In this document: one piece after another, positions 1-64,000 of the stretch
How positions within the stretch are numbered: position 1 is the stretch's first letter
Layout of the letters: each line of letters starts with the position of its first letter
Assembly: GCA_965207885.1 (NCBI GenBank)
Contig: OZ242311.1
Coordinates: 3,520,001 to 3,584,000 of the forward strand
Direction: 5' to 3'
Source: Candidatus Latescibacterota bacterium
GTDB taxonomy: Bacteria > Latescibacterota > UBA2968
DNA: 64,000 bases
Notes under the pieces: generated by a model
Database searches by the model: none
The model's input: only the letters and a program-made list of their open reading frames with translations
What the model was told of the DNA's origin: nothing
Program-made: the position numbers and the translations under genes

Positions 1-1
1 A

Positions 2-961
2 GGAATCGATCATTCGGTGATCTCGCGCGTTGGACGCTCGCTTGTCGATTTAATGGGTTTGACGCCGCCATCCCTTGCACAGGGCACGCACAATTCATTT
101 GAAACGGGCAATTTAGAAGGCGCGTCAGCCGAGGCTTTTTTGGATGCGATTCAATTTATCGAAGAAGAACTCAAAGAAGAAACAGGACGGGATATTTCAA
201 TTCCCTTAGACCGAGAAGGCGCGGAAATTTTCTTTTTGCCGCCGTCGGGTGATGTGCTGGTATATGCTGAAAATTTAATGGGCATGGCGAAAATTTTTCA
301 CGCCATCGGTGCCGATTGGACGATGAGCTCGCGGGCATTTGACGGATCGAATTTCGGATTTACGACCGGCAATAACTTCTCAATGAAGTACGAGAACAAG
401 CACTACATTGACGCGTGCGAAAAATTGGGATGTAAGATCATGGTAATGGGCGAATGCGGGCATGCGTATCGGGTGATGAAGTTCATGGCCAGCGAAGGGC
501 GCTGGTGGGGCGCATTGCCTTTTGAGATTACCAGCGGCTTTGAATATACGGCACAACTTATTCGCACGGGCAAACTGAAATTGGACCCGGGCAAAAACCT
601 CGATCCCGTGACTTATCACGACGCTTGCCAATTTGCTGCCGGGTGTGGGATAGTCGAGGAACCCAGAGAGATTTTGAAAGCAGCCTGTGCCGATTACCGC
701 GAAATGCCCGATGGCGGGTACACACAGTGGTGTTGCGGTGGTGGCGGTGGGTTATCGGCACTCCGCTCGGTACGCACATTTCGGATGGAGGTCTCGGGAA
801 AAAAGAAAGCAGAGCAAATGCGCGAGACCGATGCGAAGGTCGTATCGACCTCGTGTTTGCAGTGCCGCACACAGCTCAAAGAAATCGCTCGCCATCACAA
901 AATGCCACTAAAAATTACGGGTGTACACGAGTTGATCAACAATGCGATTGTACTGGAATAG
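2..961 (+). CDS. DsrK/HdrD-like Fe-S oxidoreductase with CCG domains (5' partial, runs off the window)
   Basis: Motifs MGECGHAYR, YHDAC, WCCGGGGG and TSCxxC. The frame is open back to position 2 (GIDHSV, tail of a CPxGID ferredoxin motif). Confidence 0.8.
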   Translation, partial: GIDHSVISRVGRSLVDLMGLTPPSLAQGTHNSFETGNLEGASAEAFLDAIQFIEEELKEETGRDISIPLDREGAEIFFLPPSGDVLVYAENLMGMAKIFHAIGADWTMSSRAFDGSNFGFTTGNNFSMKYENKHYIDACEKLGCKIMVMGECGHAYRVMKFMASEGRWWGALPFEITSGFEYTAQLIRTGKLKLDPGKNLDPVTYHDACQFAAGCGIVEEPREILKAACADYREMPDGGYTQWCCGGGGGLSALRSVRTFRMEVSGKKKAEQMRETDAKVVSTSCLQCRTQLKEIARHHKMPLKITGVHELINNAIVLE

Positions 962-971
962 CCGATAGCTC

Positions 972-2180
972 ATGTCTGATTTAATTTACATGGACAACGC
1001 GGCGACGACGTTTCCAAAGCCCCCCAATGTGCTGGAAGACGCGCTGGCGTTTTATCGCAAATACGGGGTAAATCCCGGGCGCAGTGGCACGGATCTGGCG
1101 CGAGAGGCCGAGGCTATGGTTGCCGAGGCGCGTGCATCGCTCGCGTCGCTTTTTGGCGCCACGGGCAGTCCCGATCGGCTTGTGTTTACACACAATGCCT
1201 CGGATGCGTTAAATATTGCGATTCAAGGCACATTGAAACCCGGTGATCACGTAATTACAACGCTCCTAGATCATAATTCGGTTTTGCGCCCGATTTACCA
1301 CCTCTCAAAATACGAAGGAATTGAGGCGACTTATGTGGGCTTTGGGACAGATGGCTTTATCGACCCAGAGGATATTGATAGAGCGATCAGGCCGAATACA
1401 AAACTCGTGGTGATGACCCATGCATCCAATGTACTGGGCACTGTGCAACCCGTAGCCGCGGTCGGTGCAATTTGCCGTACACGCGGTGTAATTTTTTGCG
1501 TTGATGTGGCGCAAACAGCGGGCATGTTGCCCATTGATATAGAGGCGATGCAGGCCGACATTTTGTGTTTTACCGGACACAAGTCACTCATGGGACCAAC
1601 GGGTACTGGTGGGATGTACGTGCGCGAAGGGGTGACAATTGCACCGTTGCGATACGGCGGAACGGGTGTGCGATCGGAATATCCCGATCATCTGGACGAG
1701 TATCCCTGGCGACTGGAGTGCGGCACGGGCAATCTGATGGGTATTGCAGGCCTGTTGTGTGCGCAGAAATGGATGCAACGCAAAGGCGTGGAAAATATTC
1801 ACGCACACGAGATGGCTTTGTTCAAACAACTGGTCAATGGCCTGCGCGAAGTCGATGGGACCATTTTGTATTGCGCTGAAAATTTTGATCAACACGTGCC
1901 CGTATTGTCGGCCAATATCGAAGGGATGACAGCAAACAATGTGGGCACCTTGCTAGATGTGAAGTTCAATGTGGCAACGCGCACGGGATTGCAATGCGCG
2001 CCAAAGGTACATGAAACTCTGGGCACAAAAGCGGTGAAGGGCACTGTGCGTATTTCGTTAGGCCCCTTCAATACCGAAGCACAAATTGAGACTGTAATTG
2101 AGGGCTTGAGTGATATATCCAAACGGCATGGGCGAAGCAGTGAACAACTGCTAAAAGGTCAGGTGCGGAATGGCCTATGA
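972..2180 (+). CDS. Cysteine desulfurase family (class V PLP aminotransferase)
   Basis: YMDNAATT N-terminus, DVAQ, PLP lysine in TGHK, group II catalytic Cys in RTGLQCAP. Confidence 0.9.
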   Translation: MSDLIYMDNAATTFPKPPNVLEDALAFYRKYGVNPGRSGTDLAREAEAMVAEARASLASLFGATGSPDRLVFTHNASDALNIAIQGTLKPGDHVITTLLDHNSVLRPIYHLSKYEGIEATYVGFGTDGFIDPEDIDRAIRPNTKLVVMTHASNVLGTVQPVAAVGAICRTRGVIFCVDVAQTAGMLPIDIEAMQADILCFTGHKSLMGPTGTGGMYVREGVTIAPLRYGGTGVRSEYPDHLDEYPWRLECGTGNLMGIAGLLCAQKWMQRKGVENIHAHEMALFKQLVNGLREVDGTILYCAENFDQHVPVLSANIEGMTANNVGTLLDVKFNVATRTGLQCAPKVHETLGTKAVKGTVRISLGPFNTEAQIETVIEGLSDISKRHGRSSEQLLKGQVRNGL

Positions 2181-2493
2181 GATTGTGACGCTGGGTGGCA
2201 AAGAAATTGAGGTGGATGAAGATGGATTTATCCAACAACCCGAGCTTTGGAACGAAGATGTAGCGCGCGATATAGCCAGACAAGATGGCATTGAGAAGAT
2301 GAGTGAGGATCACTGGCAGGTAGTGTATTATATCCGAAATTATTGGTTGAAATTTGAAATCGCCCCATTAATCCGCCGCCTGTGCAAAGAGACAGAGAAA
2401 GATATCGATACGATTTACGATCTGTTTTCTGCAGGTCCTGCAGATGGCGCGTGTAAAATCGCGGGTTTGCCAACCCCTACGGGGTGTACGTGA
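2170..2493 (+). CDS. dsrC: DsrC/TusE family sulfur relay protein
   Basis: VDEDGFI...WNEDVA, HW and C-terminal GACKIAGLPTPTGCT, which retains both cysteines (C-X10-C). Confidence 0.85.
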   Translation: MAYEIVTLGGKEIEVDEDGFIQQPELWNEDVARDIARQDGIEKMSEDHWQVVYYIRNYWLKFEIAPLIRRLCKETEKDIDTIYDLFSAGPADGACKIAGLPTPTGCT

Positions 2494-2519
2494 CCGCTAA
2501 AAATGAGTTTTAACAAAAC

Positions 2520-2556
2520 GAGGCGATTCCCAATAGGAAATCGCCTCAATTTTTTT
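2520..2556. terminator. Intrinsic terminator between convergent genes
   Basis: GAGGCGATT...AATCGCCTC stem followed by a T-run. Confidence 0.7.
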
Positions 2557-2571
2557 AAGCTTTAATCAACT

Positions 2572-3468
2572 CTATCCCGTACGCGCTTGAATATTCGACA
2601 TATCTTCAATAACCGTGAGCAAACCCGAATGGTCAAGTTCGCCGCGGCCTTTGACCATCGCGGTCTTGAAAAGCTCAAAAACCTCGCTGGTAACGGGCAA
2701 GGGCACGTCGAAATCATTACTCGTTTTCTGGATGATATTGAGGTCTTTGTAGTGCAGGCGAATGCGAAAGCCGGGATCAAAATCGCCATTGACCATGCGC
2801 TCGCCCCTGTTTTCAAGCACACCACAGCGAGCGAGCCCCCCGCTGAGCACCTGAACAATTTTGATTGGATCAACACCTGCTTTGGTACCCATTGTGAGGG
2901 CTTCTGATACGCCAGCAATGGTGACAGCAACGAGAATTTGATTGCACGCTTTTACGGTTTGCCCTGCGCCGAGGGGACCACACAAAATCGCACTTTGACC
3001 CATGATATCAAAGAGTGGTTTGACCGTGTTAAACGTATCTGCATCGCCGCCAACCATAATGGAAAGGGTGGCATTTTGGGCACCGATATCACCGCCGCTG
3101 ACGGGTGCATCGAGACTTTGGACGCCTTTTTCTGAGAGCACCTCCCCCACCTGTGTGGTGACACTGGGTGCAATCGTGCTCATATCGACGAAAATCAGAC
3201 CCTCGTGCACGCCTTCAATAATCCCGCCCTCGCCCAAAGCGACACTCTCGACATCGGGCGAATCGGGCAACATAGTGAGAACAATATCGCTTTGTTCCGC
3301 CACCTCTTTACCAGAGTGCGCTTCTGTAGCCCCTCTACCAACGAGTTCATCAACCGCATCTCGATTGCGGTTGTGTACGACGAGTTCATATCCAGCATCT
3401 ATCAAATGACCGGCCATCGGCTTGCCCATGATCCCGAGACCGATAAACCCAATTTTTGGCTTCGACAT
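2572..3468 (-). CDS. 2-hydroxy-3-oxopropionate reductase (beta-hydroxyacid dehydrogenase, GarR/GlxR-like)
   Basis: GFIGLGIMG Rossmann motif, DAPVSGG, VKACNQ, FxPGFRIxLHxKD. Confidence 0.88.
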   Translation of the reverse strand: MSKPKIGFIGLGIMGKPMAGHLIDAGYELVVHNRNRDAVDELVGRGATEAHSGKEVAEQSDIVLTMLPDSPDVESVALGEGGIIEGVHEGLIFVDMSTIAPSVTTQVGEVLSEKGVQSLDAPVSGGDIGAQNATLSIMVGGDADTFNTVKPLFDIMGQSAILCGPLGAGQTVKACNQILVAVTIAGVSEALTMGTKAGVDPIKIVQVLSGGLARCGVLENRGERMVNGDFDPGFRIRLHYKDLNIIQKTSNDFDVPLPVTSEVFELFKTAMVKGRGELDHSGLLTVIEDMSNIQARTG

Positions 3469-3517
3469 GTATTAAACTCCTTTCAACTGAAAATATAATT
3501 TATCAAAACAAGGATTT

Positions 3518-4441
3518 CTATAACTTCCTCAACTCTGCAAGCGAGGGAAAGGCATGGCTCTCCCACACCCGCACGATTACTCCATCCACAATATAAGCCA
3601 GTCGCGGATACCCATGCCCATAGGTCAAACGCTTGAAATCAGCGAGAGAAATTGTGGCGATGGTGAAACGCGGTCGAAACTGCATTTTGAACTGTGTGGT
3701 CACAGGATGATCTTTGGGGTACTGACTTAAAGCAATTAATCTCGGCACCTCTGGATCGGCAGCCCAGAAATTGAGCTTGGGCACGGCAGCCTGGCAATAG
3801 TGACAACTTGGACTAAACAACTCGATCAGATAGGCTCCACGCGTCAAATCGATATCTGTATCTAACAGGGATAAACCTTTCAGATAATCACCCACCTGCA
3901 GGTCTGAATCAGCTAACCGATCACGCTCGGGCACATACCTGAACCCCAGCACCGTTAGAGCAACCAATCCGCCGACCAGGACTACCCCTCTCCCCCATGC
4001 CCACAGCGCAACGGACCTTCGCCGCGACCCCCACCAGGAAAAGACCAGCAACCCCAGCATAAGAAAATTTTCCACCATTGCCTCAGTTGGCGAGCGATCG
4101 ACCAGAGTACCAAAACACCCGCAACTCTCCCCCATTCCCCGATGTAAGGCATGAGCGGTAATCGCAAGAAAAAAAACCATCATCACCACACCTATAGGCA
4201 AAACGAGACGCGGCTTCCAATCGACCAGAAGCGCGAGACCCACCAGGCATTCTAACGGACCGAGCAACAGAGCCAATTTGGCGACCATTTCCACTGTCTC
4301 GCGCCCGACAAAAATCTGGGCAGGCACCACAGCCTCCCAGAAAAAGAGCACGGGATCCCATATCTTAGTCAGACCAGCCACCAGAAAAACCACACCCATA
4401 ATTCGCTGGCTTACCCACAGGCTCTTTTCTAATCCACTCAT
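3518..4441 (-). CDS. MauE/DoxX membrane protein fused to a thioredoxin-like domain
   Basis: Multiple TM helices, CGCFG motif and a C-terminal CHYC motif. Confidence 0.7.
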   Translation of the reverse strand: MSGLEKSLWVSQRIMGVVFLVAGLTKIWDPVLFFWEAVVPAQIFVGRETVEMVAKLALLLGPLECLVGLALLVDWKPRLVLPIGVVMMVFFLAITAHALHRGMGESCGCFGTLVDRSPTEAMVENFLMLGLLVFSWWGSRRRSVALWAWGRGVVLVGGLVALTVLGFRYVPERDRLADSDLQVGDYLKGLSLLDTDIDLTRGAYLIELFSPSCHYCQAAVPKLNFWAADPEVPRLIALSQYPKDHPVTTQFKMQFRPRFTIATISLADFKRLTYGHGYPRLAYIVDGVIVRVWESHAFPSLAELRKL

Positions 4442-4455
4442 AGATATTTCCTCTT

Positions 4456-5286
4456 TCAGTCAATAAATAACGGCTGATCGGATCGCGGTACAATGCCCGC
4501 TTCTTCTGCCCGCGCAAAAAGATCGACCAGCGCTGCTTTTCCATCTGCGCCGTAATCCAACGTGTATTCATTGACGTACAGATCGATGTGCTGCTGCATC
4601 ACGGCTTCGTCCATCTCCTGTGCGTGCTGGCGGATGTAACTTTTAACTGCATCGGGGTTTTCATGTGCATATTTTACACTGGCGCAAAGAGATACATCAA
4701 TCTGCTGAATTTTTCCTTCGCCGAGATCACGTCGGACAAGAATACCGCCGAGTGGAATGGGATGTCCCGTAGATGCCTCCCACCATTCGCCCAGGTCAAT
4801 GACTTTGTACAGACCATAATCGGGATAGGTAAATCGCGATTCGTGGATAATCACGCCGGCATCAACATCGCCTTTTTGCGTGGCCTCCATAATCTCGTCA
4901 AAAGGCATTGCGACGAGATTGTCAAGTGCAGGATTAAAGAGACGCAGCAAGAGCGCGGCCGTGGTGAGTTCGCCGGGAATGGCAATGCGTTTGCCCAACA
5001 GATCGCGTGGATCAAGAGAGTCAGACGCAATAACGAGCGGGCCACATCCGCGCCCCAATGCCCCTCCCGAATGCAACAAACAATAGCGATCGCGCATAAA
5101 TGCAAGCGCGTGGAATGATATTTTGGTCATATCCAATTTACCAGCCATAGCCATGCGATTCAGAGTCTCGATATCTTCGAGAATCTCGCGACATCTCGGC
5201 GCGCCGTCAATTTTTCCGTGAACCAAACCGTAGAAAATATACGTGTCATTGGGACACGGGGAATAACCAAGAGAAATACGGGACAT
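4456..5286 (-). CDS. mqnD: 1,4-dihydroxy-6-naphthoate synthase (futalosine pathway)
   Basis: YSPCPNDT, GGALGRGCGPL, IIHESRFTY, HIDLYVNEY. Start moved to MSRISLG. Confidence 0.93.
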   Translation of the reverse strand: MSRISLGYSPCPNDTYIFYGLVHGKIDGAPRCREILEDIETLNRMAMAGKLDMTKISFHALAFMRDRYCLLHSGGALGRGCGPLVIASDSLDPRDLLGKRIAIPGELTTAALLLRLFNPALDNLVAMPFDEIMEATQKGDVDAGVIIHESRFTYPDYGLYKVIDLGEWWEASTGHPIPLGGILVRRDLGEGKIQQIDVSLCASVKYAHENPDAVKSYIRQHAQEMDEAVMQQHIDLYVNEYTLDYGADGKAALVDLFARAEEAGIVPRSDQPLFID

Positions 5287-5299
5287 GATGAACCTCGCG

Positions 5300-6031
5300 T
5301 CATAGAGCCTCAACGAATTTTCGCGCTGCTATTTGCGCACGCTGGACAGATTGGGGAATATCCCAGGTGTCTTTGTTGCGGTCTTCCACACGGTTGCTAA
5401 TAGCGCGTAATTCGAGAAATGGAACCGCGTAAAGGATGCAGACATGTGCCGCGGCTGCGCCCTCCATGTTTTCGCATATCGCATTAAAACGCGCTGCCAA
5501 TTCATTCCCAATATCCTCGCGCCCTGTACACTGTTGCACTGTGACAAAAGGACCTTGCACAACACATTCGCCCGATTGTTCGAGTATGTGCTGCGCCCTG
5601 GCGACAAGCGCGGGATCGAGAGAATACGTATTGTAATAATCGCGATCTGTTGACAGGACGGGAATACCGATCTCATCAGCAGGAGACCAGCCAGCAGGTG
5701 TGATGACGCCTAAATCGCCATAATTTTCCTCGGTCGCAAGTGCGAGATCGCCCTTATCCAGGCCACTGCCGAGATAAGCACCGCCTATGCCGATTTGCAG
5801 AACGAGTTCGGGATCAATCTCCTGCAGTGCAACAGTCAGAGCCTGCGCCGTATTGACCGCCCCAATACCCGTTTCAACAAGGACTACGGGGCTGATGCCA
5901 ATCATACCGCGAACCCAGGCGCGATGTCCTATACGCTGTATTGTCGCCTGTTGAAGGCTATCGCGCAAACGCTGTTGCTCATAAGCCGTAGCTGTCAGGA
6001 TGAGCAGAGGATCGAGCATGGTCTTGAGCAC
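5300..6031 (-). CDS. mqnB: Futalosine hydrolase
   Basis: Nucleosidase fold (GIGGAY, ENMEGAA, ELRAISNRVEDR), adjacent to mqnD. Confidence 0.9.
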   Translation of the reverse strand: MLKTMLDPLLILTATAYEQQRLRDSLQQATIQRIGHRAWVRGMIGISPVVLVETGIGAVNTAQALTVALQEIDPELVLQIGIGGAYLGSGLDKGDLALATEENYGDLGVITPAGWSPADEIGIPVLSTDRDYYNTYSLDPALVARAQHILEQSGECVVQGPFVTVQQCTGREDIGNELAARFNAICENMEGAAAAHVCILYAVPFLELRAISNRVEDRNKDTWDIPQSVQRAQIAARKFVEAL

Positions 6032-7051
6032 CTAAAAAGAAAAGGGCATCTTCAGAGACACGGTTCGCCGTGCAGGTTCGTACCATCCCTGAGGTGCGAA
6101 ATGGTCGGAATGCAAATAGCATTTCACATCTACCCAATCGCATCCCTCGGCAAAAGTCAAAACGCGACTCATCGGCACGTTCTTTTGCCCGTGAAATTTT
6201 GAAATCGCAGCGACGTTAATAAATGTCGCGCCCCACTTCTGTTCCACATGCGAACGCCCGCCGGTCGTATCCTCGGGATTTGTATGCGTGTGTCCGCCCA
6301 GCCAGATATCACAAACACCGGGATTATCTGCTAGAAAACCTTCAAATTGTCCGCTATCTGGTTTGCCACCCACCCAGTAGAGATACGAAGCCCCAATAGG
6401 TGCGCCATCGTCAAAACGACCGTGATAGCCTTCATCTACCCCCACCCAATCGAGCGAAGCAACCGTCGTCTCTTTTAACATGTGGTGATGTGCGGAAATG
6501 ATAATTTTATCCCGATGGGAAAGCACCATATCGCGCCACCATTCAAATGTCCCCTGTGTGACCGCGCCTGCGGGATAACCACCCCTATTTCCCCGTCCCA
6601 CAGGTGGCCCGCCATCATTGCGATCACCCATACACAAAAACAGGATATTGCCCACCTCAAAAGAATACCGATCCCACTGCCCGGTTACGGGATACGGTCG
6701 CTGGTTGGCATAAACACCCGAATATTCGGAGTTCACACCCATTGGGTCCACCCACTTTTGAAACCACCACTGGGTCTCTTCATCGGGACCACTCGCATCG
6801 TGATTGCCCACGATATTGTAAAAATGTGACCGCGGATGTTTGGTCGATACACTGTATTGCCGAACCACCTCCTCGCCTTCTTCATCGTCGGGCGGTTCCT
6901 GCGCGCCGGATAGATCGCCAATATCGAGCATCACATCCCATTCAAAATCCCGCTCTGCCTGTAAAATGGCTGTTTCCAAACTCTTTCGCCCCCGCCGCAG
7001 GTCCGTTCCCACATGCGCGTCCCCACCAGCCCAGAGTGTGAATGCACTCAT
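6032..7051 (-). CDS. Calcineurin-like metallophosphoesterase
   Basis: DAHVG, GDLS, GNHD, HH and GHTH motifs. Confidence 0.8.
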   Translation of the reverse strand: MSAFTLWAGGDAHVGTDLRRGRKSLETAILQAERDFEWDVMLDIGDLSGAQEPPDDEEGEEVVRQYSVSTKHPRSHFYNIVGNHDASGPDEETQWWFQKWVDPMGVNSEYSGVYANQRPYPVTGQWDRYSFEVGNILFLCMGDRNDGGPPVGRGNRGGYPAGAVTQGTFEWWRDMVLSHRDKIIISAHHHMLKETTVASLDWVGVDEGYHGRFDDGAPIGASYLYWVGGKPDSGQFEGFLADNPGVCDIWLGGHTHTNPEDTTGGRSHVEQKWGATFINVAAISKFHGQKNVPMSRVLTFAEGCDWVDVKCYLHSDHFAPQGWYEPARRTVSLKMPFSF

Positions 7052-7923
7052 TGCGCCCCCCGCCACCCGATATCAATACTCGTGTACCCATTAGTATATC
7101 GCTTCAAATGGTCCGGAATATTTTTCAAAAACCACTTGCCTGATTCCGGTATCTCCCACGGAATATCGATTCTGTGATTGCGATCTCTAAACCCAATCGC
7201 GCACGAAAGGCGCGTCTCATCCAACCGATTGGGAAATGCCCCGTGGTACGTGCGGTGGGCAAACACAATCATATCTCCCCCATTTGTGAACAGGGGAACT
7301 AACCCCGGAATATCAAATCCCGCGTAGCGGTGTTCTTCCTCGCCTTCGGGATAAAACGAGCGCCGATCTGACGTCAACTTAAATCCTTCGGGACCTTCCC
7401 AGCCTTCCATATGAGAATCTTCGATCACACACAGGCCGCCGTGAATCGGGCGTGACCCTGTCAGATAAAACCACTTGCCCGACGGCCAGAGTCCGCGATT
7501 CAACACATCGCCCGAGTTCAAAACTTTATTGGAAAAACCACACCAATCCGTATGCCACCCCACGGGCTGAGACCCCGACATGCGAATGATCGCTGCAGAG
7601 CGATGGACGGTCATATCATCTGTGCCTATCAAATGCCGATGAATATCCATAAATGGCTCGTATTCCAAAAGCTCCCATGCACCTGGTCCAGATTCGATCC
7701 ACGCATGTCGCGTACAACTCTGGCCGCCCTCTAACGTCCCGTCTGGATCGGTACCGTCATACACAGCCTGTTTGAGCTTCTCGACAATCTCATCCGGCAA
7801 CACATCTTTAATAATCGCAAATCCGTGCGCCTCCAGGCACTCGGACATTGCATCGAGTTCATCTGTAGCAAACTCATAGCAATAGCCCAAATCGGGCTTT
7901 TTAATATGTGAATAGTCTGCCAT
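7048..7923 (-). CDS. Phytanoyl-CoA dioxygenase (PhyH) family 2OG-Fe(II) enzyme
   Basis: WHTD...H...R facial triad pattern, GDMIVF. Confidence 0.8.
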   Translation of the reverse strand: MADYSHIKKPDLGYCYEFATDELDAMSECLEAHGFAIIKDVLPDEIVEKLKQAVYDGTDPDGTLEGGQSCTRHAWIESGPGAWELLEYEPFMDIHRHLIGTDDMTVHRSAAIIRMSGSQPVGWHTDWCGFSNKVLNSGDVLNRGLWPSGKWFYLTGSRPIHGGLCVIEDSHMEGWEGPEGFKLTSDRRSFYPEGEEEHRYAGFDIPGLVPLFTNGGDMIVFAHRTYHGAFPNRLDETRLSCAIGFRDRNHRIDIPWEIPESGKWFLKNIPDHLKRYTNGYTSIDIGWRGAQ

Positions 7924-7944
7924 TTTTTCCTCCCTATGTGTTCT

Positions 7945-8958
7945 TTATTCAGGTGGATCAGAAGAAAGAGCATTTCCATCTGTCACCTGGCATCCGGCCA
8001 ACAACACTTCTTGCACGGTCAAATCGTGTGCCTGAGAATAATCCGGTTCTTTCTCGCCATTCATACACGCCCTCAACTCCCTCAACAGCGTTGGAAAACT
8101 ATCAGGAGGTTCAATCTCCAATTCCTGCCAGCCGCTCTGATACCCTTCGGTTTTCTCTTCCAAGCACAAACTCAGATTATTGGAGCCAATGGGCGCGTGA
8201 AGCGCTGTTCCCGACGTCCCGTGCACCTCAATCCGCCGTGCCATACCCACCTGCATGGCGGCCATGTCAATCGTGCCGAGACCGCGTTCAAAATCGTGTA
8301 CCACAACCGCGTTGTCAACGACAGTTCGTTTGCCATAATGTTTTCGGAGGATCGGATGTACATCTGTCGGGCGTCCCATCAAAGCCACCATAATATCTAC
8401 GAGATGACCCGCCATTTCAAAATAAATCCCCCCGTGATAAATGCCGTTCTCCTCTTCTAACTCTGTGCGCCAACTGTAGGGCTTTGGGATATGCCCGCGG
8501 TAAGCGTAAATATCACCCAACACATCCAGCTTTGCCAATCGAATAATCTCGTGGACAGCTGGATTATAACGCCACATATAGGCCAAATTGAGGACCAATT
8601 GTTTGTCCGATGCCAATTTCTGGATGCGCTTAAACTGGTCCAGATTGACTCCCGCGGGTTTTTCCAGCAATACATGCCTGCCTGCGGTGAGTGCTTGTTC
8701 GGCATAATCCAAATTCTGATAGACATGCCCTTCTACAATAACGGCATCGACCTCACTGTTTAACACCGCGTCAACCGAATCAAAAATGGGAATATCCAGC
8801 CCCTCTTCCGCACTCTTTTCCCGTCTGATCGCAATCACTTCGGGATCGGGATCGTACATGCCAATGAACTGAACCTCATCAGGCGACCGCGCAGCTTCGC
8901 GCAAGTGCATACTCGTATGACTGTGCCAGCAACCCAAAAACGCAACTTTTAATGCCAT
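7945..8958 (-). CDS. Gfo/Idh/MocA oxidoreductase
   Basis: HVLLEKP motif and N-terminal Rossmann fold. Confidence 0.85.
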   Translation of the reverse strand: MALKVAFLGCWHSHTSMHLREAARSPDEVQFIGMYDPDPEVIAIRREKSAEEGLDIPIFDSVDAVLNSEVDAVIVEGHVYQNLDYAEQALTAGRHVLLEKPAGVNLDQFKRIQKLASDKQLVLNLAYMWRYNPAVHEIIRLAKLDVLGDIYAYRGHIPKPYSWRTELEEENGIYHGGIYFEMAGHLVDIMVALMGRPTDVHPILRKHYGKRTVVDNAVVVHDFERGLGTIDMAAMQVGMARRIEVHGTSGTALHAPIGSNNLSLCLEEKTEGYQSGWQELEIEPPDSFPTLLRELRACMNGEKEPDYSQAHDLTVQEVLLAGCQVTDGNALSSDPPE

Positions 8959-8972
8959 TGAAAACTCCTTTG

Positions 8973-11663
8973 CTATTTCACCTCAAAATCACCCGAACCA
9001 ACTGAGCGTTGTTCTACATCCCCATCTCGAATGGTCACAAACGCCGATGTCCGAATCTGCAACTGCACTGTGCCTTCAACCTCTCGAAGCGGAAAAAAGC
9101 AATGCGCCATTCCCGTATTTGTAATGCGAAAACCGGGATCGTCTTCGAGAATGACCTCCCTACCCACCACGCGTTGAACGCGCAACCCGCGCGTTGTGCC
9201 ATCGCCAAATATCACCACAGCAACAGCACCGTCTATGTCACCCATTTCAGGCGTACCATTCACGACCAATGCATGGTACGGCGCACCATCCTCTGTTCGC
9301 AATACATCTGTAACCTGCCCCGTATAGATACCTTCACCCGTTAATTGCGCTGTTTTCCATTGCACCTTCTCCCCACCCCATAAACCCATAACTCGCGCCT
9401 CACCATCCTGTTCGCGCACAAAACCGACTTCGCCTTGAAATGTAAGATCGCCCAAGCGAAAAACTTCTGTCCCGGGTTGCAGAACAATGTGATCCGTACC
9501 CCCCGGGTGGCGCACTTTCAGATACACGCCGCGCTCGCCAACATCCTCCGCCTCAACAGAATCGATAAACGCCCTATCCCGAAACGGTTCGTGAACAGCC
9601 GTAAATCGACTCGGCGATCGACCTTTTTGCTGAACCATCAACATGGGCATGCGAAAGCGATCAATCAGTGTTTCATCTTCATCTGCGCGCCGCACAGAAG
9701 GCGCATCACCCACAAAAAGTTTGCTGTCCTTCAGTCCCACAAGATGAATACGCACAGCAACATCATCTCCGTGAAAAGTGACACGCGCATCCTGTACATA
9801 ATCGCTATATAACACATTCTGAAAAAATGCAAGCGCGACATTCCGTCCCTCTGCATCCCCCCGGTCGCGTTCGTGTTCTGGAAATCGCACCTTCACACCC
9901 GGCAAAAGATTTTCACCATAATTCTGCAAAGGCACATTGACCTCTGTCCGCATATCGCCATCCGCACTTCCGTGCATCACCCAATCGCGCTGATCGCCGC
10001 CCCGCACGCGAAACAGGTCAACCACATAGTGATCCTCTCCCCCCACATTTACGAGCATGACCAATCGCCGATATTCTTCCGCCAGTCCGGGATACACACC
10101 TTCCCCACTCGCTTCCACCCATTGCACAGAGGGATATGCGGCTTCAAACGCCAGCAGAGAACCATCTATAATACCCTTTCGATTGGAGCGTTCTTGTTCC
10201 ACTTCATCGATCAACACAGTATTGTGGCACAAGGTGCTGACCGTCCAACTTCGGTATTGGGTATGGGTATAGCCCACATCGGAGAGCAGTTCCTGTCCCC
10301 TGGCAAAAAGCATCAGATTCAAATTGTCTGCATGGGCATGTCCATAAGCCCCCGAAAAATGCAGGTGCACCTGCACCTGATGTTCGCCATTTCCCCTCCC
10401 CAACCAGGCATGCCCAACACCCGGCAGCAGTGTCGAATGCGATTGTTCAAGCGGTTTGACATTGGGATCAACCCGCCGACTATCCCGATATGCCCAGGCA
10501 TCGTGCATGGGAATCCACCGCCCATCTGGATATCTGCAAATATCCAGAAGATGATTTGCCTTTCTCACAATGGCAATATCGCGCTCCAAATCGAGATTGT
10601 CATATCGCACGCCATCATCCGACACATAACCCAATGGGTCGGAATACCCTTTCAGCGCATCAAATACCACTTGCATACCCGCCATTGTCATCCGTTGATA
10701 CCCCAAACTGCCTTCATGCCAGAAGCCATCTGCATAAAATTGGCTCTCAAACAGCCCGATACTGCGACGAACCGCTTCATGTACCAGTTCGGGATCGCCC
10801 AAAACGCGACCAATCACCGCATACCCGCGATAGATATGGGGACTCGCATTGGTATAGACAATCCCGTGATATCTATCCTGCCGAATGGCTCCGCGAAAGA
10901 AATCGTCCTCAATCCGCTTTTTCACATCTATCCCAACCGCATCGGACAACCGCTCCAGTTCACCACTCGTATAAATCGCATCATAGGCCCTAACCAGATT
11001 GGTCGGCATCTCATCGTGCCGCCACCGCCCCCACTTTCCCCCATTATTTGGATAGGGCGGTTCAAACACAAACCCCTTTTGTTCGTGTGGCCGATCATAA
11101 CTCACCAGAAAGCCCGGGTAATACCGCGCGAATGCGTCCAGAATCAATGTCGCGCGTCGTGCATACGTCGCATCTCCTATTGCCTGGTACAATTCTCCCA
11201 AATCTTCGGCAATCGCCGCAAAATACACACGCGCTTCTCGCCACGCCTTTGCCCGAAAGTAATACCGAAATCCCGTCTCGTCTTCCCAAAATGGATATGT
11301 CATCCTCTCACCCGTCGGGTTGACAACTGTCAGCATCTCATCATCGGGATACGCCTCATTGGGAAACACCATCTCGCAATAGCGGCACTGCACGCGATGT
11401 GGATCTCTGATTGACCACCGCAACTGCCCCTCCTGAGCACCCGCATCACAATCGGGACATCCCACAAATCGAAACCCCGTCTTATCGGGGATCAACGCCA
11501 CCATCTCCGCTTCAGAAAGTCCCATCACCGCTCGCACGCGCCGTTTCAAACGCACGACTTCCTTCTCGGTTAAGCTCACCTGGTAAACCGGGCGTTCAGT
11601 GGCTTGCATAGCCGATACTCCTATCAGAATTTGGATTGTGATCAAAAGAATCCGTATTGACAT
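8973..11663 (-). CDS. Secreted heparinase II/III-like polysaccharide lyase
   Basis: Signal peptide, DGFWHEGSxGY, GHAHADNLN, DVGY and HNTVLID motifs. Confidence 0.8.
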   Translation of the reverse strand: MSIRILLITIQILIGVSAMQATERPVYQVSLTEKEVVRLKRRVRAVMGLSEAEMVALIPDKTGFRFVGCPDCDAGAQEGQLRWSIRDPHRVQCRYCEMVFPNEAYPDDEMLTVVNPTGERMTYPFWEDETGFRYYFRAKAWREARVYFAAIAEDLGELYQAIGDATYARRATLILDAFARYYPGFLVSYDRPHEQKGFVFEPPYPNNGGKWGRWRHDEMPTNLVRAYDAIYTSGELERLSDAVGIDVKKRIEDDFFRGAIRQDRYHGIVYTNASPHIYRGYAVIGRVLGDPELVHEAVRRSIGLFESQFYADGFWHEGSLGYQRMTMAGMQVVFDALKGYSDPLGYVSDDGVRYDNLDLERDIAIVRKANHLLDICRYPDGRWIPMHDAWAYRDSRRVDPNVKPLEQSHSTLLPGVGHAWLGRGNGEHQVQVHLHFSGAYGHAHADNLNLMLFARGQELLSDVGYTHTQYRSWTVSTLCHNTVLIDEVEQERSNRKGIIDGSLLAFEAAYPSVQWVEASGEGVYPGLAEEYRRLVMLVNVGGEDHYVVDLFRVRGGDQRDWVMHGSADGDMRTEVNVPLQNYGENLLPGVKVRFPEHERDRGDAEGRNVALAFFQNVLYSDYVQDARVTFHGDDVAVRIHLVGLKDSKLFVGDAPSVRRADEDETLIDRFRMPMLMVQQKGRSPSRFTAVHEPFRDRAFIDSVEAEDVGERGVYLKVRHPGGTDHIVLQPGTEVFRLGDLTFQGEVGFVREQDGEARVMGLWGGEKVQWKTAQLTGEGIYTGQVTDVLRTEDGAPYHALVVNGTPEMGDIDGAVAVVIFGDGTTRGLRVQRVVGREVILEDDPGFRITNTGMAHCFFPLREVEGTVQLQIRTSAFVTIRDGDVEQRSVGSGDFEVK

Positions 11664-11665
11664 TT

Positions 11666-12955
11666 TTATTTTATCTCATCCAAACGCGCTCGGAACCCGG
11701 GCAAAAGAGCTGTGACCACGGCGGTTGCAACCAGGGCGACACTGGTGTGCAAACCGAGGGCGATAGGCGCGCCATAGACTTCGGTGAGTTTGCCAATTTG
11801 CAGGCTGCCAAGTGGTCCTGCGCCAATGGCGAGGACGAGTGTACCCATTGCGCGGTCTCTCATATCATCACGGGCAGCGATAAGTATTATTGAGCTTTGC
11901 ATCACGGTAAAAAATGCATGCCCCAGGCCAGCAAGTATGAGGAGAAAGATAGCGAGTGGAAAGGCAACCGACGCGCCGAACAGGGTGAGCGCACCAACCC
12001 AGGACGTGCTAAAGGCAAAGACAAACAGCGCAAGAGACTGAAAAAGCGATCCAGCGGAAAATATCCAGCCACGGCTGAGGCGCGAGCGCAACACACTGAC
12101 CGCGTAAAGGCCAAAAAACGCCCCAATACCATTGCACGCGCCCAGCACACCGTATTCAAGTGGCCCCTTGTGAAGAATATCATGTGTAAAAATGGGCAGA
12201 ATGGTCTGGTAGGGAAACGCCAGAAAATTCATGATCACAGTAATGAGCAACGTCCCCATAATCGGCTGGCTGGTACGTATGTATTGCAAGCCTTCGCGCA
12301 TCAGCGTCCACGGAGAAGTTTTGAGAATCGCAGGATGACGCGGCACTTTGACGCCCAGCATGATCAGAAATGAGATAAGGGAGATGAAAAAAATAGTGAT
12401 ATAACAGTCCAGGACGCCAAATAAAGCGTAAATATATCCGCTCAAAAAAGGACCAATCATGCGAGCGATATTTTGGGTAACGCTTTCGAGCATCATCGCT
12501 TCAACCGTGCGCTGCTTGCTTACCAGATCGGGTACCAGGGCGCGACGAGCAGTCCAGTTAAGAGACCACGAGGTGCCAAATAACACCGCGCCAATCGCGA
12601 GATGCCAGACTGCCAGTTGGTTGGTCCAGAGCAGCAGGATAATGGCTGCGAGAACCAGTACGCTGAGCCACTGCGAAAAAATCACGATGCGAACGCGCCC
12701 AACGCTATTGATCAATGGCCCGGCGATAAAACCGATGAGCAACAGGGGAATAGATCGGTAAAAACCAATCAGCGCGACGTCAAACGCAGAGTGGGTAATC
12801 TCAAAAACGAGCCATCCCACGACAATCATTTCCATCCACATGGCCTGCCACCAGAGCATATTGCTCAGGATCAGGTAGCGAAAACCGCGGTTGCCCAGGG
12901 GAGCAAGGGATCCTCGAAAGGAGATGACAAATTTTCCCGTTCTTCTAATGCGCAT
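11666..12955 (-). CDS. MFS transporter
   Basis: About 12 hydrophobic segments; start codon uncertain. Confidence 0.85.
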   Translation of the reverse strand: MRIRRTGKFVISFRGSLAPLGNRGFRYLILSNMLWWQAMWMEMIVVGWLVFEITHSAFDVALIGFYRSIPLLLIGFIAGPLINSVGRVRIVIFSQWLSVLVLAAIILLLWTNQLAVWHLAIGAVLFGTSWSLNWTARRALVPDLVSKQRTVEAMMLESVTQNIARMIGPFLSGYIYALFGVLDCYITIFFISLISFLIMLGVKVPRHPAILKTSPWTLMREGLQYIRTSQPIMGTLLITVIMNFLAFPYQTILPIFTHDILHKGPLEYGVLGACNGIGAFFGLYAVSVLRSRLSRGWIFSAGSLFQSLALFVFAFSTSWVGALTLFGASVAFPLAIFLLILAGLGHAFFTVMQSSIILIAARDDMRDRAMGTLVLAIGAGPLGSLQIGKLTEVYGAPIALGLHTSVALVATAVVTALLPGFRARLDEIK

Positions 12956-13021
12956 GGTCGAGTTTCAAATCCAATCTTCATAGCGCGGAGAATGTCGTCT
13001 ATCGCTATAGCCTCTGCTCTT

Positions 13022-13594
13022 TTACCGCCCAATCTCAAAATCACGCGCCACTGCCCTTGCCATCGTCACGAGAACATCGCTGTCGATGCGCTCGCGATAA
13101 TTGGGATTAATATATTGAAATTGGATCTTGCGATTGGGTGCAATTACAAAGAGCGATGGTACGGGCAAAGAGCGTTTTCTATTATTCATAAAAGCAACGC
13201 CATAAGCCTTTGCTGCCTCAAATTCCACATCCGATAATAGCGCAAAATTGAGACCCACGCGATCGCGCACCTCAGCCAATTTTTCAGGCGGATCGGGCGC
13301 AATAGCAATAATTTCAAAACCCAAACCATCCAACTGTGACTTCAGTTCTTGCAGTTGTCCCAACTGCCGTCGGCAATGCGGTCACCAGTATCCCCGATAA
13401 AAAATCAAAATCGTCGGTTTTTTGTGCGCGCCCAGATCAAAATCCCGTCCATTCGCATCGGCGAGCCTCAGCGCGGGAACTTCATCTCCAACCATCAGGG
13501 GACGCACTTTATTGGGCGCATCGGGCAATTGCGCGTGCCCCCATCCAAAAGTACCAAATACTATCAGCAATGCGACCCAGATTATATTCTTCAT
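13022..13594 (-). CDS. Exported AhpC/TSA (peroxiredoxin-like) selenoprotein, 190 aa, with Sec at codon 71
   Basis: Two track ORFs in the same frame are joined by TGA (13384-13382), giving FYRGYW-U-PHC. A hairpin follows immediately downstream. Confidence 0.85.
13351..13367 (-). promoter_or_regulatory. Putative bacterial SECIS element
   Basis: GCAGTTG-GGA-CAACTGC, a perfect 7-bp stem with a G-containing loop, starting 14 nt after the UGA. Confidence 0.7.
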
Positions 13595-13608
13595 AAAAAT
13601 CTCCTATA

Positions 13609-15105
13609 TTACAATGAAAGAATTTTCCTGATCTTCCCCGGTTGTGCCCAGTTGCATTTTCCCTCTCCGTTGAGTTGTCTCAACAAAATGGGAATACCCG
13701 GATGCTGAAGCGCAGCGCAAACCCTCTCGGCATCCCCCTCGTTTCGACAAGGGATAAATGCCTGCATCGCTTGATTCGCCTGCCACACCTGCCCATCCTC
13801 GCTGTTTAAGATCACCGGATGGAAGTCGCTCTTACCATAAGCCTCCCAGATAACCTTGTAGGGCGCAAAAGAATACGGACCAACGCCGAGCAACGACCAC
13901 CAGACGCCTTTGGCAATAGCAGATCGGATCAAAGTACCTCTCCGACCTTCCAGTTTGCCTCTGACCTCAATGAGATATTGTCTGAGTTCGGCATATCGCT
14001 CAATGCTGGCCCACGAAAGCGGTCGTCCTGTATTTCTATTGTATGGAAGCAGAATCCATTTATGCGGAGCCAGGTCCTCATTCTTCCAGATCTCCTTTGT
14101 CGCAAGCGGAAATAGGAACTCCTCTGGCAGGTACCCTGGCTTATCCTCGAACATGAAAATCGCATTTGTACCACAAGTATTCACGCCCTGGCGCGGTTTT
14201 TGGTCAGAAGATAGTTCGACTTTGATGGCGCTAAGATCATCGGTATCCCCGCGTTGAAGAACGCGCCATTGATCGTCAGATGCCTTGAGCGGAACCGTAC
14301 GGTGTTCGGTCCACTCGCCCTGGCGCTCTCTGAAATATCTGATGGGAAATTTGTGCGGCACATCCATGCGAAACCTGGCACAGCAGTAAGATGTGCCTAC
14401 CCCTCCGAATACCTCTGTCTCAGTAAATTCACAGACCTCATCCACCGCAAATCTCCGACCACTGGCGATGTAATCTCTGAATCCCCTGTGAGCATCACCT
14501 GAGAAGAGAGAAAGTGGTAGAAAGAAACATCCTATCCCATTCTTGCACAGCAATTTGCCCAATACGACCTTCAACACCAGTGCGGCTATATCGGTGCGAG
14601 AGGAACCGAGAAGAACCTGTTTTTTATCGGGAACCAGACCTTCTGCCACAAAATAGGGCTTGAGTCTTTCCTTATATGAATTGGACAAATCCGTGAAATT
14701 TGCCCACGGCGGGTTGCCAAACAAAATATCGTACTCACTATTCGGGGGATCTGTAATCACATCTAAAGCGAGAAGCTGAGACGAAGGAAAATCAATCGCG
14801 AATTTCCGACGCGCTTTGTGCTGAAACGCCTGAAGATGTGACGCACGTACCTCGATCAAAGTCAGCCGCGAAAGAAGCTCTGGCGATACCCGAATACCTC
14901 TCGATCTGGCGAGACGAAACAGCGCGAGCGCGAAAGCACCCTGTCCCGCAGTCGGGTCACAAACAGACGCCCCATCAATCCACGCATCGAAAACATCCCA
15001 CCGCTCGATAAGCCATTCTGCCCATTTGATCGGAGTAAAAATCTGTCCCACCTCAACACTGTGTGAATTGTTTATATACATTCTCCTCAACCCATTCCAG
15101 CGCAA
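13609..15105 (-). CDS. Amino (N6-adenine) DNA methyltransferase, apparently orphan
   Basis: GQIFTP, DPTAGQGAF (motif I) and GNPPW (motif IV), in gamma-class order. Confidence 0.85.
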   Translation of the reverse strand: MRWNGLRRMYINNSHSVEVGQIFTPIKWAEWLIERWDVFDAWIDGASVCDPTAGQGAFALALFRLARSRGIRVSPELLSRLTLIEVRASHLQAFQHKARRKFAIDFPSSQLLALDVITDPPNSEYDILFGNPPWANFTDLSNSYKERLKPYFVAEGLVPDKKQVLLGSSRTDIAALVLKVVLGKLLCKNGIGCFFLPLSLFSGDAHRGFRDYIASGRRFAVDEVCEFTETEVFGGVGTSYCCARFRMDVPHKFPIRYFRERQGEWTEHRTVPLKASDDQWRVLQRGDTDDLSAIKVELSSDQKPRQGVNTCGTNAIFMFEDKPGYLPEEFLFPLATKEIWKNEDLAPHKWILLPYNRNTGRPLSWASIERYAELRQYLIEVRGKLEGRRGTLIRSAIAKGVWWSLLGVGPYSFAPYKVIWEAYGKSDFHPVILNSEDGQVWQANQAMQAFIPCRNEGDAERVCAALQHPGIPILLRQLNGEGKCNWAQPGKIRKILSL

Positions 15106-15225
15106 TTTTTTATGCCAATCTTCTAATGAATTTTATCCAAAGCAGCCAGATACTGATTTCGGATACTTTTCCCTTTGAAATCACATATTGCATTTATACA
15201 CGCCTGTTTGTCAAAATTCAACCCG

Positions 15226-15254
15226 ATTATACCCGCCTGACAAACACCTGTCAA
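15226..15254 (-). promoter_or_regulatory. Consensus sigma70 promoter upstream of the methyltransferase
   Basis: TTGACA-N17-TATAAT exact match on the minus strand. Confidence 0.8.
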
Positions 15255-15320
15255 CCGATTTGTGTCAATGAGGCGCGGGAATATCTCATTCCATCGGTTA
15301 TTCTCAATCTGTCCATTTAC

Positions 15321-15363
15321 AAAAAAAGGCGGCACTGGCAATGTCCTTCACCAGTGCCGCCTT
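15321..15363 (-). terminator. Intrinsic terminator
   Basis: AAGGCGGCACTGG/CCAGTGCCGCCTT stem with a T-run on the minus strand. Confidence 0.75.
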
Positions 15364-15590
15364 CGCACGATCAGCACCCGGGGAATGTTGGGAATATCTG
15401 GAACTGGAAGGTCGGCAAGCCGTCCTAAAGGGTGGATAATATTTCTCAAAAGGAGAACTTCATGCATAGACCTTTATTGCTTTAATCCACCCCCGCACCT
15501 CTGAGCAGGATAGATACGGCCGATTATCGCTTGATGGAGCGGGATAGAATTGAAAAACGTGCAGACTTTAATAATAGAAGGGGGCACGTC

Positions 15591-17684
15591 ATGTCGATTC
15601 GTTTAGCACTACTCGCATTCATCGTTAGCCTATGGGGCTGCGGAGGCCATAGCATGCCTACCGCCCCAGAAAAAGCGGTTATTCGGCCAACCGGGAATAT
15701 CCAATCTCTGGATCTTTCACCCAATGTCCTGGTCGGCTCTATCCGCTCCAAGCCCGCCAGTACCAACGCTGGTTCCAGTGTAGATGCAAGGAACCACGAA
15801 GGCAATCACCCCCCTACTTTCAATAGTTCTCCAGCAGGTCGCAGTCTGACCATCTTGCTCCCGCATGGTCCCCATCTCAGAGCTACACTGCATTTCAATG
15901 GAGAGCCAGCGACGGACCCGGACGGAGACAACATCACCTACCGATTCGCGCTCGCAGTACATGGTCTTCCGGGTCTCCAGACTCCTGCTGAAGCCTTGAT
16001 GAGAATCACGCGGGAAGGCAACAACTTTGTGTTCCGGGGAAATGGCGATATAACCCCGGCCCAGTTCACCTCCGTCTATGGAGAAGTCGCCACCATTCCT
16101 GTCCTGCTGGGGGGAATCTACGCAAGTGATGGGACCGATGAAAGCGATCCTGAGGGTTTCAATATACACCTGGTTTACGACGGCTCAGCCCAGTTCTCAG
16201 CCCCTGCCGAATACATAGGGGACCAACGCTGGGAGATCCCTACTCCCATAGAGATGTACGAAGGGACAACGATGCCCGAAACTGGGGAATTGCCCACCTG
16301 GACAGCAGTTACCGCAGCGCGTCGGGATTGGGGATTCGACTGGTCGTATCCCCGTATCCGATGTGAGGTAGAAGCTACTACCTACGATGTTTACACATTT
16401 CCAGACGGCGGCAATGACAATACTCTATTTACCCTTGATTCAGAAAGTAGAGCGGCATCGGGAACCGTATCACTGGCCTTTAAAACAGTGCCGGACTATG
16501 AAACACCGGGCGACAGCAACGCAGACAACGAGTACCAGGTGCGCGTCGTAAACACGCACAACATCCATCGCCTGGGGGGCGAAGGATCTCCAACAGGGTG
16601 CAGTGGATCGGTGCTTGACATGAGCATCCTGGTCAAAGATGTAGGAACTCCGGCGCCTCCAGAACATGTGGAAGGCAGATTTCGGGAAACGGACGACACG
16701 ACGATAGACGTGAACTGGACCGCGTCTGGAGGCTTTAGCGAAAACGGCACTCTGGTAGCATTCCCAACAGGATTTGAAGTTATCGATTACGACTATCGCT
16801 ACCGACCATCAGGAACAACAACCTGGACAGAAGTGACAGATACCCCTTTGATGGTGACGACCATCACGTTAGAGAATATGACGGAAGATGCTTATGACAT
16901 TCAGGTTCGAGCCAACAATAGTGAAGGTAGCGGAGCCTGGTCATCGGCGATACAAGCAAAGAAGATTAAACGCACCATTTGCTTTATGGCATCGCAATAC
17001 ACCGCTGTGGAGGGAGATCCCTCTGGCGCCGAGATTGCGGTATATCTGGACCCAGCGGCAGGAACTGTGCCGATTAATATCCCCATTTCTGTGGTAGAGA
17101 GAGAAGGGGCTGGTCCTGAAGACTATTCTGGCGTACCTTCAAGTATTACTTTTGCACCAGGCGAAAGCAGGCAGACATTCTCTTTGATGGCCACGGAAGA
17201 TAGCGACAACGATGAAGGTTTGGAAAATATCCAGCTAAACTTCGGAGACCTGCCAAAGAATGTGACTCCAGAAACGCCAGCCACTGCCGAGGTAACCCTG
17301 AAGGAACCAACACCAGCAATCACGGAAATCCGGATATTTTCTACTCCCGAGAGTGGGACCACCTATGGAGGCGGAGAGATCATAAAGGTAGAAGTGACCT
17401 TCAACGTGCCAGTGGTGGTAACGTGCGAGCCCTATATTTGGGTCAAATTTGACGGTAATACAGCGGGAAGGGCCATCTACAAGAGAGGATCGCGCACAGA
17501 GAGGCTTGTCTTTGAATACTGTGTCCGCTCGAGAGATCGGGATCGCAACGGAATAAGCATCCGCTCGAATGCGTTAAACCTGTTCGGGGGATCCATTACG
17601 GCAGTTTCCGATGGTACCAACGCAAATCTCGACCACGTCGGTTTGCCCGACGATCCAGATCACAAAGTAAATGGATGCCAGTGA
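15591..17684 (+). CDS. Surface lipoprotein with cadherin-like, FN3 and Calx-beta-like domains
   Basis: Lipobox LWGC; PDYETPxDxNxDNxYxVxV (cadherin-like); YDIQVRAxNxxGxGAWS (FN3); DYSGVPxSITFAPG (Calx-beta-like). Confidence 0.75.
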   Translation: MSIRLALLAFIVSLWGCGGHSMPTAPEKAVIRPTGNIQSLDLSPNVLVGSIRSKPASTNAGSSVDARNHEGNHPPTFNSSPAGRSLTILLPHGPHLRATLHFNGEPATDPDGDNITYRFALAVHGLPGLQTPAEALMRITREGNNFVFRGNGDITPAQFTSVYGEVATIPVLLGGIYASDGTDESDPEGFNIHLVYDGSAQFSAPAEYIGDQRWEIPTPIEMYEGTTMPETGELPTWTAVTAARRDWGFDWSYPRIRCEVEATTYDVYTFPDGGNDNTLFTLDSESRAASGTVSLAFKTVPDYETPGDSNADNEYQVRVVNTHNIHRLGGEGSPTGCSGSVLDMSILVKDVGTPAPPEHVEGRFRETDDTTIDVNWTASGGFSENGTLVAFPTGFEVIDYDYRYRPSGTTTWTEVTDTPLMVTTITLENMTEDAYDIQVRANNSEGSGAWSSAIQAKKIKRTICFMASQYTAVEGDPSGAEIAVYLDPAAGTVPINIPISVVEREGAGPEDYSGVPSSITFAPGESRQTFSLMATEDSDNDEGLENIQLNFGDLPKNVTPETPATAEVTLKEPTPAITEIRIFSTPESGTTYGGGEIIKVEVTFNVPVVVTCEPYIWVKFDGNTAGRAIYKRGSRTERLVFEYCVRSRDRDRNGISIRSNALNLFGGSITAVSDGTNANLDHVGLPDDPDHKVNGCQ

Positions 17685-17819
17685 AGGGGGTTCATTCTCA
17701 CCTGGTATCGCGTCAAGAGGCGGTAAAGGACACAGGCACCGGTGGCATTGTTCTCGTTGCCACTAATTTGGTGGGTTACCGCGGTGTCCTGCCACTAAAA
17801 AAGAAAAGGGGATATTGGG

Positions 17820-18287
17820 ATGAAGCAAAAATTCATGGAAAGAGCCATAGAACTCTCCCGGATTCATATGAGGGCGGGAGAAGGCGGTCCATTCGGTGCG
17901 GTCATCGTCAAAGACGAAAGAATTATTTCGGAGGGGTATAATGAGGTGCTCTCCAGCAAAGACCCCACAGCCCATGCGGAGATCATGGCCATCAGAAAGG
18001 CGGCATTCAAGCTCGACACCTTCCACCTTGCGGGATGCGAAATCTACACCAGTTGCGAACCCTGCCCCATGTGTCTCGCCGCCATCTACTGGGCCAGAAT
18101 CGAGAAAATTTATTTTGCCAATACCGCTGAAGACGCCAGGAATATCGGCTTCGACGACCAATTCTTTTACCAGGAATTGCAACTGCCGCGATCCAAACGC
18201 CAAGTCCCCTCCCAGCAATTGCTACACGATCAGGCATTAGCGGTCTTCAAGGAGTGGCAGGAAAAGGTGGATCGCATTGAGTACTAG
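17820..18287 (+). CDS. guaD: Guanine deaminase (cytidine deaminase-like fold)
   Basis: GGPFGAVI, HAE and PCPMC motifs, plus the GFDDxFFY tail. Confidence 0.85.
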   Translation: MKQKFMERAIELSRIHMRAGEGGPFGAVIVKDERIISEGYNEVLSSKDPTAHAEIMAIRKAAFKLDTFHLAGCEIYTSCEPCPMCLAAIYWARIEKIYFANTAEDARNIGFDDQFFYQELQLPRSKRQVPSQQLLHDQALAVFKEWQEKVDRIEY

Positions 18288-19576
18288 AGTGCCCCGACCA
18301 CAAACCGGATCGCGAACAGTACCGCCACCATGACCACTGCCAGATTCAACTCCTGGCGGCGCCCGCCCAACACCTTAATGAGTGCATAGGAGATGAATCC
18401 AAGACCGATCCCTGTGGCAATCGAATAGGTGAAAGGCATCGCGATTGCAGTCACGATGGCGGGGACACACTCAGTCAGATCTTCCCATTCTATGTGCCGA
18501 AGTGCACGCGCCATGACACACCCTACGAACACAATCGCCGGGGCAGTCGCGTAAACCGGAATCGCAGTCGCCACCGGTGCGAACGCAAGCGCAACCAGGA
18601 AAAGCCCCGCCACGACCAGAGCCGTAAGCCCAGTCCGCCCACCTGCCCGCACCCCTGCCGCACTCTCGATACTTGACGTCGTAGTTGACGTGCCCAGGAG
18701 TGCGCCAACTATAGTGGCGGAGCTATCCGCTACAAGGGCACGGCGCAGCCCTGTAACCCGACCGGTACTATCGGTCAATCCTCCCTCGTTGAGTACCGCA
18801 ACCAGCGTGCCGCTGGTGTCAAATAGATCCACCATCAGGAATGCGAATACGATCGAGATCAAGCCTATCTCAAACGCCCCGACAATGTCCAGTTGCAACG
18901 CTGTTGGAGCCAGCGAAGGTGGTAGCGCTACCACGGATTCCGGTGCTGGCGACAGCTCCCCTATCCAACCCACCAATGCCACAACCAGAATGCAGATCAG
19001 CACAGAGCCAGGCACCTTCCGGTGCTCAATCGCCACGATTCCAATGAATCCGAGGCCCGCCAGCACCACTGTCCACTGAGCCAGATCGCCCAGCGTGACC
19101 AGCGTGGCTTCGCTGGCTACCACAATCCCTGCGTTGCGCAATCCAATAATGACAAGGAAATATCCGATACCCGCTGCGATGGCCATCTTCTGTGAGCGAG
19201 GAATGCTGTTGACGACCCACTCTCGCACGGGAAGCACGGACAGGATGAGCATCAGGCATCCGGAACAGAACACCGCTCCGAGCGCGACCTGCCAGGACAA
19301 TCCCAGTGTGCCCACCGCGACCGCAGCGAAATAGGCGTTCAGACCCATTCCCGGGACCAGTGCAATGGGATAGTTGGCGTAAAGGCCCATGACCGCGGAT
19401 CCAAAGGCTGCAGCGAGACAGGTGGCTACCAGCACAGCGCCAGCGTCCATTCCCGCGCCTCCCAGCACCAACGGGTTCACGAAGATGATATACGACAGGG
19501 TCAGGAAAGTGGTGCATCCGGCCAGCACTTCCTGCCGCACGCTTGAGTTCCGCTCTTCTAACTGAAAAAAGCTCAT
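18284..19576 (-). CDS. NCS2 family purine permease (AzgA/PbuG-like)
   Basis: YIIFVNP, PGMGLNAYF, DxFDTxGT and ESAAGVxAGGRTG motifs. Confidence 0.9.
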   Translation of the reverse strand: MSFFQLEERNSSVRQEVLAGCTTFLTLSYIIFVNPLVLGGAGMDAGAVLVATCLAAAFGSAVMGLYANYPIALVPGMGLNAYFAAVAVGTLGLSWQVALGAVFCSGCLMLILSVLPVREWVVNSIPRSQKMAIAAGIGYFLVIIGLRNAGIVVASEATLVTLGDLAQWTVVLAGLGFIGIVAIEHRKVPGSVLICILVVALVGWIGELSPAPESVVALPPSLAPTALQLDIVGAFEIGLISIVFAFLMVDLFDTSGTLVAVLNEGGLTDSTGRVTGLRRALVADSSATIVGALLGTSTTTSSIESAAGVRAGGRTGLTALVVAGLFLVALAFAPVATAIPVYATAPAIVFVGCVMARALRHIEWEDLTECVPAIVTAIAMPFTYSIATGIGLGFISYALIKVLGGRRQELNLAVVMVAVLFAIRFVVGAL

Positions 19577-19628
19577 TATTCCGTTGCTCCTCTCTGCATT
19601 GTGGATTCTTCAGCTATATATGTACTCC

Positions 19629-19657
19629 ATCCTATCGAATGATCCATCTTCTGTCAA
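19629..19657 (-). promoter_or_regulatory. Sigma70 promoter of the NCS2 permease
   Basis: TTGACA-N17-TAGGAT. Confidence 0.6.
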
Positions 19658-19778
19658 TACAGTACCATGCTCATTATTGCAAGGGATAGATATTTTATTC
19701 TTTGCACATCCTTCTAAAAGCGATACTTTAAGCGAGAAACAGATGGGTTGATCGGACTGACCACTGACAATTCACCAC

Positions 19779-20876
19779 ATGAACGACCTTGCAATCTATT
19801 TCATCACAAGCCTTTGCGCTGTGTACATCACGCTGATCGTCGTTTTTTTGTTTGGTCTTTTTCGCAGATTGCGGCGAGTAAATGGACGCCGTCTATCTGT
19901 TTCCGTTATTGTCCCCGCCCGCAATGAAGCCACCAACATCGATGCGTGTTTGCGGGCATTGGCTGCACAGACCTATCCTGACGACCATCTGGAAATTATC
20001 GTTGTAGATGACCGATCCACAGATGATACCGCCGCTCGAATTGATCAATGGACGCGCCGTTTACCCAACCTGAGTCGCGTATCTGTCACACAGCAGGACT
20101 ATATTTGCCCCAAAAAAAACGCCCTGTGGCAGGGCATCAAACACGCGCGCGGAGATATTATTTTTACGACAGACGCCGATTGTCGGCCCGGTCCCAACTG
20201 GATAACCTCAACCCTCGCGCACTTTGCGCCCGATGTCGGCATGGTCATAGGCCACGCTCCCCTGCTGCAAAACGAAAAAGCGCTATCGGGTCTGCTATCT
20301 CTCCAGGCACTCATTGTCTCAACTCTCGCAGCGGGCAGCGCGGGTATTGGCTTCCCGCTCACCTGTTCGGGGCGCAACATGGCTTATCGCAGAAAAGCCT
20401 TTGATGAGGCCAACGGCTTTAACGACATCGGACACATCATCGGCGGCGACGATGTATTGCTCATGCGCCAATTCGCTCAAAAAAGCGCGTGGAAAATTCG
20501 GTTCAACGCAGACGCCGATACGTTCGTTCCCTCGGCGTCTCACCCAGACAATCTCATCAATCGACAGGTGCGCTACCAATCCAAAACCATTCACTACGGC
20601 ATTCCCACCTTGATTCTGGCTCTTTCGGTGTATATATTCCATGTCGTTCTGGCGACGCTGCCCATTTTATTCTGGACCAACGCGGAATTATTTTATATGA
20701 TCGGCTCTTGCCTGGGAATAAAAATAATCGCCGATGCCGTTTTTTTGCTCTTCGGCAGTATCCGCTTCAAAAGCCTGAAATTGCTCCTGTGGTTTCCAGT
20801 TCTCGAAATCCTGATCATACCCTATATTGTCATCTTATGCGCGCTCGGCACATTTTCACCATTCAAATGGAAGTGA
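19779..20876 (+). CDS. GT2 glycosyltransferase (membrane-anchored)
   Basis: VPARNE, DDRSTD, TDAD and GDD motifs. The stop codon is supplied by the IS end. Confidence 0.9.
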   Translation: MNDLAIYFITSLCAVYITLIVVFLFGLFRRLRRVNGRRLSVSVIVPARNEATNIDACLRALAAQTYPDDHLEIIVVDDRSTDDTAARIDQWTRRLPNLSRVSVTQQDYICPKKNALWQGIKHARGDIIFTTDADCRPGPNWITSTLAHFAPDVGMVIGHAPLLQNEKALSGLLSLQALIVSTLAAGSAGIGFPLTCSGRNMAYRRKAFDEANGFNDIGHIIGGDDVLLMRQFAQKSAWKIRFNADADTFVPSASHPDNLINRQVRYQSKTIHYGIPTLILALSVYIFHVVLATLPILFWTNAELFYMIGSCLGIKIIADAVFLLFGSIRFKSLKLLLWFPVLEILIIPYIVILCALGTFSPFKWK

Positions 20877-20913
20877 CTACTCCCACGCCTAAAAGCTGTG
20901 GGCTTCTTGGTGG

Positions 20914-22038
20914 TCAAGCCACCTGACGTTGTAGCCCCAACGTCAATATGTTTATCGCAGCATTGTGGTCTCTGTCCGTCTTATAGCCACACGCCTTGCA
21001 ATGATGCACACGATCTGAGAGTGTCTTTTTCTCTCTATGTCCGCATGCCGAGCAATCTTGTGACGTGTATTCAGGATCAACGGCCTTGAATCCAATACCA
21101 GCCTCTTCCGCTTTGTATTCGAGACAGTGCCGAAACAGTGACCACGCTACGTCTGCTATTGATTTAGCCAATCGCTTGTTCTTCTGCATCTCTTTAACGT
21201 CCAATTTCTCTACGGCTATGAAATTGTGACGATTGACCATTTTTCTTGACTCTTGGTGTGCAAAGTTATGTCGCTTATTACGGATGCGCTCATGCACTCT
21301 ACCAATGACTTTACGACGCTTTTCTCTTGTGGGATCGGTCTTGGGTCTTTTTTTCACCGCGTCCCATTTGCGCTGTGCTTTGGCAAGAGCCTTTTCCTCT
21401 TTGCGAAAGAATCTCTGATTCTCTATTTTTTCGCCGTCACTGGTCACAGCAAAGGAATTGAGACCCACGTCAATGCCAACAGCAGAGTTAGTGTTTGGTT
21501 TCTTATCTTTTTCGCCAATATCGCAAGAGATAGACACGAACCATTTGCCTGTTTCTGTGCGTGTGATTGTGCAAGACTTAGGCACACCCTCAAGTGGCCT
21601 GTGCTGGACAATGCGAATGCAACCAATACTGCCCAATCGCAAGCCCTTGCCGTCCAATCGACATCCATTGGAAAACTGAGGGTAGGTGATAGAATCGTAG
21701 CGATTCTCATTCTTGTATCTGGGAAAACCCGCTTTCTCGCCAGTCTTTGACTTCTCTTTGAGACGGCGAAAGAAACCTTTGAATGCCAAATCTACTCTCT
21801 GTGATACTTGTTGCAACACTTGACTATATACTTGCTTGAAAGCAACGTGCTGTTGTTTTAACAATGGTATTGTTTTAGTCTGGTCATATTGCGAGAGAGA
21901 CTTATTCTCATTTTTCCATGCTTGTATTCTCGCACAGAGTAATTGATTATAAAGAATACGACATTCGTCAATATGCGCCAGCAAGATTTGTTCTTGCTTT
22001 TTGGTTGGACGCAATCTATATTTGAACGACTTAAACAT
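20914..22038 (-). CDS. tnpB: RNA-guided endonuclease TnpB
   Basis: KYRLRP HTH, RuvC residues GIDVG / VEKL / DRDxNAA, zinc finger CSAC...CKAC. Confidence 0.95.
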   Translation of the reverse strand: MFKSFKYRLRPTKKQEQILLAHIDECRILYNQLLCARIQAWKNENKSLSQYDQTKTIPLLKQQHVAFKQVYSQVLQQVSQRVDLAFKGFFRRLKEKSKTGEKAGFPRYKNENRYDSITYPQFSNGCRLDGKGLRLGSIGCIRIVQHRPLEGVPKSCTITRTETGKWFVSISCDIGEKDKKPNTNSAVGIDVGLNSFAVTSDGEKIENQRFFRKEEKALAKAQRKWDAVKKRPKTDPTREKRRKVIGRVHERIRNKRHNFAHQESRKMVNRHNFIAVEKLDVKEMQKNKRLAKSIADVAWSLFRHCLEYKAEEAGIGFKAVDPEYTSQDCSACGHREKKTLSDRVHHCKACGYKTDRDHNAAINILTLGLQRQVA

Positions 22039-22044
22039 AATAAA

Positions 22045-22073
22045 AATATACACTTAGGTATTGTTTTTGTCAA
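22045..22073 (-). promoter_or_regulatory. tnpB promoter (probably a leaderless transcript)
   Basis: TTGACA-N17-TATATT, with the ATG (22038) 6 nt downstream. Confidence 0.7.
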
Positions 22074-22351
22074 GTTGAAAGAGCACTCATGCTAAGCATG
22101 TTCCGTAACGATTCTACACGGAAGCAAACCAAAACCGTAAGCCCTTCGCCATGCGACCCACGCCTAAAGGCTGTGGGTTTTACGGGCTATTTGATAACCA
22201 CCCCTCTGCCCCGAGATTATCCACTAAGAACACGGAACGGGGTATGAAGGCGAGTAATTTGAGCATGACTGGCCGTCTCTTAGGCCAGTTCACGACACGA
22301 AGGATTCTCACGCTCACGCACTTTCGCCCCTTTCACTCAGAGACACAACTT

Positions 22352-23410
22352 ATGCTCTCAATCAAACTGCTGCCCGAAACCTTTATGCGATACCATCGCG
22401 CAATCACGCCCCGACGGATATGGAATGCCTCAAAAGTGGTCGCGTCCTACGCCCTCTCCAATCTATTTCGGCGGGATATTCGCCTGGGCAAACCCTTTGT
22501 GCTCATGGTCGAACCCACCAATTTCTGCAACCTCAAATGTCCGCTTTGCCCCTCTGGCAATGGCGACATGACCCGCGAGCGCGGCATTATGCCATTTGAA
22601 CACTTCAAGCATGTCTTTGAGCAACAGGCCGATCATCTCCTGCTCCTCATGTTGTGGAATCAGGGTGAACCCTTTATCAACAAACACCTCACCGACATGA
22701 TCCGGTTGGCCTCCGCACACAATGTCCCCACACTGACCAGCACCAATGTCCACTACATCAAAAACCGGGAAACCGCTCGAGACATCGTCGATTCCGGCCT
22801 TTCCGAACTCGTGGTCTCTCTGGATGGCGTCACATCCGAAAGCTATGTCAAATATCGCGTGGGGGGCAATTTTGACCGCGTACTCGAAGGCATCCGCCTC
22901 CTTGTTCAGGCCAAAAGCGACCTGCAAAGCAGCTATCCCCTGATCCACCTGCAATTTATAATTATGAAACACAACGAACACGAAATTGAAGCCGCACGCA
23001 AATTCGCTCGGGAGTTAGGCGTAGATCGCCTCTCGCTCAAAACAGCCCAGGTCTATACCGAATCCGATATAGAGACTTTCTTGCCCTCTGACGAGAAATT
23101 CAGCCGCTACGATTACACAGCCGACCACCTCTCGACCAAAAGCAAAATTAGCAATACCTGCCGCCACCTGTGGTACAGCACTGTCATCAATTGGGACGGC
23201 GCTGTATCGCCCTGTTGCTTTGACAAAGATGTTCACTACGGCCTCGGCGATGCCCTCAGTGAATCGGACTTCGACCAGATCTGGACCGGCCAAAAATACA
23301 CGGACTTCCGCAATGCCATCCTCAAAGACCGCAAATCTGTGCCGATATGCAACAACTGCTCAGAAGGGGTGAAGGGCATGTTTTACGATATAGAAAAAGT
23401 TGAGCACTGA
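22352..23410 (+). CDS. Radical SAM/SPASM-twitch domain protein
   Basis: CNLKCPLC, GEP and C-terminal C...PCC...CNNC. Start moved downstream of the IS end. Confidence 0.9.
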   Translation: MLSIKLLPETFMRYHRAITPRRIWNASKVVASYALSNLFRRDIRLGKPFVLMVEPTNFCNLKCPLCPSGNGDMTRERGIMPFEHFKHVFEQQADHLLLLMLWNQGEPFINKHLTDMIRLASAHNVPTLTSTNVHYIKNRETARDIVDSGLSELVVSLDGVTSESYVKYRVGGNFDRVLEGIRLLVQAKSDLQSSYPLIHLQFIIMKHNEHEIEAARKFARELGVDRLSLKTAQVYTESDIETFLPSDEKFSRYDYTADHLSTKSKISNTCRHLWYSTVINWDGAVSPCCFDKDVHYGLGDALSESDFDQIWTGQKYTDFRNAILKDRKSVPICNNCSEGVKGMFYDIEKVEH

Positions 23411-23417
23411 TAAAACT

Positions 23418-24533
23418 ATGGATATTGTCCTTTACTTATTGCTGCTCTCCACAGTCCTCTACGCCCTTGTCGCACTGTATTTTTTTTTCGGCTTATTCCG
23501 CCTGAACAATCAGCCGCGCACTGCTGAAACGCCATTTATATCCATCGTTATTGCCGCGCGCAATGAAGCGGATTATATCGGTCTGTGCCTCAAGTCTCTG
23601 AAAAAACAGACCTATCCATCCGACAGATTTGAAATTCTCGTAGTTGATGACGACTCGATTGATAGTACATCCCAAATAGTCGCCTCCACGCGTCTGGACA
23701 ATCTCCACCTCTTATCTGTCGATAATAGCTTTCCCGAAATGGTGGCAAAAAAACGACCGATGTCCGTTGGCATTCACCGTGCCAGGGGGGAATGGATCCT
23801 CACCACCGATGCCGACTGCACAGTGCCACCCACCTGGGTTGCCAGCATGGCGTCTTATATGGCGGCTGATACTGGCGTTGTCATCGGATTTTCACAACTT
23901 ACATCGCGCTCATTTTTCGACCGCTTGCAGGCTTATGATTTTCTCACCCTCATGGCGGCGGCGGCAGGCGCCGTCGGGGTGGGCAGACCCCTGGCTGCTT
24001 CGGGACAAAATTTCGCCTATCGCAAATGTATTTTTGAAAAAGTTGGCGGTTTTCGCGACATCGCACACCGCCCGTCTGGCGACGATGTGCTATTGCTCCA
24101 ATTGCTGCGCCAGGCATGGGATGGGCGCATCGCTTTTGCTGCTGATCCCGGCACTTATGCAACCACCCATCGCCCAGAAACCCCATTATCGCTGTGGCAA
24201 CAACGCAAGCGGTGGGCATCTAACGCCGCGTATCAACTGCGTCTCAACCCCGTTTTTTTTTCCTATATTGCAGTGGTCTTCTTGACCAACGCACTCATTC
24301 CAACTGCTTTTCTCATCTCAATAACAGACGGCACATACACCCTGCCCCTGATCTGCTGGGGTGCAAAAATACTGGTGGATCTGCTCGTAGCGGGAAAAGG
24401 CGTTTATACCTTCAAGCGTGCGGATCTACTCATCATGTTTCCTCTGTGGGAGATCTTACAAATCCCCTACACCATTCTCATCGGCCTCGCGGGAACCCTG
24501 CGCGGATTTACGTGGAAAGACCGAGATCATTGA
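23418..24533 (+). CDS. GT2 glycosyltransferase (paralog of 19779-20876)
   Basis: AARNE, TDADC, SGDD and QRKRW motifs. Confidence 0.9.
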   Translation: MDIVLYLLLLSTVLYALVALYFFFGLFRLNNQPRTAETPFISIVIAARNEADYIGLCLKSLKKQTYPSDRFEILVVDDDSIDSTSQIVASTRLDNLHLLSVDNSFPEMVAKKRPMSVGIHRARGEWILTTDADCTVPPTWVASMASYMAADTGVVIGFSQLTSRSFFDRLQAYDFLTLMAAAAGAVGVGRPLAASGQNFAYRKCIFEKVGGFRDIAHRPSGDDVLLLQLLRQAWDGRIAFAADPGTYATTHRPETPLSLWQQRKRWASNAAYQLRLNPVFFSYIAVVFLTNALIPTAFLISITDGTYTLPLICWGAKILVDLLVAGKGVYTFKRADLLIMFPLWEILQIPYTILIGLAGTLRGFTWKDRDH

Positions 24534-24548
24534 AGTGTGAGGTACCCC

Positions 24549-25670
24549 ATGACTACCAAAATTCTTTTCTCCCTCCTCAGTCTGCTACTCGCAATGCCAT
24601 CTTATGCACAGCGCCCGCGTGCCCGGGATCTCGGCATTCAGATTGGCACATTGTCTACAGGTACATACAACGCCATCACCGATGTCGAAGGCGTTCTCGT
24701 CGGTCACGTCACATTAATTGAAGGCAGTGGCGAACTCGTCGTGGGCAAAGGTCCCGTGCGAACGGGTGTCACAGCCATTGTCCCGCACGGCGAGGACATC
24801 TTCCGAAATAATATATTTGCCGCAGCCGAAGCCCTCAATGGCAACGGTGAAATGACGGGAATGGCATGGATTAACGAACGCGGACAACTCGAAGTGCCCG
24901 TTGTACTTACGAATACGCTCTCCGTGGGCGAAGGCTATAGTGGCGTGGTCGCATACATGCTCAAACAGGGCACTGGGAGGGTCCCCCTACCCGTAGTCGC
25001 CGAATGTTATGACGGCGGTCTCAACGATATAGCCGGACGACACGTCACAGTCGATCACGTTGTCGAAGCCATTGAAACCGCCACAGGCGGCACAGTGCCC
25101 GAAGGCTCGGTTGGCGCAGGTACGGGAATGCGCTCGTATGGATTCAAAGCGGGTATTGGCACAGCCTCGCGCGTTGTACCAGATGGACATACCGTAGGCG
25201 TACTCGTCAATGCCAACTGTGGGCGCAGGCGGGAACTCCTCATTGCCGGCGTTCCCGCAGGACGCGAATTACCCGTTCAGGCCTCCCCAACGCGCGATGG
25301 CTCGATCATAGTGGTCATAGCTACCGACGCGCCTCTGGTGCCGCATCAATTGCGCCGCCTGTGCAAACGCGCCGCTCTGGGCATTGGTCGCACGGGTACG
25401 GTTTCCCGCACGAGCAGCGGAGATTTTGCCCTTGCCTTTTCAACCGCCTATCGCCTACCTCGCACCCGCGCTGACCGCGATACAATTACCACACTACGCG
25501 ATGGTCGGCTAAACGCCATCTTCCAGGCCACCATTGAAGCTACCGAAGAAGCCATTGTCAACGCCATGTGCGTGGCAGAACCCATGACGGGCCGAGATAA
25601 CCGCACAATGCCTGCGTTACCGCATGACAAATTGATTGAGGTAATGAAAAAATACGGTCGCTTAAAATAA
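24549..25670 (+). CDS. DmpA/P1 (S58) aminopeptidase with signal peptide
   Basis: NAITDV, RTGVTA, EGSVGAGTG and the autoprocessing site DG-SIIVVIATDAP. Confidence 0.9.
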   Translation: MTTKILFSLLSLLLAMPSYAQRPRARDLGIQIGTLSTGTYNAITDVEGVLVGHVTLIEGSGELVVGKGPVRTGVTAIVPHGEDIFRNNIFAAAEALNGNGEMTGMAWINERGQLEVPVVLTNTLSVGEGYSGVVAYMLKQGTGRVPLPVVAECYDGGLNDIAGRHVTVDHVVEAIETATGGTVPEGSVGAGTGMRSYGFKAGIGTASRVVPDGHTVGVLVNANCGRRRELLIAGVPAGRELPVQASPTRDGSIIVVIATDAPLVPHQLRRLCKRAALGIGRTGTVSRTSSGDFALAFSTAYRLPRTRADRDTITTLRDGRLNAIFQATIEATEEAIVNAMCVAEPMTGRDNRTMPALPHDKLIEVMKKYGRLK

Positions 25671-25682
25671 ACGAGGTGCTCT

Positions 25683-27158
25683 ATGTCTCAAATACCCATC
25701 ATCACTGCCCTTTGCGCCTATGTTTTCCTCACCCTATTGGTTGGCGTCTATGCCGGCAGGCGCGTCAAAGATTCTGCCGATTTTGTCGTTGCGGGTCGGC
25801 GTTTGGGCATCTTATTGGCCACGGGCACGCTTTCCGCCACCTGGTTTGGCACGGGCACTGTGCTCGGCGCAGCAGGCGCGGCTTACAAAGGCGGTTTTTT
25901 AGCCATCATTGCCGATCCTTTTGGCGCAGCCCTGTGTCTGTTTCTCGCGGGCCTGTTTTACGTGCGAATGATGCGCCGCATGGGCGTTTCAACCATTGCC
26001 GAATTTTTTGAACGGAGATTTGGCAAAACAGCCGGTGTGGTCGCCGCAGCATGTACGATTCCGGCCTATCTGGGCTGGGTTGCGTCGCTAATGGTGGGAT
26101 TTGGGAAAATTATCCACGCGCTCACGGGATTGGATGCGGTATTAGGCACCTGTCTGGGTGCTGCTATTGTGCTGATCTATACAACCGTAGGCGGCATGTG
26201 GGCGGTGACGCTGACTGACTTTATTCAGGTAGCCGTCTTAACCCTGGGGCTGATCTTTATGACCCCCGTTCTCCTGAGCGACATGGGGGGATGGGCCGCC
26301 ATTCGAGCGCAGCTGCCCGATGACCAATTTTATCTCTATCCCCGCGATGCAGACATGACCACCTGGTTTAATTATGCGCGCGCCTGGTTGGTAATTGGAC
26401 TGGGCAATCTCGCAGGACAGGACCTTTTGCAACGCAGCCTATCCAGTCGAAACGAAGCCGTCGCCCAAAACAGTGCCTACCTCTCTGGGATTATTTATCT
26501 GACCGTTGGCCTACTGCCCGTTTTCCTCGGCATTGCAGCCACCCTTACATTTCCCAATCTGGCCGACCCCGAGCAAGTGATGATGAAACTTGCCGAGACG
26601 TATCTACCTCCACTCGGCATGGCTGTTTTTATCGGTGCTTTGATCTCCGCACTGATGAGCAGTGCGGACAGCGCCTTGCTCGCCCCTGCCAGCGTGATCG
26701 GCAACGATTTGATCCGCTACCTGCGCCCCGACATTGACGCGCAAACCCAACTACGCCTGTGCCGCCTGAGTGTCCCTATCCTCGGCGTCATCGCGCTCTA
26801 TCTCGCCCTTTCGCACGACACGGTTTACACGCTAATGGTCGATTCCTGGTCCATCTTGCTAGCGACCCTCTTTGTGCCCCTCACTGCGGGTATCTGGTGG
26901 CGCAACGCCAATCGTTCTGGCGCGCTCTGGTCAATGATTTCAGGTGCTATCGCCTATCTCATCCTGCTCCAAATCGCGCCCGACCAACCCGCCGACCTCC
27001 TCGCAGTACCAGTCGGCCTTCTCGCACTTATCATCATAACCAAAGCGACTGCAAAAACAGATCCACCCTTGCCCTTGAGCGATACGTCAGGAACACCTCT
27101 CCCCTATGAAAACCGCCTGGGTGCTCTAAATCCACTTCGAGGTTCATCTAAAAAGTGA
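25683..27158 (+). CDS. Sodium:solute symporter
   Basis: DFVVAGR, YTTVGGMWAVTLTDFIQ and SALMSSADS motifs. Confidence 0.9.
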   Translation: MSQIPIITALCAYVFLTLLVGVYAGRRVKDSADFVVAGRRLGILLATGTLSATWFGTGTVLGAAGAAYKGGFLAIIADPFGAALCLFLAGLFYVRMMRRMGVSTIAEFFERRFGKTAGVVAAACTIPAYLGWVASLMVGFGKIIHALTGLDAVLGTCLGAAIVLIYTTVGGMWAVTLTDFIQVAVLTLGLIFMTPVLLSDMGGWAAIRAQLPDDQFYLYPRDADMTTWFNYARAWLVIGLGNLAGQDLLQRSLSSRNEAVAQNSAYLSGIIYLTVGLLPVFLGIAATLTFPNLADPEQVMMKLAETYLPPLGMAVFIGALISALMSSADSALLAPASVIGNDLIRYLRPDIDAQTQLRLCRLSVPILGVIALYLALSHDTVYTLMVDSWSILLATLFVPLTAGIWWRNANRSGALWSMISGAIAYLILLQIAPDQPADLLAVPVGLLALIIITKATAKTDPPLPLSDTSGTPLPYENRLGALNPLRGSSKK

Positions 27159-27198
27159 TGCGCTACATTTGGTAAATTCCTTGTCCTAAAAAACAAAG

Positions 27199-27236
27199 GC
27201 GCAGTTCCATAATACAGGAACTGCGCTCATTTTATT
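27199..27236. terminator. Terminator between convergent genes
   Basis: GCGCAGTTCC/GGAACTGCGC 10-bp stem. Confidence 0.7.
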
Positions 27237-27252
27237 TCTATGCAAGCAAACA

Positions 27253-28011
27253 TCACCCCGCCCGAACGCGATTAATCTTGCTCGCTGCGACACCTGCACC
27301 AAATCCATTGTCGATATTGACCACAGTCACACCCGACGCGCAACTGTTCAACATACCCAGCAATGCTGCCAGCCCCTTAAAACTCGCCCCGTATCCCACG
27401 CTGGTCGGCACGGCAATAAGTGGCACATTGACCAGACCACCAACCACACTGGGCAGCGCCCCCTCCATCCCGGCCACCACGATAATCACACTTGCATCCA
27501 ATAGACGTTCCTTACACGCCAGCAAACGGTGAATCCCGGCAACCCCTACATCGTAAAGCGTTTCGACTTCATTGCCCATCACCCGCGCGGTTTCCACGGC
27601 TTCTTCTGCCACGGGCAAGTCGGATGTGCCCGCAGACACAACCAGAATTTTGCCGACTGTTTCTGCCGAGGGAATCTCCCCTGCCACAACCACTGTGCGC
27701 GCGAGCGCATTGACATTTGTTTCGGGATATTTGGCGACCAGAGCATCCCGCATCTCTGCATTTGTGCGTGTCGCCAGCAGTGTCGCACCCGATGACACAA
27801 TGCGGTCTGCTATAGCGGTCACTTGCTCGGCTGTCTTTCCCTCACAAAAAATAACTTCGGGAAACCCTTGCCTCAGTGTGCGGTGGTGGTCAATGCGCGC
27901 AAAACCAAGCTCTTCAAAAGGCAAGTGCGCGAGGTTTGCAAACGCCTCATCCACATCTGTTTGCCCCTGTGCAACAGCTTCTAACAACGCGCGTATGCGT
28001 TCTGGTGTCAC
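27253..28011 (-). CDS. larB: Nickel-pincer cofactor biosynthesis protein LarB
   Basis: DHHRxxRxGFPEV, AGTSD, GMEGALPS, PTSVGYG and VVNIDNGFGA motifs. Confidence 0.93.
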   Translation of the reverse strand: MTPERIRALLEAVAQGQTDVDEAFANLAHLPFEELGFARIDHHRTLRQGFPEVIFCEGKTAEQVTAIADRIVSSGATLLATRTNAEMRDALVAKYPETNVNALARTVVVAGEIPSAETVGKILVVSAGTSDLPVAEEAVETARVMGNEVETLYDVGVAGIHRLLACKERLLDASVIIVVAGMEGALPSVVGGLVNVPLIAVPTSVGYGASFKGLAALLGMLNSCASGVTVVNIDNGFGAGVAASKINRVRAG

Positions 28012-28988
28012 GCCGCCACCCCCGCTTTTATTTGTCCCAGCAAATCCATGAGATGATTTGGATCGTCTTCTGTCATCAACGTGCGACGATAAGGAGTAGC
28101 GCCGGACACCCCCTTGATATATGCCGCGAGATGCCGGCGCATTTCCAGGACGCCATAGCGCAGCCCCTTAAACGCGATAGACGCCTTAAGATGGTGAACA
28201 GCCATTTCCAGGCGGTCCCTATCCGTTGGCTCAGGCAATAATTCCCCCGTATTCAGAAAGACCTCCATGCGCTTAAAAAGCCAGGGATTGCCAATAGCCC
28301 ATCGCCCCACCATCACCAGATCGCAACCCGTTTTCTGCATCATCTCCTTTGCAGCCTCTGGCCCGCGCACATCGCCATTGCCTATTACGGGAATCGAAAC
28401 CGCGTTTTTGACTTCCGCGATAATATCCCAGTCTGCTCTGCCCGCAAATTTCGCCTCGCGCGTGCGTCCATGCACGGCAATTGCCGCTGCACCAGAATCT
28501 TCAGCAATCCGCGCAACTGCAACTGCCTGATCGGCTTGCGCCCATCCACTTCTAATTTTCAGCGTCACAGGAATATCCACAGCACGCACCATTGCCGCAA
28601 TGATCTGTCCCAATCTATCAGGTGTATTGAGCAGCGCCGCACCCGCATTTTTCGTCACGATTTTTTTTACCGGGCACCCGCAATTGATGTCGATAATATC
28701 CGGATTGCGCTCCGCCACAACCCGAGCACCTTCGGCCATGACCTCGGGTTCTGAGCCGAACAACTGCGCGGAAATCGGAAACTCATCGGCCTCAAAATCG
28801 AGATATTGATTCGACCTCTCACTACCCTCGGCCAATCCTTTGGCGCTGACCATCTCCGTGACCGCAAAACTCGCGCCCTGTTGCCGGCACAGCATGCGAA
28901 AAGACCGGTCTGTAATACCTGCCAATGGTGCCAGCGCCGTCCGCCCGGGGATATTTACCCCACCGATTTTTACGCTCATATCATTCAT
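28008..28988 (-). CDS. dusB: tRNA-dihydrouridine synthase
   Basis: APLAG, DINxGCP, KIRSGW, HGRT and NGDV motifs. Confidence 0.92.
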   Translation of the reverse strand: MNDMSVKIGGVNIPGRTALAPLAGITDRSFRMLCRQQGASFAVTEMVSAKGLAEGSERSNQYLDFEADEFPISAQLFGSEPEVMAEGARVVAERNPDIIDINCGCPVKKIVTKNAGAALLNTPDRLGQIIAAMVRAVDIPVTLKIRSGWAQADQAVAVARIAEDSGAAAIAVHGRTREAKFAGRADWDIIAEVKNAVSIPVIGNGDVRGPEAAKEMMQKTGCDLVMVGRWAIGNPWLFKRMEVFLNTGELLPEPTDRDRLEMAVHHLKASIAFKGLRYGVLEMRRHLAAYIKGVSGATPYRRTLMTEDDPNHLMDLLGQIKAGVAA

Positions 28989-29833
28989 ACTGATGTTTCT
29001 CGCGCTTCTAACAACACGTTTGACAATTGCTCGGCAAATTTCACCTGACTATTGTCCTCGGGTTCATAGCCGATTTTCTTGCGCGCATTGGAGATCGTCC
29101 AGAAATTGTGTGAATTGCCGCTAATGCCGTAAAAAATTTGAAATGGGATACCGTATTCATCTTCGATATTTTCAGCCTCAATACTCTTCACAATCAACTG
29201 CACCTGATCCCGAATGCTCAAATACGCGCCCAACCCCCGATGCATACTTTTCAAATTTGTGGATCTTGCGCGATCCATATCGGTCTCGCGCGGGCCACCA
29301 ATCCGAATCTGCACATTCTCCAGCTTCTTGCCGTCATTCATCAATCCCGTTGCAAAGGTAAAGCCCAACAACTCGTATTGCGCCTTTGCCCAGCCGTAAT
29401 AATTGTCGGAAAGCGGGTACATCTCTGGCGTCACAAATTCCTGCTTGCCCGCCCAAATCAGATTTTCGTAATAATCTGCCGCGTGATTTGAACTGATGAT
29501 CACAGCGCGTCGAACATTTTCCTCCACACACGTCTGATACACATTGTGCGCCATATCGATATTTGTCATCTCTGCCCAGAAGCGATCTGCATCATCTCTT
29601 GTCCGAACAAATCCGCAGTGGATAATCGCATCTTGCCCCCTGAAATACTCCCGATACGCATCCCGATCTCGATTCGTCAAATCCGCAATCACCACATCGC
29701 GTACTTCCTCGCCCTGGCGGTTGGTCGTCTTCACGTCTAAAACCGTCAGATCATATCGCTCGCGCAATGCGGGCAACATCCGCCCGGCCACATAACCCGT
29801 ACCCCCCGTAATAAGCACCTTTCTCTTCGCCAT
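28985..29833 (-). CDS. NAD-dependent epimerase/dehydrogenase (uronate dehydrogenase-like)
   Basis: TGGTGYVA, SSNHA and YGWAK motifs. Confidence 0.8.
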   Translation of the reverse strand: MAKRKVLITGGTGYVAGRMLPALRERYDLTVLDVKTTNRQGEEVRDVVIADLTNRDRDAYREYFRGQDAIIHCGFVRTRDDADRFWAEMTNIDMAHNVYQTCVEENVRRAVIISSNHAADYYENLIWAGKQEFVTPEMYPLSDNYYGWAKAQYELLGFTFATGLMNDGKKLENVQIRIGGPRETDMDRARSTNLKSMHRGLGAYLSIRDQVQLIVKSIEAENIEDEYGIPFQIFYGISGNSHNFWTISNARKKIGYEPEDNSQVKFAEQLSNVLLEARETSV

Positions 29834-29854
29834 ATCTGCTCCTCAGATCAATCA

Positions 29855-30613
29855 TCACGACAATGGAAATGGCATCCCAACCTTTGCGAAATGTCCAAAT
29901 TGATCTTCGCCGCGCAATACAATGGGCTGCCATGACTGTTTATGTGAATTGAGCGTGGTCTGTTTGACATGCGGGGGAATAAATCGCACGGTCAACCCGC
30001 ATCGCCGTCGGTTTGACCGATTGGGATTGCTCGCGTGAAATAATTGCCCATCGTGAACCGACATCTGCCCGGCTTTCAACACAATATCGACCGCCGCGCT
30101 ATCATCCACATAGTCATCTGGAATCTCCTGATTAATACTCAGCAAATTGCCTCCCCGTGCAGATTTGTCGTGTACAGCAATTCCATTTTTGTGCGATCCC
30201 GGAATAAAACGCATACACCCATTCTCCACATCCGCGTCGTCAATGGCGATCCATGCCGTATGTGCAATGGGCGGTTGCAGGCCCCAGTACGTAATATCCT
30301 GATGCCACGCCACAAATATCTTTGCCTCTGGATCGGGATATTTGCAAAAAAAGTGAGTGGATAACAGCATCACATTATCACCCATCACTGTCTGTATTAT
30401 GTCCAAGACCCGCTTATCCGTTGCCAATTGCCAGATAAATGTCTCGTCAAAATGCCGCCCCTGCAAACCGATCTGGCATTTCTCTTTGCCTTCTCGCGCT
30501 TCCAAATCGTCAAATAACGCGCGAAAATGCCCGATCTCGTTTTCTGAAAACACATCGACTTCTGTCAAAAATCCCTGCGTCTCATAAGTTTCGACCATAG
30601 AATCTACAGGCAT
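29855..30613 (-). CDS. PhyH family dioxygenase
   Basis: WHQD, NGCMRFIPGSH and HASxPNxSxxRR motifs. Confidence 0.88.
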   Translation of the reverse strand: MPVDSMVETYETQGFLTEVDVFSENEIGHFRALFDDLEAREGKEKCQIGLQGRHFDETFIWQLATDKRVLDIIQTVMGDNVMLLSTHFFCKYPDPEAKIFVAWHQDITYWGLQPPIAHTAWIAIDDADVENGCMRFIPGSHKNGIAVHDKSARGGNLLSINQEIPDDYVDDSAAVDIVLKAGQMSVHDGQLFHASNPNRSNRRRCGLTVRFIPPHVKQTTLNSHKQSWQPIVLRGEDQFGHFAKVGMPFPLS

Positions 30614-30778
30614 GGTGCATTCCTTTCGTGAGCAATGGTGAACTGTATATAAACTATATCGGCTGTCTTTTTTGCGCAACTCGTTTTCCAAATTGCTAAA
30701 AAAAGAACCGGTTCAAAAGCGATACCCCGCGCAGCGTTCGCATATCAAACCGGCTTTTAACCGTTTATATCACCTATA

Positions 30779-31651
30779 TCAGACGCCGATCCCGCGCAAA
30801 AAAGACGGACTCAGCGTACCGCGCGCCACCTCTGCCACAGGTCCCGCCATTGTCAGGTTAAACGCTTCATCCACATCGATCATCAACGTGCCTCCCGGCG
30901 CTTCTACCGTCACAGGTGATGCCACCAATCCCAAACGCACCGCAGCACTTGCCGCAGCACATGACGAAGACCCCGACGCCTGCGTTTCGCCTGCGCCGCG
31001 TTCCCAGATCAAAATGAAAATCTTTTGGTCACCCGTGGGCACGACCAACTGCACATTGGTTCGCCTTGGAAAAATCTCGTGGTTCTCCAACTCAGGTCCA
31101 AGGCGCAACAAATCGTCGCGCGTCCACGCCTCGCCCCTGGGCTTAAACACCACACAATGGGGATTGCCCACGCTCACACCCGTAAATACCATATCCTCGC
31201 CAGCAGCAGTAATCGGCTGTTCGATCAGTTCTTCCACCTCGAGCGAACAGGGCAATGCCTCTGGTCTAAACGTCGCCTCCCCCATCTCTACTGTCGCCGC
31301 ACTCGCATCGCCCCATTCGTCGATATGCAAATCAATATGAACCAGCCCCCCCGGCGTATCGACGGAGAATGAGGTTTTGTCTATCTGACCCGTAGCATGC
31401 AAATACCGCGCAAAAATCCTCAGCCCATTACCCGATTTCTCCGCCTCGCTCCCATCTGGATTCCATATCCGCAACCCAAAATCCGCGCGGTCAGATGCTT
31501 CCAAAGTCAAAATGCCATCACTCCCTACTCCCCAATTGCGATCACAGATTTTCTCAATGCGCTCTGGCGTCAATTCAAACGTCAACTCCTTTGGATCCAT
31601 CACCAGATAATCATTGCCCAATCCATGACCCTTAAAAAATCCATTCTCCAT
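30779..31651 (-). CDS. dapF: Diaminopimelate epimerase-like protein with a Ser/Ser active site
   Basis: KGHGLGND, NPDGSEAEKSGNG, GNPH, WERGAGETQASGSS. Confidence 0.8.
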   Translation of the reverse strand: MENGFFKGHGLGNDYLVMDPKELTFELTPERIEKICDRNWGVGSDGILTLEASDRADFGLRIWNPDGSEAEKSGNGLRIFARYLHATGQIDKTSFSVDTPGGLVHIDLHIDEWGDASAATVEMGEATFRPEALPCSLEVEELIEQPITAAGEDMVFTGVSVGNPHCVVFKPRGEAWTRDDLLRLGPELENHEIFPRRTNVQLVVPTGDQKIFILIWERGAGETQASGSSSCAAASAAVRLGLVASPVTVEAPGGTLMIDVDEAFNLTMAGPVAEVARGTLSPSFLRGIGV

Positions 31652-31685
31652 AATTGCTCCTGTTTTTTCGTAATAATCTAAAGCC

Positions 31686-32987
31686 CTAACTAACGACCAC
31701 CGCGACCCGATGCATCGAATTATTGAGATACCCCTTCGGATTCCAGGCAATGGCGTGCGGTTGACTTATCCCTTGCGAATCGGTCGCCCTTGCCCAGATC
31801 TCGTAATATCCCGCTTTGGGAAATGCGATATTCGCCCGCCAGTTCTGCCAAGCATACGCATTCACTGGTTCGTAGAGCTTCGCATCAATCCATGTTGCGC
31901 CAAAATCGATAGACAGACGGACAGCGTCAACCTTCCGGTCTCCTGCCCAGGCGTGTCCGCGCACTTCCAGAGTTTGCTCGCTCATCTTGTGACCGGTACC
32001 TGGATTTGTAATCAGCGCCTTAACCCGCATGGCGTGGATGATATCAAAGTCCTTCTCATCTACCTTTTCCCCAGGCGCTATCATCCGATTGGGTATCCGA
32101 TAATCGATTCCCGTCATCTTCGGTCCATCGTGAACCCGATCTCGCAACCAGATGCGGGTCAACCATTTCTGCGAGCATGACCCCGACCAACCGGGAATGA
32201 TCAGGCGCAATGGCGCACCGTTCATGGGATGGATCGGTTTGCCATTCTGGGCGAAAGCGATGAGATTGTGCTCATCCATCGCCTTCTCAATCGGCACCCC
32301 GCGCGAGAGGGAAAGCTGGCCTTCCTCACCAGAAACGTGGGTATCGGCACCCACATGCGCGGTATAAACCACATTGTCTTTCACCCCAGCCGCCTTGAGA
32401 ACATCGGATAGGCGAACACCGGTCCACTCGGAGCAGGCCACAGCACCATAGGTCCACTGACTACCGTCCGCAGAAGGCTCAAAAAAGGCGCGTCCATTGC
32501 CACCACACTCCAGTGTCAGTGCCCTGGTCACGACTTCAAATCGCTGTTTGAGATCATCAATGCTGAGTGTCAGGGGATTATCTACCAGACCATCAATCGT
32601 CAGTTCCCAGCCCACTGCATCCGTATTCTCTGGCGGAATGCCATTGTTGCGAATAAAATGCCTCTCGGTCGGAGTAATAGGGTCATCGAGCAAGTGCGGA
32701 GGCGTCTCGGCATTCAATGGATGGTCATTGAGCACGGTCAAGCCATCTTTGCCCTGAATCATATCCTCCGCAGCGAGCGCGACAGGGATAAAATGAGCCG
32801 GAATATTGCGATGAAACGGAATCGCCGCCCCGACCATTGCCCCCATCATCGCCAGCCCGGCCTTCTTCAAGAATCCCCGCCTGTCGGGATGCGTCTCTCG
32901 ACCAAACAATAAGTAGTCAGCCTCATCGGGATTGTTCTGATAGAGTTCGAATAATCCTTGTTCTTTAGTGTTTTTGTGCATTGTCAC
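31686..32987 (-). CDS. Tat-exported sulfite oxidase-family molybdoenzyme (SorA/SoxC-like)
   Basis: DRRGFLK Tat motif, FIRNNG, LECGGNGR, GAPLRL and WNPKGY motifs. Confidence 0.9.
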   Translation of the reverse strand: MTMHKNTKEQGLFELYQNNPDEADYLLFGRETHPDRRGFLKKAGLAMMGAMVGAAIPFHRNIPAHFIPVALAAEDMIQGKDGLTVLNDHPLNAETPPHLLDDPITPTERHFIRNNGIPPENTDAVGWELTIDGLVDNPLTLSIDDLKQRFEVVTRALTLECGGNGRAFFEPSADGSQWTYGAVACSEWTGVRLSDVLKAAGVKDNVVYTAHVGADTHVSGEEGQLSLSRGVPIEKAMDEHNLIAFAQNGKPIHPMNGAPLRLIIPGWSGSCSQKWLTRIWLRDRVHDGPKMTGIDYRIPNRMIAPGEKVDEKDFDIIHAMRVKALITNPGTGHKMSEQTLEVRGHAWAGDRKVDAVRLSIDFGATWIDAKLYEPVNAYAWQNWRANIAFPKAGYYEIWARATDSQGISQPHAIAWNPKGYLNNSMHRVAVVVS

Positions 32988-33083
32988 TACCTCTTCATCT
33001 ATTCACAGAGTGCCCTCTAATTCTTCAAAGCCTTCGCTCAGAAATTTTTCCAAATAAGCCGTACTGTCGCAGAGATAGGCACA

Positions 33084-33917
33084 TTAAATGGTTTGAAACC
33101 ACTGCTTATTGACAGTAACTTTTTCAACCAACTCAGTGTTCACACCAAGCTGTAAGTCCTTCAACATCCCAGCAAGTGCATTGCCGTCAATGAGATCCAG
33201 CGGCGGCGCGCCATCGCGCTGTGCTTCAGTCCAAGCATCTCGAGTGAACCTTCCCGTGGTTATCAATAAGCCCTTGTCGGCTCGGCCCACCATAGCCCCT
33301 CTAAAATCTCTAACTGTAGATGCCGTCACCGATCCAACATAGCGTTTACATTGAAATATCACATGAAATGAAAGGAGGTTACCAAGTTTGACCACACCAC
33401 GTCCATCAATACCACCGTCGCCAGCTTTCCCCGTGACCTCAACCTGAATAAAACCAGACTCCCGAAGGATGCGTTGACACAGTCTCTCAAAAGCATCTGG
33501 CGAAATGCTCTGAACAACCTGGATAAGCTCATCCTCCCAACTCAAACTATCCTTATCTTCCTCTTCAAGTTTTGCTTCGTCGCGTTCAGCTCTGGCTTGC
33601 TGGAAAAGTTTCTGCACGAATTGCCTGACTTCTGTAGAGTCAACCGTCTCTGTTTGGTGCCCCTGTGGCGTTAGTGCCCAGACACCACGTGCTGAGTTCT
33701 CGAGTAGACCGTAGTTTTTCAGGTAGTTTCTTGCCCATCCAAGACGGTAATTAAGCGTAGTCAGGTTGCCCTTATGTATGGTGTTTATATCTTCTTCCGA
33801 CAACATGAGAATCTGAGCGACACGATTCGACATCTCTGAGATAGAGCAGGAACCGCCAAGTTCGTGTAGAGCCTGCAATACTGGGTTGAACATCTCGTGG
33901 TAAGGTGGTACTGCCAT
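33084..33917 (-). CDS. mrr: Mrr family (type IV) restriction endonuclease
   Basis: N-terminal winged HTH (WARxYL...RGVW) and DGGIDG...QCKRY catalytic motif. Confidence 0.92.
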   Translation of the reverse strand: MAVPPYHEMFNPVLQALHELGGSCSISEMSNRVAQILMLSEEDINTIHKGNLTTLNYRLGWARNYLKNYGLLENSARGVWALTPQGHQTETVDSTEVRQFVQKLFQQARAERDEAKLEEEDKDSLSWEDELIQVVQSISPDAFERLCQRILRESGFIQVEVTGKAGDGGIDGRGVVKLGNLLSFHVIFQCKRYVGSVTASTVRDFRGAMVGRADKGLLITTGRFTRDAWTEAQRDGAPPLDLIDGNALAGMLKDLQLGVNTELVEKVTVNKQWFQTI

Positions 33918-35153
33918 GGATTCTCCTCTAACTTTCTAGTTTACCTTGCTCTCATGAATACGCTTACCGACCATCGCATAGTTGTCGGCGTAGATCAGAG
34001 ATTTGTTCTAACGTCGATACGATATCGCTGTCTTGCTAGTCCTGTATTTGTGTGAAAATAATCCAGTTTGATATGATGACTTCCCCTCATTTATAACCCT
34101 ATCTATATTACATGAAAAAACGAAATTGGTAGGGTGTCCGCCTCAGGCTTGGCATACGCTTGACTACCCGCGCGAGTACCTTCGCATAACCCAGAGTAAC
34201 TGGCAGCGGATCATACAGTGAATCATTGTTCCAGTTCATCTTTGAAAGCCCTAACACGGCACGTGCCGTGTCATCCCACACCCCATGGCCAGCATGACGC
34301 ACCAACCTCAAGGGACGAGGAGTACTCCTAGAACCTTTAAAATAGGATCTTCTTTCACTGATGTTTATCACGTCACCATGTGTCCACAGAAGAGCATCTC
34401 GGGACCCAAGGTCAACTAGGGTTCCACGCAAAACTGGGTAAGCAGCAGGATCCCCTTTAACACCACCTGTGGACTCATCAATGCGCACACCGCGCCAACC
34501 CACATCTTCAACTACCTGCACGAGATCAATTGCCTCGCATAGGTGAAATGCCTCCATGCAGCCTTTGACTTCATCCGCCTTGAACTCAGTGGTCTTATGC
34601 ACCATAATCCGTCGAGGTGATCGCCCTGCGTGGTGTCGCCGATAGAGGTCGAGAGACCGGGACATTACCCGAAACATCTCAGTGCGTGATAGAAAGGGGT
34701 TGTCACGTTGCACTTCAACTTCATGGGTATTGTAGGCAATAAACTCCAAACCGGAACCCTCGGCATCGAACACCTGACTGCAGCATGTAACAAAGCGTGG
34801 ATTGTCAGATTCCGTTGGACGAACGGCGTATGAAATACCGATATATGCCGTTTCCGAATCCGACTCTGCCAGCTTCCAAGGGACTCCGCCAGCCTTGACA
34901 TAGAGCGCCAAACCAATACGCCACATGACACTGGCTTGGCACGAGTATGTGAGAGCGCTGTCTTCTCTCACCAGCTGAATGGGTAATCCAAGAGCTGCCG
35001 TTGTTGCCTTCAGGTGATCGTGAAGGTCGAAGTCTTCATCGGATGCTCCGGTATAGCCAGGATTCCATCGCTGAGGGATGTAGACGAACAGGACATCGAA
35101 CTTACTTCTGTACGTCTGCAAACGTTGAATAGCTCGGACCAACCGCTCAGCTA

Positions 35154-36090
35154 GGTAGTGTCTGAAAAGTCGTAAAGTATGTATTTTAGTTGCAGCATAC
35201 GCCCTAAACCAAGGAGTATGATATGCAACGGAGATATGAACTGCGCGACGAGGCTTGGCATCTGATCCAAGACCTGTTCCCACCGCCGAAGAAGATGGGT
35301 CGTCCCCGTCGGGATGATCGTACATTATTCAACGGGATCTTCTGGATATTGTGTTCAGGTGCAGCTTGGCGCGACCTGCCAGAACGATATGGTCCTTGGC
35401 AGACAGCCTTTGACCGATTCTGCAAATGGAAACAGGATGGCACCTTTGATCGCATTGTAGAAAAGCTACATCTCAAATTGGGTGAAGATGGTCTTTTAGA
35501 TTATGCGACCTGGATGATGGATGCAACCCATATTCGAGCCACACAAGCCGCGGCAGGAGCGAAAAAAAAAGGGCAAAAAGGGTGAAGAAGAGCCCCCAGA
35601 TCACGCTTTAGGACGCTCTCGTGGCGGTTTGACCACGAAAATCCATCTTCTTTGCGATGCAGTCGGGCATCCTTTAGCAGTGGATCTTCTCCCTGGTAAC
35701 CAGTCAGAATCCACACAGGCTGAAAGGCTACTGTCAAAGGTATGCATACCCACCAAACGAGGGCGTCCAAGAAACCGACCCAAGTATCTGGTAGCTGATA
35801 AATCTTATGATGTCTCACGCATCAGAGTCTATCTACGCAAACGGGGTATCAAGGCTGCTATCCCAAACAAGGCGATTCCCAAAGGCAGAAAACGGCGTAA
35901 GAGAGGACCACGGCCTAAGTGTGATAAAAGATTATATGCCAAACGCAATATCGTGGAGCGTCTCTTTGGTTGGCTTAAACACTGCCGACGGATTGTGACC
36001 CGATTTGAAAAAAAGGCGACTCATTTTCTCACTATGGTCAAGCTGGCCTGTATCAGACAACTCTTCAAAGCTTACTTTTCAGACACTACC
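35154..36090 (+). mobile_element. IS5 family insertion sequence, 937 bp
   Basis: Perfect 17-bp terminal inverted repeats GGTAGTGTCTGAAAAGT, flanked by a TA duplication (35152-53 and 36091-92). Confidence 0.95.
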
Positions 36091-36093
36091 TAA
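35223..36093 (+). CDS. IS5 transposase in two frames joined at an A9 run
   Basis: ORF-A has WRDLPERYGPWQT and MDAT; ORF-B has GRSRGGLTTKIH, ADKSYD and RNIVERLF. A9 run at 35562-35570. Confidence 0.88.
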
Positions 36094-36464
36094 TACAATA
36101 TGAGGACTCGGAGAATTATTAAATTCGGTCTCAAGTTCCTGGTCAAGCTCAACGTGGCAATCACCACCTGCCGCTCTCATATGCACACCAAAGACACGTT
36201 GAAAACCCGGCCATTCAGGGAGATAATCCTTGCGTTCCTTCGGTATGTGCGTCGAATTAAGGCGCGTCATGAAGCTATATAGATGGTTACTTTCCCCGGC
36301 GGGAGCCAAGGTAGCCACTCGAATTGGATCCGGTAATATCCCCGCGGAGTATGGGCCAAACCGCAACAGCCCACGCAATGGATGAATCTCACTATCTGAA
36401 GTACGATCTGGATGGAAGATTAGGCTTGGCTCCGGTAGCCAGATGTGCGGGGCGATCTCGCTGT

Positions 36465-38207
36465 TCATGATCCTATTCTTCTTGAAAATCCTGTAATGGG
36501 AGAAAGGCGATAGACCGCGTCTATACCACCACTAATATCCAGGGCCCGTAGATCGTCTTGAGGTTGGCCCAAGTGACGACTCCAGAACTCAATCAGATCG
36601 TTGAGTTGTCTGTTATAGCGTTTGACACTGCGTTCTCTACCGAAATCCGCTGAAATCATCTTGTTTTCTTGAGTGATACCATCGAACACGGTTCGTGGTT
36701 CTATCAGCAACCACAAGCGATCATTTGCCCAGTCTAGGCGTATACCGATACCCTCGCGCCAGTGGACCTCGGGGCTACCAGCAACTGTTCCAGTAAGCGT
36801 ACCCACTAGTTTCCTCAACTGTGTCCAGGTACTTGACTCTGGGTCGGTGGGTGCCAATAAGTCCACTCTTCCGCGCCGGACAACCTCCAGACCGCGCTGA
36901 CGTGCGATTGCACGGGTTAGTGCATCTCGAAGGATACCTCGCTCGCTTGATTCATACCTTTGGCGTCTTGTGTCGAATGTATGAAGATCGAAGTCTGTAA
37001 TGTCGTAGAGTTCAAAAGCTGTACGTACATCAGCATTGGTACCAAATGCCAATACGCCGACTTGGGAGCGCGCAGCGATCACGTCGACGCCAGCATGCTC
37101 TATCGCCTTGCGCACTTCAGCGGTACCACCAATGTCACAAACGACGCGTCTGCACACGCTCGGCACATCAGTCACTGGCAAAGCGTTGAAACGCACCACT
37201 GGCCAACCACGCTTACCTGTTGGGCGCGGCGCTGCACTCCAGTGTCGGCGTTCCGAAGCAAAAGCGTCGAGCGTTGTAGTGTCGATGTCATCTATTTGGC
37301 GAATCAGATCCCGCAATGCTTCGTCAAAGTTATCAATTGACACTACGCCCACTTCTATCCCCTTCTCATCTGCTTTGGACAACAATTCACAAACGCGCGG
37401 CAACGGCTGACCTTCCCCGTGATGCAACCAAAATAGTCCCGACGGAAAGGATCCTCGGCGTTGAGTTGCTTCATCAAGAGCATCCATAACAGAATCGTCA
37501 CGACCACTATAGCCAACTACTACAAGTCCAAATCTACTACAGGAATCGATGAAAATATTTCTTAGATGTGTATCCTGATGTCGTAGTTCTTCAGTGGTAT
37601 TCTTGAGTCTCCGTGACTGAAAATCACCATGCAGCTTCACTTCCACCGGCCATCGCTCCTCATGAATTGCCTGCTCCCCTAATTCAGGCGCATCGAGGGC
37701 TACACTCGTCAATGAACCAGTTGTGTCATAAATCTTGGCGCAAGCGTCTGCCACCATGGCATCAAAATTCGTTGTCCATACCAGACGTGTACGATTGGCG
37801 CGCATCAGAGTTGCGAGAGCCAAGTGACCGTACGATGGTTTTGCACCTGCTAGCTTTGCATTAATATAGGCACGCCGATCTCCTTCGGATGGATACACCT
37901 CTTCAAATAGTGCGGCATATTCGCCGGGATCCCCAGCACAAGGCAACCGCTTAAAAGAGTCAATGTAGGTCTGTAATTGCACCTGGATAGCCGGATTTGA
38001 GAGATCTGCCACAGATTGGCGCGATACCTTGCGCTGACTGACAAACAATTCCTGTTTGAATTGCCAGATCATGTCCGTCGCGGTAGGAAGACCAGCGGAG
38101 GCCGAGGCACCAGCACCAAGCAACCACATCAGACTGGACGAACGTATAGAGAAGCGTCTTACGAAGTCGTCCGAGTTGATTTGAGGTAGTAATGACTTAG
38201 TATTCAT
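36465..38207 (-). CDS. SIR2-APAZ NADase effector of a short-Argonaute system
   Basis: LLGAGAS, TTNFD, KLHGD and GYSGRD motifs, C-terminal APAZ-like region (RYNRQLN), ATGA overlap with ago. Confidence 0.9.
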   Translation of the reverse strand: MNTKSLLPQINSDDFVRRFSIRSSSLMWLLGAGASASAGLPTATDMIWQFKQELFVSQRKVSRQSVADLSNPAIQVQLQTYIDSFKRLPCAGDPGEYAALFEEVYPSEGDRRAYINAKLAGAKPSYGHLALATLMRANRTRLVWTTNFDAMVADACAKIYDTTGSLTSVALDAPELGEQAIHEERWPVEVKLHGDFQSRRLKNTTEELRHQDTHLRNIFIDSCSRFGLVVVGYSGRDDSVMDALDEATQRRGSFPSGLFWLHHGEGQPLPRVCELLSKADEKGIEVGVVSIDNFDEALRDLIRQIDDIDTTTLDAFASERRHWSAAPRPTGKRGWPVVRFNALPVTDVPSVCRRVVCDIGGTAEVRKAIEHAGVDVIAARSQVGVLAFGTNADVRTAFELYDITDFDLHTFDTRRQRYESSERGILRDALTRAIARQRGLEVVRRGRVDLLAPTDPESSTWTQLRKLVGTLTGTVAGSPEVHWREGIGIRLDWANDRLWLLIEPRTVFDGITQENKMISADFGRERSVKRYNRQLNDLIEFWSRHLGQPQDDLRALDISGGIDAVYRLSPITGFSRRIGS

Positions 38208-38289
38208 TGATTTGTCAAGGCCCTTTTCCCGATGACGTAAAGCGTATATCCCACTCCGTTAATGAGAAATCTCATTGCTCATCACTCCA

Positions 38290-38586
38290 TCAAACCGTCG
38301 GCTGTAGTTCATAGCGCTTGACCATGATCTGGTCTTCTTTTTTACGCGCTTGCACCAAATTATAAGCGGTCTGACGGCGCAGCCAGAACTCAGCATTAGA
38401 CCATCCGGCCTTCTCCAACCGAATAGCCATCTCCGGTGAAATAGCCGCATGACCGTTCAGTACACGTGAAAGCGTATGACGAGCTACACCCAACACCTTC
38501 GCCGCTTCGGCAATATTCAGACCAAGGGGTTCCAGACAGTTCTTTTTGATACTGAGACCCGGATGAGGTGGATTCTTCATAGACAT
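38290..38586 (-). CDS. higA: HigA family antitoxin
   Basis: [18 protein letters not shown] and WLxxQxxY motifs. Confidence 0.9.
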
Positions 38587-38619
38587 AAATATCCCTGATC
38601 GCCCTTCAATGGATATTCA

Positions 38620-38940
38620 CTATTGGTTCAGGCTTTTCTGGATAGTTCCCAGGTCTCGATTGATGTCTTCGAGATCGTATTGGGCTGGTACTTTTCTGTC
38701 ACGCGCATAGTCCATCATCTCCCATAAGGAAACACTAGCATCGCGAGCAGCTCGTGCCAGTGTGAGCTTTCCATCCCCGTATAGACGGGCATAGTGCTCC
38801 AGCTTCCATTGCTGGATTGCTTTTGACAGCAGGCGCCTCACAGTAGTCGAGCGATCAGACTGCTCGACATCCTCGATGAGTTCCAATTCACGTACTAATT
38901 CCAAGGGGAGCCTCGTTCCTACCATACGTTCCTTTTTCAT
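38620..38940 (-). CDS. UPF0175-like (RHH/HTH) antitoxin
   Basis: DRSTTVRRLL and YxxGKLTLARAA; ATGA overlap with the PIN gene. Confidence 0.75.
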   Translation of the reverse strand: MKKERMVGTRLPLELVRELELIEDVEQSDRSTTVRRLLSKAIQQWKLEHYARLYGDGKLTLARAARDASVSLWEMMDYARDRKVPAQYDLEDINRDLGTIQKSLNQ

Positions 38941-39452
38941 AGCTTCGCCTCCCGTGCGAGTCTCAATACTTCCGCTACAACAGTTGGAGATATCCACAAG
39001 ATCTGACTGAGATCTCGAAGCAGGACCTCCAATTCTCCCAAGTTAAGATGCTGTAGCAAGTATGCTTCCAATAATGTACCGGCAGTGCCCAGATATTCTA
39101 CCCCGGCTGCCTCAGCTACACTGCGAGCCTCCTTATCGTCAACGATTAGCCGCAAGTCACGAATACTCGCCAGTGCGATGGACTCAGATTCTCCTTGATC
39201 CAGACGAGAGCGCCTCGTTAGACGTTGCATCAGGTTGCGCTCCTCAGCGGTCAAACGAACCGTTTGTAACCAATCGGCTTCCAAAGCAGCCTCAATCTGC
39301 TCTACACCCAAGGCATGTATAGCTCTGCCAGCATCAATTGTTTCCGCCTTCACGATAGGTCCGATCAGAACCTTATCATAGAGGTCATTCAAGAGCCGCA
39401 AACGCTGAAGCTTGGCGAGGACGATCAATGGGGAAGCGTCGGCTACAATCAC
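38937..39452 (-). CDS. PIN-domain toxin (DUF3368-like)
   Basis: IVADASPLI, LDxGESESIAL, DDKEAR and GTxGxLL motifs. Confidence 0.85.
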   Translation of the reverse strand: MIVADASPLIVLAKLQRLRLLNDLYDKVLIGPIVKAETIDAGRAIHALGVEQIEAALEADWLQTVRLTAEERNLMQRLTRRSRLDQGESESIALASIRDLRLIVDDKEARSVAEAAGVEYLGTAGTLLEAYLLQHLNLGELEVLLRDLSQILWISPTVVAEVLRLAREAKL

Positions 39453-39663
39453 TTAATCTCCTTACATATCAGGCCATCACTATGGTTTTAAGTTAACAAA
39501 ATTAACAAATGTTTTCAAGGCCAATCTCCAACACAAACCGTTATATATAATTTATGAGAACGAGTGCGTAATCACCCACTTCATGGCCGTGCTTACGATT
39601 AAAACATATCATATTGGTAAAAATATAATAAATGGTTACTTTTTAAGTACCAAAGGAGAAACA

Positions 39664-39864
39664 ATGGATAATGAAAATTACATTGCCGCGAATATTGACC
39701 GGCTACAGCCGAATCAGCAGTTGACCCAAGAGGAATTCGCTCGAAGAGCAGGCCTCGTGCGGCAAGCACTCGAGCAGGAGTACATCTCACTCGGGCGTGC
39801 CGCTGAGCTTCTGGGGCTAAGTCGTGAGGAAATGAGAAGGTATTTACGTGAGTGGGCGGGGTAA
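39664..39864 (+). pseudogene. Internally deleted XRE-HTH regulator remnant
   Basis: XRE start (IAANI...LTQEEFARRAGL) joined directly to ISLGRAAELLGLS, which resembles the C-terminus of HTH-ImmA/IrrE proteins. Confidence 0.45.
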
Positions 39865-39877
39865 ATGGCGATGACCG

Positions 39878-40780
39878 TCACTTCATCACCCCGAACAACG
39901 CGAAGGAGAAATTTGGTGCGGGATCAACCAGGTCGCTTCTGTCCTTTAGATAACGGCGTTTTTGCTCCTCGGGCGGAATGGTTTCTATCTCCACAAAGCC
40001 AATGCGCGACATCTCGTCATTCAATTCCTCGGGCGTAAATATGGACAACATCGGCTCCCCGCGGCGAGCCACGAATCGGTCCAACCTGTCGGCAAAAGGC
40101 AAGCTCTCCTCGGGGATAAGATGCCTGGCGAGCTTATAATCGAAAACAATGCGGCTGCCCGGCGCAGCGACATCTGCAACGCGACCAAATGTCTCCCGTA
40201 TCGCGTCCTTGGTGAGATAATAGGTCGTTCCCAACCAGGAAAAAAAAGCGGGCTTCTCTGGATCGAATCCCGCCCGGGTAAGTGCCTCATTCAGTTGGTC
40301 GGTCTCAAAATCAATGGGAACAAATACCAGATTGGACGGAACATCGCCGTTGACCGCGTGCACCTGTTTCTCTTTTGTCGCCTGAGTCGCGGGATGATCC
40401 AACTCGAATATACGCACGCGATCCGCAAGCTCCTTGTGGCGCATAGAAAACGTATCGAGACCGGCACCGAGGATCACATACTGACCGACGCCCTCCGCAA
40501 TCGCCTCCATAAGACGGTCTTCGGCATATCTGGCTCGCAGGATAACCTCGGTGTGTACGGGACGAAAAGACTGGAACACTGTGTGAACAACAAACTGGCC
40601 AATCAGTCTGTTCTTCGCAATCACACGCCAGACAAACGGTATCATGTCAATCGCATAATTATCGGCAAAAACCGGGGATTTGCTCTGCTGATGATGATAC
40701 GCACGTACACTTGCTGCGAGTGCCGCTGTCTTGCTCGTCCTGTGCTTGTGAGCGGATATTCCAGATTGAGGTGAAGACAT
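39878..40780 (-). CDS. SAM-dependent methyltransferase (LCM/YktD family)
   Basis: QYVILGAGLDT, FELDHP and WLGTTYYL motifs. Confidence 0.88.
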   Translation of the reverse strand: MSSPQSGISAHKHRTSKTAALAASVRAYHHQQSKSPVFADNYAIDMIPFVWRVIAKNRLIGQFVVHTVFQSFRPVHTEVILRARYAEDRLMEAIAEGVGQYVILGAGLDTFSMRHKELADRVRIFELDHPATQATKEKQVHAVNGDVPSNLVFVPIDFETDQLNEALTRAGFDPEKPAFFSWLGTTYYLTKDAIRETFGRVADVAAPGSRIVFDYKLARHLIPEESLPFADRLDRFVARRGEPMLSIFTPEELNDEMSRIGFVEIETIPPEEQKRRYLKDRSDLVDPAPNFSFALFGVMK

Positions 40781-40781
40781 A

Positions 40782-41753
40782 CTAATCCTTCCAAACCATC
40801 ACCACGGCCATTGTTTCATCAAGGCGCGTGTACAACAAATCAAATGCGTCAGCAGCGTCCTCAAAATCAAAACGATGGGTCACCATTGTCCGCGTCTGGA
40901 TCTTATCTTCCATCAACAACTGGATCGCTGTATCCGACCCTTGTGGCCGGTACGCGCCGTCCAGATATCCTCCAATCAGGCGTTTGCCCTGAATTTTTGA
41001 CGAATCCAGAGGCAAAGGCTCACCCTCATACAATCCCACAACCTGCAACAACCCACCCCCCCGCACCATATCTTGCGCCTGTGCAAATGCCTGCGCGCCC
41101 GCGCGTCCCCCCACAGCTTCAACCACAACATCTGCACCCCTACCATCAGTAAGCTCTTTCACCGCTGCAATCGGATCGGTATCGCCCGCATTCACCACAG
41201 CACTCGCACCCAACTGTTCGGCCAAATCACAGCGCAGGGACAGGGCATCGACCGCGATCACACGGCAATCGTGCAGATGCCGAGCAACTTGCATACAGCA
41301 ACTCCCCACCAGACCCTGTCCCAAAATCGCCATGGTATCGTTCGGACCAGCCCCAGTGTCCCGCATCCACAGCACCGAACTCGTAGCCAGGGGCCAAAAA
41401 GTCGCCGCCTCGGATGTAACCGCATCGGGTAGCGATACCACTGCTGGTTTATGGCGCGAATTGACAACCTCAACAGCCACATACTCGGCATGCGGTGCCA
41501 GAGCCGCTACCCGTTCCCCCATCGAAAAATCATCTACCTGCGCCCCCACCTGCACAATCGTTCCAGCGAGCGAATATCCCATCATCTGGTGATCAATCGC
41601 CTCTTCTCTCACATACCGCCGCCAGATCTCAGATCCCCTGCTAATCAGCGTGCGTTCTGTTCTAATAAGCACCTCTGTCTGTCGAATCTCTGGCAAAGGC
41701 ACATCTTCAATCTCGACATGGTACGCGCCTTCGGGTTTAATCACGCGCTTCAT
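40782..41753 (-). CDS. Medium-chain (MDR) dehydrogenase
   Basis: LISxGSE, GYS and GQGLVG motifs. Confidence 0.82.
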   Translation of the reverse strand: MKRVIKPEGAYHVEIEDVPLPEIRQTEVLIRTERTLISRGSEIWRRYVREEAIDHQMMGYSLAGTIVQVGAQVDDFSMGERVAALAPHAEYVAVEVVNSRHKPAVVSLPDAVTSEAATFWPLATSSVLWMRDTGAGPNDTMAILGQGLVGSCCMQVARHLHDCRVIAVDALSLRCDLAEQLGASAVVNAGDTDPIAAVKELTDGRGADVVVEAVGGRAGAQAFAQAQDMVRGGGLLQVVGLYEGEPLPLDSSKIQGKRLIGGYLDGAYRPQGSDTAIQLLMEDKIQTRTMVTHRFDFEDAADAFDLLYTRLDETMAVVMVWKD

Positions 41754-41790
41754 GGAACACCTCCCGATGGTAGTGGTTTGTAGCAATCCC

Positions 41791-43710
41791 TCAGTCTCCA
41801 GCCCCCATCATCACCCAATCGTACATCTCCCCAGCCCGTTCGACAGCGCGATCTACATCTTCGCGCAACATCAACTGCTCCTCCACCAGTACCCGAGCTG
41901 CTCGCGCCACACAGTCCAAATACGCTTCGCGGCTACCATAGCGTTTAGCAATCGATAGTCGCGAATCACCCTCGCGCTCATCCTCATCGCGCGCAAATGG
42001 CACCCACATCCCATCCAGGCCAACGAGCGCATCGGTCGCTCCGCGTTGTCGATACCGCCACCCCGTAAACGTACCCAGAGGCGCGACCACCTCTGGCATG
42101 CGAATACCAGCAATCTCATTGCCATCGCGATCGACCTGAGGCACGCGCACCCCAAAAGGACGCCCTTTTTCGGGCGGCTCGATATCGATAATCCCATCAT
42201 CCCACCTATCCCCCCAATTCAATCGCAAAGGCCGCCGCATGCGTCTGGGACTTCGCAAGTCGGGAATAGTGGGAAATTTCAAATCGTCTGCATCTACCAG
42301 AGAACCATCCGCAACACGACCATATCTGCTCTCAGGAGGATCAACGCCCTCACGCACCCAGCGGTCTAACGCAACGAGAAGCGCGCGCTCTGCATAGCGA
42401 AAATTCACGGGATTTGGAGGCACTGTTAGACGCGGCTTTTGGGGCACATCACCCGGACCGTGTTTTGTACTTGCAAAATGATAAACGCGGACCGACGGAT
42501 GAACCTCCACATCCTCTTGTCCGTTCACATCTGTGTGATTCAAAGACGCACCGCGATTCCAGTATTCGGTTGAAGTATTGGTATAAAAAATGCGCGGTGT
42601 CACCCCTGCGGCGTCACAGCGATCCAACAAGCCACCCCTCTCCATGGTTTCGGGATCTGTTTGCGGTAAATCTGTAAACGGAAACCACTCCGTGGGATAC
42701 AACGCATCAAAATGCGCGCTGGCATGCCGCGAAGGCTGTGCAAACCGATGATTAAACGATCCCCGCGCGCCGCCTGCAACATTGGCAAACACCCCATCGA
42801 AAACCTTTCGTCCAGCCTCATCCCCATTAAAGCCCTCATACAACATGTGTCGCAAAAAGCGCCCACTTTGCGACGACCCAAAAGCATAAGCCCGCTCAAT
42901 CGCATTGCCCAGTGGATTGCCATCCGTCCCGTATTTCAAAAACGACACAAAATCCCGGGTCGCGGCAAAACCCGTTCCCATCACAGTTGGATTTTTGCCC
43001 GTATAAACCAGATTGTAAATGCGCCCCGGTTCAAATCCCTGTGGAAATCGGATCGCAGCGCGCCCATCCTCCAACCGATCAAACGCCCATTGATCGCGCC
43101 CAATTTCCTCGGCTTCATCATAAGGATACGCCCGCACAGTGAGCACCGCATCGCCATCTTCCACAGGTTCATAGGGATCGTGATAGCGACTACCCAGAGA
43201 ATGCAAATCCGTCTCTGCATCAACGACAATCTCACACGACACAGGACCCGTAACATCGACCACTGGCGCGTCCAATGTCATCAAATTGATAGCGCCATCT
43301 GATTCAGACGGCACATCGGCCTGCCAACCACACGCGGCAAGCGTGTACCCCTGCCGCATCAAAAAGCTATCGCCAAAATGTGCGGCAGTATCCGGCATAT
43401 TCGATCCCGATGCCAGATTAAACATCGGTAAAATATTTTTTCGCCCGCGATTGACCACATTGTAAAACACAGTACTGTTGCCCCGAGCGACATCAACCGG
43501 CTTGAGCAAATGCACATCGGCTCGAAAAATCACCCGCCCGCTCTCGTCAACGGGCGCGAGATTTAAATCGACAATCGCCTCGTTTTGTTTGTGATTCGGA
43601 TCAAGCGCGAACCACGCACAGCCACACAGCGCCTCATAAGCACCCACAGCACCGTACAACTTGCCGTTGAGCACAGTTTTCCGAGAAGTAATTTCCAATT
43701 GCGTGAGCAT
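41791..43710 (-). CDS. Alpha/beta hydrolase domain protein (tannase-like)
   Basis: Nucleophile elbow GSSQSGR, plus VNRG, EYW and DGNE motifs. Confidence 0.75.
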   Translation of the reverse strand: MLTQLEITSRKTVLNGKLYGAVGAYEALCGCAWFALDPNHKQNEAIVDLNLAPVDESGRVIFRADVHLLKPVDVARGNSTVFYNVVNRGRKNILPMFNLASGSNMPDTAAHFGDSFLMRQGYTLAACGWQADVPSESDGAINLMTLDAPVVDVTGPVSCEIVVDAETDLHSLGSRYHDPYEPVEDGDAVLTVRAYPYDEAEEIGRDQWAFDRLEDGRAAIRFPQGFEPGRIYNLVYTGKNPTVMGTGFAATRDFVSFLKYGTDGNPLGNAIERAYAFGSSQSGRFLRHMLYEGFNGDEAGRKVFDGVFANVAGGARGSFNHRFAQPSRHASAHFDALYPTEWFPFTDLPQTDPETMERGGLLDRCDAAGVTPRIFYTNTSTEYWNRGASLNHTDVNGQEDVEVHPSVRVYHFASTKHGPGDVPQKPRLTVPPNPVNFRYAERALLVALDRWVREGVDPPESRYGRVADGSLVDADDLKFPTIPDLRSPRRMRRPLRLNWGDRWDDGIIDIEPPEKGRPFGVRVPQVDRDGNEIAGIRMPEVVAPLGTFTGWRYRQRGATDALVGLDGMWVPFARDEDEREGDSRLSIAKRYGSREAYLDCVARAARVLVEEQLMLREDVDRAVERAGEMYDWVMMGAGD

Positions 43711-43764
43711 TAACCCGCTCCAATTCTCAAATATTCTCTACCAGTTCCGATAAAAACCTACAAC

Positions 43765-44700
43765 CTAAAACGCGGTGAGATCAAAGGGATTGGACCACGC
43801 CTTGTCGCCATTTGGTGCAATAATCTCAAAACGCACGTATTTTGAGTCGGGCCGCAGCTTGAAAGTGGCGGTCTCAAACAGCTTACCGCCCTCATAGTAT
43901 TCGGTCCCCCTCGAATCTAATACCGCGGCAATGCGCTGCGCAGGTGAACATTTTACTGTGACTTCAACCGTGCGCCCTTCCCCACTATGCAACCGAATAT
44001 CAAAAATTTGCGGCCCCGTTGACGCATAACCCGCGCCAGATTCCAGGGCTTCAACAATAGCTTCTGGCGACCGTTCCTTCACGCGCACCATAGTCCAGCC
44101 CTGATACGTATCTCGCTCTTCTGAATCAGCCGCGTGGGAATCGTCATTGCCCAGTGCCGGGAGCAATTGTCCGGACAAATCCATCCAATCGTCCCAATGC
44201 ACAGAAGACTCACCGCGTCCGGCGCACCGACATGTCGTATTAAAAACTTCTATACCCGCCAAACCCGTCAGCGGCATTGTATCGCGCAAAATATTGATCC
44301 CGCTCCAGTGCGGATGTGCGAGCCAGATCGAGCCACCCTGTTTTTTTACTTCATCAATCACATGTTGCGGGGGCATAGCCCGCGCATCCATATCCTCTGA
44401 AATATTGAGTGCCACAAAGTGGTGGCGGTCCCCACCAAAGGGATTATCGGGATGCAATTCAGCACCCTGAATAAGCGTGAAATTTTCAGGACAAGTCAGT
44501 GTCTCGACAAATGTGATATTATTGTGATCGGATACACACAAATAATCGTAGCCCTGATTGACATACCCATCCACGCGTTCTTGCGGCGAGACCCGCCCAT
44601 CCGAATTTGTCGAGTGACTGTGCAAATTGCCCTTCAGCCACATATAACCATCGCCATCAGATAAAACAAACGGATTTACCAACCCATTTTCTACGGACAT
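43765..44700 (-). CDS. PHP-domain metallohydrolase (CehA/McbA-like)
   Basis: GNLHSHSxxSDG, SDHN, AHP and DDSH motifs. Confidence 0.82.
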   Translation of the reverse strand: MSVENGLVNPFVLSDGDGYMWLKGNLHSHSTNSDGRVSPQERVDGYVNQGYDYLCVSDHNNITFVETLTCPENFTLIQGAELHPDNPFGGDRHHFVALNISEDMDARAMPPQHVIDEVKKQGGSIWLAHPHWSGINILRDTMPLTGLAGIEVFNTTCRCAGRGESSVHWDDWMDLSGQLLPALGNDDSHAADSEERDTYQGWTMVRVKERSPEAIVEALESGAGYASTGPQIFDIRLHSGEGRTVEVTVKCSPAQRIAAVLDSRGTEYYEGGKLFETATFKLRPDSKYVRFEIIAPNGDKAWSNPFDLTAF

Positions 44701-44724
44701 AACAAACTCCTTTGAATTAATTTC

Positions 44725-45858
44725 TCACCTCTGCCACCAGATCTTCCCCGCCCGGACAGACGCACGACAAACCAACCGCTGCTCGCCCATCAACACCTGC
44801 TGCATTGCATCGGTCAACTCAAATTTACCCTTTTCCAATTCAAATATAGCGACATCGCCCGCAGCACCAACCCTCAGGTGTCCGAGATCATTCTCTCGAT
44901 CAATCACCTGTGCCGGTTCAATGGTTGAGCGTTGAATCACTTCCTCGAGCGACATACCCAAATTCAGGAACTTGGACATCGTCGTCGGCAAGTCGTAAAC
45001 AGGACCATCGATATTGTACGAATGGATATCACTGCTGATGGTATCGGGTGGGAAACCATCTTCCATAGCTGCGCGCCCCACGTCGTAACTAAAACTGCCC
45101 AACCCGTGACCAATGTCAAAAATTACCCCGCGATCGCGTGCATCCCATGCCTCAGAAATCACCTTTCCCCGATTGTCGATAATCGACGCGGGTTGCGTAC
45201 CGTGAAAACAATGGGTCACAATATCGCCGGGGCGCAGAGGCTGAAGCAGGTCGCGCAAAAGCACATCGGCATTGCTGATATGAACCATCAGGGGTTTTTC
45301 GCACCGATTGGCGGCCTCCAGGGCAATTTGCAACAAATCGCGCACATCCGCATCGCCGCCCACGCCTTTGTACAAACGCACCTTAACGCCCAGTGCTGTT
45401 TTCGGGTGATTCAAAACCGTCTGTGCACATTCGCTGGCCGATACATAGCCTTCATACACCATCTCGCCGCGCCGCCAGGGCAACCCGACACCCGACAGAT
45501 TGACATAGGCCAAAATACGCGTTGAAGACGGCGCCATTACATAGCGCTCCAATCCGCGATAATTGATCCATCCCGCCGTTCCCGTATCAACGCTCGTTGT
45601 CACGCCTGTGCGCGGACACAGTTCATCGGCCTCTATGCCAAAACTCGACACATCTTTGTACACATGGGTATGCAAATCGATCAGTCCCGGCGTCACGAGA
45701 CATCCGCTTGCATCAATCACTGAATCGGCCTCACCCAAATCGCGCCCAATAGCTGCTACCACGCCATCCTTCAACGCCACATCCAATGTACCCCGCACCC
45801 CATTAGCCGGGTCTATCACCGTGCCACTTGTTATCAAAACATCGTATTGACCAGCCAT
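44725..45858 (-). CDS. Amidohydrolase/deacetylase (dihydroorotase-like)
   Basis: PGLIDLHTH, GVKVR, MVH, THCFH, GHGxGSF and ISSD motifs. Confidence 0.85.
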   Translation of the reverse strand: MAGQYDVLITSGTVIDPANGVRGTLDVALKDGVVAAIGRDLGEADSVIDASGCLVTPGLIDLHTHVYKDVSSFGIEADELCPRTGVTTSVDTGTAGWINYRGLERYVMAPSSTRILAYVNLSGVGLPWRRGEMVYEGYVSASECAQTVLNHPKTALGVKVRLYKGVGGDADVRDLLQIALEAANRCEKPLMVHISNADVLLRDLLQPLRPGDIVTHCFHGTQPASIIDNRGKVISEAWDARDRGVIFDIGHGLGSFSYDVGRAAMEDGFPPDTISSDIHSYNIDGPVYDLPTTMSKFLNLGMSLEEVIQRSTIEPAQVIDRENDLGHLRVGAAGDVAIFELEKGKFELTDAMQQVLMGEQRLVCRASVRAGKIWWQR

Positions 45859-45865
45859 ACCATCC

Positions 45866-46864
45866 TCACGATCGCTCTGCAATATAAGTTTTGGAATCGA
45901 TTTTTCCCGCAACAATCAATTCGCGGAACAATGCCACAGTTTCAGCCACGCCTTCTGTCAGTGGCTTGTGCGCCACTGTGCCAATCGCAGCTTCTAATCC
46001 ACTCCCATCGACTTCCTGGGGAAATGGCAACTGAATATCTTCAAACGTAATCTTATCCGCAGCTTCAGGTGCTGCCCGATCAATCGCATCCTTCACATCC
46101 TGCATATCGGGTGCAAATCCGCCCAAATTAAACGCTCCTGCCCCCGCGTAATCAGCCCGTGCAGCCTGAATAAACGCGCGCGCCGTATCATCCGCATACT
46201 GAAAAACCGTACGCCCACCATAAGAAATATGATAGGGCAAATTCGCCGCTGCTGCGAGCATTGCCGTCGTTGGCGTAGAAGTAATTCCCTGATCTCGCCC
46301 CACCCCATAGACCACATAGGGACGAAAACCTATAGAAGACACACCCTCGTCGAGCCAATACACATGCGCGGTTCCCTCATTCGCCTGTTTGTACACGCCG
46401 TAATGCGTATGGGGCATCAACGTGGAATCATCTCGCATCACAGCGTCAGGCTCGTAATCCTCGGGCGCACCAAAAACAGCGACAGAGCTCGCATAGACCA
46501 CTTTGTCAATGCGCTCCCGTCGGCGTTTCACAGCTTCAAAAACATTTGCAGTACCCACCACATTGACGCGCGCACCAAGTGGTGGATCGGCCTTGCAAAA
46601 CGGCACTTGAAGCCCGGCCAGATGTATGACATGGGTAATATCATTATCGTCCAGAGCCTCTTCAAAAGCGGACAAATCCGCAATATCTCCTGCAACAAAA
46701 TTTACCTGCGCCAATTCGTCATCTGACAGCAACAATTGCAAACGTAGAGGCTCTGTCGCCAGATCAAATACCGTGACTGGCACCCCTTCCTGCACCAGAT
46801 TGTGCACGGTCCATGCGCCAATACACCCCAATGCACCCGTAACTAAAAAACGCTCGTCAGCCAT
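45866..46864 (-). CDS. NAD-dependent epimerase/dehydratase
   Basis: TGALGCIG and YGVYK motifs. Confidence 0.85.
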   Translation of the reverse strand: MADERFLVTGALGCIGAWTVHNLVQEGVPVTVFDLATEPLRLQLLLSDDELAQVNFVAGDIADLSAFEEALDDNDITHVIHLAGLQVPFCKADPPLGARVNVVGTANVFEAVKRRRERIDKVVYASSVAVFGAPEDYEPDAVMRDDSTLMPHTHYGVYKQANEGTAHVYWLDEGVSSIGFRPYVVYGVGRDQGITSTPTTAMLAAAANLPYHISYGGRTVFQYADDTARAFIQAARADYAGAGAFNLGGFAPDMQDVKDAIDRAAPEAADKITFEDIQLPFPQEVDGSGLEAAIGTVAHKPLTEGVAETVALFRELIVAGKIDSKTYIAERS

Positions 46865-46874
46865 AATTCCCTCT

Positions 46875-46913
46875 AAAAAAATCCGTTGGCATACACAATC
46901 ACCAACGGATTTT
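46875..46913 (-). terminator. Intrinsic terminator closing the membrane operon
   Basis: AAAATCCGTTGG/CCAACGGATTTT stem with a T-run on the minus strand. Confidence 0.75.
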
Positions 46914-46938
46914 CGTTATGAAAATAAACCCTTTGCGA

Positions 46939-49383
46939 TCAGAACAACAAGACCGATACCGACTTCTGGATCATGGCAATGGACACAGACGCCATTCCCA
47001 CAAGTGCCATGCCCACGGAAAAGCCCACCGCCAATACTGTCGCGTAAAGGCGCCATTGTTTCTTGCCAAAACGACTCCAAAAATAGTAGCGGGCAATTAA
47101 CGCGCCAATGATCTGAGTGATCATCGTATGCGGAATATTGGTCAAACTTTGCACATATCCAAAGATCAGCAAAATGGGCAACCCAAATATGGACAAAATA
47201 ACAAAGAATACAAGTCCAACGGCAAATCCTGTACCAATAACCCAGGGTTTCAGAGCCTCAAACAAAATGGGCTGATCATCTGACGACTGCAAAAATGCCC
47301 CGTCAAAAGAAGGCACCTGATCGATCTCGTATTGATAGAACAACTCGCGGTCCTGCGGATCCATCGCCCTGGAAATGATCATTTCTGGATTTGGCGTATT
47401 CAGATGCGCGCCATCATCCGCACTGCGTATTTCCGGTGCAGAAGGCAACCCCTGAGCCAGAGCATCGGAAATATCGGGAGGAGCGCGACTCAAAGTTGCG
47501 GGCGGGTATGGCGGAGGCTGTGCCTCATCAAAATTGGTGAAAAAATAAGCAGTACTCGACCACGGGCTATACCTGCGCTCTTCAATGGGTACACTATCCG
47601 GATCATCGGGCGTTGCCCGCACCCGCCAGTACCACCATGCATTATTCGACAAATTGGCCGGAGTCCACGTTACAGTACCCTCTTGTGAATAGTCAACTTC
47701 GCCGCGCATAGTACTGGTAATCCACACACATCTCTGAAGGGCGCGCAACGGCCAGAACAATTGCACGTAAGGATATGCATCGGACGGAATGGGCGCGAGT
47801 TTCCAAATATAGGACCAGTACATAAAACTGGTCAGAAAAACCAGCGGCACCATAAAAATTTCGGCTCTCAGAATGCTCCTGAAGCTGGTACCCGTCAACT
47901 CAATCTCTCGGAAACGCTGCGCCGCTGCGCCGTAGTTATCCAGGCCAAAATCCACAAACCAGATATGAATGCCTCTGAATCCGCTCAGGAAAATAGTAGC
48001 TTCTTTAATGTATGGGATACTCACATTTTGCCCCACCATACCGTCTAAGCGGGCATTGACAAATGAAATGAGAGGCGTATATACAAATGCAAAAATGAAG
48101 AAAAACACCAACAAGGTGGTAGTCACCAACTGCGGAAACAAAATTTTTGATATAACAATGGTGTACAAGCTCGCCAGGCAAAATAATACCACGCAGAACC
48201 AAATTTTAAAATCGCCTCGCCCGGGCGGCGTCTCCCACGATCCCTTCTCGGTCTTTTCAATCCGCGCGGTTCGCACCCCCCGCCACACCTGATAAAACCC
48301 AATGACAGTAATGGCAAATGTAATGCCAATGCCAAAGCTCATCCAGAAATCAATACCCGTCACAAAGTGAGTCTGGATCGTGTCCATCCCCATAAACCAG
48401 TGGGGCATATATCCATGCTTGTGTAAAAGTGGACTTGCAATTGTATGGATGACCACCCCGACAAAGGACCCTATCACCGCCCAGAAGGGAGCGAGAAAAC
48501 CCGTAAAAATGGGGCCCAGGTGCAGGGTGAAACCCAGAGGTGTCGCGGGTAAAAAATATCCCGTATATTGAGTGAAATCGACCCAGGGAATTGGAATAAG
48601 CTGTACAGGCTGTTCCATAAACGCACCCGTAATAGCCGGCACAGCTACATAAACCATCCCCCACACCACGCCGATCACAGCGCCAATAGAAAACATGCGC
48701 CAGCGCCACGTAATATCTCCACTGCTCTCTTCTGCCAATGCCATGGCTCCATGCGCGTTGATGGGTGCAAACGGAAATGGCAGATTCTCGTAATCGGACG
48801 TGATTCGGAATAACACATAGCTGGCGGTAAACCAGGCAATGCGCCCCATAATCGTGCCCATTACCAGGAACGCAATGGGCCAAAACCAATCGGCGTGTAA
48901 AAACGTGCGCTCGATCAGCGCCTCGGAATTTGCAGGAGGTGCCCACCACCACAGCTCACTCAATGACTTTTGTATGCCAAATTGCACGGCTGCGGGCGAC
49001 TGCACAAAATACTGATGCCACAACAGACCTTCAAACGCATTGGACTCCCGATTGACCAGCGAACTCGTCACATAATACAACAGATAGACTTCTTGTCGCT
49101 TGAGTATGGTAAACGAGCGCTTTGCCAGTTCGATGAACAAAATAATCGTGACCCACTGCGCCGCTGCACCGATCGAGCCACCGATCATCAGATCCAGATA
49201 AATATTGCCGGGCACCATCACAATCGACACAAATAACGCACCCACAATGGTTTTGCTATTGAACCCATCGACAAATTCGTCTGGCTCGTCAAGCAGATCG
49301 CGATACTCTTCAATCTCTTCAAACTGCGTATTTTTCTTTGGTTCTTTGTCTTTGTTGCGTCTTAAAAGATTGCCTAAAAGCAT
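46939..49383 (-). CDS. OPT-like polytopic membrane protein with an inserted Ig/FN3-like domain
   Basis: Many TM helices, LKRQE and ExLPFP motifs, and a soluble insert containing WYWRVRA and DPxxxxLxYxYEID. Confidence 0.6.
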   Translation of the reverse strand: MLLGNLLRRNKDKEPKKNTQFEEIEEYRDLLDEPDEFVDGFNSKTIVGALFVSIVMVPGNIYLDLMIGGSIGAAAQWVTIILFIELAKRSFTILKRQEVYLLYYVTSSLVNRESNAFEGLLWHQYFVQSPAAVQFGIQKSLSELWWWAPPANSEALIERTFLHADWFWPIAFLVMGTIMGRIAWFTASYVLFRITSDYENLPFPFAPINAHGAMALAEESSGDITWRWRMFSIGAVIGVVWGMVYVAVPAITGAFMEQPVQLIPIPWVDFTQYTGYFLPATPLGFTLHLGPIFTGFLAPFWAVIGSFVGVVIHTIASPLLHKHGYMPHWFMGMDTIQTHFVTGIDFWMSFGIGITFAITVIGFYQVWRGVRTARIEKTEKGSWETPPGRGDFKIWFCVVLFCLASLYTIVISKILFPQLVTTTLLVFFFIFAFVYTPLISFVNARLDGMVGQNVSIPYIKEATIFLSGFRGIHIWFVDFGLDNYGAAAQRFREIELTGTSFRSILRAEIFMVPLVFLTSFMYWSYIWKLAPIPSDAYPYVQLFWPLRALQRCVWITSTMRGEVDYSQEGTVTWTPANLSNNAWWYWRVRATPDDPDSVPIEERRYSPWSSTAYFFTNFDEAQPPPYPPATLSRAPPDISDALAQGLPSAPEIRSADDGAHLNTPNPEMIISRAMDPQDRELFYQYEIDQVPSFDGAFLQSSDDQPILFEALKPWVIGTGFAVGLVFFVILSIFGLPILLIFGYVQSLTNIPHTMITQIIGALIARYYFWSRFGKKQWRLYATVLAVGFSVGMALVGMASVSIAMIQKSVSVLLF

Positions 49384-49404
49384 AGATTGTCCCGTGTCGT
49401 GATA

Positions 49405-52400
49405 CTATCCGCTGACCGTTGCCTTGGAGGCAGAGAGCAATTCCCGCCCTTTTTCCGTGTATTTGACGCGATTGGTCGGATCAACTGTTCGCCAGATCAA
49501 AAATTGTTTGCGAAGCGCGTTCATAAAGCCTTGATTGACCCGCCGCCACGATGCCGCATCGCCCGAAAGTCGGTCTATTGTCAGGGTCATCGCAAAAATA
49601 TTGTGCTCACCCATGGGCACGGCTTCAAAATGCACCTGTTGACTCACGCCCAAATCATAAGGTGCCAACCATATCGTCGTATCAATCGTATATCCCGCGC
49701 CGGTTGCTGCTTCAACCGAACCAAAACGCGCGCCATCTGTATAAAACGCGCCCATGGACTCACCCACATGCGACTCGAAATAATCGACCAGAAATACCGA
49801 CAGCCCAAACACATCCTTGCCACCCACGGTAAATGGAAACTCAAAATGCCAGTGATCACCTTCTGGATCGGGCAATTTCCAGCGGCGCGTCACATCGGGC
49901 ACAGCCATAAGTGACGCCTGACGCGCGGGATAGAGCGACGAAATCAAAACCACCACGATCACCAGCACCGAAGAAATCACCGTTGACAATGCCGAATAAT
50001 TCACATTAAGCCCTTGCAACCACCCCTGCCACAACAAAACTTTAATCACCCCTTGACCGAGCAAATACCCCGATACAGTCCCCAACACGGCATAAACACA
50101 CGCCTCGGCAATAAACAAAAAAGAGATGTGTACAGGTGCCAATCCCACAGAAGAATAAATGCCGATCTCGCGGAAACGCTCGTACACCGATCCCATCATC
50201 GTATTCAGCACAATTAGCGCAGCCACCAGAATGGGAACGAACAAATTGGCCAAGCCGGGCAATGGCCCCCATCCCATCGAACTGTAAATTGACACCTGGA
50301 TTTTGCCATCTGCCATTGGAATGCCCGCAAACACCACCACCGACAACCGCGACACATATTCTTTGACCTGTTCTTCGACATCTACGCCCTCGTGCAAACG
50401 AATCGCCACAGATTGCAGTGGGCTACCCACTTCGCGCAATATATTATAGGGAATAATGGCAATATCGTCGGGGTCAATATGCTCGAATGGCATGTTCTCG
50501 AGCTGAGGTTGTTCCAGACCCTGTTTTTCGCGAGTCTCCTGCTGGGTCAGCCGGGAGACGATCTCATCATCCGTCAGTTTAAAATCCGCCGGACTCAAAA
50601 TTTCGCCGTCCAGGTCCGGATGATTGCGCATTTTTTCCGCGTCAATCAATCCCACAACTTTCAACTGTTTGCCAAATAATCGCACGCTCTTTTTGCCAAC
50701 ATCTTCAGGCTCTACCTTGAGTAATTCGGCTATTTTGCCGGGCAAAATACACGCGATCTCACCCTCTTTAAACCACCGCCCATGGCTCAACAAAGTATCG
50801 ATCCTCGTGACCGCGGGTTCATTGACCGATAGTCCCAATATCCCCAGCACTTTGGTCGCTTTTTCCGGCGTTTCAATCGGCGTCTTTTTCAAGTCTCGAG
50901 TCACATACCAGCTGCGCGGCGCAATCTCACCCTGATCAAAAAAATTAATGCGGGCATAATCATAAGCCGTATCCTCCAGCGGTCCCCAAAACTGGCTGCG
51001 GATCAACAGCCCCGGATACTTACCTTCGGTATCCAGCAGAATTTGATAAAAATCGAGCGTTGTCTTAATCGACGTAAAGGACAATACGGTAAACGTCAAC
51101 AAGACCAGCGTGGCAAACGTCAGGCCAGTGCGCATTTTGCGCTTTTTCATGTTGGCAATGCCCAACTGAAATGCCGCTACCGAAGCACTTATCCGCCCCA
51201 CATCCGTATCGTGCAACAACACCTCTTCTGTACGCAGTTGCCGAATATTGTCGTGAAACCGCCCCGACACAATGGCAATCACAAAAATCGCCAGTGCCAA
51301 AATCACAAAAGCCAGCAAAATCACAAACGGATTGGAAAGATCAAAAGCGGGATGCACCTGCGAAAGCACGATCCAGATCACCATAAAAGCCGCACCAAAG
51401 CCGCCGATTTGTAGGCGAATATCGGAAAAAGTAAAAATCAACCGCTCGACAAAAAACGCGCACGGAATGACCAGTATCATAAAGAAAATCACGCCTCGAA
51501 TCACATCGTTTTGCGTTGCTTTCACGTCTGGATAGGCGCGCGATTCGAGGCCCATGCCCGCACGCGTGTGTTTGACAAACAAATCCCATTTCTTGTCTTG
51601 CATCGACTCTTCGGCCAGATCCAGATGGTATTTGGCCTGCTCGTGCAAATTGGTCATCCGCTGGTTTTCAATCGAATACTTCGCCAATTCGCGTATTCGC
51701 GCCTCATTCAGCGTCCACATATCTTTTGCGGCCTGGAACGAAGAGTGAATAAACGACCCGTGTTGCAAAGTCTGAAACCCATCGCCGCGCGCGACTTCCA
51801 CGCTTTCCGCGCTTTTTGAATTCAGCAACATATAGCGCACGCCTATATCCAGTGACCTGCCCCCCAACCGCATCACAATTTTGACCCGTTCGCCCGGCGT
51901 TGTAAAAATGGTTCCCACCGGTTCTTCTGGACCAAAGCCAATGGCATAGCCGTATTCCTGCGGCGCAGTATTGCCGGGACCGAGTACGCTGATGCTCGAC
52001 AATTTGGATAAATAACGGGGATCGACTGTATCGTAAAAATCCGTTGCAATACACGGGAACAAAATCCGCGTGCGCTTGGATATCCACCAATCCATATTAA
52101 ACTCACCCCGGTATATGCGCGCCTGACGACCGTGATTTGGCGCGTACGTAATTTCACCGCTTTCTGGATCCATATAAAAAGCCTTCACATCTACGCGGCG
52201 TTCGGCAATGCCCGGCATGTAAAATTCGCCATTTTCGTCGGCAATATCGTAGTAGATGCGGCGCACGCCTTTGATCGATTTGTCAACGCCCATTCGCAGC
52301 GAAGCCACGGCACCGGGACGGGGGCGATCAGGGATAATGCTCCGTCGGGGAAATGTGCGCACAAAACCCTGTAAACCGCGCATGCGATCGTCGGGATCCA

Positions 52401-53928
52401 GCTTGTAATCGGGCAAAAAATCCTCGGAATTTAACCCGAGATCAAGCACACCGGCAAGCAGGCGTATCTGTCCGGTGAGATTTTTGAAATTTACATGTTC
52501 GGATTTATCCAGTGGGGTATCTACTCTGAAACGCGCATCGTTGACCGTAATGAGCGACAGTGCCGGTGTACCCGCTTCCAAAACGACCTCGCCATCTGTT
52601 TTCAGGATTTTCCCCGGAATATACATATCCCAGTTCATGCCGCCTTTTGGATTGATTCCATCGATGAGGGCATCGGCTGGGTCCAGGTCAAATCGCTCGG
52701 CTATGGCCTCTGAATAATGTATAAACGACTTGCCAAATGGCGTAAAAAAACGCTTGTAATAATAATTGCGCGTGCTGTTCCAAACCCCGATTTCATCTGT
52801 CTGACTCGTCAAATCCAGAGAAATCAACAGCGGCAACTCGAGGGGTTCGGTCATCAATGCGGCAAAATGCTTTTCCTTGCGCGAATGCCTGCTCAAAAAA
52901 TCGCAAATGCCCCTGAAGCCGAGATGATGCGCGGAAGAGGCGAGAAACAAAAGCGTGTGTTTGGGCGGGTACTTGCTAAAATATTCGACCAACTTCATCA
53001 TGCCCACAATCCCACACGCCATCTCTGCGCCTGGCGCACGCGCGGGCACCACCGACATCGCATCGTAATACGTATTGATCACCACAATTTTTTCGCTCAA
53101 TACGGGATCGGTTCCGCGAATCCAGCCCAAAATATTCCGCGTCTCTTTCTTTTCCCAATCCATTCGCGCCTTCAAAGTGACATTGACCTCATCCTTTTGC
53201 GCGAGCAAAGCTTTGAGCTTTTCGCCGCTTTTCTTATCGATCCAAAAACGCTCTACACTATTGGGCACCTGCAAAAATTTGGTCTCTGACTGCGCGGTAA
53301 ATGTGGAATCGGGTTCAACAAATATTATCTGCTGCGCGCCGAGCATGGCAGCATTGAGCCAGTTGTTCCACGAATTAAATTCCATCAACACCACCGCACC
53401 CTCTACATCGCGCCCATTAAATTCCGATACATCGCCATCGCCACCCCACAAGAGATGTCCCTGCACGCCACTCGTGGGCAAAGTGGTCGTCTTGACCAGA
53501 TTGGGCCACAAACCGTGAATGGTAAAAACCTCACCGGTGTCTTCTACCGTCAGAGTTCCACCATGGTCTATGGGCACGGCCACATCATAGGTCTCGGCTT
53601 CCACGTCTTCCATGCCAAAACGCCGAAATTCAGAAATGATAAAATCCGCGGTTTTTTCGTGCCCCTCATACCCCACTACGCGCGATTCGTGTTGCGTAAA
53701 CTGGTCCATCAACGTGCGAATCCCATCTTCGCGCACAGCATCCAGAACCCGTGTGCCCACTTCTTCTGCACGCGGAACGGGTACAGGAGGAACCTCGCTG
53801 GGCATTTCCAATCCCAACAAAGCAGCTATATGAGGATTTACGCGATAGGGACCGGCAATCAGGAGCGCGGTAATAAAAATCCCCAAGCCAATGAGGCTCA
53901 ATGCGATGAGCTTGTAATATTTATCCAT
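49405..53928 (-). CDS. Large PA/M28-peptidase-like + FtsX/MacB permease fusion
   Basis: SRVVGYEG, NILGWIxG, YYD...PGA in the N-half; ERFREIGIYSSVG (FtsX/MacB) in the C-half. Confidence 0.75.
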   Translation of the reverse strand: MDKYYKLIALSLIGLGIFITALLIAGPYRVNPHIAALLGLEMPSEVPPVPVPRAEEVGTRVLDAVREDGIRTLMDQFTQHESRVVGYEGHEKTADFIISEFRRFGMEDVEAETYDVAVPIDHGGTLTVEDTGEVFTIHGLWPNLVKTTTLPTSGVQGHLLWGGDGDVSEFNGRDVEGAVVLMEFNSWNNWLNAAMLGAQQIIFVEPDSTFTAQSETKFLQVPNSVERFWIDKKSGEKLKALLAQKDEVNVTLKARMDWEKKETRNILGWIRGTDPVLSEKIVVINTYYDAMSVVPARAPGAEMACGIVGMMKLVEYFSKYPPKHTLLFLASSAHHLGFRGICDFLSRHSRKEKHFAALMTEPLELPLLISLDLTSQTDEIGVWNSTRNYYYKRFFTPFGKSFIHYSEAIAERFDLDPADALIDGINPKGGMNWDMYIPGKILKTDGEVVLEAGTPALSLITVNDARFRVDTPLDKSEHVNFKNLTGQIRLLAGVLDLGLNSEDFLPDYKLDPDDRMRGLQGFVRTFPRRSIIPDRPRPGAVASLRMGVDKSIKGVRRIYYDIADENGEFYMPGIAERRVDVKAFYMDPESGEITYAPNHGRQARIYRGEFNMDWWISKRTRILFPCIATDFYDTVDPRYLSKLSSISVLGPGNTAPQEYGYAIGFGPEEPVGTIFTTPGERVKIVMRLGGRSLDIGVRYMLLNSKSAESVEVARGDGFQTLQHGSFIHSSFQAAKDMWTLNEARIRELAKYSIENQRMTNLHEQAKYHLDLAEESMQDKKWDLFVKHTRAGMGLESRAYPDVKATQNDVIRGVIFFMILVIPCAFFVERLIFTFSDIRLQIGGFGAAFMVIWIVLSQVHPAFDLSNPFVILLAFVILALAIFVIAIVSGRFHDNIRQLRTEEVLLHDTDVGRISASVAAFQLGIANMKKRKMRTGLTFATLVLLTFTVLSFTSIKTTLDFYQILLDTEGKYPGLLIRSQFWGPLEDTAYDYARINFFDQGEIAPRSWYVTRDLKKTPIETPEKATKVLGILGLSVNEPAVTRIDTLLSHGRWFKEGEIACILPGKIAELLKVEPEDVGKKSVRLFGKQLKVVGLIDAEKMRNHPDLDGEILSPADFKLTDDEIVSRLTQQETREKQGLEQPQLENMPFEHIDPDDIAIIPYNILREVGSPLQSVAIRLHEGVDVEEQVKEYVSRLSVVVFAGIPMADGKIQVSIYSSMGWGPLPGLANLFVPILVAALIVLNTMMGSVYERFREIGIYSSVGLAPVHISFLFIAEACVYAVLGTVSGYLLGQGVIKVLLWQGWLQGLNVNYSALSTVISSVLVIVVVLISSLYPARQASLMAVPDVTRRWKLPDPEGDHWHFEFPFTVGGKDVFGLSVFLVDYFESHVGESMGAFYTDGARFGSVEAATGAGYTIDTTIWLAPYDLGVSQQVHFEAVPMGEHNIFAMTLTIDRLSGDAASWRRVNQGFMNALRKQFLIWRTVDPTNRVKYTEKGRELLSASKATVSG

Positions 53929-55912
53929 AGCGATGTACCCAATGTCCGCGTTCTGGGAACCAGATGATGTCAATGCCTACTGACAAAGTCACACCGAGAA
54001 TATATCCGACGAGCAGACCGATGAACAGGGGCCTCGATTTGCGATAAACCGTTGGCCCCCCCACTTTTATGATGACAAACTTAATCAACCATGCAAGAAA
54101 AGTTGTAAAGCTGGTGCGCCGGACCAGATAAGAACCCGAAATCGCCAGCCCCACGGGATGCAGCGGCCACCACGCAAAGCGATAGCGCATATAGATCAAC
54201 CCGGCCATCAGCAGACCGCCAATGCCAAAAAATACCGCTTGTTCGGGATGTTCCTCGTAAAACGGTGGCTCGTCGGGTTTTTTAATTACATTAACTGTAC
54301 CCTGGAAATGGCGTTCGGCTGCCCGCGTAATCTCCCAACTGTTGAAATTATAAGCCCCTTGATCGTAACCCAACCACACGGTGAACAACATATTAAACAG
54401 CAAACTGACCATAAACACCAGCCCAATAGCCCCCATCAGCAGCCGCCGCTGATTGCCGGGAACGCCTTCGGAGACGCGCCCTGCATGGGCCAGCGCGGGC
54501 AAAAACAACCCCTTAAAATGCCCGGTAATCAAACCCGAATAGCGGTAAGCGACATGGGTAGCAAGCGGGATATTGCGCCGTCCAAAAAACGGTGCAACCA
54601 TACTCCAGGCACCTATGGGTGTATTGGTAAATGGCATGCCAGTATCGGCCAGGATCTTCGCCATACCCGTATAGACAAAAATCACTGCGAGAAGGAGTAA
54701 AAATCCTTGCAGCGGATCGAAATTCATCTGCGTCAGCCAGACAAACAGATATACCAGGCTGCATAGCAGGCCAATACAAGCGGCGCGATAAGACATCAAT
54801 TCATTGGAGTCATCCACCGTTGAATCTCTCCCAAGTGCCTTCATCAACACATCTCGCAAATGTCTTCTCGCAACCCAGAACGTCGAACACACAAAAACAA
54901 TAAATGCCCCTGCAATCTGCCAGTAATACACCCCCGTGCGATAATAAGGGGTGATGGCTCTATAGCCCCACTTATTGAGCTGACCGCCCTCAAAGATAAA
55001 CAACAAATCAAAAAACCAGATTGAAAACAGAACATCCAGGCTGGCAAAATAAGAAAAAAGTATGGTAAAAATGCCAAAGTATCCCCTGATAGGCGGCCAT
55101 TGCCAATCAATCCAGTACCACCGCGATCGGTAAATGGGAAAACGCGGAAAGCCCGGTACAAAGTAATTGATACAATTCCAGGCCAGCACGCCAAAAGCAA
55201 TGGCAAATCCGATCCAGAACAAGCGGTTGCGCGTAAACTCGGGCAACCATCCCTCGCCATCGCCCGGTTTAGAAACTATATCGATCAACGGCGCCATCGC
55301 GGGAAAAACCAAACGTTCGTTTTGCACCCACTGCTTTCTCAAAATAGTGGCGACACACGCCAGCATCAAAAAAGCCGCCGCCACAACCGTCGTCCACCAG
55401 AACAGGGGCAATACCCAAACGTCCCAGGGGATAGCAGCACCGCTCGGCAAGCCTTCGTAAAACCACGCAACGGCATTGCCCTCGGGACTCGGCAACAGCC
55501 AGTTGGGCAAAAGCGGATGCAAATGCTCAGCCCACTGATTTTCTTCCGTAGCAAAATAATAAGGCGCCGTGATATAGCCGATCAAATATCCCGTCAGGCC
55601 AAAACACGGCAGTGCCGCGCCCACGAGGCCCATCGCCAGAATCGCATGCCATTCGCCTGGTGAGAGCGCCCAGCCGGTCATTTTGGCAACAATGGCGAGT
55701 CCGATCATCAGGATCATCAGCACGATCAGCATGGCCATTGGGATGTGGCTATACGTCATCAGCGGAGCGTGCAAGATGTAGCGCACACAAATAGCCAGCA
55801 GATCGAGAGCAATGACGAGAAATACGCCCAATCCCACAGCGCGCAATGTTACCGCGGGTTGTGAACTCGCATCATCTGATTCCGTCTGAATATTTTGTGT
55901 ATCAAGAGCCAT
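53921..55912 (-). CDS. Polytopic membrane protein (DUF6785/DUF6784-like, OPT-related)
   Basis: TLRAVxLG, RKQWxxxERLxFP, WWPLHPVG and KxGG motifs; overlaps the next gene by 8 nt. Confidence 0.65.
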   Translation of the reverse strand: MALDTQNIQTESDDASSQPAVTLRAVGLGVFLVIALDLLAICVRYILHAPLMTYSHIPMAMLIVLMILMIGLAIVAKMTGWALSPGEWHAILAMGLVGAALPCFGLTGYLIGYITAPYYFATEENQWAEHLHPLLPNWLLPSPEGNAVAWFYEGLPSGAAIPWDVWVLPLFWWTTVVAAAFLMLACVATILRKQWVQNERLVFPAMAPLIDIVSKPGDGEGWLPEFTRNRLFWIGFAIAFGVLAWNCINYFVPGFPRFPIYRSRWYWIDWQWPPIRGYFGIFTILFSYFASLDVLFSIWFFDLLFIFEGGQLNKWGYRAITPYYRTGVYYWQIAGAFIVFVCSTFWVARRHLRDVLMKALGRDSTVDDSNELMSYRAACIGLLCSLVYLFVWLTQMNFDPLQGFLLLLAVIFVYTGMAKILADTGMPFTNTPIGAWSMVAPFFGRRNIPLATHVAYRYSGLITGHFKGLFLPALAHAGRVSEGVPGNQRRLLMGAIGLVFMVSLLFNMLFTVWLGYDQGAYNFNSWEITRAAERHFQGTVNVIKKPDEPPFYEEHPEQAVFFGIGGLLMAGLIYMRYRFAWWPLHPVGLAISGSYLVRRTSFTTFLAWLIKFVIIKVGGPTVYRKSRPLFIGLLVGYILGVTLSVGIDIIWFPERGHWVHRYG

Positions 55913-56072
55913 TGGCGCGATTTTTGTGATATGAAGTAAAATTCCTTAGAAAATGTGCGGGAATAATTAACCCCCGCCCCTTGCATTTGTCAAATGGTTT
56001 ATCTGTTTATAATTGTAAGCCTGCATATAGCGCAACATCGCTTCTGTTTGCGAAAAAACGTACGCAAGAACC

Positions 56073-56101
56073 TTGACACCAATCAGCCGTTTTGTTAAAT
56101 T
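56073..56101 (+). promoter_or_regulatory. tRNA promoter
   Basis: TTGACA-N17-TAAATT. Confidence 0.65.
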
Positions 56102-56126
56102 TTTCAATCTTATCGGGAAAGATGAT

Positions 56127-56202
<76 letters not shown>

Positions 56203-56253
56203 TTTTTTAGTTGACCATACACAGACGTAGATTTTCTCGTACAAGTTCCAATT

Positions 56254-56291
56254 AAAAAAGGGTGTGAACTTATAGAGTTCACACCCTTTTT
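56254..56291. terminator. Bidirectional terminator
   Basis: AAAAAAGGGTGTGAACT-TATAG-AGTTCACACCCTTTTT. Confidence 0.85.
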
Positions 56292-56313
56292 GTTTTTGGT
56301 AAAAAAATTGAAG

Positions 56314-57105
56314 CTATAAACTCTGAGCAACCCGAAACCCCACATAAAGGCTCCCGGCAAAAGTCCTGTGTCGGTCGCGAGCAGCCGAGCGAAGGAAATA
56401 TCCTTCCAGGTACCATGCACCGCCGCGCACCACGCGCGCAGTAGAGTCGCCGACCTCCCACGCAGACCCGTCATTGGGTGCCCCCACATATCTATTATTA
56501 TACCGATCCTGAGTCCACTCCCACACATTGCCGTGCATGTCGTGAAGCCCCCAACTGTTGGCCTCGAACGATCCCACAGGTGCTGACATCTCATTATCCC
56601 ACTGACTGCCGCACCCATTGCAATTGGCGCGGTTGTGGCCGAGATTATTCCCCCAGCTATACCTCGTCGCTGTTCCCGCGCGCGCCGCATACTCCCACTC
56701 TGCCTCACTTGGCAAACGATAGTTTTTCCCCGTCTGTTCCGATAACCAGGCTGTGTACGCCACCGCATCATCCCATGTGACATTGATCACGGGACGCCGT
56801 CCTCGACCAAAACCCCTGCCATCTGCCCGCTCGCGCCCCGTCGCATCCGTGAAGACATCGTATTCCTCAAACGTCACCTCGTACTTCGACAGCGCGAACG
56901 ATGCAAGCGTCACCTCATGCACCGGCCTCTCGGCATTGGTGCAACTTCTCCCCGACACGCACCCCATCTTAAAACGCCCCGCGGGAATCACCACCATCTC
57001 CGGCGGCTTAAAAGAAGCCCCTTCCTCCTGTGAAACCTGAGCGGATGTATCCGTGAAAAACCCCAACAAAAATAGAACGGAAAAGCTACTGATGATTCCC
57101 CGCAT
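56314..57105 (-). CDS. Secreted SUMF1/FGE-sulfatase domain protein
   Basis: Signal peptide, RLPSEAEWEYAAR, DMHGNVWEW, RGGAW and GFR motifs. Confidence 0.88.
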   Translation of the reverse strand: MRGIISSFSVLFLLGFFTDTSAQVSQEEGASFKPPEMVVIPAGRFKMGCVSGRSCTNAERPVHEVTLASFALSKYEVTFEEYDVFTDATGRERADGRGFGRGRRPVINVTWDDAVAYTAWLSEQTGKNYRLPSEAEWEYAARAGTATRYSWGNNLGHNRANCNGCGSQWDNEMSAPVGSFEANSWGLHDMHGNVWEWTQDRYNNRYVGAPNDGSAWEVGDSTARVVRGGAWYLEGYFLRSAARDRHRTFAGSLYVGFRVAQSL

Positions 57106-57230
57106 GATATCTCTCCTGTCATTATTACTTAAATGCGCATCACATAGAAAATAAGACAACTTCTTATGGATGAGAAATATATTTTGCACCATATCATCCA
57201 TTCATCGCTCAAATATTAGATTTTCCAGTT

Positions 57231-57995
57231 TCAATGCACATCTCGTTTTACGATGGTCACATTGACCAGGGCACCGGGGCGGACGTACTTTCCCGCATTC
57301 AAAAAAAGACCCGTTACTTTGCATGTCCCATTTTCCGGATCAATAACAGGACTGATCCCGATAACGCGCCCGGGCAGCGCGCGTTTTCCGCCAGCGGTCG
57401 GCACGGCAGACAGCGGCATATTCATTCGGATCGCGTTCAGCCTTTTCTCGGACACAAACAGATGCACCTGAAAGTCCATAGGGTCGATGACCCGCGCGAC
57501 CGCGGAATAGGCCAGCACCCAGTCGCCTACCTTTACATTGACCTCAACCACCATCCCGTCCTGGGGTGCGATGATCGCGGTTCTGTCCAGTTCCATACGC
57601 GCGGCGACCCAGTTATAGTGTGCAACCTCGGCATCAAACCGGACATTTTCGAGCTGTTGGTCGCTGATCAGCTTCTTATCGTGCAACATTTCCAATCGCG
57701 CTTGCAGGTTCTGGGCCTTCTTCAGTGCAATTCGAGCCGCGGCTTCCTTCACGCGCAGATCCCGACGAGTTAATACCATGAGGGTATCCCCTTTTACCAC
57801 CCGGTCTCCCACCTCGAAGTTGACCTGCTGCATCCGCGCGTTCATCCCGGCATAGACCGTCACCGATCGCGCAGGTACTAAAGGTGCTCTCAATATCAGT
57901 TCTTGTGCATTGACCCTTGCGGCAACGAGCATGAGGAACAGACCGCACAAAAACATCGCGTTGTATATCATAGTTGCAAGTGACTGGTGAACCAT
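57231..57995 (-). CDS. Efflux periplasmic adaptor (membrane fusion protein)
   Basis: Lipoyl halves GDRVxKGD and IxAPxDG around an alpha-hairpin; CAGGAGG RBS before ATG 57995. Confidence 0.82.
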   Translation of the reverse strand: MVHQSLATMIYNAMFLCGLFLMLVAARVNAQELILRAPLVPARSVTVYAGMNARMQQVNFEVGDRVVKGDTLMVLTRRDLRVKEAAARIALKKAQNLQARLEMLHDKKLISDQQLENVRFDAEVAHYNWVAARMELDRTAIIAPQDGMVVEVNVKVGDWVLAYSAVARVIDPMDFQVHLFVSEKRLNAIRMNMPLSAVPTAGGKRALPGRVIGISPVIDPENGTCKVTGLFLNAGKYVRPGALVNVTIVKRDVH

Positions 57996-58048
57996 GGGAA
58001 TACCCTCCTGTATGGGTTGGAATTGAAACTTCGTGCCCTTCATATAGG

Positions 58049-58064
58049 GCAAAAACTGTGCCAA
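58049..58064 (-). promoter_or_regulatory. Sigma54 (-24/-12) promoter
   Basis: TTGGCACAGTTTTTGC = GG-N10-GC consensus. Confidence 0.8.
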
Positions 58065-58141
58065 AATTCACAAAAAACCCGTAACTGATTGCAGGAGAGC
58101 GTGTTGTTAAAAAATGCCGAAAAAAGGATGTGCGGAAAACT

Positions 58142-58200
58142 GTGTCATATGACACCTTAGGTGTTTCAAATGAAACAGTAAGTGTTCCAAATGAAACAGT
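58142..58200. repeat. Three palindromic boxes, putative activator binding sites
   Basis: GTGTCATATGACAC, GTGTTTCAAATGAAACAGT and GTGTTCCAAATGAAACAGT. Confidence 0.7.
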
Positions 58201-58243
58201 TGGGATTAGAATGAAATAGGGGGATTACGAAGGAAGATTACAC

Positions 58244-58274
58244 AAAAAATGCCCTGAAGAACACAGGGCATTTT
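58244..58274 (-). terminator. Intrinsic terminator
   Basis: AAAATGCCCTG/CAGGGCATTTT stem with a T-run on the minus strand. Confidence 0.7.
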
Positions 58275-58347
58275 GAAAGATATTTAGAGCATACCATACA
58301 ACGGGCTGTCATCATCGGTCCTGCGGGCATTGTTTGCGTTTTGCCAT

Positions 58348-60855
58348 TCAATTTCCCTCTCTGATCTGTGTTCTGGCCGCCACAGCTTTTACAGCTTCTA
58401 TGCCCAGGCGGTCTTCGAGTTGTTTCAAGTACAAACTGCGCGGAGAGACCTTCAGCCCGTGTGATTCCCAATATCCATCTTCGCGCCTGTACCAGCCGTC
58501 TCGTTTCTCGCCGATGCAACCAATGGCATAATTTTGTGATGTTGGGGGTTTTTGCACGATAAAGCTCTCTGCTTCGCAATTCCACAATACTTTTTGCGCG
58601 CCCGCCCAACCGTGGCCGGTGCCCGAACCTTGCCGATCCTGAACATTGATGGCATTGCCGTTTACGATTACGTTGTCAAATAGGGTGCAAACAGACCACC
58701 GGTGATGGGGGCCTGAATCATTATGCGCGATATCCGCCGTGCAATCCAAAAACACATTTGGCCCTGGTACGCGGGCGTGTAGCACATAATCGTGGCGACC
58801 CCGCCGGGTATAACACCGTTGCACGAGGGACAATTGCCCGTGGATGGGAAATGAATATCGCCGTCCCCCGGTGATCTGTGATACGGGATCCAGACACTGG
58901 CTATCCTGCACGGTCATCCATTTTGCCAGATTGCCAATGGTTACACATGCATAGCCAAAGTGAACCGAGGTGATATCGCGTGCCCACGCATTCTGCACGC
59001 GTGAAAATACGACGAAATTCCAGGCGTGATCTTCATCGATAAACTCATCCTCCCTACTTTCATCTTTTTCGCTGTCATCAAACTCCGATACACCGCGCAA
59101 GTTCTCGATGCCGACCTGTTCAATGCGCCCGAGATATTCGTATTTGAGAACCCACCCGCCGCCGTATTCGCGTTCAAATGCATTGCCCATGGGCGCGTCG
59201 ATTGTTATCCGGTTGCCTTCTATGGCAGTTATGGTACGGTCAAAGCGAAAGTCGTAAGTGCCCGGTTCCCACTGCCGAACATCGGGATGTGACATCTCAA
59301 TGCGATCCATCCCTATTGCCGCAATCCACTGTGCCGTACTGGGGCGATGCACGAGGATCTCATCGCCAACTGCAAAACCCGAAGCATCTACTATAGAAAA
59401 TATTTTTGCGCCTACGGGGACATAATCATCTACAATGGCCTGTCGCGTTCCCCCTACCTCTTGCCAGAATGATCTGCCTTCAAACTCGATCAATGTGCGC
59501 TGTTCTGTTCCCGTTGCAATCAATACCGTGCCGTTTTCACCTTCGCCTTCACCGCGCAGTACAACGCCACTTGCCCGAATGTACAGGGTCCCACCAATCC
59601 GATATTTTCCGCGCTTGAGTAACAAGGTCCCGCGAAATCCATTGGCGTCCAGTGCGCGCGTAGATACGTCGTCAATTGCCGCTTGCAATCGCGCTGTGTC
59701 GTCTCCCCCGGCCTGTGGCTGTACCGTCATCGCCACTGGCACATCTGGCAGAGCCACACCACCACCCATATAGCCACAATGTGAAAAGTCTGGAATGATA
59801 TTGCCCTTCTCATCTGGTACATAGGCCAGTCGCCCGTCAGGTCCCGAATATACCAGTTTACTGTTCTGAGGTACATAAGATACCGAACTGCTCCGCGTTT
59901 GGATAAAATCTGCAACTTGCGCCCAAATTGGGATAGGATATATGGAGGGGTCACGTGAGGCGATAATATCCCGAGGAATTGGCACGCGGATCCTGGTTGT
60001 TCCCGCCTCGATCGTCTGTGTCAATAAAATCTGCGTTTCGGTTCCCACCACAATGTTTAATGGTTGTGTGGTGGCGTTTTCAAATGTGATGGGTATATAC
60101 CACTGCGTGCCGCCAGATCCGAGCCCAGCGGCAAAAGTGAGGAAATCCCCAAAACCGATTTGTCCATCAGAATCGAGATCGTAGATGGGATCATATCCCG
60201 CATCGGTCTGCGTTGCTCCGAATTTCTGAACAAAGAGGATAAAATCACTAAAACCAACGGCTCCGTTGTCATCGAAATCGAGATGGTCAATGGAATTTAT
60301 TTCCTGTACTGGCGCGTCAACTTGCCATGAAAAGGTCTGATTGACGGTTGCAATATGATCGATGAACAGGCGCGCGTTTGAATTTTGACTGGTTTCTGTT
60401 CTATACGTGATGTATCGCCTGTTGTAATCGGGGTCTCTGCCCCAGATCTCGTGGGGTTTTGCCAGTTCTACAACGGCAAGTTGCCAGCCCTGAGGCGGTG
60501 TTTGTCCCTCCCAGATCGTATATATGGCTTCCCTACCGCCGCCCAGAGGGTGGTTGCGGACCTTGATTTTGAGATCCCTCAGGCCATTGCCCTCTACTTT
60601 CCACCAGAAGCTCAAGCTGTGTCTTTGGGAGATATCCTGCCCCGTGCTAAAAAAATTGTAGGTAAAGAATCCCGTCTGACCCGCTGGTGGGGAAGTAACG
60701 ATGGCAAAGCGACCCTCCTGGGCATCTCTGGATAACTGTACATTGTTGGACCATCCGGATAGATTGTCGCAATAGGTCAGCGTTTGCACCGGATCGCTGG
60801 CAGAGCAAGGACAGGCCCACAGAAATAGAATTGTGCAGGTGATAATTGATCGCAT
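58348..60855 (-). CDS. Secreted multidomain protein: CBM-like + dockerin/EF-hand-like + beta-helix (lyase-like)
   Basis: Signal peptide; DFDDNGxVGFSDF...DLDSDGxIGFGDF; IPDFSxCGY, GVVLRGEG, GPHHRW and HGWAGA motifs. Confidence 0.7.
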   Translation of the reverse strand: MRSIITCTILFLWACPCSASDPVQTLTYCDNLSGWSNNVQLSRDAQEGRFAIVTSPPAGQTGFFTYNFFSTGQDISQRHSLSFWWKVEGNGLRDLKIKVRNHPLGGGREAIYTIWEGQTPPQGWQLAVVELAKPHEIWGRDPDYNRRYITYRTETSQNSNARLFIDHIATVNQTFSWQVDAPVQEINSIDHLDFDDNGAVGFSDFILFVQKFGATQTDAGYDPIYDLDSDGQIGFGDFLTFAAGLGSGGTQWYIPITFENATTQPLNIVVGTETQILLTQTIEAGTTRIRVPIPRDIIASRDPSIYPIPIWAQVADFIQTRSSSVSYVPQNSKLVYSGPDGRLAYVPDEKGNIIPDFSHCGYMGGGVALPDVPVAMTVQPQAGGDDTARLQAAIDDVSTRALDANGFRGTLLLKRGKYRIGGTLYIRASGVVLRGEGEGENGTVLIATGTEQRTLIEFEGRSFWQEVGGTRQAIVDDYVPVGAKIFSIVDASGFAVGDEILVHRPSTAQWIAAIGMDRIEMSHPDVRQWEPGTYDFRFDRTITAIEGNRITIDAPMGNAFEREYGGGWVLKYEYLGRIEQVGIENLRGVSEFDDSEKDESREDEFIDEDHAWNFVVFSRVQNAWARDITSVHFGYACVTIGNLAKWMTVQDSQCLDPVSQITGGRRYSFPIHGQLSLVQRCYTRRGRHDYVLHARVPGPNVFLDCTADIAHNDSGPHHRWSVCTLFDNVIVNGNAINVQDRQGSGTGHGWAGAQKVLWNCEAESFIVQKPPTSQNYAIGCIGEKRDGWYRREDGYWESHGLKVSPRSLYLKQLEDRLGIEAVKAVAARTQIREGN

Positions 60856-60889
60856 TGTGTGTTCTCCTGACCGCTATTGGAAATAGTCC

Positions 60890-60953
60890 CTATTGAGATA
60901 GACAATTGTAGGATAGTGTCTCTATTGAGACTGACAATTGCAGGATTATGTCT
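60890..60953. repeat. Tandem 32-bp direct repeat in the upstream region
   Basis: CTATTGAGATAGACAATTGTAGGATAGTGTCT / CTATTGAGACTGACAATTGCAGGATTATGTCT (27 of 32 identical). Confidence 0.8.
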
Positions 60954-60980
60954 ATAACTGCGTAACATTACAAAATTAAA

Positions 60981-61008
60981 TAGGGCAGACCTTGTGTGGC
61001 CTGCCCTA
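60981..61008. terminator. Hairpin (terminator or REP-like) after the ABC ATPase
   Basis: TAGGGCAG...CTGCCCTA stem. Confidence 0.5.
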
Positions 61009-61058
61009 CTATTGGAATTATTTTGCTTCAGGTGAATCCAGAAACGCCTTAACGCTGT

Positions 61059-61838
61059 TTACTCAGCCGTTGGATCAAAGCCTTCAATACGCCCTTCCTG
61101 AATCTCGATCTCATCGCGCCGTCTCACCCGCTCAACCTGTCCATCGCGCAAATCGACCACGCGATCAGATACCCCGAGCATCTTGTGGTCGTGGGTATTG
61201 GTCACAATGGTCACACCGCTTTCGCCCTGCATCTTGAGCAACAACTCGATAATTTCCTGTCCGGTCTTCAAATCGAGATTTCCAGTCGGCTCATCAGCCA
61301 AAATCAAATCGGGATCATTGGCCATCGCTCTGGCAATTGCCACGCGCTGCTGCTGTCCACCCGATAGCTCGTAGGGTTTGTGATGCAGGCGGTCGGAAAG
61401 GCCCACCAGCGACAATTTATGTGCTGCTTTCTCTTCGTAATCTTTGCGCGACATACCCGAAAACACCATGGGCAAAGCCACATTTTCAAGCGCCGTCATC
61501 ACAGGAATCAGGTTAAACGACTGAAAAATATATCCCACACTGTGGCAGCGCAAATAGGCAATTTGCCCCTGGCTCATATCGCCCATATTGGCACCGTTGA
61601 CCAATACAGTTCCCTTCGTGGGTGTATCCAATGCCCCGACCATGTTAAACATCGTGGTTTTTCCCGAGCCAGAAGGACCCATAATGGACAAATACTCACC
61701 GCGAATCACATCGAGGTTCACGCCTTGCAGGGCATGCACTTCCTGGTCGCCCATCCGATAGGTCTTCCAGACCCCTTGAACTTTGATAATATAATCTTCA
61801 GCATCAACCTGTTGTTCAGCAGCCGATTCCTGAGCCAT
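61059..61838 (-). CDS. ABC ATP-binding protein (LolD/MacB/FtsE type)
   Basis: GPSGSGK, GYIFQSFNL, LSGGQQQR, ADEPTGNLD and THD motifs. Confidence 0.93.
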   Translation of the reverse strand: MAQESAAEQQVDAEDYIIKVQGVWKTYRMGDQEVHALQGVNLDVIRGEYLSIMGPSGSGKTTMFNMVGALDTPTKGTVLVNGANMGDMSQGQIAYLRCHSVGYIFQSFNLIPVMTALENVALPMVFSGMSRKDYEEKAAHKLSLVGLSDRLHHKPYELSGGQQQRVAIARAMANDPDLILADEPTGNLDLKTGQEIIELLLKMQGESGVTIVTNTHDHKMLGVSDRVVDLRDGQVERVRRRDEIEIQEGRIEGFDPTAE

Positions 61839-61882
61839 TGTGTTCTCCTCTGAAACAATAAAGTTCACCATTGAACTCACGT

Positions 61883-61911
61883 ATGGTAGCGAAAACCCAT
61901 GGGCATGTCAA
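61883..61911 (-). promoter_or_regulatory. Sigma70 promoter of the ABC ATPase
   Basis: TTGACA-N17-TACCAT. Confidence 0.6.
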
Positions 61912-62029
61912 GCCATTTTAATCGGAATAAAATTCTACGTGATTCCACAGGCGTCTTCTGCTATATTCTAAACCGCATTGTGCTACACACCAGTAGTGTC
62001 TCCAAAACTATGGCAGAAAGGACCATATC

Positions 62030-62854
62030 ATGAAACTCGCAGTATGTAATGAATTTTTCGAAGATTGGAAAATCGAGGACGTCTTTAACTACGCAGCAGA
62101 AATTGGCTGTGACGGCGTGGAAATTGCGCCTTTTACACTCGCGGAAAGCGTCACACAAATCTCTGCAAAACAGCGCAGCGACATTCGCAAAGCCGCGGAA
62201 AAGGCTGGCGTGGAAATCGTTGGCTTGCACTGGCTACTCGCCAGTCCACCAGGGCTTTATCTCACACATCCCGACAAATCCATCCGCGACAAAACTGAGG
62301 ACTATATCAAAGCATTGATCAACTTTTGCGGCGATTTGGGCGGACAGGTTATGATCCACGGCTCACCGGCACAGCGCAACATCCAAAAAGGCTGGGACCG
62401 CGAAGAATGCTGGAAATACGCCGTCGATGTCTTTTCAAACTGCACCGCAGAAATGCAACAAAACAACGTCACCTACTGCATCGAAGCACTCACGGGCAAA
62501 GAAACCAATATCCTGAACTCCATCTCTGAAGCCCTCAAAATGGTCGCCGATGTCGGCCACCCAAATTTCCAGACCATGGTCGATACCAAAGCCGCAGCCG
62601 CCGAAAACAAACCCCATGTAGATGTAATCGCCGAAGCTGGCAAAGCCATGCGCCATGTCCATGTCAACGACCCCAATTTGCGCGGTCCGGGATTTGGCGA
62701 TCTGCAATTTGCATCCATCCTCCGCGCCCTCAAAGACCGCCACTACAATGGTTATGTATCCGTAGAAGTCTTTGACTTCAAGCCCGACCCACAAACCATT
62801 GCCGCACGCAGCATCGGTTATCTCAAGGGTATTTTAGAGGGATTAGAAAATTAG
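62030..62854 (+). CDS. Sugar phosphate isomerase/epimerase (ketose 3-epimerase-like TIM barrel)
   Basis: GVEIAPFT, IEAL, HVHVNDPNxxGPGxG and SVEVF motifs. Confidence 0.85.
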   Translation: MKLAVCNEFFEDWKIEDVFNYAAEIGCDGVEIAPFTLAESVTQISAKQRSDIRKAAEKAGVEIVGLHWLLASPPGLYLTHPDKSIRDKTEDYIKALINFCGDLGGQVMIHGSPAQRNIQKGWDREECWKYAVDVFSNCTAEMQQNNVTYCIEALTGKETNILNSISEALKMVADVGHPNFQTMVDTKAAAAENKPHVDVIAEAGKAMRHVHVNDPNLRGPGFGDLQFASILRALKDRHYNGYVSVEVFDFKPDPQTIAARSIGYLKGILEGLEN

Positions 62855-62856
62855 AA

Positions 62857-63687
62857 TCAATGTTCCGGCAACCGCTCTGCCACAAAACCCAATTCTTCTT
62901 TAATTCGACTCACATCGTAAACACTATCGTATTCATGCCCGGGCCGTTCAAAATGCGACAGATCCACCTCATCGCCCCACCAGGCGCGAAAAATCTCCGC
63001 CACGGGTACGGCAACCCACGCCTTTGGACCCGCGGCATTCATAATGCGAACCCCGGGTTTGTGCGGTGACAGTGCAGACAGCGCGAATACCCGAACTGCA
63101 TCTGGCAAATCCATAATGGTCATGGAGCCCAGGCCCCACTGTCGCGTCGGAGAAATATTTCGCAAAGGCGGCAATCCGGCGTGCGGCACCGAAGACAGAC
63201 GCAAATTAATCACATCGATATCGCCATCTTGCCGCGCATAGAACTTTGTGATCTCCTCCATCAAAAATTTTGACAACCCATACCCATTGCGATCCAGACA
63301 TGGGTGCTCATCGGGAATCGGCAATGTCTGCGGACGAAAAGCCTCATTCTGCATCCCAACCGCTGCGATCGAACTCGCCATCACAAATTTGCGGCATCCG
63401 CGATCCATCAAATAGCGCATCAAACACCGCGTACCCTCCACATTGACAATCACCGCATCGCGCTCCGAACAACCGCCGGTCACAGCCGCGAGATGAATCA
63501 CAACATCAATCGACTCATCATTGAGCTGTTGCAAATCTTCAAAAGAGCCAAACTCGCCGTTCACATAGGGCAAATCCAATTCTGGATTATTTCGACTCAT
63601 ACAAATCACCCTGTGATCTTCCGCCATCGAGACCGACAGTGCCCGACCGATAAAACCACTCGCCCCGGTAATCAGTACTGTGCTCAC
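62857..63687 (-). CDS. NAD-dependent epimerase/dehydratase
   Basis: TGASGFIG and YGLSK motifs. Confidence 0.85.
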   Translation of the reverse strand: MSTVLITGASGFIGRALSVSMAEDHRVICMSRNNPELDLPYVNGEFGSFEDLQQLNDESIDVVIHLAAVTGGCSERDAVIVNVEGTRCLMRYLMDRGCRKFVMASSIAAVGMQNEAFRPQTLPIPDEHPCLDRNGYGLSKFLMEEITKFYARQDGDIDVINLRLSSVPHAGLPPLRNISPTRQWGLGSMTIMDLPDAVRVFALSALSPHKPGVRIMNAAGPKAWVAVPVAEIFRAWWGDEVDLSHFERPGHEYDSVYDVSRIKEELGFVAERLPEH

Positions 63688-63700
63688 AATCCCTCCTTAT

Positions 63701-64000
63701 TTAATCGCTAAAAATATCACTCGCTCCACCTAAAACACCTGCAATGACCTCTCCCTCTTTCATCACCATCCCCACCTGCCGCAAGCAGGCAATATCCTCA
63801 AGCGGATTGCCATCCAGTGCAATCACATCCGCGAACATCCCAACACTAAGGTGTCCAACGCAATCCGCCAGGCCCAACATTTCAGCCGTATTCGTCGTTA
63901 CCGCCTTTAACGCATCCACCTCTGACACGCCCAGCCCAACGAGTTCTTTTGCCTCGCGCCAGAGCGTTGCATGCGTGCTATCGGTCCCCAAACACACTTT
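63701..64000 (-). CDS. Amidohydrolase, C-terminal part (runs off the window)
   Basis: GTDS, A.MLG...GxLxxGxxAD, GNPLEDI and VMKEG motifs. Confidence 0.8.
   Translation of the reverse strand, partial: KVCLGTDSTHATLWREAKELVGLGVSEVDALKAVTTNTAEMLGLADCVGHLSVGMFADVIALDGNPLEDIACLRQVGMVMKEGEVIAGVLGGASDIFSD

Follow-up and report, generated by a model that had tools for sequence, protein, structure and literature searches.

Described Prx-Like Selenoproteins

According to two metagenomic surveys, Prx-like selenoproteins with a UxxC motif have long been known and form an abundant family (PMC1088965; PMC2398784). The Sargasso Sea study reported, among known selenoproteins, a "Prx-like protein" whose UxxC motif is thioredoxin-like and takes the place of TxxU, for which 22 sequences were given, 21 of them with UxxC (PMC1088965). 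In Table 2 of the GOS study, the family "Prx-like 1" (pfam00578), also with UxxC, comprised 225 selenoproteins and 2,740 Cys homologs (PMC2398784). The pairing of TGA with Cys in homologs is described in the Sargasso Sea study as the signature used to define selenoproteins (PMC1088965).

The redoxin gene of this study is located on the minus strand at 13022..13594 of a 64-kb window, which is the whole stretch of DNA that was analysed. It most likely encodes a "Prx-like UxxC" selenoprotein of the kind already described from marine metagenomes and known in bacteria since 2005. Similar to the described proteins, the redoxin possesses an AhpC/TSA domain, a proposed selenocysteine (Sec) at the first position of UxxC and not the TxxU of Sec-peroxiredoxins, many Cys homologs and, as far as the published descriptions go, a candidate SECIS-like hairpin shortly behind the UGA, with a small apical loop that contains a G. 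Different from the marine sets, it originates from a Latescibacterota MAG, has a predicted signal peptide and contains UPHC, whereas its nearest Cys homologs mostly contain CPYC or CPFC. "Prx-like 1" and "Prx-like 3" (pfam08534) were compared with the redoxin by their published descriptions and not by sequences, and the exact subfamily is not fixed by this comparison. A literature search on selenocysteine or selenoproteins in Latescibacteria, judged mostly from listings of results, returned nothing relevant; in PMC8318568, the sole mention of Latescibacteria was in a listing of genomes that had been reconstructed.

Gene Structure and Annotation

The gene comprises 190 codons, from an ATG at 13594-13592 to a TAA at 13024-13022, with a single in-frame TGA. 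When this TGA was read as U, the frame ran unshifted from start to stop and U71 was the only odd codon. An AGGAG sequence resembling a Shine-Dalgarno element was read at 13601..13605 (minus strand), with a spacer of 6 nt to the ATG. The codon proposed to specify selenocysteine, codon 71 (13382..13384, minus strand), is found in the context TAT CGG GGA TAC TGG TGA CCG CAT TGC, within the protein motif FYRGYW-U-PHC; its position within W-U-P-H-C was established from the sequence and from the alignment of homologs. Under translation table 11, the frame is split into a 70-aa ORF (13382-13594) and a 113-aa ORF (13022-13363). The latter is an artefactual "gene" on the minus strand (13022..13363) that a standard gene finder calls from an internal TTG start.

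A previous sequence-only reading of this DNA had proposed that a UGA at the first Cys of a FYRGxWCPxC motif joins two ORFs, in an unshifted frame, into a protein of 190 aa that gene callers would split. The position of the TGA agreed with the alignment of homologs and the frame with the translation in which TGA was read as U, and the splitting was apparent from 37 clusters of C-terminal fragments and a 71-member cluster of N-terminal fragments in the protein databases. The region 13022-13594 most likely encodes one 190-residue protein, and is neither two ORFs nor a pseudogene.

When 5.8 billion proteins were searched, 53 matches were obtained, none of which was a full-length close relative. 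Thirty-seven of them, each a separate database cluster, were C-terminal fragments of 107 or 113 aa that started just past the TGA and were 72–96% identical to the redoxin, and two were aberrant fragments (P0040 and P0045). The other 14 were full-length proteins with about 28–41% identity and the motif FYRG-x-W-C-P-x-C. The N-terminal cluster consisted of fragments of 70/91 aa that were labelled "hypothetical protein". In public protein sets, the Latescibacterota gene is represented solely by pieces of 70/91 aa and 107/113 aa. It is a real and conserved gene whose annotation is systematically wrong. Four of the 70-aa N-terminal fragments (P0218–P0221) were deposited as "hypothetical protein [Gemmatimonadota bacterium]", and the genome records with the same gene (L001–L016) were titled Latescibacterota. 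Thus, the taxonomic labels of the protein records and those of the genome records of these MAGs conflict.

Codons 1–21 (13532..13594, minus strand) are predicted to encode a signal peptide on the basis of the sequence, the alignment of orthologs and the confidence of an AlphaFold2 (AF2) model. The N-terminus contains MKN followed by about 15 mostly hydrophobic residues and then G-H-A|Q, as a previous description of it as signal peptide-like would lead one to expect. Cleavage would likely follow G-H-A, which is V-x-A in two of the orthologs (L015 and L016). In the AF2 model, the N-terminal helix of residues 3–15 was of low confidence and the pLDDT of residues 11–20 was <50. The Cys homologs likewise possess N-terminal hydrophobic or lipoprotein-like leaders. 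These features suggest that the protein is exported out of the cytoplasm.

Cys Homologs

In an all-against-library search, 8459 representatives had E-values of at most 0.001, and for 1786 of them the E-value was at most 1e-10. Pairing of Cys with the UGA in homologs, which the sequence-only reading had named as a check, was found in two sets of proteins. In the 14 full-length homologs, the leading Cys of CxxC was aligned to U71, and CxxC was found at the U71 site in 141 of the best 150 of the 8459 representatives (137 by a motif pattern and 4 that the pattern had missed). Also among these best 150 were four Sec-form fragments (P0056, P0133, P0068, and P0040) and five variants, which were SPSC, GHVC, DPFC, CPYG and one multidomain protein. 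The motifs of the Cys forms among the best 150 were mostly CPYC (86) or CPFC (33), and CPHC was seen once. CPHC was also found in a group of proteins (P0041–P0053) with roughly 30% identity.

The Cys proteins with FYRGxWCPxC that are annotated as "peroxiredoxin-like family protein" or "peroxiredoxin" (such as P0039, P0041–P0054, and P0058) were 28–47% identical to the redoxin and had Cys at the position of its UGA. They were similar to the redoxin in their length class and in having an N-terminal leader or a lipoprotein-like signal, and they shared with it F65, Y66, R67, G68, W70, C74, L143, P144, P146, P164, Y166, and R169. In most of them, however, residue 139 was followed by an insertion of 15–25 residues, which is missing from the Sec form.

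One of the fragments of the Sec form, P0068, was 55% identical to the redoxin and had the same MGQLQ start, a hint that there may be a second Sec lineage at a greater distance. Among the relatives, P0088 was a full-length protein of 224 aa with S-P-S-C at the position of C/U-x-x-C, followed by RQLGQL as in the Sec form. This protein may be a naturally occurring Ser variant whose SxxC motif resembles that of Prx.

Fold and Active Site

The redoxin matched the Pfam families AhpC-TSA (PF00578; 94.3 bits, 6.9e-27, gathering threshold 26) and Redoxin (PF08534; 70.1 bits, 2.3e-19, gathering threshold 26.6). All NCBIfam models that it touched, in contrast, were below their curated cutoffs. The scores were 60 bits against 140 for BCP (NF006960), 45.8 against 120 for SelL_rel_redox (NF040769), which was the second-best match and covered only residues 38–132, 44.6 against 170 for ResA, 31.5 against 230 for TlpA, 28.8 against 300 for WAxxUGC and 17.3 against 298 for Prx-SUH. 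The SelL-related redox family shares the Prx-like fold and is linked to selenoproteins, but with a score below the cutoff the redoxin is not a member of it.

An AF2 model built from an alignment of 23 sequences had a pLDDT of 88.6 and a pTM of 0.83. In this model, U71-P-H-C74 is predicted to lie directly before a helix of residues 72–90. A Foldseek search against the PDB returned Bcp4 (3hjp; TM 0.90 on target) as the first match, followed by BcpB, PrxQ, AhpE, LsfA, and ResA. The E-values for the BCP/PrxQ/AhpE structures (3hjp, 5epf, 2cx3/4gqf, and 1xvw) ranged from 1e-14 to 1e-11.

The redoxin shares with BCP/PrxQ and AhpE the fold and the correspondence of C74 to the peroxidatic Cys, but the flanking Thr/Ser, Arg and Pro are replaced by U71, P146, and R67, respectively. 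This was evident from the HMMER alignment to the BCP of A. pernix (2cx3), in which C74 occupied the position of the peroxidatic Cys, U71 was at the Ser of S-x-x-C, R67 at the motif Pro and P146 at the Arg of K-R-A-V-F. The aligned Thr/Ser, Arg and Pro positions are those that we take to be the residues of the peroxiredoxin triad. Hence the P-x-x-x-T/S-x-x-C motif and the conserved Arg of peroxiredoxins are absent from the redoxin in this alignment. Present instead are the thioredoxin-like features, a U-x-x-C at the N-terminal end of a helix together with a Pro loop that is conserved, which define a working model and not a curated family. In the alignment with the Cys homologs (A4), the residues F65, Y66, R67, G68, W70, C71 (in the Cys homologs) and C74 were invariant, as were L143, P144, and P146.

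TlpA, ResA and DsbE are exported, periplasmic thiol-disulfide oxidoreductases of the thioredoxin fold, in which W-C-x-x-C is placed at a helix N-terminus and the Pro loop is conserved, which is the arrangement proposed for the redoxin; they matched the redoxin in sequence and fold, yet below the family cutoffs. Because the Thr/Ser and Arg of peroxiredoxins are replaced and UxxC and the invariant L143, P144, and P146 are present, the model and the alignments describe a peroxiredoxin-like scaffold with a thioredoxin-like active site, composed of UxxC and the Pro loop. The sequence-only reading had called the protein seleno-peroxiredoxin-like. The AhpC/TSA fold implied by that term stood in the Pfam, AF2 and Foldseek results; the triad of a true peroxiredoxin did not, its place being taken by the thioredoxin-like UxxC.

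The protein might nevertheless be a Sec-containing true peroxidase, in which H2O2 or organic peroxides would be reduced directly by Sec71 (or C74), like in Sec-peroxiredoxins or glutathione peroxidases. Selenolates do not require a dedicated triad to react rapidly with peroxides, and the nearest matches in both sequence and structure are the BCP/PrxQ/AhpE peroxiredoxins, with C74 aligned to the peroxidatic Cys of the A. pernix protein. However, Ser is replaced by U71, Arg by P146 and the motif Pro by R67, and the combination of an invariant UxxC with an L-P-x-P loop is the pattern of thioredoxin, TlpA and ResA, of which ResA and TlpA were matched as well. We therefore regard a true peroxidase as rather unlikely, although it is the alternative that survives best. 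Provided that the gene encodes a Sec protein, disulfide-type exchange is favored over a dedicated peroxidase chemistry.

Conservation of the UGA Codon

One scan of species-representative genomes identified 53 loci (L001–L053). Sixteen of them (L001–L016) were from Candidatus Latescibacterota MAGs, many of which were closed chromosomes, and matched residues 1–190 with identities of 74–94%. The remaining 37 loci (L017–L053) were rejected as orthologs. They encoded TlpA/ResA-like CxxC proteins that had been caught by a short GFEIIAIA pattern, were 25–38% identical to the redoxin and all had Cys, and they were left out of the evidence for the Sec/Cys pair.

TGA was found at codon 71 in 17/17 sequences, i.e., in the gene of the window and in all 16 related Latescibacterota loci. 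A TGC or TGT codon in close relatives, which the sequence-only reading had said would speak for a simple nonsense mutation, was found in none of the 16. All 17 sequences had a length of 573 nt, a single internal stop codon and zero indels, and the synonymous divergence among the 17 genomes reached up to about 0.8 substitutions per site. The mean dN/dS over 136 pairs was 0.19 for codons 2–70 and 0.17 for codons 72–190. Purifying selection thus operates on both sides of the TGA, and both halves are translated and constrained.

TGA was also the commonest stop codon of the window, where it terminated 27 of 51 long ORFs. The redoxin gene was the sole one of the 51 with a TGA in frame, none being found in the other 50. 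Since 27/51 ORFs end in TGA and the other 50 hold none in frame, TGA is not reassigned in the source organism.

Hairpin Downstream of the UGA Codon

A candidate bacterial SECIS hairpin is located at 13351..13367 on the minus strand and starts 14 nt after the UGA. Its sequence (13367-13351) is GCAGTTG-GGA-CAACTGC, which forms a perfect 7-bp stem with a GGA loop. The perfect hairpin 14 nt downstream of the TGA had been pointed out before from the sequence; it is indeed there, and it is kept in 17/17 genomes. A stem-loop of 17 nt about 14 nt after the UGA fits the geometry of the E. coli fdhF SECIS element. It also fits the description of bacterial SECIS elements given in the Sargasso Sea study, which have a small apical loop with a G and are located just after the UGA (PMC1088965).

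Comparable perfect hairpins, with a 7-bp stem, a loop of 3–10 nt and a start 8–25 nt downstream of the TGA, were found for 27 of the 2161 TGA triplets in the window (1.2%). The isolated hairpin of 23 nt had a folding energy of -8.8 kcal/mol (z = -3.5), and 0/200 shuffled sequences were as stable. Longer contexts showed no extra stability over shuffled sequences (z = -0.66 for 43 nt and +0.13 for 66 nt). Moreover, an overlapping alternative hairpin with a 6-bp stem and a GAC loop (13363..13377, minus strand), which would compete with the SECIS candidate, was the minimum free energy fold of the 43-nt context. Because of these results, thermodynamics alone is weak evidence for the hairpin.

The conservation of TGA and hairpin in 17/17 genomes appears to be a stronger argument than the folding energy. 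Across the gene, synonymous variation was observed in 116 of 182 degenerate codons of the 17 sequences. None was observed in the six hairpin codons 76–81 (CGG CAG TTG GGA CAA CTG). The 9-codon window of codons 76–84, with synonymous variation in one codon, was the minimum of the gene, and no window elsewhere had fewer than 4. All 119 stem cells (7 pairs in 17 sequences) were standard pairs. The sole change in the stem was an A to G in L013, which changes Q to R and retains a U-G pair; compensatory double changes were found in 0/7 pairs of the 13351-13367 stem among the 17 sequences. The comparative support for the hairpin would therefore be one of conservation and not of covariation.

The alternative hairpin (13377-13363) was paired in 102/102 cells, with U-G changed to C-G in three sequences and no pair changed on both sides among the 17 sequences. 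Covariation thus does not decide between the two. The 13351-13367 hairpin is nevertheless preferred, because the frozen GGA loop and the frozen 3' arm would be explained solely by it. A lower stem in which the UGA region would pair with GUCACAGU was dropped, as several of its pairs were broken in 1–2 sequences. Rfam yielded no match in the region 13280-13420 even when E-values up to 10 were allowed; to our knowledge, Rfam has no bacterial SECIS family, so this result is uninformative.

Probable Selenocysteine Decoding

We consider it very likely that this is a real gene and that Sec is inserted at UGA71 of a probably exported redox protein with a thioredoxin fold. That Sec rather than another residue is placed at the UGA we infer from the sequence comparisons. 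The genes of the Sec machinery were looked for in the 64-kb window: selA, selB, and selD were not found in Pfam scans of 50 window ORFs, and ARAGORN identified solely a tRNA-Phe and no tRNA-Sec. The tRNA-Phe was also the only match of the whole window to Rfam at gathering thresholds, and no tRNA was found by ARAGORN in the flanks of L001–L016.

The lack of selA, selB, selD and tRNA-Sec from the window counts against Sec decoding. The UGA might alternatively be read through without Sec, by insertion of a near-cognate Trp or Cys that is aided by the UGA-C context and the hairpin, or translation might terminate at the UGA and restart at TTG, which would yield two products. A downstream hairpin can stimulate read-through, and an in-frame TTG is indeed found 6 codons past the TGA. 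However, TGA serves as the main stop codon of the window, and in this gene it coincides precisely with the position of the nucleophilic Cys in a redox motif, where homologs have Cys. Trp or Gly at position 71 would destroy the redox center, and the product of a restart would have neither the signal peptide nor the UxxC motif. Both variants are thus improbable. That a CxxC redoxin was killed by a TGC/TGT-to-TGA nonsense mutation has a negligible probability, for although the frame is interrupted under table 11 and Sec machinery was not seen in the 64-kb window, the TGA is shared by all 17 genomes in spite of their synonymous divergence, indels and extra stops are absent, the hairpin is frozen at synonymous sites, and the low dN/dS on both sides shows both halves to be translated and constrained, which therefore excludes a pseudogene.

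Genomic Context

The gene order, with a methyltransferase-like gene, the redoxin gene, a gene for an MFS_3 transporter and a heparinase II/III-like gene, was kept in 16/16 loci. This conserved order says little about function because the 16 genomes are close relatives. The conserved upstream neighbor (13609-15105, minus strand) encodes a protein of 498 aa with an NPPW motif and a weak match to models of type II/IIG DNA methyltransferases (PADLOC 1.7e-23); it had no Pfam match at E = 1e-5, and no adjoining nuclease partner was seen.

About 11 kb from the selenoprotein gene, the region 17-2493 (plus strand) contains three adjacent genes, which encode a DsrK-like CCG-domain iron-sulfur protein (220 bits, cutoff 400), an aminotransferase of class V and a protein similar to DsrC. 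The aminotransferase passed the cutoff of TIGR01977, "cysteine desulfurase family protein" (419.7 against 377 bits), and its second-best model was the selenocysteine lyase SclA (330.8 against 525 bits). These genes may point to sulfur or selenium trafficking, which is a weak lead. The DsrC-like protein itself was rejected as a selenoprotein, as its gene ends normally with ...TGCT-stop. Further selenoprotein genes in the window were also rejected, since the TGA-bridged extensions were adjacent genes in the same frame or contained several TGAs. At 43765-45915 (minus strand), an amidohydrolase ORF ends with TGA and is followed 9 codons later, in the same frame, by an ORF of 311 aa without a Pfam match. 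This arrangement is probably a coincidence of two adjacent genes.

The window also contains a short prokaryotic Argonaute defence system (34108-38207, minus strand). It includes a SIR2-APAZ-type protein (36465-38207; PADLOC Aga_SIR2-PNTD1-PNTD2, 4.5e-187) and a class I pAgo that is split into an N-terminal piece of 129 aa (36079-36468, model positions 2-122) and a piece of 405 aa (34108-35325, model positions 119-457). DDE transposase ORFs are found between the two pieces, in an insertion at 35223-36093 (plus strand), and the system appears to have been broken by an insertion sequence. Adjoining this locus is a gene for an Mrr-type (type IV, methyl-directed) restriction endonuclease (33084-33917, minus strand; Mrr_cat 1.1e-29, PADLOC mREase_IV 2.2e-27), and the two together look like a small defence island. 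In addition, an IS605-family OrfB/TnpB with a Cas12f-like TNB domain (20914-22053, minus strand) is located among glycosyltransferase and radical-SAM genes.

Proposed Function

With Sec at the UGA as the preferred reading, translation would start at the ATG at 13594. A SelB-type factor on the hairpin at 13367-13351 would deliver Sec-tRNA(Sec) at UGA codon 71, and the chain would run on to the TAA at 13022. A signal peptide of ~21 residues would direct the export of the protein by the Sec-pathway, with cleavage after A21. The mature domain of ~169 residues would adopt the peroxiredoxin/BCP variant of the thioredoxin fold, in which U71-P-H-C74 would be placed at the start of helix 72–90 and face the conserved L-P-V-P loop. 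The protein would then function as a selenol/thiol oxidoreductase, whose Sec71 selenolate would attack an oxidised substrate (a disulfide, a sulfenate or a peroxide). C74 would resolve the adduct, and the resulting U71-C74 selenenylsulfide would be recycled by some reductant. SelB binding to the hairpin, the substrate and the reductant are the parts of this scheme that we infer. No reductant of the CcdA/DsbD type was found in Pfam scans of the ORFs of the window.

Implications

The finding reveals no new mechanism, as UxxC Prx-like selenoproteins and the way of finding them have been known since 2004–2008. What it concerns is a redox enzyme that is conserved in a phylum without cultured members, is stored as two meaningless fragments and is consequently missed in reconstructions of the proteome and metabolism. 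It is possible, and put forward here only tentatively, that the gene is the first visible marker of an undescribed Sec-decoding trait in Latescibacterota, with an exported selenoprotein that carries a DsbA-like U-P-H-C on a peroxiredoxin scaffold and a periplasmic selenenylsulfide chemistry that may be unlike that of the CPYC/CPFC homologs. If Sec decoding is confirmed, the Latescibacterota that carry this gene would depend on selenium, and further split genes of their genomes ought to be read anew.

Follow-up and report, generated by a model that had tools for sequence, protein, structure and literature searches.

A TnpB-only IS200/IS605-family element inserted at the stop codon of a glycosyltransferase gene replaces TAA with TGA and leaves the encoded protein unaltered

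Introduction

IS608 of Helicobacter pylori is said to insert at the target TTAC, to be cleaved at a TCAA motif at its right end, and to rely on DNA guides located 5' of its hairpins. This motif pair would turn a gene end reading G+TAA into T+TGA, and our literature search returned no report of the IS608 pair regenerating stop codons. For the TnpB protein of ISDra2 the transposon-adjacent motif (TAM) is TTGAT, the reverse complement of which holds no stop codon, so that an exchange of one stop codon for another would not follow. ISGst2, an IS605-family element of Geobacillus stearothermophilus, encodes TnpB2, whose proven TAM is given in the main text of a preprint as TTTAT; many ISGst2 copies are described there as lacking tnpA and being mobilised in trans (Meers et al., 10.1101/2023.03.14.532601). 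That main text contains neither 'stop codon' nor 'TCAC', and its supplements may list insertion contexts. IStrons, which join a group I intron to IS605 or IS607, are a further case of a TnpB transposon that cuts the cost to its host when it sits in a gene, and they do so by repairing the transcript through splicing (10.1101/2023.11.20.567912).

Here we describe an element from a window of 64,000 nucleotides of a Candidatus Latescibacterota genome (contig OZ242311.1, positions 3,520,001 to 3,584,000; coordinates below count from the first base of this stretch). Like ISGst2, it is an IS200/IS605 element with a TnpB, a transposon-adjacent and a transposon-encoded motif and a TAM, here putative, that ends in TTAT, and its omegaRNA is likewise predicted to lie at the right end. 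Like IS608, it has inserted 3' of a tetranucleotide without duplication, has subterminal hairpins and appears to read its target through a DNA guide, although, unlike IS608, it does not carry a tnpA of its own. Whereas IStrons act on the transcript, the DNA ends of this element keep the host reading frame closed, and do so only at stop codons. We found no description of such a stop-codon swap in the searchable literature, a body of text that stops short of supplements and subscription journals.

Results

The GT2 glycosyltransferase gene at 19779-20876 on the plus strand (365 aa; Pfam Glycos_transf_2, E 3.8e-25) has orthologues in 20 of 20 same-genus genomes. In the window it reads TTC AAA TGG AAG TGA (FKWK*), with its TGA stop at 20874-20876, and a TnpB-only (IS1341-type) IS200/IS605-family element of 1321 nt, on the minus strand at 20873-22193, is inserted between ...TGGAA and ATAA of the gene. 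The final codon and stop, AAG TGA (20871-20876), are thus partly element-derived, through the third base of the codon and the stop. Deletion of 20873-22193 in silico yields TTC AAA TGG AAA TAA; the change is from AAA TAA to AAG TGA, and the GT2 protein is therefore unaltered. The initial annotation had claimed precisely this for 20861-22197, and direct reading confirms it. The displaced gene end, A+TAA, now lies at 22194-22197, where ATAA on the plus strand is TTAT on the minus strand, the target motif and putative TAM.

Beyond the displaced gene end lies a non-element spacer (22198-22350, plus strand), present in a variant form in the same-genus genome G009 and missing from 10 other relatives, whose core is a short repeat with many occurrences across the genus. 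It is followed by a Radical SAM / SPASM gene (22352-23410, plus strand; Pfam Radical_SAM and SPASM), the start of which we assigned by comparison with relatives. In relatives without the spacer a single base separates the glycosyltransferase stop from the Radical SAM ATG, and the element splits a tight gene pair that has the appearance of an operon. Terminator-like sites within 20700-22450 number four on the host-sense strand and five on both strands, against 1.7 +/- 1.7 in shuffled sequence. An insertion that leaves the protein unchanged is not for that reason harmless, since the element also separates the glycosyltransferase gene from the radical-SAM gene, and 'safe' here applies to the GT2 protein sequence only. 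The idea that the 153-nt spacer belongs to the element, or travelled with it, was rejected; other copies share nothing past TTAT, and in G009 the spacer is present while the element is absent.

The empty allele that had been predicted, ...TGGAAATAACCACC..., is present in G009, where the locus (L034) reads ...TTCAAATGGAA|ATAACCACCCCTCTGCCCCGAG... and equals the predicted ...TGGAAATAACC...; GTGA, the element's TCAC, therefore stands in place of the target ATAA, as had been proposed. Nine other same-genus genomes read ...GGAAATAATATG, with no spacer ahead of the ATG of the next gene, and G002 reads GGAAGTAATATG at the end of the GT2 gene; the gene end in these ten relatives beyond G009 is A/G+TAA. 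As these genomes lack the spacer, the window and G009 share it as an extra, non-element segment. The limits of similarity among copies point to the same boundaries. In the nine own-genome copies of at least 84% identity similarity ends exactly at TCAC, as it does in one short fragment; two more distant own-genome copies end 1 base past TCAC or 42 bases short of it, and left-end matches, where found, begin anywhere between 7 bases ahead of the predicted left boundary and 5 bases past it. The two junctions differ in their bases, which leaves no room to slide the insertion point, and both ends of the element are thereby fixed where the initial annotation had placed them.

Contigs from the public runs X1 and X5, which come from two studies, contain both junctions, and the insertion is therefore no assembly artefact. 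Run X7 contains two contigs in which 20872 is joined to 22351 with ATAA between them, which is the spacer-less allele of the relatives. The exact excision product, 20872 joined directly to 22194, occurs in no contig of four runs. Contigs of the RNA library X14 touch the element; such contigs are uninformative on transcription, ends or strand. At this position the element is absent from all 20 other genomes of the genus (11 junctions read; the remaining right ends have other flanks). This last result bears on whether the copy arrived by homologous recombination, or by TnpB-driven homing, from a relative already filled at this site. Homing into empty sites guided by TnpB is a published function, given in the main text of the preprint on ISGst2 (10.1101/2023.03.14.532601), the empty site of G009 has TTAT and the same 16 nt as the window, and the filled allele recurs in the second-study run X5. 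Nevertheless, with the element absent here from all 20 other genomes, and with some first insertion 3' of TTAT required in any case, we regard arrival from a filled relative as very unlikely, and direct insertion 3' of TTAT as the reading to be preferred.

Two further sites have both a filled and an empty allele. At one, CGA TAA has become CGG TGA (L206 compared with L071), and at the other, where the target is TTAC, TTG TAA has become TTG TGA (L209, L212 and L213 compared with L142/L207). Comparison of alleles at all three sites places the insertion 3' of a tetranucleotide with no target-site duplication, in agreement with the general property of the IS200/IS605 family from which the initial annotation had argued.

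The element itself has no target duplication and no terminal inverted repeats. Its right-end terminal motif, TCAC (20873-20876, minus strand), is the transposon-encoded motif and on the plus strand is the G+TGA that supplies the host gene's stop. Subterminal hairpins are found at the right end (CCCAC...GTGGG, 20882-20902) and the left end (22157-22177), both on the minus strand, and their sequences co-vary with one another within a copy. Immediately 5' of the foot of the right hairpin the element strand reads GAAG (CTTC at 20903-20906, plus strand), and immediately 5' of the foot of the left hairpin it reads AAAA (TTTT at 22178-22181, plus strand), presumably the DNA guide for the TTAT target. 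We note separately that a stop codon at +17 in the loop of the right-end hairpin, whether TAA, TAG or TGA, is kept at 101 of 104 sites; the variants differ from each other by single transitions, and we make no claim of selection for stops at this position.

Between the hairpins lies tnpB (20914-22038, minus strand), whose product of 374 aa, counted from the ATG supported by alignment with solved TnpB structures, is above the Pfam cut-off for PF12323 (HTH_OrfB_IS605), PF01385 (OrfB_IS605) and PF07282 (Cas12f1-like_TNB), and aligns over residues 3-365 with the solved TnpB chains 8bf8, 8exa and 8h1j (E 2.1e-52); ISDra2 TnpB (PDB 8exa, 8h1j) is its closest natural solved homologue. Alignment to 9yyg shows GIDVG, AVEKL and DRDHNAA, which we take to be the catalytic positions, together with two CxxC pairs (CxxC...CxxC), presumably the zinc motif. 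Immediately upstream of tnpB a promoter-like site, TTGACA-17-TATATT (22045-22073, minus strand), is a consensus match only, at 11 of 12 positions, and its TTGACA and AT-rich box are kept among copies. No tnpA (Y1 transposase) ORF lies within the element. A single Y1_Tnp gene (G000:C1:1450928-1451281) is encoded elsewhere in the genome, in an IS605 element (tnpA and tnpB) with related ends whose motifs are TTAG and TCAA.

The last 240 nt of the element contain conserved stem-loops, in which 17 of 35 predicted pairs show more than one standard pair type, many of these being G-U changes on one side; a scan of 20700-22450 against Rfam, at E up to 1, gave no match. Adjoining the right end are 16 nt, TTCCATTTGAATGGTG on the element strand (20857-20872, minus strand), that are antisense to the final codons of the glycosyltransferase gene and that come after TTAT in G009, where the site is empty. 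By analogy with known TnpB architecture, as set out in the main text of the ISGst2 preprint, TTCCATTTGAATGGTG is predicted to be the guide part of an omegaRNA (10.1101/2023.03.14.532601).

The genome contains 32 matches to the element. In the 11 of 11 own-genome copies that were compared the right end, ...GGGAGTAGTCAC, is common and the flanks diverge directly after it, and among 31 genomes of the family the right-end pattern occurs 118 times, in 17 genomes that all belong to one genus (a reversed-pattern control gave 0). Other copies share the ends of the one in the window, as had been anticipated: of 151 right ends collected and 149 parsed, 146 have TCAC and three have TCAT, and at 63 sites, a set that omits 21 pattern matches without a real left end (truncated copies), the left end is preceded by TTA-N, in the form of TTAT, TTAC or TTAA. 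At 59 of these 63 sites the fourth target base can pair with the base lying 5' of the left hairpin (T:A 43, A:T 8, C:G 8). The target of IS608 is reportedly read by a DNA guide in the same position, 5' of the left hairpin, and the covariation points to IS608-type targeting by the transposase. Since all target variants are TTA-N, a TAA stop is open to any copy, and each copy brings a TGA with it.

How often copies do so was assessed by scoring as a stop-codon site any at which a convergent ORF, 100 aa or longer, ends on the element's TGA. At 109 independent sites in the genus, judged from the right-end side only, 15 are on a stop codon, 44 are beside another long frame and 50 are neither. Sixteen distinct ORFs ending on an element TGA were scanned, these 15 and a shorter one of 89 aa, and 13 of them contain Pfam domains, in several cases extending to the C-terminus. 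For 64 sites both flanks are known, and these comprise nine on a stop codon, seven within 100 nt beyond a convergent stop, 21 otherwise intergenic, eight in the last 16 codons of an ORF and 19 deeper in an ORF; the corresponding numbers for 9000 random TTAT sites are 128, 265, 943, 313 and 7351, with gene calls made by a crude longest-ORF heuristic and the null drawn from one genome. The share on stop codons is therefore about 14%, against 1.4% of random TTAT sites, an approximately tenfold enrichment, and intergenic sites are enriched about 3.3-fold; a binomial test against all TTAT sites gave p 1.3e-6. Classification from the right flank only counts as non-genic any site within the final 100 codons of a gene entering from the other side, which inflates the null. 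The much smaller p values obtained in that way overstate the effect, and we did not rely on them. TGA is the commonest stop in the crude gene set of the window's genome (2142 of 5218).

A single copy on a stop codon is in itself unremarkable; by chance 1.4-1.9% of all TTAT sites, and about 10% of non-genic ones, would give such a hit, and just one of 11 independent own-genome right ends lies on a stop. It is the recurrence across the element family that exceeds chance. With 15 of 109 independent sites on stop codons, Pfam support for most of the ORFs concerned and two more empty-allele cases, we consider it extremely unlikely that the copy in the window landed on its stop codon by coincidence with no pattern behind it in the family. 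Recurrence is, however, not confinement. Twenty-seven of the 64 sites are inside ORF-like frames, and the element family is therefore not restricted to harmless sites.

Stop codons are nevertheless the most enriched class of site. They make up about 10% of non-genic TTAT sites, and measured against the other non-genic sites the excess is approximately threefold (odds ratio 3.0, p 0.008; the p value depends on the method, at 0.008, 0.02 or 0.048). This excess might be adaptive, with TTA-N and TCA-N kept by selection on the element or with a transposase that has an additional preference for gene ends, and in keeping with such an account every target variant seen keeps TTA, TCAC is kept in nearly all right ends, and the autonomous relative in the genome also has TTAG and TCAA. 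Against it, recognition by the transposase already explains both motifs, as covariation between target and DNA guide shows; the threefold excess depends on gene calls that are crude and might also come about if some intergenic sites, such as promoters and ribosome sites, are not neutral; and many copies are in ORF-like frames. On balance we judge selection or an extra gene-end preference unlikely.

Discussion

We conclude that this is very probably a non-autonomous, TnpB-only IS200/IS605 element for which the stop-codon swap is a by-product of its motif pair together with survivorship. Most likely, a Y1 transposase (TnpA) acting in trans would insert the element as single-stranded DNA directly 3' of TTAT, the target being chosen through pairing with a short stretch of guide DNA on the 5' side of the left hairpin, in the manner of IS608. 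At the locus in the window the convergent glycosyltransferase gene ended in A+TAA, of which TTAT is the reverse complement, and the TCAC end of the element, whose reverse complement is G+TGA, converts a host frame ending NNA TAA into one ending NNG TGA, with the length and sequence of the protein preserved. Insertions within genes would mostly be lost, whereas those on stop codons would persist no less well than intergenic ones, and this combination of loss and survival would lead copies to accumulate on stop codons, at about the observed share of independent sites. The element probably produces an omegaRNA that carries the 16-nt guide, with which TnpB may cut empty sites flanked by TTAT, and its insertion may be neutral for the host.

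The initial annotation had suggested that stop codons are a safe harbour for elements of this kind. Enrichment at stop codons recurs at the level of the family, as that idea would have it, but safety extends to the protein sequence only, and even there with qualification, for ATG is the final codon in two of the 16 distinct ORFs closed by an element TGA, and these ORFs have likely undergone a change from Ile to Met if their empty sites read ATA TAA or ATT TAA. It is a further, rather doubtful possibility that the TTA-N/TCA-N pair, perhaps in many IS200/IS605 families, owes its retention in part to the scarless landing that it permits on the stop codons of convergent genes, an adaptation at the level of the element that lowers the cost to the host. 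If so, the pair would explain the approximately threefold occupancy of stop codons over other non-genic TTAT sites, and the omegaRNA guide would fall antisense to the 3' end of the host mRNA.

Whichever of these accounts is correct, the locus illustrates a simple sequence rule by which a very abundant class of transposon can live at low cost in genomes packed with coding sequence: TAA, in reverse complement, lies within the target motif, and TGA, in reverse complement, within the last bases of the element. For annotation, this means that a gene end adjoining an element of this kind should not be annotated as a truncation or a fusion, and that the boundaries of an element, its TAM and its guide can be read from the stop codon of the host gene. 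For TnpB biology and editing, the family provides elements with a putative TTAT-type TAM and natural variants, TTAC and TTAA, that co-vary with a single base at the left end, together with three natural pairs of filled and empty alleles as a resource.

A TnpB element inserted on a stop codon

We have found that a TnpB-only IS200/IS605-family element of 1321 nt (window 20873-22193, minus strand), in a genome of 6.2 Mb, sits on the stop codon of a GT2 glycosyltransferase gene (19779-20876, plus strand), which extends into the element, its final codons being TTC AAA TGG AAG TGA. The 3' part of this gene is present in 20/20 other genomes of the genus. Nine relatives (L032, L033, L035, L036, L037 and L038-L041) read ...TTCAAATGGAA ATAA TATG..., that is, a TAA stop, one base and then the ATG of a radical-SAM gene; a further relative, G002, has GTAA at the gene end. 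The empty allele predicted in the initial annotation is borne out by the related genome G009, which reads ...TTCAAATGGAA ATAACCACCCCTCTGCCCCGAG..., including the spacer that comes after ATAA in the window. Comparison with the empty alleles shows that the inserted block is exactly 20873-22193, and the cut position cannot be shifted because the bases at the two junctions differ. The end of the glycosyltransferase gene changes from AAA TAA to AAG TGA, lysine and stop both before and after, and the protein is unchanged, as had been claimed. Two public runs, each from a different study (X1 and X5), have contigs that span both junctions with 0 to 4 letters differing, and a third run (X7) has two contigs with the empty form lacking the spacer; the exact excision product was seen in no contig of the public runs compared.

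The spacer (22198-22350), which parts the displaced ATAA from the radical-SAM start, is distinct from the insertion and an older difference, common to the window and G009. It is missing in 10 of the 11 relatives read, its middle part in G009 differs from that in the window, and its core, some 60 nt long and including a GACTGGCC...GGCCAGTTC hairpin, is a short repeat present dozens of times per genome across the genus (41 matches in G009, 35 in G015, 33 in G018). Downstream of the element, Pfam identifies a radical SAM/SPASM gene followed by a second GT2 gene. The longest radical-SAM ORF (22151-23410) opens at an ATG within the left end of the element, which lies 67 codons ahead of the start in relatives (22352); this extension is probably an ORF-calling artefact, and automatic annotation could give the protein a fused N-terminus.

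Element ends, transposase and predicted guide RNA

The element's TnpB (374 aa; 20914-22038, minus strand; Pfam HTH_OrfB_IS605, OrfB_IS605 and Cas12f1-like_TNB) aligns over residues 3-365 with solved TnpB chains (8bf8/8exa/8h1j; E 2.1e-52), with GIDVG, AVEKL, DRDHNAA and two CxxC pairs visible in the alignment, and the element is an ordinary new representative of IS200/IS605 TnpB-only elements. When the element with 150-nt flanks was searched against its own genome, similarity stopped exactly at the TCAC end in 9 copies (identity at least 84%), and 1 base past it or 42 bases short in two more distant ones; in the 11 right ends compared, flanks differ immediately after ...GGGAGTAGTCAC. At the left end the common sequence reaches a C, preceded by TTAT in most copies, CTAT in one and TTAA in two distant ones. 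Both subterminal hairpins of the window copy are CCCAC...GTGGG, against CCCAAC...GTTGGG in the majority, and so differ from it at both ends together. Two own-genome copies (L005, G000:C1:84177; L004, G000:C1:6165585) are identical in both flanks, and the right flank is also found in a third genome (L164), which points to a duplicated segment holding the element, not two insertions.

IS608 recognises its target motif and end motif through bases 5' of the hairpins, and the arrangement here matches, with four-base stretches 5' of the hairpins alongside target and end motifs. TTA-N directly precedes the left end at 63 sites: TTAT occurs with AAAA or AAGA 5' of the left hairpin (42 sites), TTAA with AAGT (8 sites) and TTAC with AAAG or AAGG (8 sites), and the base just 5' of this hairpin is Watson-Crick complementary to the fourth target base at 59/63. 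The right-end hairpin has GAAG on its 5' side, alongside TCAC, in 148/149 parsed ends. Pairing of target and cleavage motifs with a sub-terminal DNA guide has been described (10.1101/2023.03.14.532601). The genome has a single Y1 transposase gene, carried by a tnpA+tnpB IS605 element with related hairpins (L196, G000:C1:1449428-1452781; ORFs 1447-1866 and 1866-2969). That element is flanked by TTAG, with C in the guide position, and ends in TCAA, with GAAT; its transposase is a candidate to act as helper for the 12 or so TnpB-only copies.

Conserved stem-loops occupy the final 240 nt of the element, as expected of a predicted omegaRNA scaffold, and Rfam gave no match for the element region. 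We note that a subfamily (L095, L098, L100, L105, L107, L110, L111, L116 and L118) carries a 34-nt insertion in the second right-end stem-loop (GGTGGAATGCATG...GGGTAACCACC), and that most of these copies are also unlike the others in the TnpB C-terminal region. The predicted guide TTCCATTTGAATGGTG and the predicted TTAT TAM (transposon-adjacent motif) lie side by side in the G009 empty allele, which would therefore be a target if the element behaves as ISGst2 (TAM TTTAT) does in published work (10.1101/2023.03.14.532601).

Stop codons as landing sites

Right ends were collected by a pattern search and a protein-based search; the pattern gave 118 matches in 17/31 family genomes, all in one genus, and its reversed control 0 matches in the same 31 genomes. 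Merging sites with similar flanks reduced 151 right ends to 109 independent sites. By right flank only, which overstates the stop-codon effect, the longest frame at 15 of these is an antisense ORF of 100 aa or more that ends on TGA in the element's TCAC, 44 adjoin another long frame and 50 show neither. Pfam domains are present in 13 of 16 distinct stop-codon ORFs scanned (those 15 and one of 89 aa), in several reaching the C-terminus (peptidase M3 to residue 688/690, QRPTase to 293/296); all 16 have NNG as their final codon, which in two is ATG.

At 64 sites both flanks could be joined in silico, the other 45/109 lacking a usable left end through contig breaks, right-end-only remnants or degenerate ends. 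With longest-ORF heuristics as gene calls, and 9000 random TTAT sites of the window's own genome, a single genome, run through the same crude algorithm as the null, stop codons account for 9/64 sites against 128/9000 (14% versus 1.4%), the first 100 nt past a convergent stop for 7 against 265, other intergenic DNA for 21 against 943, the last 16 codons of an ORF for 8 against 313, and deeper ORF positions for 19 against 7351. The stop-codon enrichment anticipated in the initial annotation is thus found (binomial p 1.3e-6 in a separate earlier run). It holds in comparison with other non-genic sites (odds ratio 3.0, p 0.008), and with those just past convergent stops (odds ratio 2.7, p 0.048). 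Depending on the five-base context and the TTA-N variant, stops are expected to make up 1.0-2.7% of all sites and 7-15% of non-interior ones. Filled and empty alleles can be paired at three sites in the genus, the window's included: TAT CGA TAA becomes TAT CGG TGA in G010 versus G007, and TTG TAA becomes TTG TGA, with target TTAC, in G015 versus G007, G002 and G000, the genome holding the window.

At the peptidase-M3 stop, filled in G015 (L207/L142), the closest relative, G004 (L208), is empty and reads GTGA, and three other empty sites (L209, L212, L213) read GTAA; the GTGA reflects a simple point mutation or else a change that removes the TTAC target motif. Right-end-only remnants and internally deleted copies of 310-950 nt also occur (L092, L125/L139, L157, L131, L152, L144, L147, L194), three remnants still supplying TGA to a Pfam-supported host gene (glyoxalase, QRPTase, glucose/sorbosone dehydrogenase). 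Read antisense (e.g. window 20873-20945), the right end closes every frame after no more than about 17-23 codons: a TGA stands at +1, the hairpin loop has TAA, TAG or TGA at +17 (101/104 sites), and +51 is mostly TGA. Whichever frame is hit, a convergent gene thus gains only a short extension.

Implications

The stop swap is most likely a consequence of two motifs that the transposase needs in any case, since in reverse complement TTA-N contains TAA and TCA-C contains TGA. We found no description of stop-codon regeneration by IS200/IS605 TnpB elements in the main texts of the openly accessible papers searched. The insertion is harmless for the protein sequence, which we do not extend to the operon: the element puts 1.3 kb, antisense, between two genes that adjoin in most relatives, and the scanned stretch has four terminator-like sites on the host-sense strand. 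The threefold extra at stop codons may reflect adaptation, a transposase bias or intergenic sites that are not neutral. Deep ORF positions hold fewer insertions than expected (30% observed against 82%), and intergenic sites, gene 3' ends and, most of all, stop codons are enriched. This distribution is consistent with survivorship, with stop codons tolerated at least as well as intergenic DNA.

Follow-up and report, generated by a model that had tools for sequence, protein, structure and literature searches.

The window analysed here is the whole 64,000-nt stretch at positions 3,520,001 to 3,584,000 of contig OZ242311.1, from a Candidatus Latescibacterota genome (G000). It contains a SPARSA operon, encoding a SIR2-APAZ protein and a short Argonaute (pAgo), in which the pAgo gene is split by an insertion sequence (IS). 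The features are, in window coordinates:

33084..33917, minus strand: Mrr-type (type IV) restriction endonuclease gene (Pfam Mrr_cat and Mrr_N; PADLOC mREase_IV)
34108..35151, minus strand: C-terminal piece of pAgo, codons 127-473 and stop, rest of MID and PIWI (PADLOC pAgo_I)
35152..35153, no strand: left TA copy of the target-site duplication (a single TA at the equivalent site of the congeneric genome G003)
35154..35170, no strand: left terminal inverted repeat, 17 nt
35154..36090, plus strand: IS5-family insertion sequence, 937 bp, one of 23 identical copies in the genome (NCBIfam NF033580)
35223..35585, plus strand: transposase orfA, 120 aa, DUF4096 DNA-binding part (Pfam DUF4096, E 2.7e-28; NF033580 positions 2-114)
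35521..36093, plus strand: transposase orfB frame, DDE domain (Pfam DDE_Tnp_1, E 5.1e-17)
35562..35570, plus strand: run of nine A followed by GGG in the orfA/orfB overlap (frames read from the sequence)
36074..36090, no strand: right terminal inverted repeat, 17 nt
36091..36092, no strand: right TA copy of the target-site duplication, which together with 36093 forms the TAA stop of orfB
36091..36468, minus strand: N-terminal piece of pAgo, codons 1-126, first part of MID (PADLOC pAgo_I, PDLC02377)
36465..38207, minus strand: SIR2-APAZ gene, 580 aa, apparently intact (PADLOC PDLC02419; Pfam SIR2_2)

The SIR2-APAZ protein matches positions 1-556 of the 558 in the PADLOC profile PDLC02419 (Aga_SIR2-PNTD1-PNTD2, E 4.5e-187), and its residues 11-546 align to residues 5-547 of GsSir2 (PDB 8in8_B/8jl0_A, E 1.5e-71). 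The motifs TTNFD, HGDF and GYSGRD, which hold the equivalents of the GsSir2 NADase residues N142, H186 and D230, are conserved. As expected of a SPARSA operon, the SIR2-APAZ gene lies upstream of the short pAgo gene in a co-oriented, adjacent pair, and its stop codon overlaps the pAgo start at 36468 (ATGA), an overlap also found in 126 of 139 relatives. The Mrr-type endonuclease gene shares a small defence islet with the operon without being part of it.

Both pieces of pAgo match the single profile PDLC02377 back to back, the N-terminal one at positions 2-121 (E 2.7e-35) and the C-terminal one at positions 124-457 of 457 (E 1.2e-158). On GsAgo, they align to residues 6-97 (E 2.5e-15) and 126-473 (E 1.9e-97), respectively. 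In-silico removal of 939 bp restores a 1422-nt minus-strand frame of 473 codons, in which the sole stop is the last codon; the product is a pAgo of MID and PIWI only, a class of about 470 aa. The IS separates codons 126 and 127, inside MID, a domain that spans residues 1-218 of GsAgo, with PIWI at 219-473 (PMC10781750). The equivalents of the GsAgo residues H166, K170 and Q181, which form the 5′-phosphate pocket of MID, are conserved by alignment in the C-terminal piece; the pocket lysine is printed as K70 in the published text and is taken here as K170, since the chain has E at position 70. As the locus stands, the N-terminal ORF (36079-36468, 129 aa) runs three codons into the IS and ends at a stop at 36079-36081. 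The C-terminal piece has no start codon of its own, and an in-frame ATG inside the IS (35325) opens a 405-aa ORF (34108-35325). This ORF is probably not expressed, and a consensus scan for an outward promoter of the IS found no sigma-70-like site on the minus strand from 34900 to 36700.

The insertion had been described in an earlier sequence-only reading, and its anatomy proved correct in all details, from the 17-bp inverted repeats and the TA duplication to the 939-bp deletion that restores a 473-aa ORF. The junction that it predicted between HIVL and AER was reproduced in the 1422-nt frame, with no further lesion in either half. Its identification of a short pAgo from a SIR2-APAZ system is borne out by the PADLOC profiles and the GsSir2/GsAgo alignments, and that of an Argonaute knocked out by an IS5 by the Pfam and NF033580 matches of the element.

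The IS encodes a DDE transposase of the IS4/IS5 type in two frames (DUF4096, DDE_Tnp_1), which score 127.9 and 158.8 bits with NF033580, the profile of IS5 family transposases (cut-off 110). Its perfect 17-nt terminal inverted repeats extend to 19 nt when the flanking TA is counted. Relative to orfA, orfB is read in the +1 frame, and it terminates beyond the end of the IS, within the duplicated target: the TAA at 36091-36093 combines the duplicated TA with the next base of the flank, as the earlier reading had proposed. The A9 run at 35562-35570, which a copy of the IS with 95% identity in G008 shares, is likely the site of the frame change that gives the full transposase. Together with the +1 frame, the run would suggest slippage during transcription or a +1 shift, and not the usual −1 ribosomal shift. 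In its size of about 0.9 kb, its ends starting with GG, its 2-bp duplication and its two-frame transposase, with DUF4096 in the N-terminal and DDE_Tnp_1 in the C-terminal part, the IS looks like a member of the IS427-like group of the IS5 family. It differs from that group in having orfB in the +1 frame behind A9 and a stop codon outside the element, taken from the YTAR target in each of the 23 copies. The borders between the IS427 and IS1031 groups have been shown to be fuzzy (PMC2516522).

The same 937 bp occur 23 times in the genome, every copy being 100% identical and flanked by TA on both sides, and this recurrence shows that the inverted repeat is not due to chance. All 23 copies lie at YTAR (left flank CTA in 19 and TTA in 4, right flank TAA in 18 and TAG in 5), a motif found at 25,468 of the 243,431 TA sites genome-wide; hence the target supplies the stop codon of the transposase each time. 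That identical copies occupy 23 different YTAR sites, against 0-3 copies in congeners, is indirect evidence that the IS transposes. Elsewhere in the genus, four congeners hold three copies, one copy, one copy and a 36-nt fragment, respectively, and the other 16 of the 20 genomes hold none. Excision restores ORFs of at least 250 aa at 13 of the 23 sites. By Pfam, the interrupted ORFs include a sigma-70 factor, a type I HsdM methylase (split as cleanly as pAgo), a sigma-54 activator, PhyH, DUF4838, a RecQ-type helicase, an NHL protein, a chondroitinase-B-like protein and a TonB receptor. PADLOC also matched RecQ-type helicases (DpdF), the sigma-70 factor (MzaA) and the sigma-54 activator (RtcR), but these are generic domain matches and were not counted as defence. 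Two of the 13 large-ORF casualties, pAgo and HsdM, are defence genes, a share that may exceed chance and that sits uneasily with a pure bystander role for pAgo.

SPARSA was found in two of the 21 genomes of the genus, and both carriers are damaged, in different genes. In G003, the site is empty, with a single TA, and the intact 473-aa pAgo is 93.2% identical to the restored protein without gaps; in its SIR2-APAZ gene, a CAA-to-TAG change creates a premature stop that leaves 547 of 580 aa. Among the pAgo genes of other lineages, 149 of 154 are unbroken, and the SIR2-APAZ gene extends to residue 570 or further in 138 of 139 cases. That both carriers in the genus are damaged while the genes are mostly intact elsewhere speaks against a bystander view and hints that the loss may be directional and not purely accidental. 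Between the two pAgo orthologues, dN/dS is 0.124 at dS 0.25, a ratio that points to purifying selection on pAgo until recently. Beyond the stop in the G003 SIR2-APAZ gene, 7.0 synonymous and 4.0 non-synonymous changes were found by the counting method, and dN/dS values of 0.12-0.20 suggest that both lesions are recent. The earlier claim that the insertion is recent thus agrees with the identity of all 23 copies, the lack of a second lesion in either half and the dN/dS of 0.12 against the G003 orthologue. A cassette array was considered because 34026-34080 and 38255-38300 have short matches in other congeners, but it was rejected: both segments are single-copy here, synteny with G017 and G004 simply picks up again at position 38255, and the 55-nt match, a weak one, falls within an unrelated syntenic block.

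These observations are probably explained by a recent IS burst that split the guide-binding pAgo of a SPARSA operon, whose other gene encodes the SIR2-APAZ NADase. The insertion would be a tolerated and effectively permanent knock-out, and regulation or reversible switching is not likely. The IS would have inserted at YTAR and duplicated the central TA, in the usual manner for elements of this kind, during a very recent burst that produced the 23 identical copies and struck many dispensable genes, the Argonaute among them. Because the same IS lies in many other ORFs, pAgo is best read as one tolerated casualty of that burst, and its interruption may have been neutral. Since the studied homologue acts as an obligatory heterodimer that needs both proteins, the SPARSA system would be dead, with the SIR2-APAZ gene intact but orphaned, and the insertion is probably a stage on the way to gene loss.

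The 23 identical copies are the type of repeat that misleads assemblers, and a copy could in principle have been misplaced into an intact gene. Yet in run X1, assembly-independent single unitigs cross both the left (33500-35179) and the right junction (36068-38296), and in run X4 the right junction is crossed, the listed left-side contig ending at 34992; the junction-crossing unitigs show no differences and a depth equal to that of the flanks. Runs X1 and X4 probably derive from the source sample, so this support is independent of the assembler and not of the sample. The unitigs of the IS itself show neither differences nor gaps in four runs, and their depth (1358 against 63-65 for the flanks in X1, 2943 against 109-122 in X4) is about 22-27 fold that of the flanks, in line with 23 copies. 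With the TA duplication at YTAR as a trace of real insertion, an assembly artefact, which the earlier reading had named as a possible objection, can practically be dismissed. The same data bear on the suggestion that the insertion acts as a reversible or phase-variable switch, in which precise exit of the IS would restore the Argonaute and on and off alleles would coexist. An exact 939-bp excision would indeed yield a perfect ORF, and beyond this in-silico result nothing favours the reversibility proposed earlier. The X1 unitigs pass both junctions unbranched at about 63-fold depth, and no joint skipping the IS occurs over 33500-38500 in the unitigs of X1, X4, X5 and X6, although such contigs cannot show rare variants and X5 and X6 are sponge metagenomes with a depth of about 2 that leave the junctions uncovered. 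Metagenome contigs likewise hold no empty allele of the same species, the best match to the C-terminal piece among 209 relatives being 79% identical, as was the best in a scan of genome contigs. Hence the idea of a polymorphic insertion found no counterpart in either source, within the limit that contigs miss rare variants. Moreover, the direct repeat is merely 2 bp long. The normal outcome of cut-and-paste excision is a break or footprint, not a precise join, and precise loss of a DDE element with 2-bp direct repeats is expected to be very rare. A switch is therefore very improbable.

Selection for loss is another possible reading. In such a scenario, SPARSA would be costly or self-harming in this lineage through NAD+ depletion, knock-outs would be favoured, and the inactivations by the IS in this genome and by a nonsense codon in G003 would be adaptive and convergent. 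The two carriers in the genus are damaged differently by recent-looking lesions while the genes elsewhere are largely intact, and induction of GsSir2/Ago was reported to cut NAD+ about 30-fold without a plasmid and to slow growth (bioRxiv 10.1101/2021.12.14.472599). However, only two genomes are concerned and they are kin, the G003 truncation may leave the protein active or reflect a MAG error, and relaxed selection gives an identical expectation. Special selection is not needed either, given that many genes outside defence were broken by this IS. Selected loss thus appears unlikely, and the view that the insertion silences a costly system lacks support in its selective part. At 13 of the 23 sites, ORFs of at least 250 aa are interrupted, and genes of a housekeeping type are among them. 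It is harder still to credit a bolder version, in which SPARSA is under selective elimination in this sponge-associated genus, as the two independent recent lesions might suggest, and pAgo was lost first, which licensed a burst of the IS, a highly transcribed multicopy element that the system would otherwise sense as an invader. The notion of SPARSA recognising this IS is purely speculative.

SPARSA systems are characterised by a PIWI domain without the DEDX catalytic tetrad and by NAD+ depletion in response to guide RNA and target DNA, which protects against phages or plasmids. The closest studied system is GsSir2/Ago of Geobacter sulfurreducens (PDB 8IN8, 8JKZ, 8JL0, 8K87 and others). The two are alike in gene order, in the pAgo length of 473 aa once the IS is removed, and in the conservation of the NADase and MID 5′-phosphate pocket residues. 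They differ in that pAgo is interrupted here at the equivalent of Gs residue 125/126, and in that the host is an uncultured sponge-associated bacterium. Both GsSir2 and GsAgo were reported to be required, their individual expression having failed (bioRxiv 10.1101/2021.12.14.472599), and by analogy a functional heterodimer is not expected here.

IS knock-out of a defence gene is a documented, expected and ordinary kind of event: inactivation by IS1 or IS10 is on record for cas genes and for a further 12 defence clusters (Sheng et al. 2023, PMC10359306). As in those cases, which include natural examples from genome screening, a DDE IS inside a defence gene disables the system. The present case differs in involving an IS5-type element (TA-duplicating, at YTAR) and SPARSA, the examples in section 14 of that article being RM and Dnd, with no mention of pAgo there. 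Literature searches on pAgo with insertion sequences or on SPARSA retrieved no report of an IS-disrupted SPARSA, though one may still exist in print. The case leaves current understanding unchanged. It does provide a clean natural example of the loss of an abortive-infection system, with a fresh, fully reconstructible lesion and an intact effector gene, and it adds a record of an IS5-type element that takes the stop codon of its transposase from the YTAR target in every copy. The sister species keeps the ancestral pAgo allele, which makes a convenient pair for studying the cost of SPARSA and the inertness of an orphan SIR2-APAZ.

The Argonaute (pAgo) gene of a SPARSA defence operon (SIR2-APAZ plus short pAgo) is split by a 937-bp insertion sequence (IS), the minus-strand ORF 36079-36468 and the frame ending at 34108 being two parts of a single gene. 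The element ends in perfect inverted repeats, 17 nt long or 19 nt with the flanking TA counted, and a TA directly abuts it on both sides. This anatomy had been described in the sequence-only reading, together with the prediction that a 939-bp deletion would rejoin the gene, and both hold in the window sequence. Scripted removal of the IS and one TA (939 bp) yields 1422 nt, or 473 codons, with the predicted junction and a sole, terminal stop. The features of the operon, the element and the surrounding defence islet are as follows.

33084-33917, Mrr-type type IV endonuclease, member of the defence islet
35154-36090, the IS, 937 bp
35223-35585, orfA of the IS, DUF4096 (Pfam)
35521-36093, orfB frame of the IS, DDE_Tnp_1 (Pfam)
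35562-35570, run of nine A (A9) in the orfA/orfB overlap
36079-36468, minus strand, pAgo 5′ ORF, 129 aa
36465-38207, minus strand, SIR2-APAZ gene, 580 aa (PDLC02419, E 4.5e-187, profile 1-556 of 558; Pfam SIR2_2)
38290-39452, PDC-S70 candidate, member of the defence islet

An IS-free form of the operon is present, at about 93% nucleotide identity, in G003, a genome of the same genus as that holding the window (G000). In G003 the pAgo flanks meet at a single TA, which establishes the TA as a true target duplication and not part of the element. There pAgo is an intact 473-aa ORF that aligns without gaps to the rejoined frame at 93.2% identity, hence the 939-bp removal gives back the ancestral frame. 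The dN/dS of pAgo between the two genomes is 0.124 (0.17 in the N-terminal part and 0.11 in the C-terminal part), indicating that purifying selection acted on the gene through almost the whole of their divergence.

Both pAgo pieces match the PADLOC short-Argonaute profile pAgo_I (PDLC02377) in direct succession, the N-terminal one at positions 2-121 (E 2.7e-35) and the C-terminal one at 124-457 of 457 (E 1.2e-158), and the SIR2-APAZ gene sits upstream, its stop overlapping the pAgo start, as in 126 of 139 related loci. For both proteins the nearest solved structures are those of Geobacter sulfurreducens GsSir2/Ago: SIR2-APAZ aligns to GsSir2 5-547 (E 1.5e-71), and the N- and C-terminal pAgo pieces to GsAgo 6-97 (E 2.5e-15) and 126-473 (E 1.9e-97), respectively. 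In these alignments, motifs with the GsSir2 NADase residues N142, H186 and D230 are kept, as are the GsAgo MID pocket residues H166, K170 and Q181, whose roles are described in the available portions of PMC10781750, PMC11452484 and bioRxiv 10.1101/2021.12.14.472599. PMC10781750 places the MID domain at residues 1-218, and the IS, which interrupts pAgo where Gs 125/126 would lie, therefore splits this domain. Since both GsSir2/Ago proteins are required and neither is expressible alone, according to the accessible part of bioRxiv 10.1101/2021.12.14.472599, loss of pAgo should switch the system off without unleashing the NADase. The islet, which also includes an HTH gene and a UPF0175 gene, has ordinary metabolic genes on both sides, and the window's stretch is found in sponge metagenomes. 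Elsewhere in the window, a TnpB/IS605 OrfB-type gene (OrfB_IS605, Cas12f1-like TNB domain; 20917-22053, minus strand) lies between glycosyltransferase and radical-SAM genes.

The two transposase halves, orfA and orfB, match NCBIfam NF033580 ‘IS5 family transposase’ with 127.9 and 158.8 bits (profile positions 2-114 and 102-256), both exceeding its cut-off of 110 bits. Behind the A9 run, orfB lies in the +1 and not the -1 frame. This placement points to a +1 shift or to transcriptional slippage at A9, either of which, the latter through a transcript short of one A, would yield the full transposase. A homopolymer miscall is ruled out by the IS unitigs of four sequencing runs (at most three samples, two studies), which equal the window sequence with 0 differences and 0 gaps, and by the same A9 run in the 95%-identical copy of another congener, G008. 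The IS itself contains no stop for orfB. As the sequence-only reading had it, the target supplies one, the TAA at 36091-36093 being formed by the duplicated TA plus the target base that follows it.

G000 (one contig, 6.23 Mb) holds 23 copies of the IS, all 100% identical over 937 bp, which answers the earlier call for a copy count and agrees with the view that the insertion is recent. The depth of the IS unitig relative to its flanks (1358 against 63-65 in run X1; 2943 against 109-122 in run X4) is consistent with this number. Among 20 congeners, some of them fragmented MAGs from which repeats may be missing, three copies occur in one, single copies in two and a 36-nt fragment in a fourth, and the other 16 lack the IS; all the congener copies are at 95% identity. 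Given 0 differences in 23 x 937 nt and a synonymous divergence from G003 of 0.25, the burst would be confined to about the most recent thousandth of the interval since the G000/G003 species split, an estimate that gene conversion among copies could blur. All 23 copies are flanked by TA/TA in a YTAR context (left CTA 19, TTA 4; right TAA 18, TAG 5), which describes just 25,468 of the 243,431 TA sites in the genome. Hence the target always gives orfB a stop codon, TAA at 18 sites and TAG at five.

The sequence-only reading saw in the insertion a silencing, possibly reversible, of a costly system. The behaviour of the same IS elsewhere does not bear out a targeted silencing: in-silico excision restores an ORF of at least 250 aa at 13 of the 23 sites (pAgo included) and of 100-151 aa at four, and none of 80 aa or more at six. 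Genes with Pfam names cut by the IS encode a sigma-70 factor, a sigma-54 activator, PhyH, a RecQ-type helicase, NHL-repeat proteins, a chondroitinase-B-like protein, a TonB-dependent receptor and a DUF4838 protein, the last with contiguous profile coverage over the break. Thus, pAgo is one of many dispensable genes interrupted in the burst. A second defence gene was also knocked out, a type I HsdM methylase (L017, G000:C1:1731294-1735230) with N6_Mtase matches at 6-38 and 42-305, contiguous like those of pAgo. No outward promoter was predicted for the in-frame ORF starting inside the IS.

Reversibility fared no better. DDE elements flanked by a 2-bp duplication should only very seldom be excised precisely, and no IS-skipping joint is reported among the unitigs of the four runs, contigs being prone to drop rare variants. 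Loose unitig ends from the listing, where inspected by eye, correspond to sequence flanking other IS copies, and no contig of the same species was found in metagenome or genome collections. The same unitig check excludes an assembly artefact: X1 unitigs 33500-35179 and 36068-38296 each span one IS junction at the depth of the flanks and with 0 differences, and X4 has the same right-junction unitig, both runs probably being from the source sample and so independent of the assembler only.

PMC10359306 describes IS insertions that disable cas genes as well as a dozen further defence clusters, and the pAgo insertion is a clean, well-dated case of this process. A limited literature search on SPARSA and on pAgo with insertion sequences did not turn up a published SPARSA Argonaute split by an IS. 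With the process already known, general interest is low; the practical use lies in pairing a natural ‘off’ allele whose effector gene is intact with an ‘on’ allele of the sensor from the sister species, for tests of SPARSA cost.

The G003 operon is itself damaged, a CAA-to-TAG change (L025:1975-2075, equivalent to window 36468-36566) shortening SIR2-APAZ to 547 of 580 aa with loss of the last 33 residues. As 138 of 139 related loci, from many phyla, encode a protein that extends at least to residue 570, this truncation is atypical and probably harmful. Each of the two SPARSA carriers in the genus thus has a damaged gene, pAgo in one and SIR2-APAZ in the other, where the background elsewhere is a few per cent: pAgo is contiguous in frame at 149 of the 154 related loci holding both parts, a set that leaves out L087 (a 5′-truncated remnant) and five loci cut by contig ends. 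The two damaged carriers, being two related genomes, are no more than a hint of selection against SPARSA or of relaxed selection in these symbionts. The exceptions among the 154 are L058 and four loci with pAgo frame breaks, in which sequencing errors are possible. In L058 (gammaproteobacterial MAG, OZ241870.1), about 1.4 kb inside an unrelated SPARSA pAgo (2426-4001, ends roughly located) encodes a 428-aa DDE_Tnp_1 transposase, an independent natural case of the same kind of knock-out. The remnant L087 (MAG chromosome OY729432.1) lacks the first ~157 pAgo codons and SIR2-APAZ, and adjoins an AAA_21 (AbiEii-like) ATPase gene. Finally, pAgo proteins 70-79% identical occur in MAGs labelled Poribacteria, Bryobacterales, Dehalococcoidia, Nitrospirota, Binatia, Planctomycetota and many Proteobacteria, indicating wide movement of the operon between phyla.
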